Shown piece by piece: positions 1 to 64,000 of a DNA stretch of 64,000 nucleotides (positions are counted from its first letter, which is position 1; every line of letters starts with the position of its first letter). The notes under the pieces were generated by a model. That model made no database searches. It saw only the letters and a program-made list of their open reading frames with translations, and was not told the DNA's origin. The stretch comes from Sulfurospirillaceae bacterium (GTDB lineage: Bacteria > Campylobacterota > Campylobacteria > Campylobacterales > Sulfurospirillaceae), in assembly GCA_033723415.1 (NCBI GenBank), contig JAWVXD010000005.1, forward strand, positions 1 through 64,000, in the 5' to 3' direction. Both the position numbers and the translations under genes were made by a program.

Positions 1-228
1 AAAATCAACACCTTTGAAGGCATCATCCAGTGAGTTTATATCTCGCACATCTCCGATATAAAATTTCAGCTTATCATTGTTGTATTTCTTTCTCATATCA
101 TCTTGTTTCAACTCATCGCGAGAAAATATTCTGATCTCTTTTATATCCGTCTCTAGAAAATTACGAAGAACGGCATTGCCAAACGAACCCGTCCCGCCTG
201 TGATAAGAAGTATCTTGTTTTTAAACAT
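1..228 (-). CDS. UDP-N-acetylglucosamine 4,6-dehydratase/5-epimerase (FnlA/WbjB/CapE family), N-terminal part; runs off the window
   Basis: Manual translation from ATG at 228: MFKNKILLITGGTGSFGNAVLRNFLETDIKEIRIFSRDELKQDDMR...FYIGDVRD. GGTGSFG Rossmann motif and SRDExKQ motif. Start abuts the upstream stop (TAAATG). Not in ORF track. Confidence 0.85.
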   Translation of the reverse strand, partial: MFKNKILLITGGTGSFGNAVLRNFLETDIKEIRIFSRDELKQDDMRKKYNNDKLKFYIGDVRDINSLDDAFKGVDF

Positions 229-1479
229 TTACAACCTCCCATCTGAACTATTTAGGATAGATTTAACATCATATAGAACTTGATTTTTGTTGTTAAACTT
301 CAGTTGTTTATATTTATCATGAGGTACAGCCAGTACAATAGCTTCATAGTCATCATAATTCACATCACTCTCAAGGGCTAAGGAATATTCAGCTTTTACT
401 TCATCTTTGTCTGCCCAATAATCTGAAATTGCGACATTGCATCCAAACTCTTGGAGCTCCTGGACAACATCTATCACTCTACTATTTCTAATATCTGGAC
501 AATTTTCTTTAAAAGTAATTCCTAAAACCAATACTTTCGAACCTTCTATTTTATGTCCTTTTTTTATCATCAGTTTTACAACTTGATTAGCTATATATAT
601 ACCCATATTATCGTTAAGTCTTCTTCCTGCTAAGATTATCTCTGGATTATAGCCAACTTGTTGTGCTTTGTGAGTCAGATAGTAAGGATCTACTCCTATA
701 CAATGACCGCCAACTAACCCTGGTCTAAATGGTAAGAAGTTCCATTTTGTTCCGGCAGCTTCTAGTACATCATTTGTGTTGATTCCAAGCTTGTTAAATA
801 TGATTGCCAGTTCATTTACAAATGCTATATTGATATCTCTTTGAGAATTTTCTATAACTTTTGCAGCTTCTGCAACTTTTATGGTAGGGGCTAAATGTGT
901 CCCTGCCGTTATGATACTCGCGTAAAGTTCATTTATCTTTTTACCTACCTCTGGTGTACTTCCTGCTGTTACTTTTTTGATTTTTGTAACCGTATGCTCT
1001 TTATCCCCCGGATTAATTCTCTCTGGAGAATATCCACAAAAAAAGTCTTCATTAAACTTCAAGTTAGAAAATTTTTCTAAAACCGGTACACAATCTTCTT
1101 CTGTTGCACCTGGATAAACGGTAGATTCATAGATCACGATGTCATCTTTTTTAAGTATTTTTCCTATTGTTTCACTTGCTTTTATAAGTGGAGTTAAATT
1201 AGGTCTTTTGTTTTTATCGATAGGTGTTGGTACGGTTACAATGAAGATATTGCAATCTTTGATATCATCGGTATTTAAAGTAAATTTCATACCATTAGTT
1301 AGTGCTTCATTTACTTGTGTTTTGTTCAATTCAAGAGTTCTGTCATATCCCGTCTTAAGTTCATCGATTCTCCACTGGGAGATATCAAATCCTACTACTT
1401 TGTATTTTTTTGAAAAAGCATGAGCTAGAGGAAGTCCAACATATCCTAACCCTATGACGCATATTTTATAGTTGTTCAA
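229..1479 (-). CDS. UDP-N-acetylhexosamine 6-dehydrogenase (WbpO/TviB family)
   Basis: GLGYVGLPLA, YSPERINPGD, catalytic GGHCIGVDPYYL, FKENCPDIRNS. Confidence 0.9.
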   Translation of the reverse strand: MNNYKICVIGLGYVGLPLAHAFSKKYKVVGFDISQWRIDELKTGYDRTLELNKTQVNEALTNGMKFTLNTDDIKDCNIFIVTVPTPIDKNKRPNLTPLIKASETIGKILKKDDIVIYESTVYPGATEEDCVPVLEKFSNLKFNEDFFCGYSPERINPGDKEHTVTKIKKVTAGSTPEVGKKINELYASIITAGTHLAPTIKVAEAAKVIENSQRDINIAFVNELAIIFNKLGINTNDVLEAAGTKWNFLPFRPGLVGGHCIGVDPYYLTHKAQQVGYNPEIILAGRRLNDNMGIYIANQVVKLMIKKGHKIEGSKVLVLGITFKENCPDIRNSRVIDVVQELQEFGCNVAISDYWADKDEVKAEYSLALESDVNYDDYEAIVLAVPHDKYKQLKFNNKNQVLYDVKSILNSSDGRL

Positions 1480-2513
1480 TTTTTCTCTCCATTGATGTCA
1501 TTTATATACCATGTTATCGACTCTTCCAAACCTTGTTCCAAGGTATGTGTTGGCTCATAGTCCAGCAATTTTCTCGCCTTATCTATATTCGCATTTGAGT
1601 GTCTAATATCACCAACTCTAAAGTCTCTGTAAATTGGTTTTTTTATCTCTAAACCGGGAAGCTTTTCTTTTAACCTTTTTGCTATAGCTTCATATAAGTT
1701 GTTTAGAGTTTCTCGCCCACCTGCAGCAGTGTTATAGGCTTTGCCAAATGCTTGTGTATTTGTAGTTGTTGCAGCCATTATATTTGCTTGAACAACATTG
1801 TCGATATAAGTAAAATCACGGCTCGTTTCACCATCACCGTTTATATAAACATCTTCACCATTTAAAATTTGTCCTATCCACTTTGGCATTACCGCGGCAT
1901 AGGCCCCATTTGGATCTTGTCTTTTTCCAAAAACATTAAAATATCTAAGCCCTATAGCTTGCATGCCATAACACTTATGAAATACACCCATGTAAAGTTC
2001 ATTTGCATATTTTGTAACGGCATAAGGAGAAAGAAGGTTTCCCGTTCTTTCTTCGACTTTTGGAAGTTCTTCAGAATCTCCATAAACAGAGGAAGAAGAT
2101 GCATAAACAAATCTTTTAACCCCATTATCTTTTGCAGCTGTGAGCATATTTAAAAAACCTGTTAGATTAGCATTGTTTGATACAATTGGGTTGTCAATCG
2201 ATCTAGGAACAGAACCAAGTGCTGCTTGATGTAGAACAACATCTACATCTTTTGTAACAGACATACAAGTGTCAAAATTTGTGATATCGCCTTCAATAAA
2301 TGTAAATCTTTCCCATTGCTCTGATGTTACTGAATTTTTGATATGTTCTAGGTTATATCGATGTCCAGTTGCAAAGTTGTCAAGTGAGATAACTTTTTGG
2401 TTTAGTTTCAGTAATTCTTCCGCTAAATTTGAACCAATAAAACCTGCTACACCTGTAACGAGCCATATTTTTTGGTTAGATTTCAATTCTTCTTTAATCA
2501 TTTGATATTTCAC
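1476..2513 (-). CDS. UDP-GlcNAc(A) 4-epimerase (WbpP/TviC family SDR)
   Basis: TGVAGFIGS, HQAALGSVPRS, YAVTK (YxxxK), LRYFNVFG; GTG start. Confidence 0.9.
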   Translation of the reverse strand: MKYQMIKEELKSNQKIWLVTGVAGFIGSNLAEELLKLNQKVISLDNFATGHRYNLEHIKNSVTSEQWERFTFIEGDITNFDTCMSVTKDVDVVLHQAALGSVPRSIDNPIVSNNANLTGFLNMLTAAKDNGVKRFVYASSSSVYGDSEELPKVEERTGNLLSPYAVTKYANELYMGVFHKCYGMQAIGLRYFNVFGKRQDPNGAYAAVMPKWIGQILNGEDVYINGDGETSRDFTYIDNVVQANIMAATTTNTQAFGKAYNTAAGGRETLNNLYEAIAKRLKEKLPGLEIKKPIYRDFRVGDIRHSNANIDKARKLLDYEPTHTLEQGLEESITWYINDINGEKN

Positions 2514-2539
2514 TTACTTTTTCCTTTGATGCAGCATAC

Positions 2540-2650
2540 TACTTTCCTTGATTTATGCTTTTCTAAATATCATTCACTAATATTAACAATTTCACTCCCA
2601 AAGTTCTCGTTCTCTTTTAAGCCAAATTCATTGCAAACTTTTTGCTTATT
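2540..2650 (-). pseudogene. Eroded 3' remnant of dTDP-glucose 4,6-dehydratase (rmlB/rfbB-like)
   Basis: Minus frame reads QKVCNEFGLKENENFGSEIVNISE*YLEK, resembling the RmlB C-terminus (K.xNELGW.xxENFESGI.KTVEWYLEK) with TGA at the Trp position (2570-2572). Boundaries approximate. Confidence 0.5.
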
Positions 2651-2676
2651 AAAACGAGTATACATTTTTCATCAAG

Positions 2677-2760
2677 TTATGCTGGTTTGTATTTACACAA
2701 ACGTTTTATGACGAAGCGGAGACATGTTTTATTTCTTCCTACTAGGATGAAGCCCTTCAT
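2677..2760 (-). pseudogene. Eroded 5' remnant of glucose-1-phosphate thymidylyltransferase (rmlA/rfbA-like)
   Basis: MKGFILVGRNKTCLRFVIKRLCKYKPA* aligns without gaps to the RmlA N-terminus MKGIILAGGSGTRLYP.TK..SK. Confidence 0.5.
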
Positions 2761-2813
2761 ACAATGATCACCAAAGTAAATGTTTTACAATTTTTATTGA
2801 TTTTTACGTATTT

Positions 2814-3938
2814 TTATGACTCTGATTCTCTGTCTTCTTCCTTTAAGCCTTTCAAAAACTCCATAAAGAATACAAAAACAATTGATACAATAATACCCAT
2901 TATAAAAATGACTGCGATTATGAGCTTTTTCTTTGGTTTCACTGGATACCTATGAATAACATAATTCCCAACCAACGATATATTTTTTATATTTGCTTTA
3001 CTGATTTGATACTCTAAATTGTTTATAGTTTTTTGTAAATCTATCTTTTTGTCTTTTAGCGTGATGTTTATTTGATCTTCTAGTTTTTTTATTTGATCAT
3101 TTTTTATATTGTCTTTTTCTAGTTTGAGACTTGGAATAGTCTCAACTATGATTTTTTCTTTTGCTAATTTTAAGTCTTCTATCTGATTTTCTAGATTCAA
3201 TATAAGATTTTGGTAATTCACCATCTGTATGGAGATAATCATATCCTGTGTTTTATCTTGTATCTGCTTGTCTGCCAAGCTTTGGACAGACCTAGTGTAA
3301 TCATTTAGCTTTTTGTTATACATATCTAATGTTTGTTTTATGGAAGGCAATTTTTTATCCTGTAAAAAATCTATCCGCTGATCTATTCTTACGATTTTTT
3401 GTGTTTTTAGCCTCGTGATATTTCTTTGAATATCTGCTATCTCTATCTCATCAACATGTCTCAGTGCTGTTTTTGTACTATCTATTTGATTTTTTATGTT
3501 AGTTATATAGTTGTTTATTTTTTTTGTAAACATACTTTGAGCATATTTCAAGACCTCTTGATTTTTAGCTAAAGCTTCTTTATTTGAAATACCTTCTGTA
3601 GTAACCTCTATAAAGTTTTTTACATGACTATTTACTGATGCATTGGTAACTAATGAGGTTGTATTTTTTTCATCTTGTCTCTCATCGACATGAAATACTA
3701 CTCTTAATTCTTTGTTTATCGCATCTGGATCTCCGAGTATATTATCCCCTATATAACCTAATTGAATATTTGACTTTACTTCATAGAGAGGAGTTTTAAC
3801 AAATACATAAATAACTGCCATAAATGTCACTATGGTGGTAAAAAGAAGGATAAATTTCTTATGCCGCATTATAGTCTTGAAAAGTTCTCTTAAATCTATC
3901 TCATCTTCTTGGATATGATTTTCTTTGATCTGGTTCAT
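2814..3938 (-). CDS. wzz: Polysaccharide chain-length determinant (Wzz family)
   Basis: EDEIDLRELFKTI N-terminus, TM1, long coiled coil, PVKPKK followed by a C-terminal TM. Confidence 0.85.
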   Translation of the reverse strand: MNQIKENHIQEDEIDLRELFKTIMRHKKFILLFTTIVTFMAVIYVFVKTPLYEVKSNIQLGYIGDNILGDPDAINKELRVVFHVDERQDEKNTTSLVTNASVNSHVKNFIEVTTEGISNKEALAKNQEVLKYAQSMFTKKINNYITNIKNQIDSTKTALRHVDEIEIADIQRNITRLKTQKIVRIDQRIDFLQDKKLPSIKQTLDMYNKKLNDYTRSVQSLADKQIQDKTQDMIISIQMVNYQNLILNLENQIEDLKLAKEKIIVETIPSLKLEKDNIKNDQIKKLEDQINITLKDKKIDLQKTINNLEYQISKANIKNISLVGNYVIHRYPVKPKKKLIIAVIFIMGIIVSIVFVFFMEFLKGLKEEDRESES

Positions 3939-4050
3939 TCTTAACCTTGAGTTATAATAATAATTTGCTTAAAAATATAGATTTTAACTAAACTACGCTT
4001 AGATATTACATAAATCTTGTTTTATCTAATATGTCATTCAGTTTATAAAG

Positions 4051-4135
4051 TGGTGCGACCAGCGAGATTTGAACTCGCACACCCGAAAGCACTACCCCCT
4101 CAAGATAGCGTGTCTACCAATTCCACCATGGTCGC
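4051..4135 (-). tRNA. tRNA-Leu (anticodon GAG), CCA encoded
   Basis: GCGACCATGGTGGAATTGGTAGACACGCTATCTT-GAG-GGGGTAG...GTTCAAATC...TGGTCGCACCA; long variable arm, 85 nt. Confidence 0.96.
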
Positions 4136-4144
4136 GAAAGTTGT

Positions 4145-4168
4145 TTGGGGAGATCTTACTCTCCCCAA
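4145..4168 (-). terminator. GC-rich hairpin between atpE and tRNA-Leu (terminator or processing/stability stem)
   Basis: TTGGGGAGA-N6-TCTCCCCAA perfect 9-bp inverted repeat. Confidence 0.55.
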
Positions 4169-4179
4169 TTTTATAGTGA

Positions 4180-4482
4180 TTATCCTAAGAAAGGATTTGC
4201 GTATAATGCAATCAATGCAACAACAAGTGCATAAATAACTTGTGCTTCGATCATCGCTAGTGCGATAAACATAGTAGTCATAAGCTTTCCGCCAAGACCA
4301 GGATTTCTAGCAGTACCTGCTATCGTAGCAGCTGCAGTATGACCCATACCGATAGCGCCACCAAGTGCAGCAAGACCCAAACCGATACCTGCAGCAACTA
4401 CAGAGTAAGCTTGAACCATAGTGTTGTCTCCTGCAAATGCGAATCCTGCAAGTGCAACCAATAAAAATACAATCTTCTTCAT
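4180..4482 (-). CDS. atpE: F0F1 ATP synthase subunit c, stand-alone, with N-terminal signal-like extension
   Basis: GxGxG-rich helix, ARNP loop, essential Glu in MIEAQVIY; SD AGGAG. Confidence 0.95.
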   Translation of the reverse strand: MKKIVFLLVALAGFAFAGDNTMVQAYSVVAAGIGLGLAALGGAIGMGHTAAATIAGTARNPGLGGKLMTTMFIALAMIEAQVIYALVVALIALYANPFLG

Positions 4483-4505
4483 GAGATTTCTCCTATTATA
4501 AAATT

Positions 4506-4547
4506 ACAAAGTCCGTTCGGCTTGCGTATCCCTACTTATCACTTTGT
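4506..4547 (-). promoter_or_regulatory. Candidate structured cis-regulatory RNA in the atpE 5' UTR
   Basis: ACAAAGU/ACUUUGU closing stem around a GC-rich core GAUAAGUAGGGAUACGCAAGCCGAACGG, starting just after a TAAAAT -10 box (4556-4561). Confidence 0.5.
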
Positions 4548-4593
4548 CGAATGCGATTTTATCTTTTTGTTCGTTAAAAAGTGTTTAAATCCA

Positions 4594-6840
4594 CTATTTG
4601 ACTAATTCTAATTCTATTTTATTTCCATTTTGTTTTAATATTTTTACCTTAACAGCCTGCTCTATAGCTAAATAATCACTGACTTTTTCAACTCTGTGAT
4701 CTGCTATCTTTGATACATGTAGCAAACCATCTATTCCACCAGGAAGCTCAACAAAAGCTCCAAAATCTACGATCCTTTTTACTACGCCGTCAACTACTTC
4801 ATCTTGCACGAACTGAGGAACAGGCTTATTATCTCTGAAGCCACCGCCTCTTCTGTTGTCTCTTCCACCACCCCTGGAGTCTCTTCCACGTGAAGGTTGA
4901 TTAACTATTCCTACGATGTGTTCTTTTGCAGCTTCAACTTTTTCTTTGTTGTCACCGGCAATTTTCACTTCTCCTTTATCTCGATCAAGGTCGATAGAAA
5001 CTTCAAATCTTTCGATGATCTCTCGTATAGTTTTTCCTGCTTGTCCGATGATATCTACTATCTTAGATGGATCAATACTAAAGAGTTCCAATTTAGGGAG
5101 TATAGAATTGTTTACTTTGATATTTTGATCTGCTTCTTCCATGATAGAAAGTATATGATCTCTTCCTTCTTTTGCTTGGTATAGCGCTTCTTTTAGAGTA
5201 TCTCTTGAGATTCCGCCTAGTTTTATATCCATCTGTAGTGCAGTTATACCATCTCTTGTTCCGGCTACTTTAAAGTCCATATCTCCATCATGATCTTCAA
5301 GTCCCATAATATCACTTAAAATAGCATGTTTGTCATTTTCAAATACAACGCCCATAGCAATCCCTGCAACTAATTTGTGAACGTTTACTCCTGCTGCTTT
5401 TAACGCCAATGAACCACCGCAAATCGTAGCCTGTGATGAAGAACCGTTTGATTCTAATATCTCTGAAACTAATCTGATAGTTTGTACTCTATCCAAATCA
5501 ACAGTAGGTTCTAAAGCTCTTCTAGCAAGATTTCCATGACCTAGCTCTCTTCTGCCAGGTGATCTAAGTGGAGAAGCTTCGCCTACTGAAAATCCCGGGA
5601 AGTTGTAATTTACCATAAAATTATCTACTTGGTTCCCTTTTTTAGTAAGAAGCTCATACATCTGTCCATCTTTGTCTCCGCCAAGTGTTACTGTGACCAA
5701 AGCTTGTGTTTGTCCTCTTGTAAATAGACAAGAACCGTGTACGTTTGGCAGTATATTTGTTTCAATAGAGATAGGTCTGACTTCATTTAAAGCTCTTCCA
5801 TCAGCTCTTACTCTATCTTCTATGATCATATTTCTAACAATTTTTCTCTTGTAATCGTTCATAACGTTTTTGACAACTTCTTCATCCCACTCTTCCTGTG
5901 CTGCTATATCGTCTGTCATTATCTTTTTGATTATCAAGTTAAGCTCGCTGGCACGCTCACTTTTTGCCATTTTATTGATCGCTTCTTTCACTTCATCTTT
6001 ATAAAATTCATCGATATAAACTTCAATAGAATCATCAAGTAATTCTTTTTTATATTCAAGTATCGCAGTCTCTTTCTTTATCGGTAAAAATGCTTCTTCA
6101 TACGCATGAGCTCCGCTACTGATGGCTTCTTGTGCTTTATCTATGGCTTCTAGTATCTCATCTTCACTAGATTCGTTTATCATTTGAACAGGCATCATGT
6201 TTTCACTAAGTGTAGGATCGATCATAGGGTCAATTGAGACTATAGGAAGTATATCTGAGCTCATTGTGGCATTTGCTTTCATTTCGATCATAAGTAATTC
6301 TTCTTTTGTTCCGGCAACGTAAAGATCAAGAGTTGAATTTGCGAGCTGAGAATTTGTTGGATTTACGATCAATTCACCGTCTATTTTTCCTATTCTTACT
6401 CCGCAAACAGATTTGTTTACCGGAATGTCTGATACAAAGATAGCTGCACTAGCCGCATTTAAAGCTGCGACTTGAAGATCTACTTCAGGATCACAACTAA
6501 GAACAAATACGGTAAGTTGTGTCGGGTATGCATATCCATCAGGGAAAAGAGGTCTTAAGCTTCTATCTATAACTCTTGAAGTCAATGTCTCAAAATCACT
6601 CGGTTTTGTTTCTCTTTTCATAAACCCGCCCGGGAATTTTCCAGATGCATAAGTTTTTTCTATGTATTGTACTGTCAGCGGTACAAAATTTCCGTCTACT
6701 TGATTGTCGTCTCTTGAAATAGCGGCTAAAATCACTGTATTTTTTATCTTCAACATGACTGCCCCAGCCGCTTGTTTTGCAACTTTACCTATATCATAAA
6801 TCTCTATTTGGTTATTCACTTCGATCTTATATTCCATCAT
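4594..6840 (-). CDS. pnp: Polynucleotide phosphorylase
   Basis: Two RNase PH domains ([32 protein letters not shown]), KH (IIGQAGKTI) and S1 domains. Confidence 0.97.
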
Positions 6841-6958
6841 TTCTCCTGTTTTTGAAAGAGCTTTTTGCCCTTAATTTTTTTTTAAGTCTCTATTATATCG
6901 TTTTGTTTCAGTTTTTATATATTTTTATGCTTAATTAACTAAAAATACAGCATAAAAA

Positions 6959-7234
6959 CTAAAATTTAAATTTGGAAGTATGCCCTTCCTCCGGATATTG
7001 TTTGTATATCTCTTCATCCGTAAAAGAAAATTTAAAATTTGTCATATATCCTTTTAAAAGCTCATATGCTTTGTTGATCTTGGCCATTTTATCTTCGTCT
7101 CCACCAAAATCAGGATGATTTAAATTTGCTAAGTATTTATATTGTTTTTTCAACTCTTTCATATCAATAAAAGAAGGCAGATCCATAATCTCTAGAGCAT
7201 CTTGGATTAAAACAGTTATATCTTTTCGCATCAT
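6959..7234 (-). CDS. Small J-domain (DnaJ-like) protein
   Basis: LKKQYKYLANLNHPDFGG...INKAYELL with intact HPD motif; start overlaps lptD stop. Confidence 0.8.
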   Translation of the reverse strand: MMRKDITVLIQDALEIMDLPSFIDMKELKKQYKYLANLNHPDFGGDEDKMAKINKAYELLKGYMTNFKFSFTDEEIYKQYPEEGHTSKFKF

Positions 7235-9321
7235 ATAGTACTTGCTACATCACTTTCTTTGACAAATTTATAATCAACGCTTCCTATAGGATAGAGATTA
7301 AACAAGATATAAACTCCTTGTTTGTTGATTGAACTATTTCCTGAACTCGTAAGCTGAGGAGTTATGTTTTGACTATACACTATAGAAACATCCCAGCATT
7401 TTTTCTTCTTCTTAAATCCAATCTGCCAATTTTTAAAAAAATTCTCTTTAAAGTCATAATCAATTGAACCGAAGAAAGTATAATTTCTGTAAAAATTAGT
7501 ACTTGCAGAAACCGTCATAAAATTTGTTTTTGTATTTACTCTATTTAGGTAAATCCTACCGACACTGTTTTCATACGTATGAGTTATACTTGCACTATAT
7601 ATATCGTTTGAATACGTCAATGAGTTTTGAACTTTTGAAAAACGGGAAAATTCATACGAATAAAAAATTATATTGGAATAAGTAAGTTTTTTAGAGAAAA
7701 ATACTTTTATATTGTTTTCTAAATCACCGTATTTGTATCCATAATCACTAAAAAAATACTGTTGTTTTAGTGTATGACTGACTTTTTTCTCTCCATTTTT
7801 ATTGTAAAAGAACTCTGCTAGATTAAGTGTTAAACTTTTTTCTTCAGTATTAACAGGAACAAAATCAGCAAAATATCCATTTATCGTCTCCTTACTAGGT
7901 ACGATAAAATCAAGATCTACGTATAGTGTGTGATAAAAATCTTTATATGGTTTTGATAGATCGGTATAAAGTGAAAATTGATGATAATTTCTATAATATT
8001 CACCGTATCCGACCGTTGTCGGACTATTTGTATAATTTACATGAGTCAGATAAATATTTTCAGAGACAGAAAACTTGAGATAATCATCTAGTAAAGAAAA
8101 ATACAGGGTCAAAGGTGCATTTAACTCATATTGAGTTGCATTTAATCCAACTTGTCGTTCATAATTCTTAGCCTTAATATCAACTGAATATAAAAGATTG
8201 TCTAAGAAAAGCGAATTTGTAAATCTGTGATAGTGAAGAGTCGGCAATTCCTGTAAGGTATTATTGTTTGAAATCTTACTAGTATCAATATAATACTTTG
8301 CATACAAACCGTAATAATCTAAATCTTTTTTAAGATAGTAATTAAATGTGGATGTTACTAGATTATCATACGCAGTATTTCCATATGACTTTGTATTTAA
8401 ATAGTCGATGTCATTTAAATATTTAAAATCAAGATATAGCCCATCTTCTGCATCTTTGCTAACCAAATCGCTTATAACTTTGCTTCTGTCATAATTTAAT
8501 TCAAATCCATAATGTTCTTTGTTGACCAAATTATTTTTTTGTCTGTATTTGTCATTTTCTCTAAATATTCCGGTTGTTGCCATAAGTGTAGAATACGGAG
8601 AATCTATATATCGAAGGGTCGCATTGACGCCTTTTCCTCTGGAAGTTCTGATTTGTGGATCAATTTCAACATCATAATCAACTCTTGGAGCAAAATAAAT
8701 CGGCTGCATATAAAAAAGACCTTCTGAGCTTCCAAAACCTATCCTTGGTCTCAGTAGTCCGCTTCTTCTAGTTTTATCCGTTGAAAAAGAAAAATACGGA
8801 AGATAAAGCAAAGGCATATCACCTGCATAAAATACAGCATTGTATATGCTCAGAAAACTATTTTTACGATTTAATTCTCCGGATGAAAAGTTTATCTTCC
8901 AATCAGGATTTTGAACATTACAGCTTGAGACTATCGACTTTTTCGTTAAAAAATACTTTGGATCAGACTTGGCTTCTGAACAACTCATCCAAATGTTTGA
9001 AACATCGTTAAAAAAGAAAAGTGGCTGAAATGATCCGATGTCCGTATTTAAATTTAAAGATGCCCTGCCGGTCTTTGCAGAAAACTCTAAACCTTCCAAA
9101 ACTGTGATATCTCCGTATAGTTGCAAGTCCCCTGTTTTTTGGTTATAGTCTGCTTTATCGGCAGTTATTAAGTATTTTTGAGAATATAATACGACATTAC
9201 CTACGGCATGTATATTAAATCCTATTTTTTTAATATTTTTTGCTAAGACTTCAACGTTTTGCGTAGAAGCAAAGCTCAATGAAAATAATAGTAATAATAG
9301 AAATAAGAGCCTAATTTGCAT
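7231..9321 (-). CDS. lptD: LPS-assembly outer-membrane protein LptD (OstA/Imp)
   Basis: Signal peptide, OstA-like N-terminus, YLPYFSF...RRSGLL, aromatic-rich beta-barrel, late CW. Confidence 0.85.
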   Translation of the reverse strand: MQIRLLFLLLLLFSLSFASTQNVEVLAKNIKKIGFNIHAVGNVVLYSQKYLITADKADYNQKTGDLQLYGDITVLEGLEFSAKTGRASLNLNTDIGSFQPLFFFNDVSNIWMSCSEAKSDPKYFLTKKSIVSSCNVQNPDWKINFSSGELNRKNSFLSIYNAVFYAGDMPLLYLPYFSFSTDKTRRSGLLRPRIGFGSSEGLFYMQPIYFAPRVDYDVEIDPQIRTSRGKGVNATLRYIDSPYSTLMATTGIFRENDKYRQKNNLVNKEHYGFELNYDRSKVISDLVSKDAEDGLYLDFKYLNDIDYLNTKSYGNTAYDNLVTSTFNYYLKKDLDYYGLYAKYYIDTSKISNNNTLQELPTLHYHRFTNSLFLDNLLYSVDIKAKNYERQVGLNATQYELNAPLTLYFSLLDDYLKFSVSENIYLTHVNYTNSPTTVGYGEYYRNYHQFSLYTDLSKPYKDFYHTLYVDLDFIVPSKETINGYFADFVPVNTEEKSLTLNLAEFFYNKNGEKKVSHTLKQQYFFSDYGYKYGDLENNIKVFFSKKLTYSNIIFYSYEFSRFSKVQNSLTYSNDIYSASITHTYENSVGRIYLNRVNTKTNFMTVSASTNFYRNYTFFGSIDYDFKENFFKNWQIGFKKKKKCWDVSIVYSQNITPQLTSSGNSSINKQGVYILFNLYPIGSVDYKFVKESDVASTI

Positions 9322-9766
9322 TAATTACCAATGTTTTTGCGATTTTATCATGCCAAGTTTCTCGTTTTGGATTTGCAAATGCCCATAAAAAACCCAAATA
9401 AAAAAAACTTTCACTTACAATTCTTACAATCCCTCGATTTAGAGAACTTAAGATACTTGGGTTTTCTAAATTTTCTGTCGAAATAATCTTTATCTTTAAA
9501 AGAATTTTACCTGGTGTAGCTCCATAATACCATACAAAGAACGTCTGATAAATGATCTTAAGAGAGACGACATACACGAACATTCCGTTGATCAAGTTTA
9601 TAATTTGTTCATACGTGGCATTTGGCGGGATCATCCCCATATATATAATCACAAATATAGTTGATATCAATACTTCATCAATAGTATATGCCCATGCCCT
9701 TTTTGCAATTGAAGCTAATGTGATATTCTCTCTCTCAAAGGTTTCTATTATCTGTTCATCTGTCAT
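9311..9766 (-). CDS. RDD family membrane protein
   Basis: KRAWAYTID, GATPGK, WHDKIAKTLV. Confidence 0.85.
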   Translation of the reverse strand: MTDEQIIETFERENITLASIAKRAWAYTIDEVLISTIFVIIYMGMIPPNATYEQIINLINGMFVYVVSLKIIYQTFFVWYYGATPGKILLKIKIISTENLENPSILSSLNRGIVRIVSESFFYLGFLWAFANPKRETWHDKIAKTLVINAN

Positions 9767-11030
9767 TTTTTAATGCCTGGTATGCTATATCTTGTCTAAA
9801 TTGCTTTCCTGCAAAGTGTATTTGTCCGCAAAGCAAATAAGCTTTGTCTCTAGCTTCCTTAATCGTATCTCCAACACCTATACAAAGGAGAACTCTGCCT
9901 CCTGTTGCATACAGCTTGCCACTATCTTCACTTACCCCTGCATAAGATATATACGTATCTTCTAGTGCATCATGAACTGATTTATCAACTATGATCTCAG
10001 AAGGAGTAGAGCTTTTATATGGATAATTTTGACTGGCGATTACAATACCTACGGCATGTTTATTGATAAACTCTAGATTTAAGTTTTTAAGATCTCCACT
10101 CGCTGCCTTATAAAATAGCTCACTTGCAGGTGTTTTTAAAAGAGGCATAAGCACCTCGCACTCAGGGTCTCCAAATCTTACGTTATATTCCAATACAATA
10201 GGCTCACCCTCAACAACCATAATCCCTATAAATAACACACCCTCAAATGGACATCCCTCTTCTCTCATGCTCTTCAAAGTAGGAACAATAACTCTATCTT
10301 CTATTTTTTTATACAATTTATCGTCTATCAACGGAGTTGGAGCATAAGCACCCATTCCTCCTGTATTTGGACCGAGATCACCATCAAGTAATCTTTTGTG
10401 ATCTTGTACAGCAGGTAGCACTTTATAATCTGTCCCATCGCATATAGCAAATACCGAAAGTTCATAACCGTCTAAGAACTCTTCTACTATGACTTTTTTC
10501 CCGGCTTCTCCAAAACTTTCACCGCTCAACATATCTTTTGCAGCAGTTTTTGCTTCTTCCTTGCTTTTAGCTATGATGACGCCTTTGCCGCCGCATAGGC
10601 CATCTGCCTTTACAACTATAGGTTCTTTGAGACTGTCTATAAACTCAGCAGCTTTTTTATAATCTTGTGTTTCGATATATCTAGCAGTAGGAATATTGTA
10701 TTTTGATAAGAAGTTTTTCATGTAGACTTTAGAACCTTCTAATCTTGAAGCATCTTTTGATGAGCCAAATACTAAAAGTCCTCTTTTTTTAAAAACATCG
10801 ACTATACCCTCGACCAACGGAGCTTCCGGGCCGACTATAGTCAAATCAATATTGTTCTCTTGTGCAAAATCAGCCAATTTTTCATGATCGGAAATATTTA
10901 TATTTTGAGCAAACCTAGTTGTTGCACCATTTCCGGGAGCAAAATATATATTTTTAACATTTTCATCTTTTTTTAACGCAAGACCGATAGAATATTCTCT
11001 ACCTCCACTTCCAACTACCAAAACATTCAT
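9756..11030 (-). CDS. purD: Phosphoribosylamine-glycine ligase
   Basis: MNVLVVGSGGRE, VGPEAPL, KADGLCGGKGV, GPNTGGMGA, EYNVRFGDPE; start trimmed to ATG 11030. Confidence 0.97.
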   Translation of the reverse strand: MNVLVVGSGGREYSIGLALKKDENVKNIYFAPGNGATTRFAQNINISDHEKLADFAQENNIDLTIVGPEAPLVEGIVDVFKKRGLLVFGSSKDASRLEGSKVYMKNFLSKYNIPTARYIETQDYKKAAEFIDSLKEPIVVKADGLCGGKGVIIAKSKEEAKTAAKDMLSGESFGEAGKKVIVEEFLDGYELSVFAICDGTDYKVLPAVQDHKRLLDGDLGPNTGGMGAYAPTPLIDDKLYKKIEDRVIVPTLKSMREEGCPFEGVLFIGIMVVEGEPIVLEYNVRFGDPECEVLMPLLKTPASELFYKAASGDLKNLNLEFINKHAVGIVIASQNYPYKSSTPSEIIVDKSVHDALEDTYISYAGVSEDSGKLYATGGRVLLCIGVGDTIKEARDKAYLLCGQIHFAGKQFRQDIAYQALKNDR

Positions 11031-11100
11031 CAAATAAATCTCCAAATAATAAAGACCTCTTTTATAACTTAGAAACTATCATAGGTTATAAAAAAAGTCT

Positions 11101-11135
11101 AATAAAAGCAGCACACACAAAATGCGCATACTGCT
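11101..11135 (-). terminator. Intrinsic terminator of 6S RNA
   Basis: AGCAGUAUGCGC-AUUUU-GUGUGUGCUGCU hairpin (with G-U pairs) followed by a U-rich tail on the minus strand. Confidence 0.75.
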
Positions 11136-11136
11136 A

Positions 11137-11326
11137 ACCCAAGCAGGCGTTCGTTTACAGTTTGGCCCTATTAAGCCAACGATGTAGAACTAATTTTATT
11201 TTTAGGCTGCAGATTCTAACCAGGTTAGTGGCTCAAGCAAAAATACAGACGCACCAATAAAACACCCGTCCCACAAATAACAATATGTTGGACCCTCATA
11301 AAAAACGGTGTCGCTCCACTCAGGCA
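11137..11326 (-). ncRNA. ssrS: 6S RNA
   Basis: ~190 nt between a TATAAT -10 box (11333-11338) and a terminator; 5' CCUGAGUGG pairs with 3' CUGCUUGGG. Position upstream of purD matches the epsilonproteobacterial purD motif, known to be 6S RNA. Ends approximate. Confidence 0.8.
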
Positions 11327-11357
11327 ATTAAAATTATAGGCAATTTTTGCTTAAATA

Positions 11358-11990
11358 TCAAATACTTTTTGCCAAATCAACACAGCTTTGTATTGTTTGT
11401 TCATGCGCTACAAGTATATCAATATTTGCAGGGATCGCAGATGCTGTTATATTACCAATGGCTACAGCTTTATAGCTGTCATCCCAATTAAAGTTTTTGA
11501 AAAAACACTTAACCGTAGATGGAGAAGTAAATATAATAACGGCATTCAAAGGAGGTTTTTTGATGATTTCATACTTATGACAAACAGTTTCATATATGAT
11601 CTTTTCATCTAAATCTATATCATTTTCTTTCAAGATAACATTTAGATTGGAAATCACTTTTGCAGCTCTTAAAAAAAGGACTTTTTTGTCTTTTAGTTTA
11701 TCTTTGATCTCTTCTGCAAAGAGATCTCCATAAGAGTCTTTAGAAGTAAATACAAGATTTGCATGATGTTTCTTAATCTCTTGTGAGGTTCCTTGTCCTA
11801 TAGAGTATATCTCTTTTTTAGTCCAGTTTGTGTCAATGGAGTTTAGTGCTCTAACTGCATTTTTAGAAGTAAAGATCAAACTGTCATAAAGACCAAGATC
11901 AATTTCTTCTTTCAGAAAATTGATCTCGATCATGGGCAAATTTATAGTACCTTCAAAATTTTCATTATTCAGAAGATAAATTTTCCCCAA
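11358..11990 (-). CDS. hemD: Uroporphyrinogen-III synthase
   Basis: LIFTSKNAV, SIGQGT, IIYET, IFTSPSTV, AIGNITA. Confidence 0.88.
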   Translation of the reverse strand: MGKIYLLNNENFEGTINLPMIEINFLKEEIDLGLYDSLIFTSKNAVRALNSIDTNWTKKEIYSIGQGTSQEIKKHHANLVFTSKDSYGDLFAEEIKDKLKDKKVLFLRAAKVISNLNVILKENDIDLDEKIIYETVCHKYEIIKKPPLNAVIIFTSPSTVKCFFKNFNWDDSYKAVAIGNITASAIPANIDILVAHEQTIQSCVDLAKSI

Positions 11991-11993
11991 ATC

Positions 11994-13544
11994 TTACTCC
12001 CATTCTATAGTTGAAGGCGGTTTAGAAGATATATCATAAACAACCCTGTTGATACCCTCAACTTCGTTTATGATCCTGCCGCTCATTCTCTCTAGAAGAT
12101 CATGAGGTAATCTTGCAAAAGTTGCCGTCATCCCATCAACGCTCTCTACAATTCTGACACAGATCGTATTGTCATATGTTCTATTATCACCCATGACACC
12201 GACACTCTTTACATTTAACAAAACAGTAAATGCTTGCCAAGTCTTATCATAATATCCGCTAGATTTAAGTTCATCCAGCATGATCACATCTGATTTTCTC
12301 AATATTTCCAAATCTTTTTTATTAACTTCTCCCATAATCCTAATAGCAAGTCCCGGACCTGGAAACGGATGTCTGGCTATCATCTCTTGCGGGATTCCAA
12401 GTTCTAATCCAAGAGCTCTTACCTCATCTTTAAAAAGTTCTCTCAGAGGTTCTATCAATTCAAATTTCATCCAATCAGGCAAGCCTCCGACGTTATGGTG
12501 AGATTTGATCGTCTTGCTTGGACCTTTTACAGATACTGATTCGATGACATCAGGGTATAGTGTTCCTTGTGCTAGATATTTTATATCATCGTGTTTTTTT
12601 GCTTCATTTGCAAATATCTCTATAAAAGTATGCCCTATGATCTTCCTTTTTTCTTCAGGATCAATTACTCCCTCTAACCTATTTAGATAAGTTTCAGTAG
12701 CATCTATAGTGATAAGAGGTATCTTTAGCTTTGATTTGAACATATCTTCAACGTCTTTTCTTTCATTTGCCCGAAGTAATCCTGTATCAACAAAAATTGC
12801 AACCAATTTATCGCCTATTGCTTCATTCAACAATGCTGCTACTACCGAACTGTCAACCCCTCCGCTAACTGCACACAAAACTTTGCCGTCTTTAACTTTG
12901 GTTTGAATCTTTTTAATCTCTTCTTTTGCAAAGGAACCCATATTCCATGTAGTTTCACATCCGCATATATATTTGGCAAAATTTTTAAGTATCACGCCTC
13001 CATAAACTGAGTGAGAAACTTCAGGGTGAAATTGTAAGGCATATATTTTTTTCTCTTCATTCGCAACTGCAGCATAAGGAGAGTTTGAGCTGTGTGCTAT
13101 TTTTACAAAGCCTTTTGGAAGAGATTCTGCTTTGTCTGCATGAGACATCCAAACAATTTGTTTGTCCTGAGTATCTTTAAAAATAGGATTTACTTCGTTA
13201 TTGACAAGGTCAAATGTTATCTCTGCTTTGCCGTATTCATGATGAAGAGCAGGCACTACTTCTCCTCCAAAATGATCAATTATGAGCTGCATACCATAAC
13301 ATATACTCAATATAGGCAGTCCCAATTCAAAAATTTCATCATCGACCTTATATGCATCTTCATCATAAATTGAAGCAGGGCCTCCTGATAGAATCAAACC
13401 TTTTGGATTTTTTGTCTTAATGTTTTCAATTGGTTCGTTATAAGGCACTATTTCGCAGTAAACCTTTTCTTCTCTCATTCTTCTTGCGATCAACTGAGTA
13501 TATTGTGAACCGAAATCTAGTACTATTATAGGGACTTGTTTCAT
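11994..13544 (-). CDS. guaA: GMP synthase (glutamine-hydrolysing)
   Basis: [41 protein letters not shown]. Confidence 0.98.
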
Positions 13545-13600
13545 ATTGATTTCTCCTTTTTACCAAGCAATGCTAAGCAAAAATTCCTATGTCTTTTCAT
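13541..13600 (-). CDS. Putative 19-aa upstream ORF coupled to guaA
   Basis: [34 protein letters not shown]; stop overlaps the guaA start (ATGA). Confidence 0.3.
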
Positions 13601-13615
13601 TATTTTCCTTTTAAA

Positions 13616-14971
13616 TTAAAATTCTTTAAATATCTCAAACTGTATGTACCATACAATAACTGAGGCCATGTATCCCAAAAGCACTGTCCATGCATATCTC
13701 AGGTGAGATGAGAATGTATAGATCCCTCTCAGTTTACCCATAACACCGACTCCTGCTGCTGAGCCGAAACTTATCAAGCTTCCGCCGATACCAGCAGTCA
13801 TAGTCACAAGTAACCACTGATCCATACCCATATTTGGATTTGATTTTAAAACTGCGCTCATGACAGGAACATTATCAACTATAGCCGATAAAAACCCTAC
13901 TCCTATGTTAACCGCATCTGGTCCGACTATACCGTAAAGTTTAGCTGCCAGATCCAAGAAACCCAAAAAGTGCAATCCGCCGACTGCTGCTAAAATTCCA
14001 ACAAAAAATAAAAGTGTATCATGTTCTATTTTGCTTATTGAGTGAAATATATTTAATTCTACATTATTTCGCTTCTTTAGTTTGAATGCATAGAGTTTTA
14101 ACAAAGACAATCCAAATATCATTCCCCACATAGCAGGCAAATGAAAAAATTGATGTGCCAATACGGCAGATACTATAGTCAAAACACCTAGTAGCATAAC
14201 AATTTGTCCACCTTCATATATCTCTTCTTTGTGCTCGGTTGCAGCATTAAAGTGTGGTTTGTCTTTTGGAACGAACAAAGACAGAAGCCAAGCTGTAAGC
14301 ACCCATCCCACAACTGCAGGAATAAACAGATAAAAGAAATCGACAAAGCCTGCTTTTTCTGCCGTCCAAGACATCAAAGTAGTTATATCGCCAAATGGAC
14401 TCCAGGCACCGCCTGCATTTGCAGCGACAACTATGTTTATAGCTCCCGGCACCAAAAATTCTTTTCTCTCTTTTTCTATTGTTATCAATACGGTTGAGAG
14501 TATAAGAGCCGTGGTCAAGTTATCTGCAACAGGACTTATAAAAAATGACAAAGCTCCCGTCATCCAAAAAAGTTTTTTGTATGAATAGCCTTTTGAAACA
14601 AGATTGAATTTTAAAGCATTAAAAACATTTCTGTTGATTAGAGTTTCTATATATGTCATAGCCACCATCAAGAAGAAAAATATCTCGGCAATTTCTAATA
14701 TAAGCTTGTCTACTTCATGAGCCAGCGGTGCTTGATCCATACCATTCATCGCATAATAAAAACCTATCAGCATAAAAATAAAAGTACCTATGAACAAAGC
14801 AGGTTTTGCTTTATTTATATGATAATTTTCTTCTGCCGCGATTATATAGTAACCTACGACAAAAATTATCAAAGAAACTACTCCCACCCAAGTAGTTGTA
14901 AGATGTTCCCCTCCGGCAGCGAATGCACTAAGTGCAAGAGCCAACAGTAACCCCAAAATTTTCATATTCAA
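13616..14971 (-). CDS. nhaD: Na+/H+ antiporter NhaD
   Basis: KAKPAL, SPVADNLTTAL, AANAGGAWSPFGDITTL, SAIVDNVP, GGSLISFGSAAGV. Confidence 0.9.
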   Translation of the reverse strand: MNMKILGLLLALALSAFAAGGEHLTTTWVGVVSLIIFVVGYYIIAAEENYHINKAKPALFIGTFIFMLIGFYYAMNGMDQAPLAHEVDKLILEIAEIFFFLMVAMTYIETLINRNVFNALKFNLVSKGYSYKKLFWMTGALSFFISPVADNLTTALILSTVLITIEKERKEFLVPGAINIVVAANAGGAWSPFGDITTLMSWTAEKAGFVDFFYLFIPAVVGWVLTAWLLSLFVPKDKPHFNAATEHKEEIYEGGQIVMLLGVLTIVSAVLAHQFFHLPAMWGMIFGLSLLKLYAFKLKKRNNVELNIFHSISKIEHDTLLFFVGILAAVGGLHFLGFLDLAAKLYGIVGPDAVNIGVGFLSAIVDNVPVMSAVLKSNPNMGMDQWLLVTMTAGIGGSLISFGSAAGVGVMGKLRGIYTFSSHLRYAWTVLLGYMASVIVWYIQFEIFKEF

Positions 14972-16431
14972 TCTCTCCTTATTATGTAGTGTGCGCCCAA
15001 AGATTCTTTTCTCTTAAAGGCACTCTTTATTATCTCTTGTGAACTTAACAATCTAAGCCTCAAAAGTTTTCCAGTTGGTAATTCTAGCATATCTTCAACG
15101 CTTTCTTGTGCTTTTCGTAAATTTTCTTCATCTCGGATGATTCCTACATTTCCCCACATTAGATTCCTGAGCTGGTTTTTGAGTTCTTTGTCTCCTTCTT
15201 TTATCAATGGTGGTTCGATTTCATCAAATTTTATAGATTTTTTTCTATTACATGATCTTGCAGATATATCTTGTGCCACTCTGCGAGAAAAGACAAATCC
15301 CTCTAAAAGAGAGTTGCTTGCTAATCTATTTGCTCCATGAACTCTTGTATTGGCTGCTTCTCCAACTGCATAAAGGCAGGATATTCCATCTACTCTTCCA
15401 AAAAGATCGCACTTTATTCCACCCATAGCATAATGGAAAGCCGGAGATATAGGTATAAGATCTTGAGGCAGATTATATCCCATATTGTTCATGTTAAAAT
15501 ATATACTAGGAAATCTTTTCATAAAAAAACCGTCTTCAAAATTGCTAACATCCAAAAATATTTTTTTATCTACATTCTTTTGATAATCAAAAATTGCTTG
15601 AGATACGATATTTCTAGGACTTAACTCACCGCGTTCATCATAATCAAATAAAAATCTTCTTCCTTTGCTATCTACGATCATAGCGCCCTCTCCTCTTAGA
15701 GATTCGCTCAATAATTGCTTTCTGACAGCATTACTTTGTACAAAAACAGTCGGATGAAACTGCATCATTTCCATATCTCGCAAGGCTATCCCATGACTAA
15801 GACAAATACCTTGCAAATCTGCACTAATGGTTCTTGCATTTGTGTGGTATTCATAAAGAGAACCTACTCCTCCACTGGCGATAACTACATTTTTGGCATA
15901 GATATTGAAAATCTCATTGTTGTGAAAAACCCTGACACCGTAACATACTCCATCTTCTATCAATAGATCTGTCACTTGAGTATTGTATAGAATCGGAAAT
16001 TTTAAATTATCCATCAAGTGAAGATGTATATATCGTCCGGTAGCGTCTCCGCCGGCATGTAAAATTCTATTTCTTGAGTGTGCGGCTTCTTTTGTATAGA
16101 GTAAATTTCCATTTCTGTCTTTGTCAAAATTAAAACCGCTGTTTATAAAATCTTTGATCGCATCTCTACCTTCATGACATAAAACTTCTACAGCATCTTT
16201 ATCACAAAGCCCTGCTCCTGCATTAAGCGTATCTTCTATATGGGAAACCACATCTTCAGCATCTACGGCAACTGCCACTCCGCCTTGTGCATAAAAAGTA
16301 TTGCATTCCCAGGCATAATCTTTTGATATAACCAAAACATCAGAATTTTCATCAAGATGATTCGCAGTATTTAATCCAGCAACCCCGGTGCCGATTATCA
16401 GCACATCATATATTCGTTTTGAAAATTTCAT
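14968..16431 (-). CDS. nadB: L-aspartate oxidase
   Basis: GTGVAGL, YAQGGV, EAAHSRNRILH, QFHPT, HGANRLASNSLLE. Confidence 0.95.
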   Translation of the reverse strand: MKFSKRIYDVLIIGTGVAGLNTANHLDENSDVLVISKDYAWECNTFYAQGGVAVAVDAEDVVSHIEDTLNAGAGLCDKDAVEVLCHEGRDAIKDFINSGFNFDKDRNGNLLYTKEAAHSRNRILHAGGDATGRYIHLHLMDNLKFPILYNTQVTDLLIEDGVCYGVRVFHNNEIFNIYAKNVVIASGGVGSLYEYHTNARTISADLQGICLSHGIALRDMEMMQFHPTVFVQSNAVRKQLLSESLRGEGAMIVDSKGRRFLFDYDERGELSPRNIVSQAIFDYQKNVDKKIFLDVSNFEDGFFMKRFPSIYFNMNNMGYNLPQDLIPISPAFHYAMGGIKCDLFGRVDGISCLYAVGEAANTRVHGANRLASNSLLEGFVFSRRVAQDISARSCNRKKSIKFDEIEPPLIKEGDKELKNQLRNLMWGNVGIIRDEENLRKAQESVEDMLELPTGKLLRLRLLSSQEIIKSAFKRKESLGAHYIIRRD

Positions 16432-16559
16432 TTTGGAGCTTTAGCAGTTTGATTTTGTCCCTTATATGTAGGAGGACCTTTATATCCGCAACCTGTAAAG
16501 CTAAAGCAAAGTGATGCTATAATTAGAGTATGAAAAAAGCAAATTATATAATTTCTCAT
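16428..16559 (-). CDS. Small lipoprotein, LptM/YifL-like (43 aa)
   Basis: MRNYIICFFHTLIIASLCFSFTGCGYKGPPTYKGQNQTAKAPK*; lipobox-like FTGC followed by CGxKGP; stop overlaps nadB start (ATGA). Not in ORF track. Confidence 0.7.
   Translation of the reverse strand: MRNYIICFFHTLIIASLCFSFTGCGYKGPPTYKGQNQTAKAPK
16515..16523 (+). promoter_or_regulatory. Extended -10 promoter (TGcTATAAT), probably giving a leaderless mRNA
   Basis: TGCTATAAT is followed by 6 nt and then the ATG at 16530; no SD in between. Confidence 0.6.
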
Positions 16560-16985
16560 TTGAAAAACAGACCTTATTTAAAAAAATTGCAACATGTTGA
16601 GTGTTTCAATATGCTGTTATCTTTATTGCCTAAGAATATAAGTGAAAATACAAGATTTATGTATCAAAAAAATGATACTCTGTTTTTCGTGCTTACTCAT
16701 CCAGGTATAAAAATGGAATTTAATTATAAGAGTAATTTGATAAAGAGTATATTAAAAAAGCTCATAGAACTCAATCCGCAATGTATATTTATGAATTCTA
16801 ATAATATAAAAGCGTTCGTAACCAACAAAATAACAATAAAAGAACAGTTAAATTCTAAAAAAAATAAACAAAGATATAAAGAGCGTTCAAACGCTTCATT
16901 TGAAAATAGATCAGAGGATCAAGAGCTAAAAGAACTGTTTGAAGAGATCAGAAAAACTATCAAGGAAACAAAACAGCAAGAATGA
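16530..16985 (+). CDS. Conserved hypothetical protein, possibly DciA/DUF721-like
   Basis: NDTLFFVLTHPGIKMEFNYKSNLIKSIL resembles the DUF721 core; basic, low-complexity C-terminal part; overlaps uvrC start. Confidence 0.55.
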   Translation: MKKANYIISHLKNRPYLKKLQHVECFNMLLSLLPKNISENTRFMYQKNDTLFFVLTHPGIKMEFNYKSNLIKSILKKLIELNPQCIFMNSNNIKAFVTNKITIKEQLNSKKNKQRYKERSNASFENRSEDQELKELFEEIRKTIKETKQQE

Positions 16986-18778
16986 GATTAGAAGAAAAAT
17001 TAAAGACTTTACCTACTAGTAGCGGCGTATATCAATACTTTGACGAATTTGACAATCTTCTTTACGTTGGCAAAGCCAAAAATTTAAAGAACAGAGTCAA
17101 AAGCTATTTTCGATCATTGTCAAATATTCAACCTGCATTTAATCTCAGTCTTAGAATTGCAAAGATGATAAGTGAAACAAAAGATATAAGATATATCTTG
17201 GTTGAAAATGAGCATGATGCTCTTATATTGGAAAATTCTCTCATAAAACAATTAAAACCAAAATACAATATCTTGCTCAGAGACGATAAGACATATCCTT
17301 ATATCTCTATTGATCTAGATGATGAATTTCCTAGATTCGAGATAACCAGAAAAATAATAAATAAAAAAAATATAAAGTACTTCGGTCCCTTTTCAAGCTC
17401 ATCAAAAGAGATCATTGACTCAATATATATGTTATTTAATCTGGTACAAAAAAAGAGTTGTATAAAAGGTAAAAAAGCCTGTTTATTTTATCAAATGAAA
17501 AAATGTTATGCTCCATGTGAGGGCAAGATCAAAAAAGAAGAATATGAAATCATAGTCAATGAAGCTATAAATGCCTTAAAGAATAGAAAAAAAATGATAG
17601 ATATGCTTGAAGAAAAGATGCTGAGATCCGCAACTCAAGAAAATTTTGAAGAAGCTGCAAATATTAGAGATATGATTCGCGCAGTCAAAAATTCTATGCA
17701 TATAACACAAGTTGATCTGGCAAAATTGGAAGATCTAGATATATTTTATGTTCATACCGTAGCTACAAACGCTATCATTATAAAAATTTTTATGCGCGAC
17801 GGCAAGATAATATCAACTGACCATACTATACTTAAAAACTCGGAAGGATTTGACAAAGATGAGCTCTACAAAAGAGTTCTTTTGCAGTTTTATAACAGGA
17901 ACTCACCTCTTTTGTGTACACAGATCTTAGTAGGTGAAGATTTTAAAGACAGAGCTGACGTAGAAAATTTTATTCAAAATGTTTTTAACAAAAAGATCAA
18001 GATAACCTGCCCAAAAATAGGTGAAAAAACAAAACTACTAGAATTGTCCAAGAAAAATGCACAATACTTGCTCACTTTAGAGAACAATAAAAAAGATCTA
18101 GCGATAGAGATACAAAGTCTTTTTAACTTAAGTATTGCTCCTTATAGGATCGAAGTCTTTGACAATTCACATTTAGGAGGTGTAGCAAGTGTCGGAGGCA
18201 TGATTGTTTGGGACAAAAAATTTGACAAATCCAGCTATAGAAAATACAATCTTAGTGAAAAGAATGAATACGCACAAATGAGAGAAATGCTCACAAGAAG
18301 AATAGACGATTTTTCTACAAATCCAAAGCCTGACCTTTGGCTATTGGACGGTGGAGCAACTTTATTGAAACTGGCACGCAAATTGCTGGAAGAAAAAAAT
18401 ATAAACCTTGATGTGCTTGCTATTTCAAAAGAGAAACATGATGCAAAATCAAATCGCTCCAGAGGAAAAGCAAAAGATATAATACATTACGACAAATATA
18501 ATCTTTCATTATCTACGAATGATGAAAGATTACATTTTTTACAAAAATTAAGAGACGAAGCTCATAGATTTGCTATCACGTTTCATCAAAAAAAGAAAAG
18601 AAAACTAGATCTAAATGACAAATTGACGACAATAGACGGAGTTGGCGTTGCTACCGTCAAAAAACTTCTTTCTTTTTTTGGAACTTATGATTCGATATAT
18701 AGTTCATCATTAGAAGATTTAGAGACAGTTGTCAATAAAAATTTGGCAAAAAAGATTTATAATTTTTGTCAAAGATAA
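16982..18778 (+). CDS. uvrC: Excinuclease ABC subunit C
   Basis: GIY-YIG (GVY...YVGKAKNLKNRVKSYF), RIEVFDNSH, LLDGG, RDEAHRFAI, HhH. Confidence 0.97.
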   Translation: MRLEEKLKTLPTSSGVYQYFDEFDNLLYVGKAKNLKNRVKSYFRSLSNIQPAFNLSLRIAKMISETKDIRYILVENEHDALILENSLIKQLKPKYNILLRDDKTYPYISIDLDDEFPRFEITRKIINKKNIKYFGPFSSSSKEIIDSIYMLFNLVQKKSCIKGKKACLFYQMKKCYAPCEGKIKKEEYEIIVNEAINALKNRKKMIDMLEEKMLRSATQENFEEAANIRDMIRAVKNSMHITQVDLAKLEDLDIFYVHTVATNAIIIKIFMRDGKIISTDHTILKNSEGFDKDELYKRVLLQFYNRNSPLLCTQILVGEDFKDRADVENFIQNVFNKKIKITCPKIGEKTKLLELSKKNAQYLLTLENNKKDLAIEIQSLFNLSIAPYRIEVFDNSHLGGVASVGGMIVWDKKFDKSSYRKYNLSEKNEYAQMREMLTRRIDDFSTNPKPDLWLLDGGATLLKLARKLLEEKNINLDVLAISKEKHDAKSNRSRGKAKDIIHYDKYNLSLSTNDERLHFLQKLRDEAHRFAITFHQKKKRKLDLNDKLTTIDGVGVATVKKLLSFFGTYDSIYSSSLEDLETVVNKNLAKKIYNFCQR

Positions 18779-18881
18779 CTCTTGAGTCAGTATTATATGA
18801 CTTTAAGTATTACTTAGTTAGAATTTATCAGCCGATGTTTAATTTGAGATTACTGCCACAATATACACAAAAGGATTAGAT

Positions 18882-20018
18882 TTGATATTGTATGATAAAA
18901 AAGGTAATTTTTTAGGTATGAGTCAAAAAGAGCTATCTTCTTTAGGATTTCAAGATCTAGATGAGTTCAAGAGCTATCACACTGATATAGCGGATATGTT
19001 CGTTAATCGTCCGGGATATATCTCAAATTTTAAAAATTTCTCTTGGATAGATTATGCTCTACACAGCGGTGCTCCAAATAAAAATATACTTATCAAAAAC
19101 AAAAACGGTAATGAAATGGAAGCAATACTTCACATTTCAGAAGTATTCTTAGTCGACACACTAAATAATGAATCAGGTATCTACAATATCGAAATTGATT
19201 TTAACTCAGATGTAAATAAAATAAATGCAAATCCAATTTTTTCTTCAGAACCGGAATCAGACGATACTGTAGATACTTCTGAAATAGAAAATGAAACAGA
19301 TACTTCATATTCAACGGTTGATGAGGATAATACAGAGAAAAGCGAAGAACCTGAAAATAATGATTTTATAGCAGAAGATTTTGATACAAGCAGTTATGAA
19401 AATATAAACAACAAAGAATCAAGCCTGGATTATACCACAGATACCGATATCCCCATAGCAGAATACGAGCCAAATATAAAACTCAAGATTGATTTCGATT
19501 CCGATGACTTTGAGTCTGATGAAGATACAAATACTAACAAGATACAAGTAGATCTTGAAGATGAATTTGATAATGCGATCAACATAAAAGATGATCCTGC
19601 ATTAGATGAAGAGCTTAAAACTTACACAGAACCTGAACCTATAAGCAATAATCAAATAGAAGAAGAGATGAATTTTGAACCAATAATCTCAATAAAACAA
19701 GAACCAGAAGAAATTGACATAACGCAGATTGCTGAAGACACAGGTGTAGGATTGGAAGATTTGGCACAGTTTATCAATGAGTTCATTGATGAGTCAAAAA
19801 GCGCTATAAATCTTATCAAATCATCACAAGAGACGCAAAATTTAGAATTTATCAAAAATAAACTGGTAATGCTAAAGGGTATAGTAGCTCCGCTAAAAAT
19901 CTACAGCATAGTCAACACTTTAGATTTAGTAATATCGAGTATAGGACATGATGACTTTAACAATAAGTTAGATATATTTGCAACTCAAGTGAAAAATTTA
20001 GAGGAAAATCTATTTTGA
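18882..20018 (+). CDS. Highly acidic protein: N-terminal globular (PAS-like?) domain, D/E-rich linker, C-terminal Hpt-like helical domain without the His
   Basis: D/E-rich middle; C-terminal IAEDTGVGLEDLAQFINEFIDE...KLVMLKGIVAPL. Confidence 0.6.
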   Translation: MILYDKKGNFLGMSQKELSSLGFQDLDEFKSYHTDIADMFVNRPGYISNFKNFSWIDYALHSGAPNKNILIKNKNGNEMEAILHISEVFLVDTLNNESGIYNIEIDFNSDVNKINANPIFSSEPESDDTVDTSEIENETDTSYSTVDEDNTEKSEEPENNDFIAEDFDTSSYENINNKESSLDYTTDTDIPIAEYEPNIKLKIDFDSDDFESDEDTNTNKIQVDLEDEFDNAINIKDDPALDEELKTYTEPEPISNNQIEEEMNFEPIISIKQEPEEIDITQIAEDTGVGLEDLAQFINEFIDESKSAINLIKSSQETQNLEFIKNKLVMLKGIVAPLKIYSIVNTLDLVISSIGHDDFNNKLDIFATQVKNLEENLF

Positions 20019-20428
20019 AAAAATTTATTGTTTTATTGTTCATGATAGGAGTATGCCTACAAGCCAGTAATTTCAGAGACGGTATGATATCTTATCAAAA
20101 TGGAAATTTCAAAGATGCTGAGAGTTCATTTTTAAAAGCCATAGTAAAAGACAATTCTATACAAGCACATTTTATGTTGGGAAAGATGTATTTATACGGC
20201 GAAGGAATGCCTCCTCAAAGAGATAAAGCTATCAAATATCTGGAAATATCAGTAAATCAAGGTAATATAAGAGCAAAATGTTTTCTATCTGAAGCTTATC
20301 TCAAAAATAACACGAATCAAGACAAAGCTATTAGATTGTTAAAAGAAGGGCTTGGGAGGAACTTAAAAGAGTGCAAAAGAATTGCCAGAATATATAATAT
20401 AACAATAGAGAAAAAGGTCAACAAATGA
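20015..20428 (+). CDS. Exported Sel1/TPR-repeat protein
   Basis: Signal peptide; AHFMLGKMYLYGEGMPPQRDKAIKYL Sel1 repeat. Confidence 0.8.
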   Translation: MKKFIVLLFMIGVCLQASNFRDGMISYQNGNFKDAESSFLKAIVKDNSIQAHFMLGKMYLYGEGMPPQRDKAIKYLEISVNQGNIRAKCFLSEAYLKNNTNQDKAIRLLKEGLGRNLKECKRIARIYNITIEKKVNK

Positions 20429-23400
20429 AACTCAAAATGCAAAATACCCTAAAAATAATAGGTATGTACCCTATTTTAATTCTGTTTATATTTTCTTCAT
20501 ATTTTCTATATATCTCATATATAGAGTATAACAAGGCAATAAATTTTGAGAACAAACTGGTTTCAATCAAAGTACTTGATGATCTCTCTGAAAATATAGC
20601 TGCTGAGAGAGGACTTAGCTCAACATATATAGCCAGTAACGGGCATATTGCGAAAGAAGCCCTAATGCAGCAAAGATTGAATGTAAACAAAAGCATAAAA
20701 AGATTCTACAATTACTACAAGGTAAATAAGTCAAATGCAAACATAAAACAAATAATAAGTTTACTTAATCAAATCACTATAGTTAGAACAAGAATCAATT
20801 CGTTAAAAGATGTAGATTTCAATAAAATATTTTTCTCATTCTATTCTCAAATCAATAGATATATCTTGGACGAAGTCGGATCATTAAAAGATATCGTTAC
20901 AAATTCTAAAATCGTATCTCTAGAAACATCTTTAACAAATCTGTATAATGATATAGAATATACCGGTCAAGAAAGAGATTTTATCGCTAAAATAATAAGT
21001 CAATATGTGCCTTTTACAGATAATGACGTAAAAACATGGCTAAATATATCCAGTAAGACAAGTACATTTAACTACAGCAAAATAAAAGATCCTGTCTCAA
21101 AGATGAGAATTACTACGCTATTTAACTCAAGAGTCGATAAGAAAGTATTTGCTGATGTGTTGGATGCGAGAAAGGACATTGTTTTAGCCTCTCAAAGCGG
21201 TGAATACCTTATAGATCCTACTCTTTGGTTTAGTTTGATGACTAAAAAGATCAAACTTTTACAGCAAAGTTCGAGAATTATTCAACAATCACTCTCTTCA
21301 GAAATACAAAACTACAAGAATCAAAATATAGGACAATTGATTTCTGCAGGTGCAACATGGCTAATATCAATCGTATTTATGATTATGGGAATAATACTAT
21401 CAAAACAATTCAGAAGCAATATAGCAGGACTTGAGGGTGTATTTAAAAAAGTTGAAGAACTTGCGGAAACAAAACAAGAAGTTGACTTTAGCACATCTGA
21501 TGGTATGACTTCGGCATATCAGATAATAGATCAAGCAGTCGAGAATATTGCAAAAGAAAAAGATAATGCAAAAGAAGCAAGTGCTGCAAAAAGTATTTTC
21601 TTGGCAAATATGTCACATGAGATAAGAACTCCTCTAAATGGAATTATAGGCTTTACAGAGCTCTTAAAAAACAATGAACTGGATGGTGAAAGTAGAGAAT
21701 TTGTCGAGGTTATAGAAAAAAGTTCAGAAAATCTTTTGGAGATCATCAATAACATTCTAGATTTATCAAAGGTAGAAAGCAATAAAGTAGAGATAGATGA
21801 AATACTATTTTCTCCAATCAAAGAATTTGAAAATGCTATAGAAGTTTATGGACCTAAAGCATCTGAAAAAGGCATACACTTATCCTCTTATATTGATCCG
21901 AGCTTGTCCAACTATATAAAAGGCGACTCAACAAAGATAAAAGAAGTACTTATAAATCTTATGAGCAATGCAGTTAAATTTACTTCAGAAGACGGATATA
22001 TTACAACAGAGATCAAAAGGGTTGATACCCCATCGGCAGAGGGAAAAGTTAAAATTAATTTTAGTGTGCAAGATACCGGGATCGGTATAGAGAAAGATAA
22101 ATTAAAAGATATATTCAATGCATTTAGTCAGGCAGATTCAACGATAACTAGAAAATTTGGAGGAACAGGACTTGGTCTTACAATCTCATCAAAATATATA
22201 GAATTGATGGGTGGCACACTTGCTCTTGAAAGTGAGCAAGGAAAAGGAACTAAGTTTTATTTTACTCTTGAGTTTGAAGAATCTACATCAAGTGATAAAG
22301 ACTACAAAAATGGCTTTAAAGAGTACAGCTGTGCAATATTGTCTTCAACTGATTCACCAAAACCTCATAGTCAGTTCATATATAATTATTTTTCATATTT
22401 TGGTTCAGGTGTCAACTTTTACAATGATTTTGGAACTCTGAAAGATTTGATTTATAGATCCGGAAGCAATATCATAGTAGCTGACTATAGTGAAATCGGC
22501 GAGGAAGAATTGAATGAATACAAAAAAATAAAGCTTCCAATAATAATAATATTAAAATCGTCACAACAATCCAAATTTGATAAATTAAAAAGTAAATATA
22601 TCACACCTGTTTATGAACCGATAAATATGTCAAAAATCATAAAGATATTGGAAGCCAGTAAAGATATTTTACCTGTCAAAGAAGTTCCTGTCAAAATTAA
22701 ACCAAGTTTAGATTCAAAAACATTCGGTACAAAATTCAAAGCTAACATTCTGGTTGCAGAAGATAATGAAATAAATCAAAAACTTATAAAAAGAACTTTA
22801 GAAGATTTAGGCCTTAGTATTACGATAGCTGAAAATGGACTAAGAGCTTTTGAAATGAGAAAGAAAAACGACTATGATTTAATTTTTATGGATATTGCGA
22901 TGCCTGTGATGGATGGAGTAATAGCTACTCAAGAAATCTTAAAATATGAAAGTGAAAACAATCTCTCTCATGTGCCTATAGTTGCTATAACGGCAAATGC
23001 CCTCAAAGGCGATCGCGAAAGATTTATGAACGAAGGGCTAGATGAGTACATAACTAAACCTATAAAGAAAGAGAGCATTTTAAGTGTCCTTAATATGTTT
23101 ATTCATGATAAGATCGATTTGAGTGAAGAAGAAACAGTAAATACGGCAGAAGAAGAAAAACTAAAACCAATAGCCGATGAAGGATCTCTCAAGCAAGAAC
23201 AACCAACTGTGGAGCAAGAACCTTTAAATGAGCAAGAAGAAGTGATTGAAGATACAAAAAAAGAAGAAGCAAAAATCTTAGTTTTCAAGAAAAGTGTTAT
23301 TGAGTCAAAAATATTTGCAAGTATTATCTCAAAATCACACAAAAATGTTGATACGGCAAAAAGCATAGATGACTTTGAAGAGAAAATAAAAAATAAAATA

Positions 23401-23628
23401 TACAATCTAATTATTCTTGATAAAGAGATAGAAAAATTAAATTTATACGATCTAAGAAGTAATCTTGCAAAAATAAATACAGATTATGCATCTAGCAATA
23501 CTAAGTTGATATTATTTGCAGACTCTTCTACTCATATACCTGATGAAATCAAACCGTTGTATGATAATGTTGCATCTAATTCATTAAACAAACATGAATT
23601 AGAAATGCTTATAGAGCAAAATATATAA
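20425..23628 (+). CDS. Hybrid sensor histidine kinase with periplasmic NIT-like (nitrate/nitrite) domain
   Basis: TM-[AERGLSS...GQERD]-TM; H-box FLANMSHEIRTPLNG; N, G1 (DTGIG), F and G2 (GGTGLGL) boxes; receiver LIFMDIAMP; degenerate C-terminal receiver. Confidence 0.9.
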   Translation: MKLKMQNTLKIIGMYPILILFIFSSYFLYISYIEYNKAINFENKLVSIKVLDDLSENIAAERGLSSTYIASNGHIAKEALMQQRLNVNKSIKRFYNYYKVNKSNANIKQIISLLNQITIVRTRINSLKDVDFNKIFFSFYSQINRYILDEVGSLKDIVTNSKIVSLETSLTNLYNDIEYTGQERDFIAKIISQYVPFTDNDVKTWLNISSKTSTFNYSKIKDPVSKMRITTLFNSRVDKKVFADVLDARKDIVLASQSGEYLIDPTLWFSLMTKKIKLLQQSSRIIQQSLSSEIQNYKNQNIGQLISAGATWLISIVFMIMGIILSKQFRSNIAGLEGVFKKVEELAETKQEVDFSTSDGMTSAYQIIDQAVENIAKEKDNAKEASAAKSIFLANMSHEIRTPLNGIIGFTELLKNNELDGESREFVEVIEKSSENLLEIINNILDLSKVESNKVEIDEILFSPIKEFENAIEVYGPKASEKGIHLSSYIDPSLSNYIKGDSTKIKEVLINLMSNAVKFTSEDGYITTEIKRVDTPSAEGKVKINFSVQDTGIGIEKDKLKDIFNAFSQADSTITRKFGGTGLGLTISSKYIELMGGTLALESEQGKGTKFYFTLEFEESTSSDKDYKNGFKEYSCAILSSTDSPKPHSQFIYNYFSYFGSGVNFYNDFGTLKDLIYRSGSNIIVADYSEIGEEELNEYKKIKLPIIIILKSSQQSKFDKLKSKYITPVYEPINMSKIIKILEASKDILPVKEVPVKIKPSLDSKTFGTKFKANILVAEDNEINQKLIKRTLEDLGLSITIAENGLRAFEMRKKNDYDLIFMDIAMPVMDGVIATQEILKYESENNLSHVPIVAITANALKGDRERFMNEGLDEYITKPIKKESILSVLNMFIHDKIDLSEEETVNTAEEEKLKPIADEGSLKQEQPTVEQEPLNEQEEVIEDTKKEEAKILVFKKSVIESKIFASIISKSHKNVDTAKSIDDFEEKIKNKIYNLIILDKEIEKLNLYDLRSNLAKINTDYASSNTKLILFADSSTHIPDEIKPLYDNVASNSLNKHELEMLIEQNI

Positions 23629-23649
23629 GATATAAAAAGAGGAAAAAAA

Positions 23650-24030
23650 ATGAATGAAGGCTTAACGATTCTAGCCGTTGACGATGATATTATCAATCTA
23701 AAGTTGATTCATTCCATGCTCAAAAAGCATGATGACATTGGGCTTGTCATTGAAGCGACTAACGGATTAGATGCCTTGAATAAAGTGAAAGAAATAGATA
23801 ATATAGATTTAATCCTTCTGGACATAAAGATGCCGATCATGGACGGTATCGAATTTATGGAAAATATCTCTTTATTGCCGCAGAAGAATAAAATACCTAT
23901 AATTGTCCTTACGACTGATGAAACGATGAAACATCAATCGTTTGAAAGTGGAGCTTTTGATTTTTTGGTTAAGCCTATAAGAGAGCATGATCTATATGAA
24001 AAAATCCTAAAAGTAAAAAACCTACTTTAA
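23650..24030 (+). CDS. Single-domain response regulator
   Basis: AVDDD, LLDIKMPIMDG, FLVKP. Confidence 0.92.
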   Translation: MNEGLTILAVDDDIINLKLIHSMLKKHDDIGLVIEATNGLDALNKVKEIDNIDLILLDIKMPIMDGIEFMENISLLPQKNKIPIIVLTTDETMKHQSFESGAFDFLVKPIREHDLYEKILKVKNLL

Positions 24031-24044
24031 TTTACATTTAGGAT

Positions 24045-24656
24045 TTATTGTATAGCTTGAGTTATTTTTTCGTAAAGTGAGATTATTTCTTCCTTTTTTT
24101 CTACAAAACTATTTTTGTTAGCGATCAAGTATGCAGATGAATCCATAATAGTCTCAACAACTTTTAAACCATTTTGTTTCATTGTTGCTCCTGTGTCGAC
24201 TATGTCCACGATAGCATCGCTTAGTCCGACTAACGGTGCCAATTCTATAGATCCATATAATTTGATTATTTTCACTCCCATAGCTTTTTTAGAAAAATAC
24301 TTTTCAGTAATATTTGACATTTTTGTTGCTATTTTAATCTCAGGTAGTGAATAGTCTAGTTTTTTATCCTCTGCTATACCTACACACACCTTGCACTTTC
24401 CAATTCCTAAGTCTAACAATCTTATAAGATCTTCTTCTTTTTCCTCCAAGACATCAAGTCCGACAACACCTATATCTGCTGCTTGATGCAAAACATAAGA
24501 TGGAACATCTTGATTTCTTACTAATAAAAATTTAAACCCATCAGTTTCTAAGATAAGTTTTCTATCATCAAATCTAAAATCTTCTCCAAAAATCTTCTCA
24601 AAAATTTCCAAAGTTTCTTCTGCTATTCTTCCTTTTGGCAATGCAACACTTAACAT
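24045..24656 (-). CDS. hisG: ATP phosphoribosyltransferase, short form
   Basis: VALPKGRI, ATKM, GSIELAPLVGLSDAIVDIVDTGATM; 203 aa. Confidence 0.95.
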   Translation of the reverse strand: MLSVALPKGRIAEETLEIFEKIFGEDFRFDDRKLILETDGFKFLLVRNQDVPSYVLHQAADIGVVGLDVLEEKEEDLIRLLDLGIGKCKVCVGIAEDKKLDYSLPEIKIATKMSNITEKYFSKKAMGVKIIKLYGSIELAPLVGLSDAIVDIVDTGATMKQNGLKVVETIMDSSAYLIANKNSFVEKKEEIISLYEKITQAIQ

Positions 24657-25270
24657 AAATTTTCCTCTATTGTTTTTTTCATTCCTCTAAATATAAGTGT
24701 TCTATCAAAAATAGAATTTTTAAAATATTTGGAAAAAAATTTACCGTCCCCACCTGTAAAGTATATTTTTTTATCTTTACACGTATCTTTTATAATCATC
24801 AAAATAGGTTTTATTACTCCATAAGAGAGTGCATCTACCGTCTTTTGAGGCAAAGCATCCAAATCAATATTTGGGTTTAATTTAAATTTCAACCTAGGAG
24901 AAATATTTGCAAAACATTTTTCATAAGATGACAATCCCGGCAGAATAAACCCACCCAAATGCTGAGAATTTGACACAATATCAACGGTAATAGCGCTTCC
25001 TGCATCAATAACTATACCATCTTTTATAGCTGTACAAGCTGCGATTCTATCTACACCTAAACCCTGGTATATAGTATCAAATTGAAAATACGATTCCAAA
25101 TTTACAAAGTTAGAATTTGCCTGAAGTTTTTTTGTTATATTCTCATTTACACTAATAAAGTAAATTTTATCTTTCGCTTTATAATTTTCAAACTCTTCTA
25201 AACTAACCGTCCATACTTTCCCATCGTTGAAAAAGTCAACATTTGAATTACCGATATCACAAAGTATCAT
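24650..25270 (-). CDS. coaX: Type III pantothenate kinase
   Basis: CDIGNS, LGVDR, IDAGSAITVD, GGFILPG, TGGDG. Confidence 0.92.
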   Translation of the reverse strand: MILCDIGNSNVDFFNDGKVWTVSLEEFENYKAKDKIYFISVNENITKKLQANSNFVNLESYFQFDTIYQGLGVDRIAACTAIKDGIVIDAGSAITVDIVSNSQHLGGFILPGLSSYEKCFANISPRLKFKLNPNIDLDALPQKTVDALSYGVIKPILMIIKDTCKDKKIYFTGGDGKFFSKYFKNSIFDRTLIFRGMKKTIEENLC

Positions 25271-25598
25271 GACTCACCTCAAAAACTCTCCATTGATTTT
25301 CTATCAGATATTTTTTTGCATGAGAACAAAAAGGAGAACCAATAATTAAATACTTATGTTTATAAGAATGTTTTTTATAAGATTCAAGCCTTTGTTCAAG
25401 CTCGATGATTTCAGCGGCATTTTTTACAACGAACCTGCTTTTTTGATTTACAACAAATATTGTTCCATAAAAACTCTTTTCGTTGACTCCACTATATATT
25501 TCTAGTTTTTTTCGACTCTTAAGCAAAGTTGGATCAATCTTCTCAAGCACCCTAAAAACTATCTTTTTAATAGCTAAAAAATCTAAAATATTTTTCAA
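25257..25598 (-). CDS. Conserved hypothetical protein
   Basis: Tightly packed in the operon, overlapping coaX; TTG start. Confidence 0.7.
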   Translation of the reverse strand: MKNILDFLAIKKIVFRVLEKIDPTLLKSRKKLEIYSGVNEKSFYGTIFVVNQKSRFVVKNAAEIIELEQRLESYKKHSYKHKYLIIGSPFCSHAKKYLIENQWRVFEVSHDTL

Positions 25599-25600
25599 TC

Positions 25601-26611
25601 TTACCTCTTGTGAGATAATCTAAAATATTTATCTTTATAGTAAAATTCATCTTTTGTAAAATATAAATACGTGCTAATCTCATCAGGTATTTTGTATACA
25701 TTTGCCGAGATCAAATCAATATCTGTTGCTATCAGATATCCTCCTCTCTCTATCATATATATGTATTTACCGTATATAACTCCTGAAAAAATTGCAAAAG
25801 TAAATTTCTTCCTTTTTAGAACTTTAAGATCTTCATTTGCCAATATAACAGTACCGTCATTTGTAAATACAAAGATTCTACCTTTTAAAACGATCACATC
25901 TTTTACATTTTCATCTAACGTTGACATTGTTTTCGGACTTATAGAAACTACTCTTTTATTTGTAGCAGCCACCAGACGATTTCCTAAAACTCCCAGATAT
26001 ATGACGTTACCAAAGAACTTTTCATCACTAATAACAATATTTCTGATAACTTTTTTACTCTTAGAGTCTACTATCAACAATCTTCCGTCTAATGTCGGAT
26101 ATATGATAAGGCTATCTAAAAAATATGGAGCGGCTATTCTTGAATCAAGAGCATATACATCGTCTTGCTGTAAGTTCAATTCTATTTTATCGGTTTTCAT
26201 ATCTAAAAGCACAATAGCATTAGAAGACAATACAAGTGCTATCTTAGAGCCTTTTAACACTGCTGAAGCGATAGAGTTGTCAAATTTTCTTTTATATATA
26301 ATTTTTGAATTTTTATCTACAACGATCAACTCTCCGCACTTTGATGTAGCCAAATATCTGCCGTTATCGTCATTTAAAAATACATACCCTGCAGGTAGTT
26401 TTACATTTTGAAGACCGTCTTTTGTTATGATCTGTCCGTTTTTCAGGGTAGCTCCGCTTCGTGTCACGTCTACTAATTCTGAAGGAAGACTTCCGTCATA
26501 ATGAATACTATAAGAGATATCTTTTGGTTCAAAATTTTGTCTTTTAGTTCCGCATCCACCTAGCAACAAAATACTCAAAGATATTAAAACCGTAAAGTAT
26601 AAAGTTCTCAT
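25601..26611 (-). CDS. Beta-propeller lipoprotein (BamB/PQQ-like)
   Basis: Lipobox LGGC; repeated beta-strand blades (PTLDGRLLIVD, FTNDGTVIL). Confidence 0.7.
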   Translation of the reverse strand: MRTLYFTVLISLSILLLGGCGTKRQNFEPKDISYSIHYDGSLPSELVDVTRSGATLKNGQIITKDGLQNVKLPAGYVFLNDDNGRYLATSKCGELIVVDKNSKIIYKRKFDNSIASAVLKGSKIALVLSSNAIVLLDMKTDKIELNLQQDDVYALDSRIAAPYFLDSLIIYPTLDGRLLIVDSKSKKVIRNIVISDEKFFGNVIYLGVLGNRLVAATNKRVVSISPKTMSTLDENVKDVIVLKGRIFVFTNDGTVILANEDLKVLKRKKFTFAIFSGVIYGKYIYMIERGGYLIATDIDLISANVYKIPDEISTYLYFTKDEFYYKDKYFRLSHKR

Positions 26612-27192
26612 TTGCTTTTCACCTGATAGTGTTCTAGATTTTTAACAATATCAGCTAAGGGAGAATTAGGATCAATTTGTGCAAATTTTAACTCAGCTTC
26701 AGTTTGTTTTCCTTGTTTTAAAAGATCAAATCCATCTTCAAGAAGCACAAATCCATTCAAAAGATCACTTTTAACATCTTTTGTATTTTTCATTTGTGCT
26801 AACTCATAACTAGCCAGATCAGACAAGAACTGATTGTTCTTGTCTTCTGATAATTTTTGTAAGGTTGCTGTATCTTTCTTTTTTAATGCTTCTTGAAATA
26901 AAAATACAGAATATAGACTCGGATTTTTATCTTTCAGTGTACTTAAAGCTTCTGAATCATTAGGTGTTTTGATCAATTTTTCATAAGCTTGGTTTGAAAT
27001 TTTCAAGTTTCTATTCTTTATGATATTTGTTGCGGTATAACCCACAGCAACTATTACTATCAATATAGCGCCGGAAAAAATATATTTTTTATATTTTTTA
27101 TAAAATCGCTCTCCCTTTATGATACTCTCTAAAAATTGTTCTTCGGCACCTATTTCTTCTTTGATGCTTTGTAAATTTTCTTTCAAACTCAA
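26608..27192 (-). CDS. Membrane-anchored TPR-like protein (YfgM-like)
   Basis: Likely TTG start after SD AAGGA (MSLKENLQSIKEEI...), single TM after a Lys-rich patch, helical remainder. Confidence 0.65.
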   Translation of the reverse strand: MSLKENLQSIKEEIGAEEQFLESIIKGERFYKKYKKYIFSGAILIVIVAVGYTATNIIKNRNLKISNQAYEKLIKTPNDSEALSTLKDKNPSLYSVFLFQEALKKKDTATLQKLSEDKNNQFLSDLASYELAQMKNTKDVKSDLLNGFVLLEDGFDLLKQGKQTEAELKFAQIDPNSPLADIVKNLEHYQVKSK

Positions 27193-27318
27193 ATTAAATC
27201 CTTTTAGTCTAATTATAGGTCGGTATTTTATCATATAATATATAAATTATCTCTTTGCCAATAATTTTTGATATAATGCTGAAAAATATAATAAATCAAT
27301 AGTAAATTAGGATTTGAC

Positions 27319-27609
27319 ATGCAAATTGACGATAACTTGTTGACGAAATTAGAAAATTTATCTGCACTGAAGATAGACGACAGTAAAAGAGCTGAAATCA
27401 TTTCTGAACTTAGCGAGATAGTGCAATTCGTTGAAATATTAAATGAATTAAATCTTGATAAAGAAGAGGCTACATTTACGACTTTAGCAGGAGGAACGCC
27501 TTTTAGAGAAGATACTCCTTTTGTAAATCCTGAGATCATAGAAACTATTTTAGACAATGCACCAAAAAGCCAAGATGGATATTTTGTCGTTCCAAAAATT
27601 ATAGAATAG
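27319..27609 (+). CDS. gatC: Asp/Glu-tRNA amidotransferase subunit C
   Basis: KLENLSAL, FRED, NAP...GYFVVPKIIE. Confidence 0.93.
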   Translation: MQIDDNLLTKLENLSALKIDDSKRAEIISELSEIVQFVEILNELNLDKEEATFTTLAGGTPFREDTPFVNPEIIETILDNAPKSQDGYFVVPKIIE

Positions 27610-27618
27610 GAAAACACT

Positions 27619-28677
27619 ATGAATATAAAATCTCTACTAAAAAATATTGTTAATTACAAAGCATCTGATTTGCACATAGTTAGTAGAAGCGAACCTCAGA
27701 TAAGGATTGACGGTACCCTAGTTCCACTAGATATGGAAAAGCTGACTGGTGTAGTAATAGAAGAGATGTGCTACTCTCTTCTAAGTGACAGACAAAAAAA
27801 ATCTTTAGAAGAAGAAAAAGAGTTGGATTTTGCAATTGAATTTCCGGATATAGGTCGTTTTCGTGCAAACTATTACTATACTATGAACGGAGAATTGGCT
27901 GCTGCTTTTAGGATAATCCCTATCGAAATTCCATCTTTAGATGATTTAAAAACACCACCGATATTTAAAGACTTGGTTAAAAGAGAAAAGGGTCTGATCT
28001 TAGTAACAGGACCTACAGGAAGCGGAAAATCAACTACTCTTGCAGCCTTACTAAATGAAATCAACATAACAGAAAATAAACATATCATAACAATAGAAGA
28101 CCCTGTTGAATTTGTACATCAAAATAAAAAATCTCTTTTTTCCCATAGAAATGTAGGTACAGATACGAAAAGTTTTGCTAGAGGATTAAAATTTTCCTTG
28201 CGTGAAGATCCGGATGTGATTCTAGTAGGTGAAATCAGAGACCAAGAAACGATAAGCACAGCTATAACTGCAGCAGAAACCGGGCATCTCGTTTTTGCGA
28301 CGCTACATACTAACTCAGCTGTACAAACTATAAATAGAATAGTTGACAGTTTTGAGGGAGCTGAACAAATTCAAGTAAGGAACATGCTCTCAACTTCTCT
28401 TTATGCCGTTGTTTCTCAAAGTTTATTGCCAAAAGTCGGCAGTGGCAGGATTGCGATACATGAGATTTTGATCAATAATTCAGCTATTTCAAATCTTATT
28501 AGAGAAAATAAATTGCATCAAATTTACTCACAAATGCAGTTAAACCAACAAAAAACAGGCATGATAACACAAACACAATCTTTATTGAAAAACTTAAATG
28601 CGAAGACTATTACTAAAGACAGCGCAATAAGATATTCTACACAAACACAAGAATTAATGAATAGCATGGGAATTTAA
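27619..28677 (+). CDS. pilT: Type IV pilus retraction ATPase
   Basis: ASDLH, GPTGSGKSTT, TIEDPVE, LREDPDVILVGEIRD, AETGHLVFATLHT, AISNLIRE. Confidence 0.92.
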   Translation: MNIKSLLKNIVNYKASDLHIVSRSEPQIRIDGTLVPLDMEKLTGVVIEEMCYSLLSDRQKKSLEEEKELDFAIEFPDIGRFRANYYYTMNGELAAAFRIIPIEIPSLDDLKTPPIFKDLVKREKGLILVTGPTGSGKSTTLAALLNEINITENKHIITIEDPVEFVHQNKKSLFSHRNVGTDTKSFARGLKFSLREDPDVILVGEIRDQETISTAITAAETGHLVFATLHTNSAVQTINRIVDSFEGAEQIQVRNMLSTSLYAVVSQSLLPKVGSGRIAIHEILINNSAISNLIRENKLHQIYSQMQLNQQKTGMITQTQSLLKNLNAKTITKDSAIRYSTQTQELMNSMGI

Positions 28678-28743
28678 TGCATTTAACAATATCACAGCAT
28701 AATAGAGATATAATAAAAAATATCCTTTGGAGTATAAAAAGTT

Positions 28744-29688
28744 ATGAACAAGAATAATCAAGTTGCAGACAAGGTAACTAAAATTGGGCAAGACACATTT
28801 CATAAGTTAGAGAAGCTTAACATTCCTCCGTATCCTAAATATTATCATGAAACTTTCATGGACTTACTTTTAAATAGAGAAAATAATGATATCCTTGATA
28901 TATCTAAAAAATACAAATATCTATTTTCTATTGACGATACCGATGCAAATTTAAAAGAAGCCTGTTTAGATATAACTAGAGAGAGTATAAAAGAATTTGA
29001 AAAATCAAATCTAAATTTAAAAAATATATCACATGACAACATTATAGATATTGATGAGATCAAAAAAGAACCAAATGGATTAGATGCCACAAAAATACTA
29101 AATAGCTTTGATATTTTTCAAAAACAAGTCTTGACAGAACTTGAAAACGCTGATAAAACCATTACCGGGCTAAAACTTGAAATTGAAAAATTAGAGAGAG
29201 AATCAAATATAGATCCATTAACAAAAATATACAACAGAAGATCGTTAAATAAAGATTTGGAAGAGATCTTAGAAGCAGGCTTGGACAAGGTTCTAGATCT
29301 ACAGATCATATTATTTGATGCAGATGACTTTAAAAAGATCAATGATACTTTTGGACATATCGCTGGCGACAAGACTTTGATATTCTTAACAAGATTGATA
29401 CAAAGTTCAATCAGAAGCGGAATAAAAGTATATAGATTCGGCGGTGAAGAATTTGTAGTTATCCTAAATCGATCTACAGATGAGAATGGGATAAGAATAA
29501 CAGAACGTATAATCAAAAATGCCGATGAAAGCAAACTTTTATACAAAGGAAATACGATTCACCTGACAATAAGCGCAGGAATAACCAGCCATATAAAAGG
29601 TGATAGTACAGAGAGTATACTTGCAAGAGCGGATCAAGCATTGTATGAAGCCAAATTGTGTGGCAAAAATTGTTGTAAGGCTGGTTAA
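28744..29688 (+). CDS. Soluble diguanylate cyclase
   Basis: DPLT, DADDFKKINDTFGHIAGD, RFGGEEF. Confidence 0.92.
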   Translation: MNKNNQVADKVTKIGQDTFHKLEKLNIPPYPKYYHETFMDLLLNRENNDILDISKKYKYLFSIDDTDANLKEACLDITRESIKEFEKSNLNLKNISHDNIIDIDEIKKEPNGLDATKILNSFDIFQKQVLTELENADKTITGLKLEIEKLERESNIDPLTKIYNRRSLNKDLEEILEAGLDKVLDLQIILFDADDFKKINDTFGHIAGDKTLIFLTRLIQSSIRSGIKVYRFGGEEFVVILNRSTDENGIRITERIIKNADESKLLYKGNTIHLTISAGITSHIKGDSTESILARADQALYEAKLCGKNCCKAG

Positions 29689-29692
29689 TCAA

Positions 29693-30238
29693 ATGGAACA
29701 CATATCACTTTTTGACATAATATCTCTATCTTTAATATTAATACTAGGTATTAAAGGTGTTATCAATGGTTTTATCAAAGAAGTTTTTGGTTTAGTCGGT
29801 ATAGTCGGTGGTATTTATATTGCAACAAGATTTGCACAATCTACAGGTTTTTTCATAGACAAACATATTTATGCTTTTGAGAATAAGGCATCATTATATC
29901 TGATTGGATTTATCGCTACTTTATTGTTATTTTGGGTGTTGAGTATCTTCATTGGATATATACTGTCACATCTTTTAAAGATAAGCGGCTTGAGTGGATT
30001 AGACAAATTAGCCGGATTTGTAGTCGGAAGCTTGAAGATATTTTTAGTTTTTTCAATCCTTGCAATTGCTTTGACAAATGTTGAATTTGTTAGAACAAGA
30101 ATCCAAAAATACATGGACAAAAGTTTTATGTATCCAATTTTCTTAGAAACCGGAAAATATATCGTTAAACTGAATACAAATGAAGTCGTAGATACAATAA
30201 CCGGTTCAAAAGATAAAAATATATCATCTAAGCAATAA
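29693..30238 (+). CDS. cvpA: CvpA family membrane protein
   Basis: Start trimmed to ATG 29693; FDII...[15 protein letters not shown]; upstream of fur. Confidence 0.85.
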
Positions 30239-30243
30239 ACTCT

Positions 30244-30720
30244 ATGAATTCTATGGAAAATATTGAATACGATCGTCTCATAGAAGAATTTAAAGACGTT
30301 TTGAAAAAAAACTTATTGAAATTCACCAGACAAAGAGAGATAGTTATACAAACTCTTTACAATTTTCCTGAACATTTTTCACCTGAAGAGCTTTATATGC
30401 TGATAAAAAGCAATCATCCAAAATTAAACATTGGTATTGCAACGATATATAGAACTTTAAATTTGTTGGAAGATTCAAATATAGTAACTTCTCTGTCATT
30501 TGGACAAGCAGGTAAAAAATTTGAGTTGGCAAATAAACCGCATCATGATCATTTGATCTGTAAGAACTGTGGTTTGATCATAGAATTTGAGGATAAAGAT
30601 ATTGAAAAGAAACAAGAAAAAATAGCTGAAACAAATGGCTTTAAGTTGACCGGACATATCATGCAGCTATATGGTATATGTACAAAATGTCTAAGCAGAA
30701 CAAAAACAAAAAATAAATAA
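30244..30720 (+). CDS. fur: Ferric uptake regulator
   Basis: [28 protein letters not shown]; fur-lysS-glyA order. Confidence 0.93.
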
Positions 30721-30821
30721 AAAAATTAAAATATTCTTGCAAAGGCATAGCTTTAGTGAGATAAATTTAACACGAGCTTTTGCCGGAGTTAAAGAAGAAA
30801 TTAAAATGAAAAGGTAACAAA

Positions 30822-32348
30822 TTGATATTTGAAAATCAGTACGAACAACAAAGAATACAAAAATCACATGATTTGAAAAATTTAGGGAAGAATCCATATA
30901 GACATAATGTCAGAAAAGACAGCACTACAGTTGAGTTTTTAACTGCCTATGAATATCTAAAAAATCAAGATGAAAAAAGGGATGAAAATAAAATCAATAC
31001 AATCTCCGGCAGAATAAAATTTCTAAGACACATGGGGAAAGCTGCCTTTGCTAAGATAGAAGACGAGCATGGTATCTTGCAAATCTATTTCAGTAGAGAA
31101 AGTATTGGAACAGAATGGTTCAACGAAGCTAAGAAACTTGTAGAAGTCGGTGATATTATTTTTGTAACAGGTTTCCCTTTTGTGACAAAAACGGGTGAAT
31201 TATCTCTTCATGCCAATACACTTGAGGTTGCGACAAAATCTATAACGCCACTGCCTGAAAAATTTCACGGTCTCCAAGATATAGAGCTTAGATATAGAAA
31301 AAGATATCTTGATATGATCATGAACGAAGAAGTAAAAAAGACCTTTAAACTAAGAAGTTTGATTGTAAGAACTATAAGACACTTCTTTGAAGAAAAAAAC
31401 TTTTTAGAGGTAGAAACGCCTATGATGCATCCTATCGCAGGCGGAGCAAATGCTAAACCTTTTATTACACACCACAATGCATTGGGTATCAACAGATACT
31501 TGAGAATCGCGCCGGAACTTTATCTTAAAAGATTGGTAGTAGGTGGCTTTGAAGCAGTTTTTGAGATAAATAGAAACTTTAGAAATGAAGGTATGGATCT
31601 AACCCATAATCCTGAATTTACGATGATAGAATTTTATTGGGCATACCATAACTATCATGACCTAATGAACTTAACAGAAACATTATTTGGATATTTACTT
31701 GACAAATTGAACCTGCCGAAAAAACTGCCTTTTGCAGATATGGAGATAGATTTTTCAAAGCCTTTTAAAAAAATATCTTTTAGAGATTCTTTGGTCGAGA
31801 TAGGAAATGTTCCAAATGACATACTTGACAGTAGAGAAGATATTATAGAATTCTTGAAAAGCAATAATTTTGAAGTTGATTCAAAATTAAGCTTGGGAAA
31901 ATTATATGAAGAGTTGTTTGATCTGTTTGTTGAAGAGAAACTTATAGACCCGACCTATATCATAGATTATCCGATTGAGATAAGTCCTCTTGCTCGAAGA
32001 AATGAAGAAAATAACGACATAGCAGAAAGGTTTGAGTTATTTATTGCCGGAAGAGAAATAGCAAACGGATTCAATGAGTTAAATGATCCAATTGATCAAT
32101 ATGAAAGATTTCAAAAACAGATCCTTGCTAAAAATGAAGGAGATGATGAAGCCCATGAAATGGATGAAGATTATGTTCAGGCCCTTGGGTATGGACTTCC
32201 TCCGACTGCAGGAGAAGGATTGGGAATAGACAGATTAGTGATGCTTTTAGCAAACCAACACTCAATAAGAGACGTGATATTGTTTCCTGCTATGAAACCT
32301 TTGCATGAAGCAGCACTTGAAGAAAAAAACGAAAATATTAAGGAATAA
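30822..32348 (+). CDS. lysS: Lysyl-tRNA synthetase (class II)
   Basis: [32 protein letters not shown]. Confidence 0.98.
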
Positions 32349-32351
32349 ATC

Positions 32352-33599
32352 ATGAGTATATTAAAAACAGAAGATCCAATCGTATATGATTTGGTTGAGC
32401 TTGAATTAAAACGACAAACAGAACATCTTGAGATGATAGCAAGTGAAAATTTTACTTATCCTGCCGTAATGGAAACTATGGGAAGTGTTTTTACAAACAA
32501 ATATGCTGAGGGCTATCCAAATAAAAGATATTATGGTGGATGTGAATTTGCGGATAAGGTAGAACTGTTGGCAATTGAGCGAGCTTGTGAACTTTTCGGA
32601 TGCAAATTTGCCAATGTACAACCAAATTCAGGTAGTCAGGCTAACCAAGGTGTTTATCAAGCACTTCTACAACCTCATGATAAATTGCTAGGTATGGATT
32701 TGAGTCAAGGCGGACATCTAACGCACGGTTCAAAAGTAAGTAGTTCAGGCAAAACGTATTCTAGTTTTTTTTACGGAGTTGATAAAGACGGTATCATTGA
32801 TTATGAAAAAGTTAGAGAAATCGCTCATATTGTAAAACCCAAGATAATAGTCTGCGGTGCAAGCGCATATCCAAGAGTTATAGATTTTGCAAAATTCAGA
32901 GAAATAGCCGATGAAGTAGGAGCTTATCTTTTTGCTGATATTGCTCATATAGCAGGTCTTGTGGCTGCAGGTGAGCACCCAAGCCCATTTCCTCATTGTC
33001 ATGTAGCAACAACTACAACACACAAAACACTTAGAGGTCCAAGAGGCGGACTTATCCTGACTAACGACGAAGAAATTGCAAAGAAGATAAACAGTGCTAT
33101 ATTTCCTGGAATCCAAGGTGGTCCGCTTATACACGTTATAGCAGCTAAGGCTGTAGGATTTGCATACAACCTAAAACCGGAATGGAAAACATATGCCAAA
33201 CAGGTAAAAGAAAATGCCAAAATTTTATCTGATGTTCTTATAAAAAGAGGATATGATATTGTAAGCGGCGGTACGGACAATCACTTGATCTTGGTTTCGT
33301 TTTTAAACAAAAACTTTAGTGGTAAAGATGCAGATATCGCACTTGGAAATGCAGGAATCACCGTTAATAAAAATACTGTTCCAAACGAAACAAGAAGCCC
33401 GTTTGTTACAAGTGGTGTTAGAATCGGTAGTGCTGCGTTAACTGCCAGAGGTATGGGTGTTGCAGAATTTGAGATAATTGCAAATAAAATAGCAGATGTT
33501 TTAGATAATATCGAAGATGTAAAATTACAAGAAAAAATAAAAAGCGAAGTAAAAGAGTTGGCTAGTAATTTTGTAATATACAACCAATCAACGTATTAA
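32352..33599 (+). CDS. glyA: Serine hydroxymethyltransferase
   Basis: [33 protein letters not shown]. Confidence 0.98.
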
Positions 33600-33608
33600 G
33601 GAATACTG

Positions 33609-34151
33609 ATGTATGATATTGATACTTCTTTAATCAAGATTGATACCTCGCATTATTGGATTAAAAGAGACAGTATCGTCCAAAAGATTATGCATAATGG
33701 AAGAACATTTTTCGATAAATTTGAAAGAATTGATGAAAAGTTGACAAACCAGATCATGCAAGAGCATTTATCCGGGAATATTACTGTTGCACACTCTCTG
33801 ATCAATAGATTTAATAAAATAGAAAATATTGTTATTGATTACAATGGAATTAACACTGAAAGATTCTGGCATAGGGCACAGTTATTGCTTAGAGATGAAG
33901 GATATATAAATTTTACGGCATATGAGAGTAAGACTCCAGGTCACTTGCATCTTTATATACATAAAGGGCATACGACTTTGCAAGAAGGTTATCAGATAGC
34001 AAAGTTATTATCTATGAAACTTTCTCAAAGGATGCCTAGAGAATGGAAGATATTTCCTAGTGACAGCATGCCAAAAGAGTTTAATATACTGACACTGCCG
34101 TATAAAGTTTATCAAAAAGAAAGAGGCGCAGCCTGGTCAAAGCACATGTAG
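33609..34151 (+). CDS. DUF1882 family protein
   Basis: IVIDYNG, ESKTPGHLHLYIHKGH, RGAAWSKHM; conserved position downstream of glyA. Confidence 0.75.
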   Translation: MYDIDTSLIKIDTSHYWIKRDSIVQKIMHNGRTFFDKFERIDEKLTNQIMQEHLSGNITVAHSLINRFNKIENIVIDYNGINTERFWHRAQLLLRDEGYINFTAYESKTPGHLHLYIHKGHTTLQEGYQIAKLLSMKLSQRMPREWKIFPSDSMPKEFNILTLPYKVYQKERGAAWSKHM

Positions 34152-34214
34152 TGCTTCACTGAAAGCACATATAATGTATTTCGTGATAATATAAGCAAAA
34201 AATAGGAGATAAAG

Positions 34215-34940
34215 ATGGATGACAAAAACGAATTAAGTGATATTGTCTTAGAAAAAGATAACGGAAAAGTTTTAAAAGCAAAGAGAATTCTGATAATTAT
34301 TGCATTGCTTATTATTGTATTTTTGGGTGTATTAGTAACTATGAAATTGATAAATAAACCAACTCAAAATACTGCTACTGAGAAGATGATTTTACCTCCT
34401 GAACCAAAATCTGTCACTGATAGCAAAGCAAAAGACGAAGAGTTATTTAAACAGGTTCCTATAATAGAAGAAAACAAAACCAATAAAGATAATTTTGACA
34501 ATATTGTTAAAAACTTAAAAGAAAAAGAAATGCAAAAATCGCAAATAAGCGATCAAAACCAAACAAAACCTGTACAAACACAAAGTCAGACTATTCAAGA
34601 GAAACCTGTTGCTCCGGTAGTAGAACCTCTAAAAAAAGAGGCAAAAAAAATACTTAAACCTAAAATCGAACAGAAGACTCAAAAGACTACACCTACTGCC
34701 AAGAACAAAGGTCTTTTTGTTCAAGTAGGCGCGATATACAGAGGAACACCTAGTAAAAAATTTCTGAAACTTATAACAGATAAACATTACAACTATTTCC
34801 TTTATAAGACAAAAGTAAACAACAAGTCTGTAACTAAAGTTTTGATAGGTCCGTTTAAGACAACAAAAGAAGCAAAAGCCGGTCTGATAGAGATCAAAAA
34901 ATCTATCAATAAAAATGCTTTTTTATATAGAGTAAAATAA
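34215..34940 (+). CDS. SPOR-domain cell-division protein
   Basis: N-terminal TM, Q/K/P-rich linker, FVQVGA...KVLIGPF...EAK. Confidence 0.85.
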   Translation: MDDKNELSDIVLEKDNGKVLKAKRILIIIALLIIVFLGVLVTMKLINKPTQNTATEKMILPPEPKSVTDSKAKDEELFKQVPIIEENKTNKDNFDNIVKNLKEKEMQKSQISDQNQTKPVQTQSQTIQEKPVAPVVEPLKKEAKKILKPKIEQKTQKTTPTAKNKGLFVQVGAIYRGTPSKKFLKLITDKHYNYFLYKTKVNNKSVTKVLIGPFKTTKEAKAGLIEIKKSINKNAFLYRVK

Positions 34941-34941
34941 T

Positions 34942-36354
34942 TTGTATAGCAAAACTATATTATTTGACCAACTAACGCCTATAACGATATTTGCAAAGTT
35001 GCAAAATCATTTCAAAGGAGAACTCTCTTTTCTATTTGAAAGTGCTATAAATTCAGAAGCAGGAAATTACAGCTTCCTATTTATAGGTGCTAGAGAGAGA
35101 GTGATCCACGAAAATTCACAAAGCTTTTATATAAATGAAAAAGATGAAAGAATTCAAATTGATGACAATCCTTTTATCTTTTTAAAAAAAAGATACAAAG
35201 AGATAGATCAAGATAAATATAAAAAACTCTCACATGACCTAAACATTGGTTTTGTTGACGGTTTTGTTGGTTATATAGGTTATGACTGTGTAAAAACTTT
35301 CGAGCCTGTCTTGCAAACACACATGAACAACTTAAAAGATGAAATAAAGATACCTGACCTTGATCTTATGCGTCCAAGACTCATATGTGCCTTTTCTCAC
35401 AAATCAAATACTCTTACTCTTTTAACTTTTATAGAAGAGATGGGAAAACAACTTGATGATATCATTAAGCTTATAGAACAGCCTCATATAAATATCCCTA
35501 TAGTAAAAACAAAAATTGACAAAAAAAGAGGAAATTTCGCTTTTTCCAAAGAACGATTTTTTGAAATGGTAAAACGATCAAAAGAGATGATAAGAAGCGG
35601 CGATGTTTTTCAAATCCTTATGTCAAACAGATTCACTCAATTTGCAAAAATAGATAGACTTAGTTTTTATAGGATACTAAGAAACAAAAATCCTTCTCCA
35701 TATATGTATAACTTAAATTACGGAAAATTTTCCATCATAGGTAGTTCTCCTGAGGTTATGGTAGGTCTTAAAAACGGACATATCATATTGAGACCTATCG
35801 CAGGCACAAGAAAAAGAGGCGATAGCTATGAAAAAGACTTGGAATTAGCAGAAGAACTTCTACATGATCAAAAGGAGAGAGCTGAACATCTAATGCTGAT
35901 TGATCTTGGTAGAAACGATGTGGGTAAAGTAGCAAAAGTCGGTAGCGTGCAGGTTAAAGAGATGATGAGAGTAGAGAGATACTCACATGTCATGCACCTG
36001 GTAACAGATATTGAAGCATTGCTTGACAAAAAGTATGATATGTTTGATCTGTTTGCTGCAACATTTACCGCCGGGACTATGACCGGAACACCTAAGATCA
36101 GAGCAATGGAACTTATAAGTGATTTTGAAAATCTAAAAAGAAGTTTTTACAGTGGAGCTGTAGGATATTTTGGATTTGACGGTAACCTTGATAGTGCTAT
36201 TTTGATAAGAACTGCATATTTGGACGATGAGAAAATAATCTTTCAAGCAGGAGCCGGGATAGTTGCTGACAGCACTCCTGAATACGAATATCAAGAGGTA
36301 TCAAATAAACTCGCAGCTATGACATCTTCGCTAGATGATCTAAGTGATTCTTAA
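34942..36354 (+). CDS. Anthranilate synthase component I family protein (TrpE/PabB-like)
   Basis: GDVFQ, NPSPYMY, SSPE, PIAGTRKRG, AEHLMLIDLGRND, QAGAGIV. Confidence 0.88.
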   Translation: MYSKTILFDQLTPITIFAKLQNHFKGELSFLFESAINSEAGNYSFLFIGARERVIHENSQSFYINEKDERIQIDDNPFIFLKKRYKEIDQDKYKKLSHDLNIGFVDGFVGYIGYDCVKTFEPVLQTHMNNLKDEIKIPDLDLMRPRLICAFSHKSNTLTLLTFIEEMGKQLDDIIKLIEQPHINIPIVKTKIDKKRGNFAFSKERFFEMVKRSKEMIRSGDVFQILMSNRFTQFAKIDRLSFYRILRNKNPSPYMYNLNYGKFSIIGSSPEVMVGLKNGHIILRPIAGTRKRGDSYEKDLELAEELLHDQKERAEHLMLIDLGRNDVGKVAKVGSVQVKEMMRVERYSHVMHLVTDIEALLDKKYDMFDLFAATFTAGTMTGTPKIRAMELISDFENLKRSFYSGAVGYFGFDGNLDSAILIRTAYLDDEKIIFQAGAGIVADSTPEYEYQEVSNKLAAMTSSLDDLSDS

Positions 36355-36379
36355 CATATCTACGCAAAAAGATGCATAA

Positions 36380-37171
36380 ATGAAACTTTTTTCCATATTT
36401 GGCGATCCTGTCTTTCACTCAATATCTCCAAGACTTCATAATAATGCCATAAGAAATCTAAATCTTGACGCTTGTTATATTAGACAACTCGTGAAAAACG
36501 GTGATGAGATTATTGAAATTTTTAAAGATCTTAGATTGGACGGAGCAAATGTCACGGTTCCTCATAAAGAGACAGCTTACAAATTATGTGATGAAGTCAG
36601 AGGAATTGCAAAAGAAATCAAAGCTATAAATACTCTTATCAACGAGAATGGAAAAATCATAGGATATAACACTGATGCACCAGGTTTTTTTCAGGCCATA
36701 AGCTCTTTTAAAAACATAAAAAAAGCATTGATCTTAGGAGCAGGAGGAACGGCAAAAGCTATTTCGTTTATATTGAGACAAAATAATATTGACGTTACTA
36801 TACTCAACAGATCAAAAGAAAGACTTGAATTTTTTATGAAAAACGGTTTTGATTCTTTTCATTGGAATAACTTCAATTCGAACAACTTTGATATTATTAT
36901 AAATACTACATCTGCAGGATTAAAAGATGAAAATCTACCATTACCTATAGATATACTCTCACAAATAATGCAAAATGCAAGTTATACGTTTGACGTAGTT
37001 TATGGAAGAAGGACTCCTTTTTTGCAACTCTCAGATAAATATAACTTACAAAATAAAAATGGGCAAGATATGCTTCTTTATCAAGGTATTATTGCATTTA
37101 ATCTTTTTTATAATAATAAATTTAATACCTCTGTAATAGAAAAACACATGAGAGAGGCTTTGACTTTTTAA
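36380..37171 (+). CDS. aroE: Shikimate dehydrogenase
   Basis: HSISP, NVTVPHK, NTD, GAGGTA, MLLYQG. Confidence 0.95.
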   Translation: MKLFSIFGDPVFHSISPRLHNNAIRNLNLDACYIRQLVKNGDEIIEIFKDLRLDGANVTVPHKETAYKLCDEVRGIAKEIKAINTLINENGKIIGYNTDAPGFFQAISSFKNIKKALILGAGGTAKAISFILRQNNIDVTILNRSKERLEFFMKNGFDSFHWNNFNSNNFDIIINTTSAGLKDENLPLPIDILSQIMQNASYTFDVVYGRRTPFLQLSDKYNLQNKNGQDMLLYQGIIAFNLFYNNKFNTSVIEKHMREALTF

Positions 37172-37229
37172 TCATATCTTCAGTACATTTTCACTACAAT
37201 GCAAAAACTTAAATCTTAATTAAAGGATA

Positions 37230-38315
37230 ATGATGAAGAAGTTATTTAAACTAATGGGCATCTTGGCTATTTTAGTTCTTATAAGTAGCAATTCTTTTGC
37301 TGCTGAAAAGACTGTTAGATGGAAATTGGCAATGAGTTGGCCTACTACACTGGCACCTCTTTCTAACCCACCTCTAAAACTTGCAAAACTTGTCAAAGAG
37401 ATGAGTAAAGGCAAATTTATCATTAAAGTAGAAGGTTCAGAAAAGACAAAATCACCACTTGGCGTATTTGATATGGTAAGAGGCGGCGCTTTTCAAATGG
37501 GACATACGGCTTCTTATTACTATCTTGGAAAAGATGTTAATGCTGTTTGGTTCACAACTGTTCCTTGGGGTATGACAAAAGACGAACAATATGCTTGGTT
37601 TTACTATGGAAACGGCATGAAATTCATGCAACAAGTTTATGGAAAATACGGTATGTTATCTTTCCCTGGCGGCAACACAAGTGTCCAAATGGGCGGATGG
37701 TTCAAAAAAGAGATCAAAAGTATAAATGACTTAAAAGGTCTAAAGATGAGAATCCCTGGATTTGCAGGAAAAGTTATGGCTCGCTTAGGTGTTAGTGTCG
37801 TAAATATTCCAGCCGGTGAATTATATACATCATTGGATCGTGGAACAATTGATGCACTTGAATGGGTAGGACCTGGTATGGACATCAAAATGGGCTTCTA
37901 CAAAGTTGCACCGTATTACTATACCGGATGGCACGAGCCTGCATCTGAGATGAATTTTGTCATAAACAAAAAAGCATTTGCAAAACTACCAAAAAGCTAT
38001 CAAGTAATGCTAGTTACTGCTATGAAAGCTGTAACTGCAGATATGGGTATGGAGAACTTTGCTGACAGTGCAACTGCATGGGCAGAGATGAAAAAAGAAT
38101 ACCCGGATATAAAAGTAGAATCATTCCCAGTACCTGTTCTAAAGGCTATGAAAAAAGCAACTGATGAAGTTATGAGTAGCTATGCTGCAAAAAACCCTCT
38201 GTTCAAAACAATTTGGGAAGATCAAAAAGCTTTCATGAAAAAAGCTAGAGTTTGGTCAATGATGTCAGAATATCACTACTTAAAAGCTTCCGAAGAAGTT
38301 AAAGACGTTAAATAA
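37230..38315 (+). CDS. dctP: TRAP transporter substrate-binding protein (DctP, TakP-like)
   Basis: Signal peptide, WKLAMSWP, QMGGWF, LKMRIPG, DALEWVGP. Confidence 0.9.
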   Translation: MMKKLFKLMGILAILVLISSNSFAAEKTVRWKLAMSWPTTLAPLSNPPLKLAKLVKEMSKGKFIIKVEGSEKTKSPLGVFDMVRGGAFQMGHTASYYYLGKDVNAVWFTTVPWGMTKDEQYAWFYYGNGMKFMQQVYGKYGMLSFPGGNTSVQMGGWFKKEIKSINDLKGLKMRIPGFAGKVMARLGVSVVNIPAGELYTSLDRGTIDALEWVGPGMDIKMGFYKVAPYYYTGWHEPASEMNFVINKKAFAKLPKSYQVMLVTAMKAVTADMGMENFADSATAWAEMKKEYPDIKVESFPVPVLKAMKKATDEVMSSYAAKNPLFKTIWEDQKAFMKKARVWSMMSEYHYLKASEEVKDVK

Positions 38316-38321
38316 ATTCAA

Positions 38322-38347
38322 TTTGGCCGACGCTTCTGTCGGCCAAA
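38322..38347. terminator. Stable hairpin between dctP and dctQ
   Basis: TTTGGCCGAC-N6-GTCGGCCAAA perfect 10-bp inverted repeat. Confidence 0.65.
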
Positions 38348-38372
38348 AAACTCAAGAAAAGACAATAAAAAG

Positions 38373-38912
38373 ATGCTAATAAAAATAGAAAAAATATTCA
38401 ACAAATTTATGGACTTCATAGGAAACATTTTAATAGTTATGTTATTACTTATGATACTAAATGTTTTTTATGATGTTATTATGAGGTATGCCTTTCATGA
38501 AAACTCTATTGCTATGCAAGAGTTGGAATGGCACTTTTTTGCAATAATAATCCTCTTTGGCACATCATACTCTCTCAAAGAGAATGCTCACGTCAGAGTT
38601 GATTTTTTATATGATAGATTTAGTGAACGAACACAAGCCGTCATAAATATAATAGGGACTCTATTATTCTTATTACCTTTTACTTTGCTTATTATTTATG
38701 GCTCATACACTTATGTAATGGATTCATATAGTATAGGAGAGACATCAGGCGATCCTGGCGGCTTAAAATACTTGTGGGCGATCAAAGCTATGATACCTTT
38801 GTCATTTATGGTACTGTTCTTAGAAGGCATTAATTACATAATCCAAAATATCAATATATACAGACATGTAGAAAAAGCTAAAAGAGTTGATCCTCAAGGA
38901 GCACTGTCTTGA
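38373..38912 (+). CDS. dctQ: TRAP transporter small permease
   Basis: Four TMs, MQELEWH, HVRVD. Confidence 0.9.
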   Translation: MLIKIEKIFNKFMDFIGNILIVMLLLMILNVFYDVIMRYAFHENSIAMQELEWHFFAIIILFGTSYSLKENAHVRVDFLYDRFSERTQAVINIIGTLLFLLPFTLLIIYGSYTYVMDSYSIGETSGDPGGLKYLWAIKAMIPLSFMVLFLEGINYIIQNINIYRHVEKAKRVDPQGALS

Positions 38913-40246
38913 TAGGACTAGCTATGTTTGTAACAGCACTTCTGCTGTTGGTTATAGGATATCCGGTTGCGTTTACTTTTGGTGCAGTATCTATGTTCTT
39001 TGGTGCATTGGCAGCATATTTTCAAGTTATCCCTGATGGCGGTACGATGTCAGACTTTGTACAAGAGTTCCTGCAAATGTTCTCTTTAATGCCATTTCGT
39101 ATATTTGCTATAATGACAAATAAAATCCTTATGGCTGTACCTCTTTTCATATTTATGGGTATAGTTTTGCAAAAATCTGAACTTGCTACAAAGCTTTTGG
39201 AATCTATGGGAGTCTTATTTGGAAGAGTCAGAGGCGGTCTTGCCGTAAGTACTGTATTGATTGGAGCCCTACTTGCTGCTTCTACGGGAGTCGTTGGCGC
39301 AAGTGTTGTTGCCATGGGAGTAATATCTCTACCTGTTATGTTAAAATACGGATATTCAAAAAAACTAAGTACAGGTACGATATGTGCAGCCGGTACACTT
39401 GGTCAGATAATACCACCGTCTATCGTACTGATTGTTTTAGGAGATGTTTTTCAGCTACCTGTAGGTGACCTTTTTAGATTAGCTTTTTTCCCTGGACTTG
39501 TTTTAGTAGGCGTGTATATTATATATATACTAATAGTTGCATTCTTAGATAAAAGTGCTGCACCGGCAATAGAATTTGATGATAGTATGACAAAAACACA
39601 AAATGTAAAAAAAGCACTCTTGGCGATCATCCCTCCGTTGGTTCTTATAGTTATGGTACTCGGTTCTATATTTGCAGGAGTCGCTACACCTACGGAATCT
39701 GCATCGGTGGGCTCAGTTGGTGCTGTGTTATTGGCTTGGGGATATAAACAATTAAGTTTAGACATGATCAAAAAAGCTTCTATAGGTACTATTAAGATAA
39801 CAGCTATGGTTTTTGCTATATTAATCGGTGCGACTGCTTTTTCTATGGTTTTTGTTTATAGCGGCGCTGATGATATAACTGCAAATTTCATGATGAATTT
39901 ACCTGGCGATAAATGGGGATTTTTAATTCTATCCATGCTTGCTATTTTATTTTTAGGATTTTTTATTGACTTTATAGAAATATCATATATCGTTCTACCT
40001 ATTTTGATTCCAATTGCACACAATATAGGCCTGGATCCGACATGGTTTGCTATCCTTATAGCACTTAATCTTCAAACATCGTTTTTAACACCACCATTTG
40101 GCTTTTCTCTCTTTTATTTAAAAGGGGTTGCGCCTCCAACTGTAAAAACAACAGATATATATAAAGGTGTTATTCCATTTATACTTTTACAGATATTAGT
40201 ACTTATTTCAGTTGTTATTTTCCCACACTTTTATGGATTTAATTAA
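38909..40246 (+). CDS. dctM: TRAP transporter large permease
   Basis: AVPLFIFMG, GTLGQIIPPS, ATPTES, TPPFG. Confidence 0.92.
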   Translation: MIGLAMFVTALLLLVIGYPVAFTFGAVSMFFGALAAYFQVIPDGGTMSDFVQEFLQMFSLMPFRIFAIMTNKILMAVPLFIFMGIVLQKSELATKLLESMGVLFGRVRGGLAVSTVLIGALLAASTGVVGASVVAMGVISLPVMLKYGYSKKLSTGTICAAGTLGQIIPPSIVLIVLGDVFQLPVGDLFRLAFFPGLVLVGVYIIYILIVAFLDKSAAPAIEFDDSMTKTQNVKKALLAIIPPLVLIVMVLGSIFAGVATPTESASVGSVGAVLLAWGYKQLSLDMIKKASIGTIKITAMVFAILIGATAFSMVFVYSGADDITANFMMNLPGDKWGFLILSMLAILFLGFFIDFIEISYIVLPILIPIAHNIGLDPTWFAILIALNLQTSFLTPPFGFSLFYLKGVAPPTVKTTDIYKGVIPFILLQILVLISVVIFPHFYGFN

Positions 40247-41658
40247 TGAAAAAAATAGCAATCATAGGCAAGCCAAATGTTGGCAAAAGTTCTCTATTTA
40301 ATAGAATAGCCAAACAAAGGATCGCGATTACATCAGATTTTAGCGGTACTACAAGAGATATCAAAGAACACACTGTAGAAATATTAGATAGACCTTGCAA
40401 AATACTTGATACCGGTGGACTTGACAGTTCAAATGAGCTTTTTGAGAACGTTAGACTAAAGTCAATAGAAGCAAGTAAAAAAGCTGATATCATCATCATG
40501 ATGGTCGATGGAAAGATGATACCTAGTGATGAAGATAAAAAGATATTTTATTCTCTACAGTCTCAAAAAAAACCAATCGCTTTGGTAATCAATAAAATAG
40601 ACAATGATAAAGAGATGGAGAGAGCTTGGGAATTTGATGAATTTGGTGCCGATAACGTATTTCCGATCTCAGTTTCGCACAATAGAGGTGTTACGAATCT
40701 TTTCAAATGGATAGCATCTTTTCTCCCAGAAGTAGAGACTCCAACAGAATTAAAAGAAAACGATGATGATGATTTTGACTTTGATGACTTTTTGGAAGAC
40801 GAAGAAAAGGAACAAAAAGTTGAAGAAGAAATCGAAACAAATGAGATAAATGTAGCGATCATTGGACGTGTAAATGTTGGAAAAAGTTCACTCTTAAATG
40901 CCTTGGTAGGAGAAGAAAGAGCTGTCGTAAGCTCAATCGAAGGTACAACAATAGATCCTGTTGATGAGAATATAGAATATAAAGACAAAATTATAAATTT
41001 TGTTGACACTGCAGGTGTACGTAAAAGAAGCAAAATAGAAGGTATAGAAAAATTTGCTCTTATGAGAACGAATGCCATGCTTGAAAAAGCCGATATTGCT
41101 CTACTTGTATTAGATGCCAGTGAAACTTTCAAAGAACTTGACGAACGAATAGCAAATCTTGCAGATAAAAATCACCTTGGTGTTATAATTGTTCTGAACA
41201 AATGGGATAAAGCACTTGAAGATTATAAAGAAACGATAGATGAGATAAGAGATAGATTCAAATTTTTATCTTGGGCGCCTATCATAACAGTTTCGGCTCT
41301 TTCTAAAAAAAGAGTTTTTCGAATAAAAGATCTTATACTAAGCGTGTACGAAAACTATAGTAGAAGAATTTCTACTTCAAAGTTAAATGAACTGTTAAAA
41401 TTAGCGACAATAAGACATCAACTTCCTGCTGATAAAACAAAAAGAGTAAAGATATATTTTGCAACGCAGTACGATACGAAGCCTCCAAAGATAGCCCTTG
41501 TCATGAATAGACCCAAAGCACTGCATTTTAGTTATAAAAGGTATCTTTTAAATAAATTAAGAGAAGAATTTGATCTAGAAGGAACTCCTGTATTGCTTTA
41601 TCCAAGGAGCAAAGGAGAAAAAGACGAATCAAATTTGGATGAAAACAATGGCCAGTAA
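40246..41658 (+). CDS. der: Ribosome biogenesis GTPase Der
   Basis: Two G-domains (GKPNVGKS, GRVNVGKS; DTGG, DTAG; NKID, NKWD) with an acidic linker. Confidence 0.97.
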   Translation: MKKIAIIGKPNVGKSSLFNRIAKQRIAITSDFSGTTRDIKEHTVEILDRPCKILDTGGLDSSNELFENVRLKSIEASKKADIIIMMVDGKMIPSDEDKKIFYSLQSQKKPIALVINKIDNDKEMERAWEFDEFGADNVFPISVSHNRGVTNLFKWIASFLPEVETPTELKENDDDDFDFDDFLEDEEKEQKVEEEIETNEINVAIIGRVNVGKSSLLNALVGEERAVVSSIEGTTIDPVDENIEYKDKIINFVDTAGVRKRSKIEGIEKFALMRTNAMLEKADIALLVLDASETFKELDERIANLADKNHLGVIIVLNKWDKALEDYKETIDEIRDRFKFLSWAPIITVSALSKKRVFRIKDLILSVYENYSRRISTSKLNELLKLATIRHQLPADKTKRVKIYFATQYDTKPPKIALVMNRPKALHFSYKRYLLNKLREEFDLEGTPVLLYPRSKGEKDESNLDENNGQ

Positions 41659-42154
41659 TATCATTCTTATAGGTTTTATGGGAGTCGGTAAAGGTACTGT
41701 TGCCAGAGAACTTGCCCAAAAAAGTAAAATGTTTGCAATCGACACTGACGATTTGATAGAGAGCTTGGAAAACAAAAAGATCAAAGATATCTTTGCTGAA
41801 TCAGGAGAAAAATATTTTAGAGATTTAGAAAAAAAAACTGCAAAGTGGCTGCAGAAGTCTGTTAAGAACAGTATAATCTCAACTGGCGGAGGATTTTACA
41901 AGGTAGCTAATATTAAAAAAATTGGAAAGATTGTATACCTTGAATCCAGTTTTGAAAATATTATCAAAAGATTAAAAGAACATCCAGAATCAGAGAAAAA
42001 ATTTGCTAAAAGACCATTATTGCAAGATATTGACAAAGCAAAAACAATATTTGAAGCAAGATCTGCCGAGTACAAAAGATGCTCACATATTTCGATAAAT
42101 GTCGAGAACAGGACTCCAGAGGAAATAGCAAAAGATATATTAAAAATGATTTAG
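41648..42154 (+). CDS. aroK: Shikimate kinase
   Basis: GFMGVGKGT, DTD, GEKYFR, STGGG, RPLL; start trimmed to ATG 41648. Confidence 0.93.
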   Translation: MASNIILIGFMGVGKGTVARELAQKSKMFAIDTDDLIESLENKKIKDIFAESGEKYFRDLEKKTAKWLQKSVKNSIISTGGGFYKVANIKKIGKIVYLESSFENIIKRLKEHPESEKKFAKRPLLQDIDKAKTIFEARSAEYKRCSHISINVENRTPEEIAKDILKMI

Positions 42155-42194
42155 ATATAATCTCTATTAAAAATTACAAGTTATAGGGATTTTA

Positions 42195-43160
42195 ATGAGA
42201 GTATTGACAGGAATTCAACCCTCAGGCGCTCTTCATATAGGAAACTATTTTGGAGCGATCAAACAAATGTTGGACCTACAGGAAAAAAGTGATCTTTTTA
42301 TATTTATAGCCAACTACCACGCACTAACATCACTAAAAGACGGCGATGCATTGAAAAGAAATACAATGGATGCCGCTATAAATTTTCTTTCATTGGGAAT
42401 AGACCCAAACAAAAGTACATTTTGGCTACAATCTGATATAAAAGAAGTTTTAGAATTATACTGGGTGCTATCCAGTTTCACTCCGATGGGACTTTTGGAA
42501 CGGGCTCACAGCTACAAAGATAAAATTGCAAAAGGCATAGTCGCGAACCACGCCCTCTTCTCTTATCCTGTTTTAATGGCTTCTGATATACTTTTGTATA
42601 ATGCAGAAGTAGTTCCTGTAGGGAAAGACCAGGTTCAACATGTTGAGATAACCAGAGATATAGCGATTAAATTTAACAACCAATTTGGCGATATACTAAC
42701 CATACCTGAGTTCAAGATTGACGAAGTTGTCGCAACTGTTCCAGGGATAGACGGTGCTAAGATGAGCAAAAGTTACGGAAATACCATTGATATATTTTCT
42801 GATGCGAAACAACTTAAAAAAACAGTTTCCAAGATTGTAACCGATTCAACACCTATGGAAGAGCCGAAAGATTATGAAGATTGCAATGTTTTTGCCTTAT
42901 CAAAACTTTTTTTGGATGAAAACGGCATTAATGAACTAAAAGAAAGATACGTTAGAGGCGGAGAAGGATATGGACACTTCAAAATGCACTTAAATCAGCT
43001 TATTTGGGATTATTTTGCACCGGCACGTGAAAAAAGAGAATATTATCTCAAACACACGGATGAAGTAAGAGATATCTTAGATATAGGAGCAAGGAAAGCT
43101 AGAGTTATAGCTCAAGAGACGATTGAAAAAATCCGAGATTTAGTCGGAATTATAGGTTAA
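42195..43160 (+). CDS. trpS: Tryptophanyl-tRNA synthetase
   Basis: TGIQPSG, HIGN, VPVGKDQ, KMSKS. Confidence 0.97.
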   Translation: MRVLTGIQPSGALHIGNYFGAIKQMLDLQEKSDLFIFIANYHALTSLKDGDALKRNTMDAAINFLSLGIDPNKSTFWLQSDIKEVLELYWVLSSFTPMGLLERAHSYKDKIAKGIVANHALFSYPVLMASDILLYNAEVVPVGKDQVQHVEITRDIAIKFNNQFGDILTIPEFKIDEVVATVPGIDGAKMSKSYGNTIDIFSDAKQLKKTVSKIVTDSTPMEEPKDYEDCNVFALSKLFLDENGINELKERYVRGGEGYGHFKMHLNQLIWDYFAPAREKREYYLKHTDEVRDILDIGARKARVIAQETIEKIRDLVGIIG

Positions 43161-43166
43161 AACACA

Positions 43167-44411
43167 ATGTTAGATATAAAAATGATACAAAATGATTTTG
43201 ACTTGGTTTGTGCAAAGCTAAGAAAAAAAAGAGTAGATGAAAAACTGATAGAGGATTTAAGGATCAAATCACTTGATCTAAAAACTAAAAAAGCAGAACT
43301 GGAGCCGCTTCAAGCAGAGCAAAATGCAAATAGCAAACTTCTTGGCACTTATGCAAGAGAAGGAAAAGATATATCTGATCTAAAAGAAAAGCTCACGCTA
43401 AATAAAGAAAAAATTGCTGTTTTAAATAAAAGCACAAAAGATCTTGAAGATGAACTAATGTCTCTTTCTAAGATTATACCAAATCTACCTGATGATGATG
43501 TTCCTATAGGTGCTGATGAAAATGAAAATATAGAGTTGAAAAAAGTACTAACCCCTCCTGTTTTTACTTTCACTCCAAAAGAACATTGGGATCTTGATTT
43601 TGAGCAAAATTGGATTGATTTTGAGAGAGGAGTGAAAGTTTCTAAAAGTAGGTTTTCAGTTCTAAAAAATCAAGGCGCTAAATTAGAACGTGCTTTGATC
43701 AATTATATGTTAGACTTTAACTCAAAGAGAGGCTTTAGTGAAGTCGCTGTTCCTTATATAGTCAATCGAGAAACTCTAGAGGGCACAGGACAGCTCCCTA
43801 AATTTGAGGATGATCTTTTTAAAATTGACGGTGAAGAGTTGTTTCTTATACCTACAGCAGAAGTACCTGTCACAAATCTTTACAGAGATGAGATACTATC
43901 AAGTGATGAATTACCTATAAAGATGACATCATACACGGCATGTTTTAGAAAAGAAGCCGGAAGTGCAGGAAGAGATACAAGAGGCATGATCCGTCAGCAT
44001 CAATTTGACAAAGTGGAACTGGTTTGTATCGCTAAGCCCGAAGAAAGTGATAAAATATTTGAAGAGATGGTAAGTTGTGCGAGTGATCTTCTTTCTTCTT
44101 TAGGACTTGCCCACAGACATCTAATGCTTTGTGGCGGTGATCTTGGTTTTAGTGCGGCAAAAACTGTAGACTTAGAAGTTTGGTTCCCTGGGCAAAACAG
44201 ATACCGAGAGATTAGTTCAATTTCAAATACAAGAGATTTTCAGGCAAGACGTGCGAAAATAAGATATAAAAACGACAAAAAAAATGTGCTTGTCCATACG
44301 CTAAACGGTTCTTCTTTAGCAGTAGGTAGAACAATGATAGCAATAATGGAAAATTTTCAGAACGAAGACGGAAGTATAACTATACCTGAAGTTTTGAAAA
44401 AATATATGTAG
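43167..44411 (+). CDS. serS: Seryl-tRNA synthetase
   Basis: [26 protein letters not shown]. Confidence 0.97.
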
Positions 44412-44436
44412 CTACATATATGTAAAAGGTTTAAAA

Positions 44437-46746
44437 ATGGCAGAAGAAGAGATAGTAATCCTTGAAGCTGACGATGAGATAGCTGAAGAACAGGATCAAA
44501 ACAATGAAGCAGACTTGTATGAAGAGTTAGAAAAGAAAAATAGAAAAATTCTCATTGCAATAATCATTGTTATCTCTCTTATTATAATAGCCTTATTGAT
44601 AGCCATCTTTATATTTAAAAGTAGAAAACCTGTAGGCACACAAAATATTGAGATACCTAAAGTATCTCACAAGACAATAAAACAAGAAAATCTAAATCAA
44701 TTTTCACCATCAAAAATAGAGAGTATGATACAAAAAGCAAATATTCTATATGAAAAAGGTGATAAGCAAAAAGCACTTAAAATTTATCAACAGATATCTA
44801 CTTTCAATGAGGCTCTGTCTTTTTACAACATCGGTGTCGTCAAGATGAAAGAAAAGAATTATGAAGATGCTATCAAAGCTTTTAAAAAAGCAATCCTCAA
44901 TGGCGAACAAAAATGTATTAGCTCTATTAATGCTGCTGTCAGTGCTTTATATCTTGGTAAAACAAAATTATTTACTTACTATCTTGATCTGGCAAATGTT
45001 TATCTACATGATGATGTAAACTCTCCTATTTACTCTTATGAGATGAGTCTGGTTAATTATTATCGAAATTTTTACTATGAGACTCTTTCTTCACTTAAAC
45101 ATCCAAATAGCAAATTTTATAAAAATGAACAAAGATATATAGCATCTAAGATTTTAGCTTATATGGGACAGAATAAAGAAGCCATTGACAGTTTGCTAAA
45201 TACTGCTTTACCTGACAATAACCTACCTTTAGGCTTATTATATGCAAGAATAGGAGATTATAAAATCGCACAAAGATACTTGCAAAAAGCTCAAACAACT
45301 ACTAATGATCCAATCAGAGTAAAAATGGCATTGGCATTGGTAGACAATAAGCTTGGAAATTTGAAAACAAGCGCAGAACTTTTAAACGACTCATTGAAAT
45401 TGAATGAAAAAAGAACTTTATCTATTTATCCTATAAAAGCTACTTTAAAAGATTCTCTTTTTGATGTAAATCTGGCCCAAAAGGGTTTTGAAAAAGAGCT
45501 CTTTTTAAATAAAGAAAACAGCTATGGACTTTTATTTTATTACGCTCCTTATAAGATCTTTAATGCTTCCCAAAGTGTGGAATACACAAGAAAAGGCAGT
45601 ATGAATATATTTTTAGATAAATTGGCACCTGCACTTAACTACCTACAGGCAAGTTCAAGTATCTCTCGCGTAAATTTATCTATGACCAAAGGAATAAAAG
45701 AAGCTTTGGCAAACCATATATTTAAGGCGAATAGAACATTTAAAGGTTTACTAAAAGATTATCCTGCACACGCGATTTTACACTATAATCTAGCGTTAAC
45801 ATATGCGCAAATCGGAAACTATGCACAAGCATACAAACATTTTTCTATCAGTTATCATCTTGATAACACAAACTATCTAGCCGGTGTTTTTGCTATATTT
45901 TGCTCAGATATCCTAAACAAAGATTCATCTAGACTTGGTGATGATGTTAAAACAAGTATCGGATTGGACAAAAAACTACCAAATATAAATCTTTACTTAT
46001 CTCTAATTAGTTTAAGTGACAATAATCAGTATGCTATGTCAAGATGGCTTGAGACTAAGAAAAAGACCAGCCCTTTGAGTCTTGTTTTTGATATTATTAT
46101 CTCTGAAAAAATTCAAAATAAAGATCTTTTCAGAAAAAGAGCTCAAGAATTAAAAGCACTTCTACCAAAAGATCTCATAAGTAATATTATATTTTTTCAT
46201 ATGCAAAATGCAGGCAAAAATATAAAAGAATATGCAAAATCTTTCCAAATGGAATTTAAAAACAATTCCTTAAATTTAGACAGCTTTTATTACGGTCCTA
46301 GTATTGCAAGAGAGCAATTTACAAAATTACTACAAATTTCCGGACTTTTATATTATGAGAGAGATAAATTAAAAGCAAAAATACCACTTGAACAATACGA
46401 TAGACGAGCATTGATCTATACCTTAGCATACCTTGATATCTATACAAACAATTTTGAAGAATCATATGTCTTATACAATAAACTTATTGATGATTATAAG
46501 CAAAAAGACTCCAAAACAATCTTTTTATCAGCTGTCGCCTCCATAGGGGCAGGACATGTTGCCAATGCTATTGCTCTCTTAGAGTTATCAAAGCTTATAG
46601 ATCCGGAAAACGTTGAAAGCAGATATGCTCTTGGTCTCTTGTATCAAGAAGTTAAAAACTTTAACGGGGCTACTATACAATATACAAAAATCGGAGATAT
46701 AGACTTTTCTTCCAAATATTTTAGCTTTAAAATAATCTCTAATTAA
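44437..46746 (+). CDS. pflB: Membrane-anchored TPR protein, probable flagellar motor accessory PflB
   Basis: Acidic N-terminus, one TM, many TPRs; follows serS as in Campylobacter. Confidence 0.65.
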   Translation: MAEEEIVILEADDEIAEEQDQNNEADLYEELEKKNRKILIAIIIVISLIIIALLIAIFIFKSRKPVGTQNIEIPKVSHKTIKQENLNQFSPSKIESMIQKANILYEKGDKQKALKIYQQISTFNEALSFYNIGVVKMKEKNYEDAIKAFKKAILNGEQKCISSINAAVSALYLGKTKLFTYYLDLANVYLHDDVNSPIYSYEMSLVNYYRNFYYETLSSLKHPNSKFYKNEQRYIASKILAYMGQNKEAIDSLLNTALPDNNLPLGLLYARIGDYKIAQRYLQKAQTTTNDPIRVKMALALVDNKLGNLKTSAELLNDSLKLNEKRTLSIYPIKATLKDSLFDVNLAQKGFEKELFLNKENSYGLLFYYAPYKIFNASQSVEYTRKGSMNIFLDKLAPALNYLQASSSISRVNLSMTKGIKEALANHIFKANRTFKGLLKDYPAHAILHYNLALTYAQIGNYAQAYKHFSISYHLDNTNYLAGVFAIFCSDILNKDSSRLGDDVKTSIGLDKKLPNINLYLSLISLSDNNQYAMSRWLETKKKTSPLSLVFDIIISEKIQNKDLFRKRAQELKALLPKDLISNIIFFHMQNAGKNIKEYAKSFQMEFKNNSLNLDSFYYGPSIAREQFTKLLQISGLLYYERDKLKAKIPLEQYDRRALIYTLAYLDIYTNNFEESYVLYNKLIDDYKQKDSKTIFLSAVASIGAGHVANAIALLELSKLIDPENVESRYALGLLYQEVKNFNGATIQYTKIGDIDFSSKYFSFKIISN

Positions 46747-46923
46747 TTGCAAAAACATAAAATTACCTACTACTAAATCCATGCAAGACAAAAATTTATG
46801 ATATAATAGATTTTATTTATGTACATATATATTAGACGCTACATTGTGGTGAATAAACGTACATAATCAAGTCAAACAGGGGTTATAATTATATCAATAA
46901 ATTATATTTGAGGGAATTTTTAT

Positions 46924-49539
46924 ATGCGGTTATTGAATTATAGATATGAAAACTTGATAATGCTCAACGAATATATAGAGACGAACAAATTGCAGAATCA
47001 GAAATCCATATTTATTCAAATATATGGATCAAATCAAAAATCCCAAAATTTACATGAAATACGAGATCATATACGGCAAATTTTACCTCAGGCTGAATTG
47101 ATCGGGACAACTACGGCAGGAATTATCACAGATGGCAGATTAATTGATGATGTTATTATGCTCTCATTCTCTGTTTTTGAGTATGAAACCACAATCAAAA
47201 CGCTAGCTTTAAGCAATAACGATACTAATGAATATATAACCAAGTTATCTTCTTACATAAACTCTTCTACAAAACTTCTAATCTTGTTTACAAATACCTT
47301 TACATTTGAACCAAGCGCTGTTTTGCGAGAATTAGAAATACATTTTCCAAACATCGTAGTTGCAGGTGGTAAAGCTGCAGATGATTTTCATTTTGAAAAA
47401 TGTGAAGTCTTTAGTAAAACTGATGATAATTGTGATGCTCTAGTAGCAGTTATTTCATCTGAACATTTGAATGTTACAGCAAATTGCTTTATGAATTGGG
47501 ATAGTATAGGTAAAGTAATGACAGTCACAAAATCAAAAGGCTCTGAAGTTTATGAGATAGATAATCAAAAAGCGATTGATATCTACCGCAACTATCTAGG
47601 AGATGAGATAGCCAATCGGATATTAGAGATAGGCAGTGAATTTCCACTTATTTACAAATCTGATGATGTCGATGTAGCGCGTGCTTTGATCGCCGCAAAT
47701 AAAGAAACCGGTTCAATTACCTTCGCAGGTGAAATCCCACAAGGAACAAAAGTGCGTTTTGGTTTTGCAAATATTGAACATTTAAAATATCATAACCAAA
47801 AAATATTGATGGAAAATTTTGCTCACACCAAGGAAGCGATATATGTTTATAGTTGTGCTATGAGAAGAAATATGCTTGGTTCATTTTTCGAAAATGAACT
47901 AGCACATATAAATGCAGTAGCTCCTACATCCGGTTTTATAACTTATGGAGAGTTTTTTCATAAACAAAAAAGTTGCTCAAATATTCTTTTAAATATCACA
48001 ACCACATTTGTTGTTTTAAGTGAAAATGAATCATCCAAAATCGTTGATTTTTCACCATCAAAAACAAAACTAAGTAAAAGAGATTTAATATTGGAAGGCT
48101 TGACCACTCTTGTTAGTAAAAGTGGCAAAGAACTTGATGAAACACTCTATTACTTAGAGCAATTTGAACATATCGTCAACGAAGCATCAATAATCTCTAA
48201 AACAAATAGCAACGGCATTATCACATATGTCAATAAAAATCTGGAAGATATCTCCGGGTACACAAATCAAGAGTTGATTGGACAACATCACAATATTGTA
48301 AGGCATCCTGATATGCCACAAGATATTTTCAAAGATATGTGGAGCACTATAAAAAAAGGTGAAATTTGGAATGGTCTGATTAAGAATAGACGTAAAGACG
48401 GTGTCCCATACTATCTTATTAGTGAAGTATCTGCTATCTACAACAAAGATGGAACTTTAAAAGAGTATATTTCGGTTAGAACAGACGTAACTGAGCTGGA
48501 AGAATATAAAAGTGTACTTACTAAAGAGCTTTCAAATACAAACCAAAATTTTAAAGAGAATATTCACTATATCCAACAATATGAAACAGCCGTAAATTCA
48601 ATGGTAGCAATCATAAAAATCAATACTCAAAATAAGATCATCTATGCAAATGAACAATTTTATCGTTTAAGCGGCTACACCGAAGAAGAGTTAATAGGAG
48701 TAGATTGTTCTACTCTGAGAGTTCATGACCATCACGGTAAGGAAGCTTGTATAGATATAATCAAGCGGCTAAAAAAAGGAGAAATAGTTCGCCAAAGACT
48801 ACATACTCTAGCAAAAAACGATGAAGTATTTGTTACGGAGACTCTCTTCTGTCCTATTACTGATGTTAATGGGAAGATATCCGGATATATTCAAGTCATG
48901 CACGATATCACACCTATAGTAAAACTCAATAATGAGATCATAGAAACTCAAAAAGATATAGTGCAAACCATGGGTATGATTGGCGAAACTCGCTCAAAAG
49001 AAACCGGATTGCATGTTGTACGTGTGGCAGAATACTCTCGTATGTTAGCAAAACTTTACGGTCTTGATGAACAAGAATCTGAGCTTTTATGGCAAGCTTC
49101 TCCTATGCATGATATTGGTAAGGTCGGGATTGAAGATGCTATCTTAAATAAACCTGGTAAACTATCAACACAAGAATATGAGATCATGAAGACTCACTCT
49201 CAGATAGGGTATGACATGCTTAAAAAATATGATCGTGATATTTTAAAAGCAGCCGCTATAGTTGCGTATACTCATCATGAGAAATGGGATGGAACAGGAT
49301 ATCCAAATGGACTAAAAGGAGAGGATATTCATATTTTTGGTAGAATTACTGCTGTTGCCGATGTATTTGATGCACTAGGACATGATAGAGTTTATAAAAA
49401 AGCATGGGCTGATGAACAAATTTTTGATTTTTTTAAAGAAGAGAGAGGAAAACATTTTGATCCTAAACTGGTTGATTTATTTTTTCAACACATAGATATG
49501 TTTAAAGAAATCAGAAATACACTTAAGGACAACTTCTAA
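46924..49539 (+). CDS. FIST-PAS-PAS-HD-GYP cyclic-dinucleotide phosphodiesterase
   Basis: FIST (GTTTAG, AGGKAAD, YSCAMR, GFITYGE), PAS (HNIVRHPDMP), second PAS, MHDIGK, HHEKWDGTGYP. Confidence 0.9.
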   Translation: MRLLNYRYENLIMLNEYIETNKLQNQKSIFIQIYGSNQKSQNLHEIRDHIRQILPQAELIGTTTAGIITDGRLIDDVIMLSFSVFEYETTIKTLALSNNDTNEYITKLSSYINSSTKLLILFTNTFTFEPSAVLRELEIHFPNIVVAGGKAADDFHFEKCEVFSKTDDNCDALVAVISSEHLNVTANCFMNWDSIGKVMTVTKSKGSEVYEIDNQKAIDIYRNYLGDEIANRILEIGSEFPLIYKSDDVDVARALIAANKETGSITFAGEIPQGTKVRFGFANIEHLKYHNQKILMENFAHTKEAIYVYSCAMRRNMLGSFFENELAHINAVAPTSGFITYGEFFHKQKSCSNILLNITTTFVVLSENESSKIVDFSPSKTKLSKRDLILEGLTTLVSKSGKELDETLYYLEQFEHIVNEASIISKTNSNGIITYVNKNLEDISGYTNQELIGQHHNIVRHPDMPQDIFKDMWSTIKKGEIWNGLIKNRRKDGVPYYLISEVSAIYNKDGTLKEYISVRTDVTELEEYKSVLTKELSNTNQNFKENIHYIQQYETAVNSMVAIIKINTQNKIIYANEQFYRLSGYTEEELIGVDCSTLRVHDHHGKEACIDIIKRLKKGEIVRQRLHTLAKNDEVFVTETLFCPITDVNGKISGYIQVMHDITPIVKLNNEIIETQKDIVQTMGMIGETRSKETGLHVVRVAEYSRMLAKLYGLDEQESELLWQASPMHDIGKVGIEDAILNKPGKLSTQEYEIMKTHSQIGYDMLKKYDRDILKAAAIVAYTHHEKWDGTGYPNGLKGEDIHIFGRITAVADVFDALGHDRVYKKAWADEQIFDFFKEERGKHFDPKLVDLFFQHIDMFKEIRNTLKDNF

Positions 49540-49549
49540 GGAGGGGAAA

Positions 49550-49930
49550 ATGGAAGAGATACTCAAAGATACAGATTTTTTAGTTTCACAAACCGATTCA
49601 AAAGGAAGGATTCTTTTTGCAAATGAGGATTTCTGCAAAATTGCAGGATACACACTTGAAGAGATGGTGGGCAAACCTCACAATATTGTTCGTCATCCAG
49701 ATATGCCTAAAGCTGCCTTTAAAGATCTCTGGACAACTGTTCAAAGCGGAAAAGTATGGAAAGGGTATGTTAAAAATGCAACTAAAAACGGTGGTTTTTA
49801 TTGGGTATTTGCAACCGTATATCCAAATATAGCATGTGAAGAAAGTGATCACGGCTATATGTCATGTCGTAGAAAAGCATCACCTGAAGAGATTAAAATA
49901 GCCGAGGAATATTATAAAACCATACGTTGA
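49550..49930 (+). CDS. Stand-alone Aer-type PAS protein (CetB-like)
   Basis: LVSQTD.KG.I..AN, PHNIVRHPDMPKAAFKDLW, VKN..K.G.FYWV. Confidence 0.88.
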   Translation: MEEILKDTDFLVSQTDSKGRILFANEDFCKIAGYTLEEMVGKPHNIVRHPDMPKAAFKDLWTTVQSGKVWKGYVKNATKNGGFYWVFATVYPNIACEESDHGYMSCRRKASPEEIKIAEEYYKTIR

Positions 49931-49944
49931 AAGGATAGTTCATT

Positions 49945-51054
49945 ATGAAAGATATTACAAAGATTATCATCTTGCTGGCGATAGGGATAGTAGGTTTGAT
50001 TTCTGTAACACAGATAAATTCAATATGGATCAGTATTTTTATCATAATTGTCCTCACAGCAGTGGCAATATGGACAAATATCTCTTCTTCAGTAGATTTG
50101 ACTTTTTCTAAGCAATTGGACGATTTTAAAGAATTATTGCAATTTAAACGCAATCAATTAACTCCAATGCCTGCAGAAAAAAACAGCATAGAAGACAAAT
50201 TAAATCAAATCAGTAAAACCTATGAGGAGATACTAGAACAAGATACTAAAGTGGCTGGAGAGATGGTATTGCTCTCAGACAAGGTACGTAGAGGTCATTA
50301 TATGTGTAGAGTTGCCAGTGATAGCAAAACTCCTCATGTACACCTTTTACGCAAAACTATGAATACGATGCTTGATGCAACAGAAAAAAACCTAGATCAA
50401 GCGATTGAGGTTTTAGAATCCTTAAGTAAAGGTAATTTTTCATCAAGAATCAATATTACGGTAGAAGGTAAAATGAGCCAAATGCTAGAAAGGATCAACG
50501 ATCTGGCATCTGCATTGGAATCAATGGAACAGACGAATAAAGAAGCAAACGACATACTCAACAATAATACGTTACAATTAAAAACTACAATCGAAAGTTT
50601 GCGTCAAAATCAGTTTGTAGAACTCAATGGAATGATCAATGCAACTGTTGAAAGAATCCAATCTGTTGCAAACAAAGAGCATGAACTAGCAGATAATTTA
50701 CACTCTCTAGCAGGTAATGCGCAAGAAACTAAACAAATACTGGTCACAATAGGAGATATAGCAGATCAAACAAATTTACTAGCTTTAAATGCTGCTATAG
50801 AAGCTGCTCGCGCAGGAGAACATGGTCGTGGCTTTGCAGTCGTTGCCGATGAAGTACGAAAACTTGCCGAGAGAACGCAAAAAAGTCTAGCAGAAACTGC
50901 AGCTACTATTAACATCTTGATCCAAGCTATAAACGATAACAGTGAATCTCTAAATAAAAACATGAATGAGATGATGAATCTCACAAAATATGTCGGAACA
51001 GTAGATGACAAGATGGAAGAAGTGCTTAATTCAATGGATAAGTTAAACGAATAA
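49945..51054 (+). CDS. Methyl-accepting chemotaxis protein (CetA-like, short signalling domain)
   Basis: Two adjacent N-terminal TMs, HAMP-like region, [38 protein letters not shown]. Confidence 0.9.
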
Positions 51055-51065
51055 AGATTATTTTA

Positions 51066-51105
51066 AATAAAGAGATACTAGAATATATGCTTGTATCTCT
51101 TTATT
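51066..51105. terminator. Putative intrinsic terminator after the MCP gene
   Basis: AATAAAGAGATAC...GTATCTCTTTATT 13-bp inverted repeat. Confidence 0.6.
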
Positions 51106-51205
51106 GATCGATAAAATATCAAAGTAGCCCTGCTTAAGCAACAAAGCATAAGCAAAAAATATTTATCGAAGAACAACACAATTTTATTTGATCTAAGGCA
51201 AAGTT

Positions 51206-52123
51206 ATGAATTATTTTATTTTTTTTGGCATTTCTTTGCTTTTCTACACTTTAACTTTTGCAGAGCCAATAACTCCAATACCATTAACGAATAGTGGCAT
51301 TAATACTCAAAAAGCAAAGCTTGGTAAAAAACTTTTTTTTGATAAGATCTTGTCAAAAGATGATAGTACTTCTTGTGCCGATTGCCATAAACCAAGTCAT
51401 AGCGGTGCTGATAATCTTAGAGCATCTTTTGGCGTATATCACAATAAAACAAATCTAAATACCTCTACAGTTTATAATTCAAGATATAATTTTGTTCAAT
51501 TTTTTGACGGTAGAGCAAAAAATCTAGAAGAAGCCTCAAAGTATTGCATAGAAAGCAATACTACAATGGACAGCGTTTCCAGTGATCTAATAAAAAAACT
51601 AAATAACTCATCTTATAAAAAGGATTTTAGTAGAATTTATAATGATAAGATCAAACAAAAATATATTGATAATGCTATAGCGGAGTATATGAAATCTTTA
51701 GTTACACCAAATTCTGCATTTGACAGATATCTCAGAGGAGATAAATCAGCGCTTAGTAAATCGCAAAAAAGAGGATATTCCCTATTTAAATTAGAAGGTT
51801 GCATAATTTGCCACAACGGTATAAATGTAGGAAGTAATCTATTTGCCAAATTTGGAGAAGCTAGAGAAGCACCAAACAGTTATCTTGGCAAATATAATGT
51901 TTCTAAAGCATCATTTGATAAATATTTTTTAAAAGTCCCTACTCTTAGAAATATATCAAAAACTGCACCGTACTTGCATGACGGAAGATTTGATAACTTA
52001 AGTGATGTTGTAAAATTTATGCTCAAATATCAACTAGACAAATCTGTTAGTCAAAAAGACGTAAATGATATAGTAGCCTTTTTAAAATCTCTTGATGGGG
52101 AAACGCCTAAAAATGCAAAATAA
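51206..52123 (+). CDS. Periplasmic di-heme cytochrome c peroxidase (bCCP/MauG) family protein, catalytically degenerate
   Basis: Signal peptide, LGKKLFFD, CADCH, CIICH, KVPTLRN..TAPY.HDG; QFFDGRA instead of QFWDGRA. Confidence 0.85.
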   Translation: MNYFIFFGISLLFYTLTFAEPITPIPLTNSGINTQKAKLGKKLFFDKILSKDDSTSCADCHKPSHSGADNLRASFGVYHNKTNLNTSTVYNSRYNFVQFFDGRAKNLEEASKYCIESNTTMDSVSSDLIKKLNNSSYKKDFSRIYNDKIKQKYIDNAIAEYMKSLVTPNSAFDRYLRGDKSALSKSQKRGYSLFKLEGCIICHNGINVGSNLFAKFGEAREAPNSYLGKYNVSKASFDKYFLKVPTLRNISKTAPYLHDGRFDNLSDVVKFMLKYQLDKSVSQKDVNDIVAFLKSLDGETPKNAK

Positions 52124-54623
52124 CCAACTATCAAAACTGAAACTTTTCAAGATATATGCAGATCAAATTGTTTTTATGCTGATATTTTTGATCCTATTTT
52201 CACTTTATGTTTTTTATCAATTAAATACAATACATGAAAAAGAGAGTAACTACATAAAAATCAGTGATACGATTCATAAACTTAAACTTATTAACAGTGA
52301 TTTCAATAATTTTTTCCTAAATCAAAAAATAGTAATAAATTACGATAACATAAAAAATAAAGTCTCTGATTTTTCCAACTCTCTTGACTATCTCGGCAGT
52401 GTGTTTAATGGTACAGATTTAACTATGCACATCAATAGAATAAAAAACTTTTTTCAAAAAAAGAGAGAATTAATAGAAAAATTTAAATCATATAATGCTA
52501 TCAGTATGTATTCGCTTATTCATATACTTAACCTATCCAATACCATCAAGAATAACGTAGATACAGATGTTCACAACATAGAAAAAATCAATCCTCTTAT
52601 TGACAATTCTATATACGATCTAATCAAAATTTATCTCAATCTAGGGATAGATTCGACAACCATTAAAACAAATTTAAAAAAACTACAAAAACAAAATAAT
52701 ATAATTCACAATGAAAGAATATCCCTTTTTTTAGCACAAATAAACGATACTATAAATAAAATCACATATGTAGAGAGCATAAAAGCAAAGGCTAGCAAAA
52801 TTCCTCTAGACACTGAGATTTCTACACTAAATGAAGTATTCAATACAAAACACAATAATCTCATGTCCTATCAAGAAAAAATCTTGTATTTTATATTTTT
52901 TGTGGCATTATCTTTGATTTTTATATTATTATACGTCTATATAAAATCTATACGTATAAAACAAGATTTACTAGCATTTAGGTATGCTGTCGAGAACAGT
53001 GATGATTCAATAGTTATCACAGACAAGAATAGACACATAACATATATAAATGATGCTTTCGTTAAGATATCAGGCTACACAAAGGAAGAAGTCCTGGGGC
53101 AGGATCCAAAAATTCTTCAATCTGGAGAATTGGAAAAAGAATTCTATACAAATATGAATAATACACTCAATAGAGGAGAAAAATGGTCAGGAGAGTTTGT
53201 AAATAAAAAGAAAAATGGTGAAGTATACTATGAAAAATCTTCTATCACTCCTATGATCACAGATGGCAAATTAACAGGATATCTGGCTATAAAATTAGAT
53301 GTAACCGACTATATAAAAGAACAAAAAAAGGTTGAATTTCTAGCTTATCATGATTCTTTGACAACTTTACCGAATAGATTGAGCCTAAAGATGATCTTAA
53401 ACAAAGAATACAAAAATCTGAAACAAAATAAATCTACTTTATCTTTACTGTTTCTAGATTTAGACGGATTTAAAACAATCAACGATACTTTAGGACATGA
53501 AATAGGTGATATGGTTTTATCAAAGATAGCAATGATGATAAGATCATATGTAAAGGAAGATAATAGAGTATTTAGGACAGGAGGAGATGAATTTGCTATC
53601 TTATTGTCAAACAAAGTAAATCATAGCATAAAAGTAGCTACAGAAATTTTACAAATATTTAACGAACCGATTACAGTAAATAATATTTTAATGAGAATAG
53701 GCGTAAGTATAGGAATTGCAAATTATACCGATGATTTTGATGATGACATATTTTCACTTATAAAATACGCTGACATGGCTCTTTATCAAGCAAAGAAAAA
53801 CGGTAAAAATAGATATATAGTGTTCAACAGACAATTATCTGAAAATATACACAAAAAGATGGAAGTCGAGCAAGCGCTCTCAAACGCACTAAAAAATAAT
53901 GAATTTTATGTTGTATATCAACCAAAATATAATATTAAAACTAAAGAATTCGTTTCTATGGAAGCCTTAATCAGATGGGAAAATGAAAAACTCGGCATCA
54001 TACCGCCTGATTATTTCATCCCAATAGCCGAAGATTTAAGTTTTATCCATGAAATAGGGAAGTTTGTATTTGCCAAGGCTTGTGAAGATTTTATAGAATT
54101 TAAAAAAGTTTACAAAAAACTGCAAAGTGTTTCCATCAACGTATCAGCTTCGCAACTGATAAATAAATCTTTAGCAAAAGACTTTCAAAATATCATTCGT
54201 GATTATAATATTTCTGCAAACAATATAGGTATAGAAATTACCGAAACTCATATTATGCATGACGTAGATGAAAATATCATATCTCTGCAAAAGATGAAAG
54301 ATCTTGGATTTAAAATAATATTGGATGATTTTGGAACCGGATATTCTTCTATGAGCTATCTAAAAAAACTTCCTGTAGAATTGCTGAAAATTGATAAATC
54401 CTTTATCGACAACATTTGTACTGATATAAATGATCTTAATATTGTTAAAGCGACAATAGCACTGTCTAAAAGCCTTGGATACAAAACTATAGCTGAGGGA
54501 ATAGAGACAAAAGAACAAGAAGATATCTTAATAGAACTTGGAGTAGACTGTGGTCAAGGATATCTATTTTCTAAACCAAAAACAAAAGAAGAATTTATAG
54601 ATTTTATCAAAGACAGATCATGA
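52113..54623 (+). CDS. Membrane c-di-GMP enzyme: periplasmic helical (DAHL-like) sensor, PAS, GGDEF, EAL
   Basis: TM-helical domain-TM, PAS (GQDPKILQSG...W.GE..NKKKNG), DSLT, RTGGDEF, MEALIRW, LDDFGTGYSS, AEGIET; start trimmed to ATG 52113. Confidence 0.9.
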   Translation: MQNNQLSKLKLFKIYADQIVFMLIFLILFSLYVFYQLNTIHEKESNYIKISDTIHKLKLINSDFNNFFLNQKIVINYDNIKNKVSDFSNSLDYLGSVFNGTDLTMHINRIKNFFQKKRELIEKFKSYNAISMYSLIHILNLSNTIKNNVDTDVHNIEKINPLIDNSIYDLIKIYLNLGIDSTTIKTNLKKLQKQNNIIHNERISLFLAQINDTINKITYVESIKAKASKIPLDTEISTLNEVFNTKHNNLMSYQEKILYFIFFVALSLIFILLYVYIKSIRIKQDLLAFRYAVENSDDSIVITDKNRHITYINDAFVKISGYTKEEVLGQDPKILQSGELEKEFYTNMNNTLNRGEKWSGEFVNKKKNGEVYYEKSSITPMITDGKLTGYLAIKLDVTDYIKEQKKVEFLAYHDSLTTLPNRLSLKMILNKEYKNLKQNKSTLSLLFLDLDGFKTINDTLGHEIGDMVLSKIAMMIRSYVKEDNRVFRTGGDEFAILLSNKVNHSIKVATEILQIFNEPITVNNILMRIGVSIGIANYTDDFDDDIFSLIKYADMALYQAKKNGKNRYIVFNRQLSENIHKKMEVEQALSNALKNNEFYVVYQPKYNIKTKEFVSMEALIRWENEKLGIIPPDYFIPIAEDLSFIHEIGKFVFAKACEDFIEFKKVYKKLQSVSINVSASQLINKSLAKDFQNIIRDYNISANNIGIEITETHIMHDVDENIISLQKMKDLGFKIILDDFGTGYSSMSYLKKLPVELLKIDKSFIDNICTDINDLNIVKATIALSKSLGYKTIAEGIETKEQEDILIELGVDCGQGYLFSKPKTKEEFIDFIKDRS

Positions 54624-54654
54624 TTCTGCGTGCAATACAAGTTGCACGCAGAAT
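54623..54654. terminator. Bidirectional terminator between convergent genes
   Basis: ATTCTGCGTGCAA-N6-TTGCACGCAGAAT perfect 13-bp inverted repeat. Confidence 0.75.
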
Positions 54655-54664
54655 ATTAAACAGA

Positions 54665-56209
54665 TTATATTAAATTTTCTTTAACAAATCTTAGCCCTTC
54701 TTTCATAGAAATATAACTATTTAGTGCACCTATATATGCTTTGGCAGTTGCTTGCATTGTATCCACGCTCAAGCCGTGTCCTAAGATCGCAGGCTTGTCT
54801 TCATCAAAAACAACTTTTACTATGACACGAGCAAGTGCGTCTTTACCTTGCGTTACAGAATCCACTTTGTATTCTTTTAATTTTCCTTCTACCCCGCAAA
54901 CTCGATCAATAACTTTAAAGATCGCATCCATTGTACCATTTCCGATGGCTGCATCTGTGATGTTCTTTCCGTCATGACGTATTGTGACTGCTGCATTTGG
55001 AACACCGCCCGGGTTACAATCTGAAAGCTGCAATGTGACCAACTCAAAAACTTCAGAAATCTTGATAATCTCTGCTGAGATCAATGCTCTGATATCATCA
55101 TCAAATATCTCTTTTTTTGCATCTGCTAAAACTTTAAATTTTTCAAAAGCTACATTTGTATCTTCTTCGTTCAAACTGTAACCTAAATTTTTTAATTTAT
55201 CTTTAAATGCATGTCTGCCTGAGTGTTTACCCATAACTAAGGAATTATTGTCAAGACCGATATCTTTTGCATTCATAATCTCATAAGTCTCAGCATGTTT
55301 TAAAACACCGTCTTGATGGATTCCACTTTCATGAGCAAAAGCATTTTTGCCTACTATCGCCTTATTTGGTTGAGGCTCGATCCCGGTTACTGTAGAGACT
55401 AATTTACTTGTCGGATATATCTCTTTTATATTTATATTTGTATTGTAATCTGAAAAAATATCTTTTCTTGTTTTTAATATCATGACAATCTCTTCAAGCG
55501 CTGCGTTTCCTGCCCGCTCACCCAAACCATTGATAGTACATTCTATCTGTCTTGCACCGTTTTGTATGCAAGCTATTGAGTTGGCAACTGCCAAACCTAA
55601 ATCATTATGACAATGCACAGAAAGTATGGCTCTGCCATCAACACTTTCATGCAAAGATTTTATGATCTCACCCATCTCACCTGGCATTCTATATCCAACA
55701 GTATCAGGGATATTTAATGTCGTAGCACCTGCTATAATCACGGCATCCAATATCTCTTTCATAAATCCTATATCACTTCTGCCTGCATCTTCACAGCTAA
55801 ACTCTACGTCATCACAAAAAGTTTTAGCATAAGTGACTGCTTCAACGGCTTTTTTGATAACTTGATCAGGAGTCATCTTTAATTTATATTCCATATGGAT
55901 TGGACTTGTTGCTATAAAAGTGTGTATTCGTCTTTTATTTGCACTTTTAATAGCTTCTCCGGCTGCTTTTATGTCGCTTTCCATTGCACGGGCTAATGAG
56001 CATACCGTAGAATTTTTAACTTGATCACTTATCCTTTTAATCGCACCAAAATCTCCCGGGCTTGCTGCTGCGAAACCTGCTTCTATAACATCTACACCTA
56101 ATTTTTCCAATTGAAGTGCTATCTGAATCTTTTCCTCTGTATTCATCGATGCACCTGGACTTTGTTCGCCGTCTCTTAATGTCGTATCAAATATAATTAT
56201 ATCATTCAT
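54665..56209 (-). CDS. leuA: 2-isopropylmalate synthase
   Basis: [33 protein letters not shown]-terminal regulatory domain. Confidence 0.96.
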
Positions 56210-56262
56210 TGTATTTTTCCTTAATTTGTATATTGTGTTAAATTTAGTAAAGTATTAAATAA

Positions 56263-56358
56263 TTAGAGAGAGAGGAGGTTTTGCAGGAGAGCGTTTTTGA
56301 TTTCGATTTTAGGTAAGAATTTTAATGATTTTGCTATTCCGATGTGTACACCGTTCAC
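56263..56358 (-). CDS. Putative leu leader peptide (31 aa)
   Basis: SD AAGGAG (56364-56369), GTG start, MNGVHIGIAKSLKFLPKIEIKNALLQNLLSL*; 5 of the last 8 codons are Leu (CTC CTG CAA AAC CTC CTC TCT CTC). Confidence 0.7.
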   Translation of the reverse strand: MNGVHIGIAKSLKFLPKIEIKNALLQNLLSL

Positions 56359-56390
56359 AATTTCTCCTTTCGTAATAAATTTTGTTGTTT

Positions 56391-56396
56391 ATTATA
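56391..56396 (-). promoter_or_regulatory. -10 box (TATAAT) for the leader-leuA transcript
   Basis: TATAAT immediately after the pssA stop, about 20 nt upstream of the leader SD. Confidence 0.55.
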
Positions 56397-57125
56397 CTAA
56401 TTTTTTCTGTATTTTGCAATTGAAAAATTATAAATGGCTCTACACATACCGTAAAACAGATAAGCTGTTACAATTACTGTCAAACTTTCTATAGGATAAA
56501 GATATATAATTGAAAAGACCATAACAAGATAAACCAATACTTTAGTCAAATTCGGTTTTGTTAAATTTATCTTTTTGAAACTCGGATACCTGAAATTACT
56601 GACCATCAAAAGTGATATTAATCCGATACCTACTAGAACTATCATATTATACTCTTTTAAAAAGGCATACTTTTCAATCATGAGAATCCACATAGTAAGT
56701 ACAACTGCAGCAGTAGGAATTGGAACACCTATAAACACTGAAGGTTCACTTCCACTTATCATGACGTTGAATCTTGCTAATCTTATGGCTCCAAAAACGA
56801 CATACATAGCAGCAAGTAAAGAACCGACCTTACCGTAATTTATACCGACACTATAATAAAACAACATCGCCGGGGCAGCTCCAAAAGCAACTATGTCAGC
56901 CAAAGAGTCAAACTCTGCACCAAATTTACTTGCAGTGTTCGTAAGTCTTGCTACTCTTCCGTCTAGTCCGTCAAAAACCAATGAAAGAAGTATAAAAATT
57001 GCTGCTTTTTCAAAATCACCTTTAACAGAAGTCAAAATACTTATAACTCCGACAAAAATACTGGCAGCTGTAAATAAATTTGGAAATATATAAATTAACT
57101 GTATTTTATTAGTATTATTATTCAT
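56397..57125 (-). CDS. pssA: CDP-diacylglycerol-serine O-phosphatidyltransferase
   Basis: PNLFT, DGLDGRVAR...FGAEFDSLAD, RLARFN. Confidence 0.93.
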   Translation of the reverse strand: MNNNTNKIQLIYIFPNLFTAASIFVGVISILTSVKGDFEKAAIFILLSLVFDGLDGRVARLTNTASKFGAEFDSLADIVAFGAAPAMLFYYSVGINYGKVGSLLAAMYVVFGAIRLARFNVMISGSEPSVFIGVPIPTAAVVLTMWILMIEKYAFLKEYNMIVLVGIGLISLLMVSNFRYPSFKKINLTKPNLTKVLVYLVMVFSIIYLYPIESLTVIVTAYLFYGMCRAIYNFSIAKYRKN

Positions 57126-57774
57126 AATCTTCTACCTTTGAAGAAAAATAGCCCAAAACGCTCTCTCCTGCTTTTACTTTATCACCCAAATTCACTTTTA
57201 TCCTAACGCTTAAGGGTAAAAGCAATTCCACTTTACCATCGACCAAGATGCCAAGTCTTTCGGCAAACTTCAATCTGCCGATTTTTTTAAATAATTCAAT
57301 TTTTCTCGCAAATAGTCCACCATTTATTATCATTACAATAACACCAAAATGTGATTTAAATGACAATATAGCTCTTTCATTAAGCTTTTTTGAAAGCTTA
57401 TTCTCAATCTCCAAAAAAAGACCATGTATGATTTTTGTTTTAATGAAAGCAACTGATGCCGGAGATCTCAATATAGAAGCATCAAGAATATTCTTTCTAA
57501 TTTCTACTTTCAAAAATTCTGTTTTATCTTTGACCACAACCTTGGAAATATTTGTTATTTTGCCATCAACTGGCGCCAAAACAGACATTTTATCATCTTC
57601 CGCAGGTATTCTTTCAAAATTTCTATATATAAATGCTGAAAGAAGCAGTAATAAAAAAAATAACCAACTAAGGAAACCTATACAATATGACACAACAAAT
57701 AAAATGAAAAAAAAACTTACACACAGCCACCCTTCTTTAGCTATAAGTTGAGTGGTAGTATGTGATTTAAGCAT
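57118..57774 (-). CDS. Phosphatidylserine decarboxylase-like protein lacking the self-cleavage motif
   Basis: R.FER, LAPVDGKI, NER, GLFARKI, GDKVKAGES; no (F/L)GS motif. Confidence 0.75.
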   Translation of the reverse strand: MLKSHTTTQLIAKEGWLCVSFFFILFVVSYCIGFLSWLFFLLLLLSAFIYRNFERIPAEDDKMSVLAPVDGKITNISKVVVKDKTEFLKVEIRKNILDASILRSPASVAFIKTKIIHGLFLEIENKLSKKLNERAILSFKSHFGVIVMIINGGLFARKIELFKKIGRLKFAERLGILVDGKVELLLPLSVRIKVNLGDKVKAGESVLGYFSSKVEDYE

Positions 57775-59728
57775 CTTTGCTTTCTTCTTGTTTTTCTATT
57801 GTAGTCTCTTTTCTAGCATGCATTTTTGTAGGCATATTATTTTCTATCTCAAATTCAGAAATTGTTTCTCTTAAAGCATCACCATCAATAGTTTCGTATT
57901 CTTTAAGTTTATCAACAATTCTTTCAATACACTCTCTGTATTCTTCAAGTCTTTCTTTTACAATTGCATATCTATCATTTAGCATTTGCTTAATATGGAT
58001 ATCTAGATTTTCAGCCATTTTTTCACTGTACTCTTTAGTGCTTCCGCCCATCAAAAACGTGTTTCTTTGTTTTTCCAGCACCATAAGTCCGGCAACATCA
58101 CTCATCCCGTAGATTCCAACCATAGATTTAACTATATCGGTAGCTCTCTCAAGGTCATTACCTGCACCTGTGGATATCTCTCCCAAGAACACTTCTTCAG
58201 CTGCACGACCACCTAAGAGAACATCTATCTCAGCGATCAATTCATGTTTTTGCATCAAATATTTATTTTCTTCAGGAGTATTTAGTGTATATCCAAGTGC
58301 AGCCAATCCTCTTGGTATAATAGATACTTTAGAAACACTTTTAGCGCCTTTGGTAGTCTCTGCTATAAGAGCATGACCACTCTCATGATAAGCAACGATT
58401 CTCTTCTCTTCAGGATTGATTCTTCTACTCTTTTTCTCTAATCCAGCTATAGCTCGCTCAACCGCTTCTATCATATCCTTTTGTTCTACATATTCTTTGC
58501 TCTTTCTACCTGCGAGCAGTGCTGCTTCATTTATAATATTTGCTAGGTCTGCACCGGCTAAACCTGCCGTCATTCTTGCGATCTCTTCTATACTGATATC
58601 TTTTGATAGTTTTATATCAGTAATATGAACTTTTAAGATATCAACTCTTCCTTTAAAATCAGGCTTATCAACTAAAACTTGTCTATCAAATCTACCAGGT
58701 CTCAAAAGAGCGGCATCAAGTACTTCCGGCCTATTTGTAGCTGCAAGTACGATAACCGGTGATTTATCTGAACTAAATCCGTCCATTTCAGCCAAGAGCT
58801 GATTTAGAGTTTGTTCTCTCTCATCATTACCACCCATCTGACCATTTGCTGCTCTACTTTTTCCTATAGCGTCTATCTCATCTATAAACACGATAGCAGG
58901 TGCTTCTTTTTTAGCATTTTCAAATAAATCTCTAACCCTGCTAGCTCCTACTCCAACGAACATTTCTATAAAGCTTGAACCTGAAACTGAGAAAAAAGGA
59001 ACATCCGCTTCTCCTGCGACAGCTTTTGCCAAAAGAGTTTTACCTGTGCCTGGAGGTCCTACTAACAGCACACCTTTTGGTATCTTTGCACCAAGATTAA
59101 TATATCTGCTTGGGTGTTTCAAAAAATCGACTATCTCTTTTACTTCTTCTTTTGCTTCTTCAACGCCTGCAACATCATTAAAAGTAACTTTTGGTTTCTC
59201 TGAATTGACTAGTTTTTTGCTACTTCCCATACCTAGGATCCCACCACCCATATTTTTTTGCATTCTGTTTGCCAACAGCATCCAAATACCAAAAAAGATA
59301 AACACTGGAAGAACCCAAGAAAAGAGTATCTCCGAAAATACATTTGTTTCGTTATAACCGCCGTAAGGAATTTTTTTTGCTTCTAATTGAGATATTAGAT
59401 TATTATCTCCTGCGACTTTTTTGACTATATAAACATCTTTTACTGTACCATTTTGAACATATGCTCTAATAGTTGTTTGTCCAATTGCAACATATGAAGG
59501 TTTGCCTTCTTTAACAAGCTCTTTAAATTGATAGTAATTAATATTTTTTGTCACAGCATTAGAAGAAGAGCTTAGAGAATTGCCGATCATACCGTCATCA
59601 GGAGTTATGAAATTTTTAAATATCACTATCACAACTATCGAAAAAATTGCAAAAACCAATAAAGGGTTTTGGTTAAAGAAATTATTCCCTTTTTTATTAT
59701 TATTGTTATTATTATTATTTTGTGCCAT
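57767..59728 (-). CDS. ftsH: ATP-dependent zinc metalloprotease FtsH
   Basis: Two TMs, [26 protein letters not shown]. Confidence 0.97.
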
Positions 59729-60557
59729 CTATAACCTTTTTAAAAACTAGTGTGTACCATTCATTTTTTTTATATTTTTCCACAAGTTCCATATTTGTAA
59801 ATTTCGCTTGTACTTTATCTAAATATTTGTCTAATATTCCTGAGAGTATCAATACTCCACCAACTTCTACTTTTTTAATCAAATCTTGGCTTAGCATTAC
59901 TAATATATCAGCTATGATATTTGCTACAACAACATTATATTTTTTTTTACTCGCACTTACTGAACCTACCCATGATGAATTAAAAGCTTCATTGTTTAGC
60001 TCAAAATTATCTTCAGAACTCTTTACGGCAAGCTCGTCTGTATCGCAAAAATCAACAACTGCTCCAAGTTTTGCAGCTACTATCGAGAGTATACCGCTGC
60101 CGCAGCCTACATCTAAGAATGTATCATTTTTTTGTAAATATTTTTGCAATTCTAAAATACATCCATAAGTACTTTCATGATGTCCTGATCCAAAAGCAAG
60201 TGCAGGATTTATAACAATATTTATTTTGTCATCTTTTGCTGTTTCCCAATCTGGTCTTATATAAAAATTCCCAACATCTATAGGCTTTATTGATTCTTGA
60301 TATTTTTTTATCCAATCCTCATTTTCCAGAATCTTCAAATCTGTTCTTAAAGCAATTTCTTTATTTGTAGTCGTAGCTAATCTTTGAGAGAAAACTTCAA
60401 GGGCGAAAATCAACATTTCCATATCTTCTTCGCTTCTTACGATAATACTGCCATCTTTTTCTTCGATCGCATCAAACCCTAAAGTAAAAATAAAATCTAT
60501 AAAATCAGAGTGGTTTGAATCAGCAGTAATATAAAGTTCATTATAGGTTTTTTTCAT
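59715..60557 (-). CDS. prmA: Ribosomal protein L11 methyltransferase
   Basis: NPALAFGSGHHEST, LDVGCGSGILS, VANI, LSGIL. Confidence 0.95.
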   Translation of the reverse strand: MKKTYNELYITADSNHSDFIDFIFTLGFDAIEEKDGSIIVRSEEDMEMLIFALEVFSQRLATTTNKEIALRTDLKILENEDWIKKYQESIKPIDVGNFYIRPDWETAKDDKINIVINPALAFGSGHHESTYGCILELQKYLQKNDTFLDVGCGSGILSIVAAKLGAVVDFCDTDELAVKSSEDNFELNNEAFNSSWVGSVSASKKKYNVVVANIIADILVMLSQDLIKKVEVGGVLILSGILDKYLDKVQAKFTNMELVEKYKKNEWYTLVFKKVIDGTK

Positions 60558-60560
60558 ATA

Positions 60561-60926
60561 TTAACCTAAGACATCCTCTAATTTTTCCTTTAGTACTTGA
60601 GGTGTAAAAGGCTTGACTATATAGTTATTGACCCCGGCTTTAAGGGCTGTAATAACTTCAGATTTACCACCTTCTGTCGTTACCATGATGATTGGCATAT
60701 CTTCATACTTAGACTCTGCCCTCACCTTTTTTACAAGTTCTAGACCATTCATTTCAGGCATATTCCAATCAGTAATCAACATTTCTATGTCACTGTTTTT
60801 TTGCATAACCTGCCAAGCTTCTACCCCATGTTCAGCTTCTAAAACATCGGTATATCCCAATCTAGCTAATGTGTTTTTTATAATTCGTCTCATTGTCGAA
60901 CTATCATCTACTACTAACAATTTCAC
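60561..60926 (-). CDS. cheY: Chemotaxis response regulator CheY
   Basis: VVDDSSTMRRI, TDWNMPEMNG, YIVKPF; cheY-prmA-ftsH order. Confidence 0.93.
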   Translation of the reverse strand: MKLLVVDDSSTMRRIIKNTLARLGYTDVLEAEHGVEAWQVMQKNSDIEMLITDWNMPEMNGLELVKKVRAESKYEDMPIIMVTTEGGKSEVITALKAGVNNYIVKPFTPQVLKEKLEDVLG

Positions 60927-60996
60927 TAAAATCCTTTTTGATCAGTTGTATATGTCAACAAAATCTTCTAAATATTTCATATTATTCTAACCTAAT

Positions 60997-61710
60997 TTAC
61001 TTTGAAGTTGCTTTAAATGCTGTTTTTAAATCAATTGTCCCTTCATAAAAAGCTTTACCTACAATGACTCCGGATATTTTATTTGTTTCTTGCAATTTAA
61101 AGATATCAGACATATCTTTTACACCTCCACTTGCTATAGTGTCAACTTCTGAGGCCTGTGCAATCTCAAGAGTAAAATCTACATTCACCCCATCCAAGGT
61201 ACCGTCTTTAGCCACATCTGTGCATATTATAGCTTCTACCCCTGCATTTGCAAATTCTCTTGCAAGATCCGTTGCTTTCATGGTAGATTTTTCTGCCCAG
61301 CCCTCAACTGCAACAAAACCGTCTATCGCATCAATACCCACAACTATTCTGTATTTTTTTGTCATCTCTTTTACAAAATCTGGATCTTTTAATGCAATTG
61401 ATCCCAAAATAATTCTATCAATACCGATGTCTATATACTTCTTAATAGTTTTTTCATCTCTGATTCCGCCACCTAATTCCAAAGAAAGATTGCAGTTTTT
61501 TCTTATTTTCTCTATCTGTTTTAAGTTTTTCGGTTCTCCGGCAAAAGCACCGTTCAAATCAACTAAATGCAGCCAAGAAGAACCCATGTCTTCAAAGCTC
61601 TTTGCAAGAACCCATGGTTCATCAGAATATATTTTGGCACTGTGCATAAGACCTTTTGTCAGTCTTACGGCTTTTCCGTCTTTCAAATCTATCGCAGGTA
61701 AAATTTCCAT
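60997..61710 (-). CDS. hisA: ProFAR isomerase
   Basis: [30 protein letters not shown]. Confidence 0.96.
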
Positions 61711-62322
61711 CTATAACTCCACAAAATTTTTCAGTATCTTAAGTCCGTTGTCATGAGATTTTTCAGGGTGAGGCTGAATACCGAATATATTATCTTTTTG
61801 TACTGCACTTGGGAACTCATACCCATAAGTTGTTTTTCCGATAACAAAAGAATCATCACATACAACGTGAAAGCTATGAACAAAATACAGATATATTTCT
61901 TTGGGTAAACCTTTGAACAAAGGAGAATCTTTTTGTACGAAGATTTCATTCCAACCCATGTGAGGTACTTTTAGTTTAGAAGCGACTTTTGATCTGTCAA
62001 ATTCAACTACTTCTCCTTCAATCAATCCCAAACCTTTAGTCTCTCCGAATTCACAACTTCGATCAAATAGGAGTTGCATACCCAAGCATATACCAAGAAG
62101 TGGTTTGCCGGAATTCGCAAATTCTCTTACAGCTTTTATCATCCCCGTATTATCTAAACTTTCCATGGCATCTTTGTATGCACCCACACCCGGCAATATG
62201 ATCTTGTCATATTTTTTAAGCGCGTCACAATCACTTACTACTTCAGCCTTCTCACCTAACTTTTCAAAACTGTTACATACACTTTTAAGATTTCCCATAT
62301 TGTAGTCGACTATGGCTATCAT
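61711..62322 (-). CDS. hisH: Imidazole glycerol phosphate synthase glutaminase subunit
   Basis: GNLKSV, PGVG, GICLGMQ, PHMGWN, HPEKS. Confidence 0.96.
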   Translation of the reverse strand: MIAIVDYNMGNLKSVCNSFEKLGEKAEVVSDCDALKKYDKIILPGVGAYKDAMESLDNTGMIKAVREFANSGKPLLGICLGMQLLFDRSCEFGETKGLGLIEGEVVEFDRSKVASKLKVPHMGWNEIFVQKDSPLFKGLPKEIYLYFVHSFHVVCDDSFVIGKTTYGYEFPSAVQKDNIFGIQPHPEKSHDNGLKILKNFVEL

Positions 62323-63689
62323 TTTAGTTTCTCCTTTGCTGTTGCAATCAACTCGTTCATCTTCTCTTCATAAATCTTCATTTTTTCTTCATCGGTTGAT
62401 TCAAATCTTGTTACGAGTATAGGAGTTGTATTGCTAGCTCGAATCAATCCCCATCCATCTTCAAATACCACCCTCACACCATCTATTGTTATAATTTGTT
62501 TTATATGAGGAAAATCTTTAGGTGGATTTTTCAACAACTCTTTGATCATATCTATTAAAGCAAATTTGGCTGATTCCGTTGTCTTTACTTTGATCTCTTC
62601 GGTTGAGAAAACTTTTGGCAAAGATTCAATCTTCTCATCAACATTTAAACCATCTTTAATAAGCTCTATCATTCTAAGCGTTGCATACAAAGCATCATCG
62701 TATCCAAAATATCTATCATTGAAGAACAGATGTCCACTTACTTCTGCAGCAAAATCCGCATTTAATTCTGCTATTTTAACTTTCAGATTACTATGACCTG
62801 TCTTGTACATAATAGCTGTACCATATGAATTTATTATATCGTACATGATCTGTGAGCATTTGACTTCACCTATGACTACAGGTTTTTTCATCTTTTCTGA
62901 GTATAAAATAGCCATAATATCACCCTTAACATTATGCTTTTGTGTCAAAAATGCCAATCTGTCGGCATCCCCGTCATATGCAAAACCATAAAGGCAATCA
63001 TCTTTCAACTCTTTTTTTATATCAATCAGATTTTTTTCAACAGTAGGATCGGGATGGTGGTTCGGAAAATTTCCATCAGGTTCTACAAAAAGAGCTTTAT
63101 AATCAAATCCAAGCCTATCAAATATGTCTGTTATCACAGTTCCTGCTACACCGTTTCCACAGTCAATAACAAACTTTTTATCAAATCCTTTAAGATGTTC
63201 AAATTCTCGTATCATAAAATCTATATATCTATTTTTTGCATCTATTTTTATCGATTGGGTGTTATCTTTGATCTGCATACCTAGATTGGAGACTACTTCT
63301 CTTCCAAGAGCATAAATATCTTCTCCGAAAAAAGGTTTTTTACCTATCGTGATCTTGAAACCGTTATATTCGCTTGGATTATGAGATCCCGTGATCATGA
63401 CACTAGCCTGAGGATTCAAACCATCGAAATTTTGATAATTACTAAAATAATTCACAGGAGTTGCTACAAGCCCCATATCTAAAACCGTACATTCTGCGCT
63501 ATTAAATCCGCTTGTTAGATACTCGCATAGTACGGGTGAATGACTTCTTGCATCATATCCTATTGCTACTACTCCGCCTAGCTTTGTAACTATTTTTCCT
63601 AAGAAATGTCCTATCAGTTTGGTAGTTTTTTCATTTAGTTCTTTTTCGTAGATACCTCTGATATCATATTCTCTAAAGATTGATGTCAT
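62319..63689 (-). CDS. Phosphomannomutase/phosphoglucomutase (AlgC family)
   Basis: FREYDIRG, TGSHNP, DGDADR, EVSGH, RASNT. Confidence 0.93.
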   Translation of the reverse strand: MTSIFREYDIRGIYEKELNEKTTKLIGHFLGKIVTKLGGVVAIGYDARSHSPVLCEYLTSGFNSAECTVLDMGLVATPVNYFSNYQNFDGLNPQASVMITGSHNPSEYNGFKITIGKKPFFGEDIYALGREVVSNLGMQIKDNTQSIKIDAKNRYIDFMIREFEHLKGFDKKFVIDCGNGVAGTVITDIFDRLGFDYKALFVEPDGNFPNHHPDPTVEKNLIDIKKELKDDCLYGFAYDGDADRLAFLTQKHNVKGDIMAILYSEKMKKPVVIGEVKCSQIMYDIINSYGTAIMYKTGHSNLKVKIAELNADFAAEVSGHLFFNDRYFGYDDALYATLRMIELIKDGLNVDEKIESLPKVFSTEEIKVKTTESAKFALIDMIKELLKNPPKDFPHIKQIITIDGVRVVFEDGWGLIRASNTTPILVTRFESTDEEKMKIYEEKMNELIATAKEKLK

Positions 63690-64000
63690 TTTTGATTGCT
63701 TCCTTGAAAACTTTTGTGTAAGATTTATCTTCTTTTAATTTATTGCTCATTATATCCAAGCTTCTTTTAAAATCCTCTATAGTCAGGTTACCTTTAAGAA
63801 GTTCATATTTTAAAAATAACCAATAGGTATTTAATACATCGCTCTCACAGTACTCTTTGATTTTTTCTATTTTATCTTCATAAAAGAGTTCCATTACTTC
63901 CGAACCGTGAACGTCATACTTGCCAGGTGCTCCGATCATTGAACAAAGAATATCAAGTTTCAGACCTCTTGTTGCACCAAATTCAGAGATATGATCCATC
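63673..64000 (-). CDS. Predicted 3'-5' exonuclease-like protein (PolB-related/WlaX-like), C-terminal part
   Basis: LKLD..C...G.PGK, YCESDVLNT (ExoIII-like YxxxD); 5' end outside the window. Confidence 0.7.
   Translation of the reverse strand, partial: MDHISEFGATRGLKLDILCSMIGAPGKYDVHGSEVMELFYEDKIEKIKEYCESDVLNTYWLFLKYELLKGNLTIEDFKRSLDIMSNKLKEDKSYTKVFKEAIKNDINL

Follow-up and report, generated by a model that had tools for sequence, protein, structure and literature searches.

The closest described relative of the element analysed here is LeuL, named upstream of leuABCD in Campylobacter jejuni by Porcelli et al. in 2013 (PMC3847290). According to the accessible text of that report, LeuL carries the rare codons CUA, CUC and CUG, the C. 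jejuni leader RNAs terminate shortly behind the stop codon, orthologues are predicted in most Epsilonproteobacteria having leucine genes, and the LPKIEIKN peptides of C. concisus, C. curvus and Nitratiruptor are given in Fig. S7. Ribo-seq initiation peaks on C. jejuni LeuL, in the accessible part of Froschauer et al. (PMC11955535), indicate that it is translated. The window examined here, a stretch of 64,000 nt from a Sulfurospirillaceae bacterium, holds a further case of this family, and the element itself is not new. Like the published LeuL (an ORF of 20-35 aa with an RBS upstream of leuA and rare Leu codons at the C-terminus), the window leader is a 31-aa ORF with an AAGGAG ribosome binding site that ends 53 nt before leuA with four CTC codons and one CTG, and it has the LPKIEIKN-x-LL sequence common to the three Fig. 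S7 peptides. The C. jejuni LeuL, the source of the RNA and Ribo-seq data, is without the LPKIEIKN motif, unlike the window leader. The features of the locus are as follows.

56397-57125, minus strand: pssA, the upstream neighbour
56391-56419, minus strand: sigma70-type promoter (TTGCAA 56419-56414, 17-nt gap, TATAAT 56396-56391)
56363-56369, minus strand: strong leader Shine-Dalgarno (SD) sequence AAGGAGA, with the AAGGAG core at 56369-56364
56263-56358, minus strand: leuL leader ORF of 31 aa, MNGVHIGIAKSLKFLPKIEIKNALLQNLLSL, with orthologues (GTG 56358, TAA 56265-56263)
56293-56340, minus strand: peptide motif G-x-x-K-x-x-K-x-LPKIEIKN, residues 7-22, a candidate ribosome-tunnel element
56266-56289, minus strand: C-rich Leu tract CTC CTG CAA AAC CTC CTC TCT CTC, putatively sensing
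56210-56262, minus strand: 53-nt spacer from the leader stop to leuA, unstructured and G-free except for the leuA SD
56218-56222, minus strand: leuA SD AAGGA, without the GGAG that could pair with the tract
54665-56209, minus strand: leuA, 2-isopropylmalate synthase (IPMS) of 514 aa, TIGR00973 over cut-off, ATG 56209, the presumed regulated gene
4051-4135, minus strand: tRNA-Leu(GAG), the CUC reader

The preliminary description of this stretch had identified the TATAAT box, the AAGGAG and the 31-codon Leu ORF 53 nt before leuA, all of which were confirmed in minus-strand coordinates, with the start codon corrected to GTG. It knew of no described leu attenuator of such architecture in Campylobacterota, a point overtaken by the two reports cited above, and it did not cover conservation at the peptide level. 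The accessible text of both reports holds no mention of motif conservation, of a constraint on the second Leu codon (always CUG or CUA, hence CUR), of a helix between the Leu tract and the leader's own SD, of missing terminators or of Rho. A literature search thin on subscription journals likewise returned no published account of the first three and no mechanistic study of Campylobacterota LeuL. The element is known, yet the switching of leuA by a terminator-less LeuL is narrowed here to testable parts, namely the invariably CUR second codon, the predicted pairing of the tract with its own SD, a spacer free of G and the conservation of the peptide.

In the enterobacterial leuL attenuator stalling at hungry codons is the signal. 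The window leader is similar to it in having Leu codons ahead of leuA but has no antiterminator and terminator hairpins and no Rfam match; in particular, the competing antiterminator and GC-rich terminator with a U-tract that define RF00512 are absent from the window. Leader ORFs with conserved residues are also known from SpeFL-speF and TnaC-tnaA, and the window leader is predicted to work in a similar way (for TnaC as far as the accessible source text goes). According to the accessible text on SpeFL-speF (10.1101/604074), the rut site overlaps the 3' end of the ORF, stalling masks rut and polysomes are kept off rut. SpeFL and TnaC, however, respond to a free ligand, with stalling at the stop codon, whereas the window signal is apparently hungry Leu codons; its spacer is also much shorter than that of SpeFL-speF, and no sequence similarity to these systems is claimed. 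The actinobacterial LEU element, as presented in the accessible text of Seliverstov et al. (2005; PMC1262725), is a Leu leader that precedes leuA, has no terminator and forms pairs between its Leu codons and an SD. Its partner is the leuA SD inside a pseudoknot, whereas in the window the predicted partner is the SD of the leader itself and the spacer has no structure. The predicted pairing of the window tract with the leuA SD has a probability of only 0.10 (above 0.5 in 7/79 leaders), and the spacer (0.0 kcal/mol under a fold model without pseudoknots) offers no G to pair.

The TTGCAA of the promoter lies inside the pssA 3' end and its TATAAT abuts the pssA stop. The match on its own is at chance level (5 found versus 4.0 expected in the scan), and the call is credited because of position and recurrence, not match quality: a -10-like hexamer is present in 91/100 motif-class leaders (a raw count with no null), and pssA is found upstream of the leader in 77 of the 79 with enough flank. 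The spacer, which is U-rich and then A-rich, contains 6 C and, as previously noted, only two G in 53 nt, both in the leuA SD. Its folding energy is 0.0 kcal/mol, the terminator scan of the leader region returned 0 sites, and the Rfam search of the leader gave no family, the sole match being by chance (E 9.9). The claims that the locus is without a terminator hairpin and is not a classical terminator/antiterminator attenuator thus stand.

These observations bear on the general proposal of Porcelli et al. (PMC3847290, accessible text) that termination is factor-independent and atypical, brought about here by the long-range SD:tract helix or an AU-rich hairpin followed by the U-rich run behind the stop. 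U makes up 49% of the 15 nt that follow the stop, and some non-motif leaders have spacer hairpins (by eye), but a spacer hairpin is absent from the window (median -1.0 kcal/mol in the motif class), no terminator-like site was found, and a terminating ribosome would be expected to sit over the 3' arm of the SD:tract helix. We regard such a terminator as improbable. Separately, an AU-rich hairpin overlapping a -10-like box (GGTAAAAT or GATATAAT) was seen by eye to be common to longer spacers of leaders without the motif (L185, L186, L195, L197, L206, L208, L215, L219, L036 and L052 of family f6; L189, L190, L196 and L203 of family f10), possibly a second promoter or an atypical terminator.

The codon content of the tract is unusual for the genome. 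CTC and CTG constitute 7.1% and 7.8% of the Leu codons in the window genome (G000), and with genome codon usage the post hoc binomial probabilities, uncorrected for multiple testing, are 3.7e-4 for at least five Leu in eight codons and 1.2e-4 for at least four CTC among five Leu. The five Leu in the last eight codons, four of them CTC, and the matching tRNA-Leu(GAG) in the window had all been correctly recognised earlier. The emphasis then placed on CTC, in contrast, has to be shifted. Among 101 distinct leaders with the motif (class I) the first Leu codon is CTC in 71 and CTA in 18, whereas the second (56286-56284 in the window) is CTG in 85, CTA in 16 and CTY in none; the CUR rule also holds for 39/39 leaders that were not selected by the motif. 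ARAGORN found tRNA-Leu with the anticodons GAG, TAG, TAA and CAA in the window genome and no CAG among 35 tRNAs, so CUG is likely read by tRNA-UAG, encoded on contig C2. The strictest codon constraint thus falls on CUG/CUA, and tRNA-UAG likely matters beside tRNA-GAG. Since a purine in the second codon is no help in pairing with the A's before the SD, this position looks tRNA-driven. The tracts of one leader per genus and class (n=31) contain CTC 52, CTG 41, CTT 28, CTA 17, TTA 8 and TTG 0 times, compared with TTA 221, CTT 163, TTG 139, CTA 45, CTG 41 and CTC 31 times in leuA. The bias of CTC over CTT is not tRNA-driven because one tRNA reads both, and the codon counts suggest that C is needed in the RNA itself, whether for pairing or for Rho.

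The distribution of the leader was followed in 91 leuA upstream regions picked by LeuA similarity rather than by leader presence, comprising the best 30 loci from 41 relatives, 21 non-duplicates among the best 30 loci from 264 phylum genomes, and 40 hand-picked from listed matches for family spread. In this comparison across Campylobacterota, of the kind suggested in the preliminary description, an upstream ORF with Leu codons is present at 81/91 loci, 41 with LPKIEIKN (class I), 40 without it (class II), and 10 loci have none. Class I (G-x-x-K-x-x-K-x-LPKIEIKN-x-LL) spans five families. The existence of class II means that the motif is not required for a Leu leader. A motif pattern search matched in 94/401 phylum genomes and the reversed control in 0; 85 matches were paired with leuA coordinates by eye, and the nine without a listed nearby leuA were six leuA leaders and three chance matches, so the idea that the motif also precedes other genes was rejected. 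At least 119 loci were listed in a GTDB-wide scan: 110 before leuA, five leaders cut by the DNA end and four chance matches. None of three peptides matched Pfam, neither of two matched NCBIfam, and the ESM Atlas gave no usable match. A profile search of 1.84 billion representatives found 24 proteins, 22 leader-like peptides and two unrelated repeat proteins, and no larger parent protein was among these 24. Class I spacers are shorter than those of class II (medians 56 and 97 nt, from related genomes that are not independent). Within the window's own genus, locus L012 (G012) has no leader and a promoter about 30 nt before leuA, and at L017 (G009) the stop directly follows the Leu pair with the motif intact.

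The motif is conserved as protein, about as well as LeuA itself. Because 62 of the 101 class I leaders were chosen by the motif, its frequency is circular for the residues of the search pattern; outside that pattern the Gly is present in 99, and the two Lys in 96 and 99, respectively. For the 39 leaders not selected by the motif, pairs from the same genus (128 pairs) give a pN/pS of 0.07 over the 16 motif residues, and pairs from different families (451 pairs, with pS saturated) give 0.20. The eight residues that lie outside the class-defining motif reach 0.42, and class II leaders compared within genera 0.56; the pairs are non-independent and the class is itself defined by the motif. In 119 cross-family pairs the identity is 75% in the motif region, 72% in LeuA and 54% in the part that does not define the class. 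A cause at the RNA or DNA level was rejected, as Gly, Pro, Ile, Glu and Leu use most of their synonymous codons in class I leaders; for the motif Gly, Pro, Ile and Glu all codons are used, and Lys is mostly AAA. The motif's own Leu is TTA or TTG in 86/101 class I leaders, hence not a sensing codon. A quick unrooted tree of 54 LeuA proteins, broadly by family, requires 8 changes of class I, 5 of them forced by well-supported branches; its simplest reading would be an ancient motif with repeated loss. A convergent origin of 16 residues is unlikely.

In class I the spacing between the motif and the Leu pair is constant, with anything from 0 to 9 residues after the pair and a start 19-25 codons upstream, so that residues conserved as protein stand at a fixed distance from the presumed stall site, as is expected of an arrest peptide. 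The same conservation could be taken as a sign that the motif peptide, once released, targets a protein or an RNA in trans, in parallel with Leu-codon sensing and not exclusive of it. For such action the S. meliloti peTrpL is a precedent, and the Lys spacing of 3, 4, 4 fits one helix face. The fixed distance to the Leu pair, with a variable tail and start, counts weakly against it, as a rigid binding motif would look alike, and no LeuA column tracks the leader class: the search for co-varying LeuA residues gave no clear candidate (best difference 0.57, 21 versus 28 proteins). A trans-acting peptide is accordingly given little credence. That the small ORF is vestigial or non-regulatory might be suggested by the 10/91 leuA loci without a leader. 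Codon choice, purifying selection, recurrence before a second IPMS gene and the Ribo-seq of the C. jejuni orthologue all speak against it, and we consider it highly improbable.

Two anti-SD-like copies lie in the tract region, UCUCCU (56290-56285) and ACCUCCU (56279-56273), and the preliminary description had pointed out that the tract is complementary to the leader's own AGGAGA. The predicted pairing agrees with this. In the window fold the tract pairs with the leader SD with P 0.99, the main register joining 56368-56364 with 56273-56277 (P 0.91-0.95), and with the leuA SD with P 0.10. Among 79 leaders, the probability exceeds 0.5 for the leader SD in 64 (29/39 motif-class, 35/40 other) and for the leuA SD in 7 (2/39 and 5/40). 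Own tract:SD duplexes (-9.4 to -10.2 kcal/mol) are stronger than permuted ones (-8.4 to -8.7 kcal/mol; p <= 0.0012, n=31, five draws) and also beat spacer-shuffled controls in all five draws (n=31). On the other hand, no covariation was detected in the 39 motif-class leaders not selected by the motif (-10.47 versus -10.47), the whole leader region folds no better than shuffles (z 0.75), and a first Leu codon CTA, as in the 18 leaders mentioned above, disrupts one SD:tract pair. The helix may be in part a by-product, any CUCCU run pairing with any GGAG. The Leu tract is therefore predicted by folding to pair with the leader's own SD, not that of leuA.

Sequestration of the leuA SD by the CUCCU tracts is disfavoured and was rejected. 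GGAG is present in 123/141 leader SDs and in 446/1174 genome genes (38%), but in only 4/141 leuA SDs; tract:leuA-SD duplexes are weaker (-4.6) than permuted ones (-5.0) or those with generic SDs (-7.2), and duplexes between the post-stop run and the leuA RBS are also weaker than permuted. Given an SD without GGAG and weaker-than-permuted duplexes, translation of leuA does not look gated in these models. This weighs on translational attenuation as proposed for the actinobacterial LEU element, in which the leuA SD would be masked, by the CUCCU tract or by the U/C run behind the leader stop, unless a stalled ribosome covers the masking run. Some modelling results go its way: blocking the leader SD in the window raises the tract:leuA-SD probability from 0.10 to 0.36, the median openness of the leuA SD increases from 0.33 to 0.47 with a modelled stall, and strong post-stop:SD helices (-6 kcal/mol or better) occur at 8/141 loci. 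Against the duplex energies and the avoidance of GGAG, we nevertheless judge it a poor candidate.

The composition of the leader end points in another direction. The earlier suggestion of a C-rich, G-poor Rho-loading site survives in part: the spacer is indeed G-poor, but it is not C-rich, and the C's lie in the Leu tract. Taken together, tract and spacer fit, the tract as the putative C-rich 5' part of a Rho-loading site and the spacer as the putative 3' part of a Rho-loading or termination zone, and the window genome encodes rho over cut-off. This is the arrangement expected of rut-like, unstructured RNA with C over G at the leader 3' end; composition is no proof of rut, and the Rho step itself stays putative. 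The 70 nt of tract plus spacer contain 19 C and 2 G, equalled by 127/69,326 genome windows (about 0.2% with such extreme C-over-G). The first 37 nt after the stop are free of G in the window and in 42/101 class I leaders (mean 1.5 G), versus 1.9% of 476 control upstream regions (mean 4.6 G), some of which are untranscribed DNA. The 45 nt from the tract are 29% purine versus 55% in coding DNA, with 163/41,571 coding windows as low (about 0.4%), and the median purine fractions of the two leader classes are 0.31 and 0.33. In the accessible text of PMC13323073, Rho targets of B. subtilis are defined by an excess of C and by richness in T, and Campylobacterota are grouped with that species under runaway transcription, a phylum-level prediction.

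With these elements LeuL would control leuA by Rho-dependent attenuation relieved by ribosome stalling, a reading that we hold to be about as probable as its alternatives taken together. The promoter where pssA ends, the strong SD and the leader ORF are seen in the sequence; translation of the ORF is known for the C. jejuni orthologue only. When leucine is ample, the ribosome would clear the tract and depart; the freed tract would pair with the leader's own SD, curbing ribosome reloading, and the remaining pyrimidine-rich tract and the G-free spacer would be exposed, so that Rho would stop transcription before or early in leuA. When leucine is short, the ribosome would wait at the CUC-CUG pair, chiefly at the always-CUR second codon, shield the C-rich tract, hold the leader SD open and let the polymerase enter leuA, the SD of which would be constitutively accessible. 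The own-SD helix would thus keep trailing ribosomes off the Rho site, as rare Arg codons do in speFL. The leader at 81/91 loci, the lack of a terminator and of an Rfam family, and the short leader RNAs of C. jejuni count for this model, and a second IPMS gene is preceded by a leader that encodes an unrelated peptide but has the same tract and complementarity to its own SD. On the other side, a spacer of 53 nt is short compared with the 257 nt of the speFL-speF region, the SD:tract helix would mask part of the C-rich tract, and the open leuA SD could load Rho-blocking ribosomes. With runaway transcription, moreover, a ribosome-timed switch would need a pause of the RNA polymerase, and the C. 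jejuni leader 3' ends, which come from a motif-less leader, could be decay ends.

The latter possibility leads to control of mRNA stability, in which a Leu-stalled ribosome would protect the transcript from 5'-to-3' degradation by RNase J or keep RNase Y from cutting the bare, AU-rich spacer, making leuA mRNA longer-lived when leucine is short. The ermC leader in B. subtilis is a precedent. Both RNases are over cut-off in the window genome, the spacer is unstructured, the short leader RNAs of C. jejuni could be cleavage products, and no transcription-translation coupling is required. As the excess of C and the near absence of G are explained less directly in this way than by Rho, we consider it rather unlikely, although it is the best placed of the alternatives.

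The most speculative part of the Rho-dependent model concerns the peptide. Going by tunnel geometry, the motif would occupy the exit tunnel of a ribosome whose A site holds the second Leu codon. The 16 conserved residues might then fill the tunnel and lengthen or tune the stall, a possibility toward which we lean less than against it; they would be an add-on, because 40/81 leaders are without them. It is more doubtful still, and on balance unlikely, that the LPKIEIKN leaders represent an ancient unrecognised arrest-peptide family combined with a hungry CUR codon, in which the chain in the tunnel would prolong the pause, the helix between SD and Leu codons would limit translation to about one ribosome, and Rho would be the off switch. 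On that reading, attenuation of an amino-acid biosynthesis gene would do without terminator hairpins, and this in a phylum where transcription-translation coupling is predicted to be missing. If the peptide acts in the tunnel, it would add a new family to the short list of bacterial arrest peptides, and ribosome-timed control would be feasible where the RNA polymerase is predicted to run ahead of the ribosome.

The window genome contains a second Leu leader (MKNDHTMISISTAKIPTLSLCILLLQLL; CTC CTG CTG CAA CTC CTA TAA; AAAGGAGA) at G000:C2:50145-50231 on the plus strand (L250:1220-1306), 176 nt before a Tam-like SAM methyltransferase that is below family cut-offs. In relatives of genus g3 the gene for this methyltransferase comes after that of a second IPMS (438 aa) and, as a rule, before that of a LysE/RhtB exporter; judging from this gene order, the window genome likely retained the leader after losing the second IPMS gene. 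Of 16 fetched upstream regions of the second IPMS or methyltransferase, 12 (L264-L272, L274-L276) contain a Leu leader that has CTC/CTT-CTG codons and is complementary to its own SD. In genus g3 a conserved 33-aa peptide ends in Val and Leu codons, e.g., METFITHQTIHQPQSIAQFSNASLVVVLLLKLR, and is a possible Val-plus-Leu sensor. The scan found no Leu leader before the leuD-like gene and leuB, which lie apart from leuA on another contig (L263:4107-5680, G000:C8; names from sequence motifs).

Two further observations concern other elements. A dispersed repeat of about 80-100 nt gives 28 nhmmer matches (E <= 0.01) in the window genome, with one weak match in the window at 30730-30794; it often contains an ORF of 25-26 aa with an SD at both ends and lies directly before unrelated genes. 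By eye, similar DNA interrupts the spacer between leader and leuA at L002 and L015 and takes the place of the leader at L020. The window also carries the Rfam purD RNA motif RF01069 at 11137-11265 on the minus strand (74 bits); the C. jejuni 6S RNA was placed upstream of purD in the accessible text of Porcelli et al. (PMC3847290).
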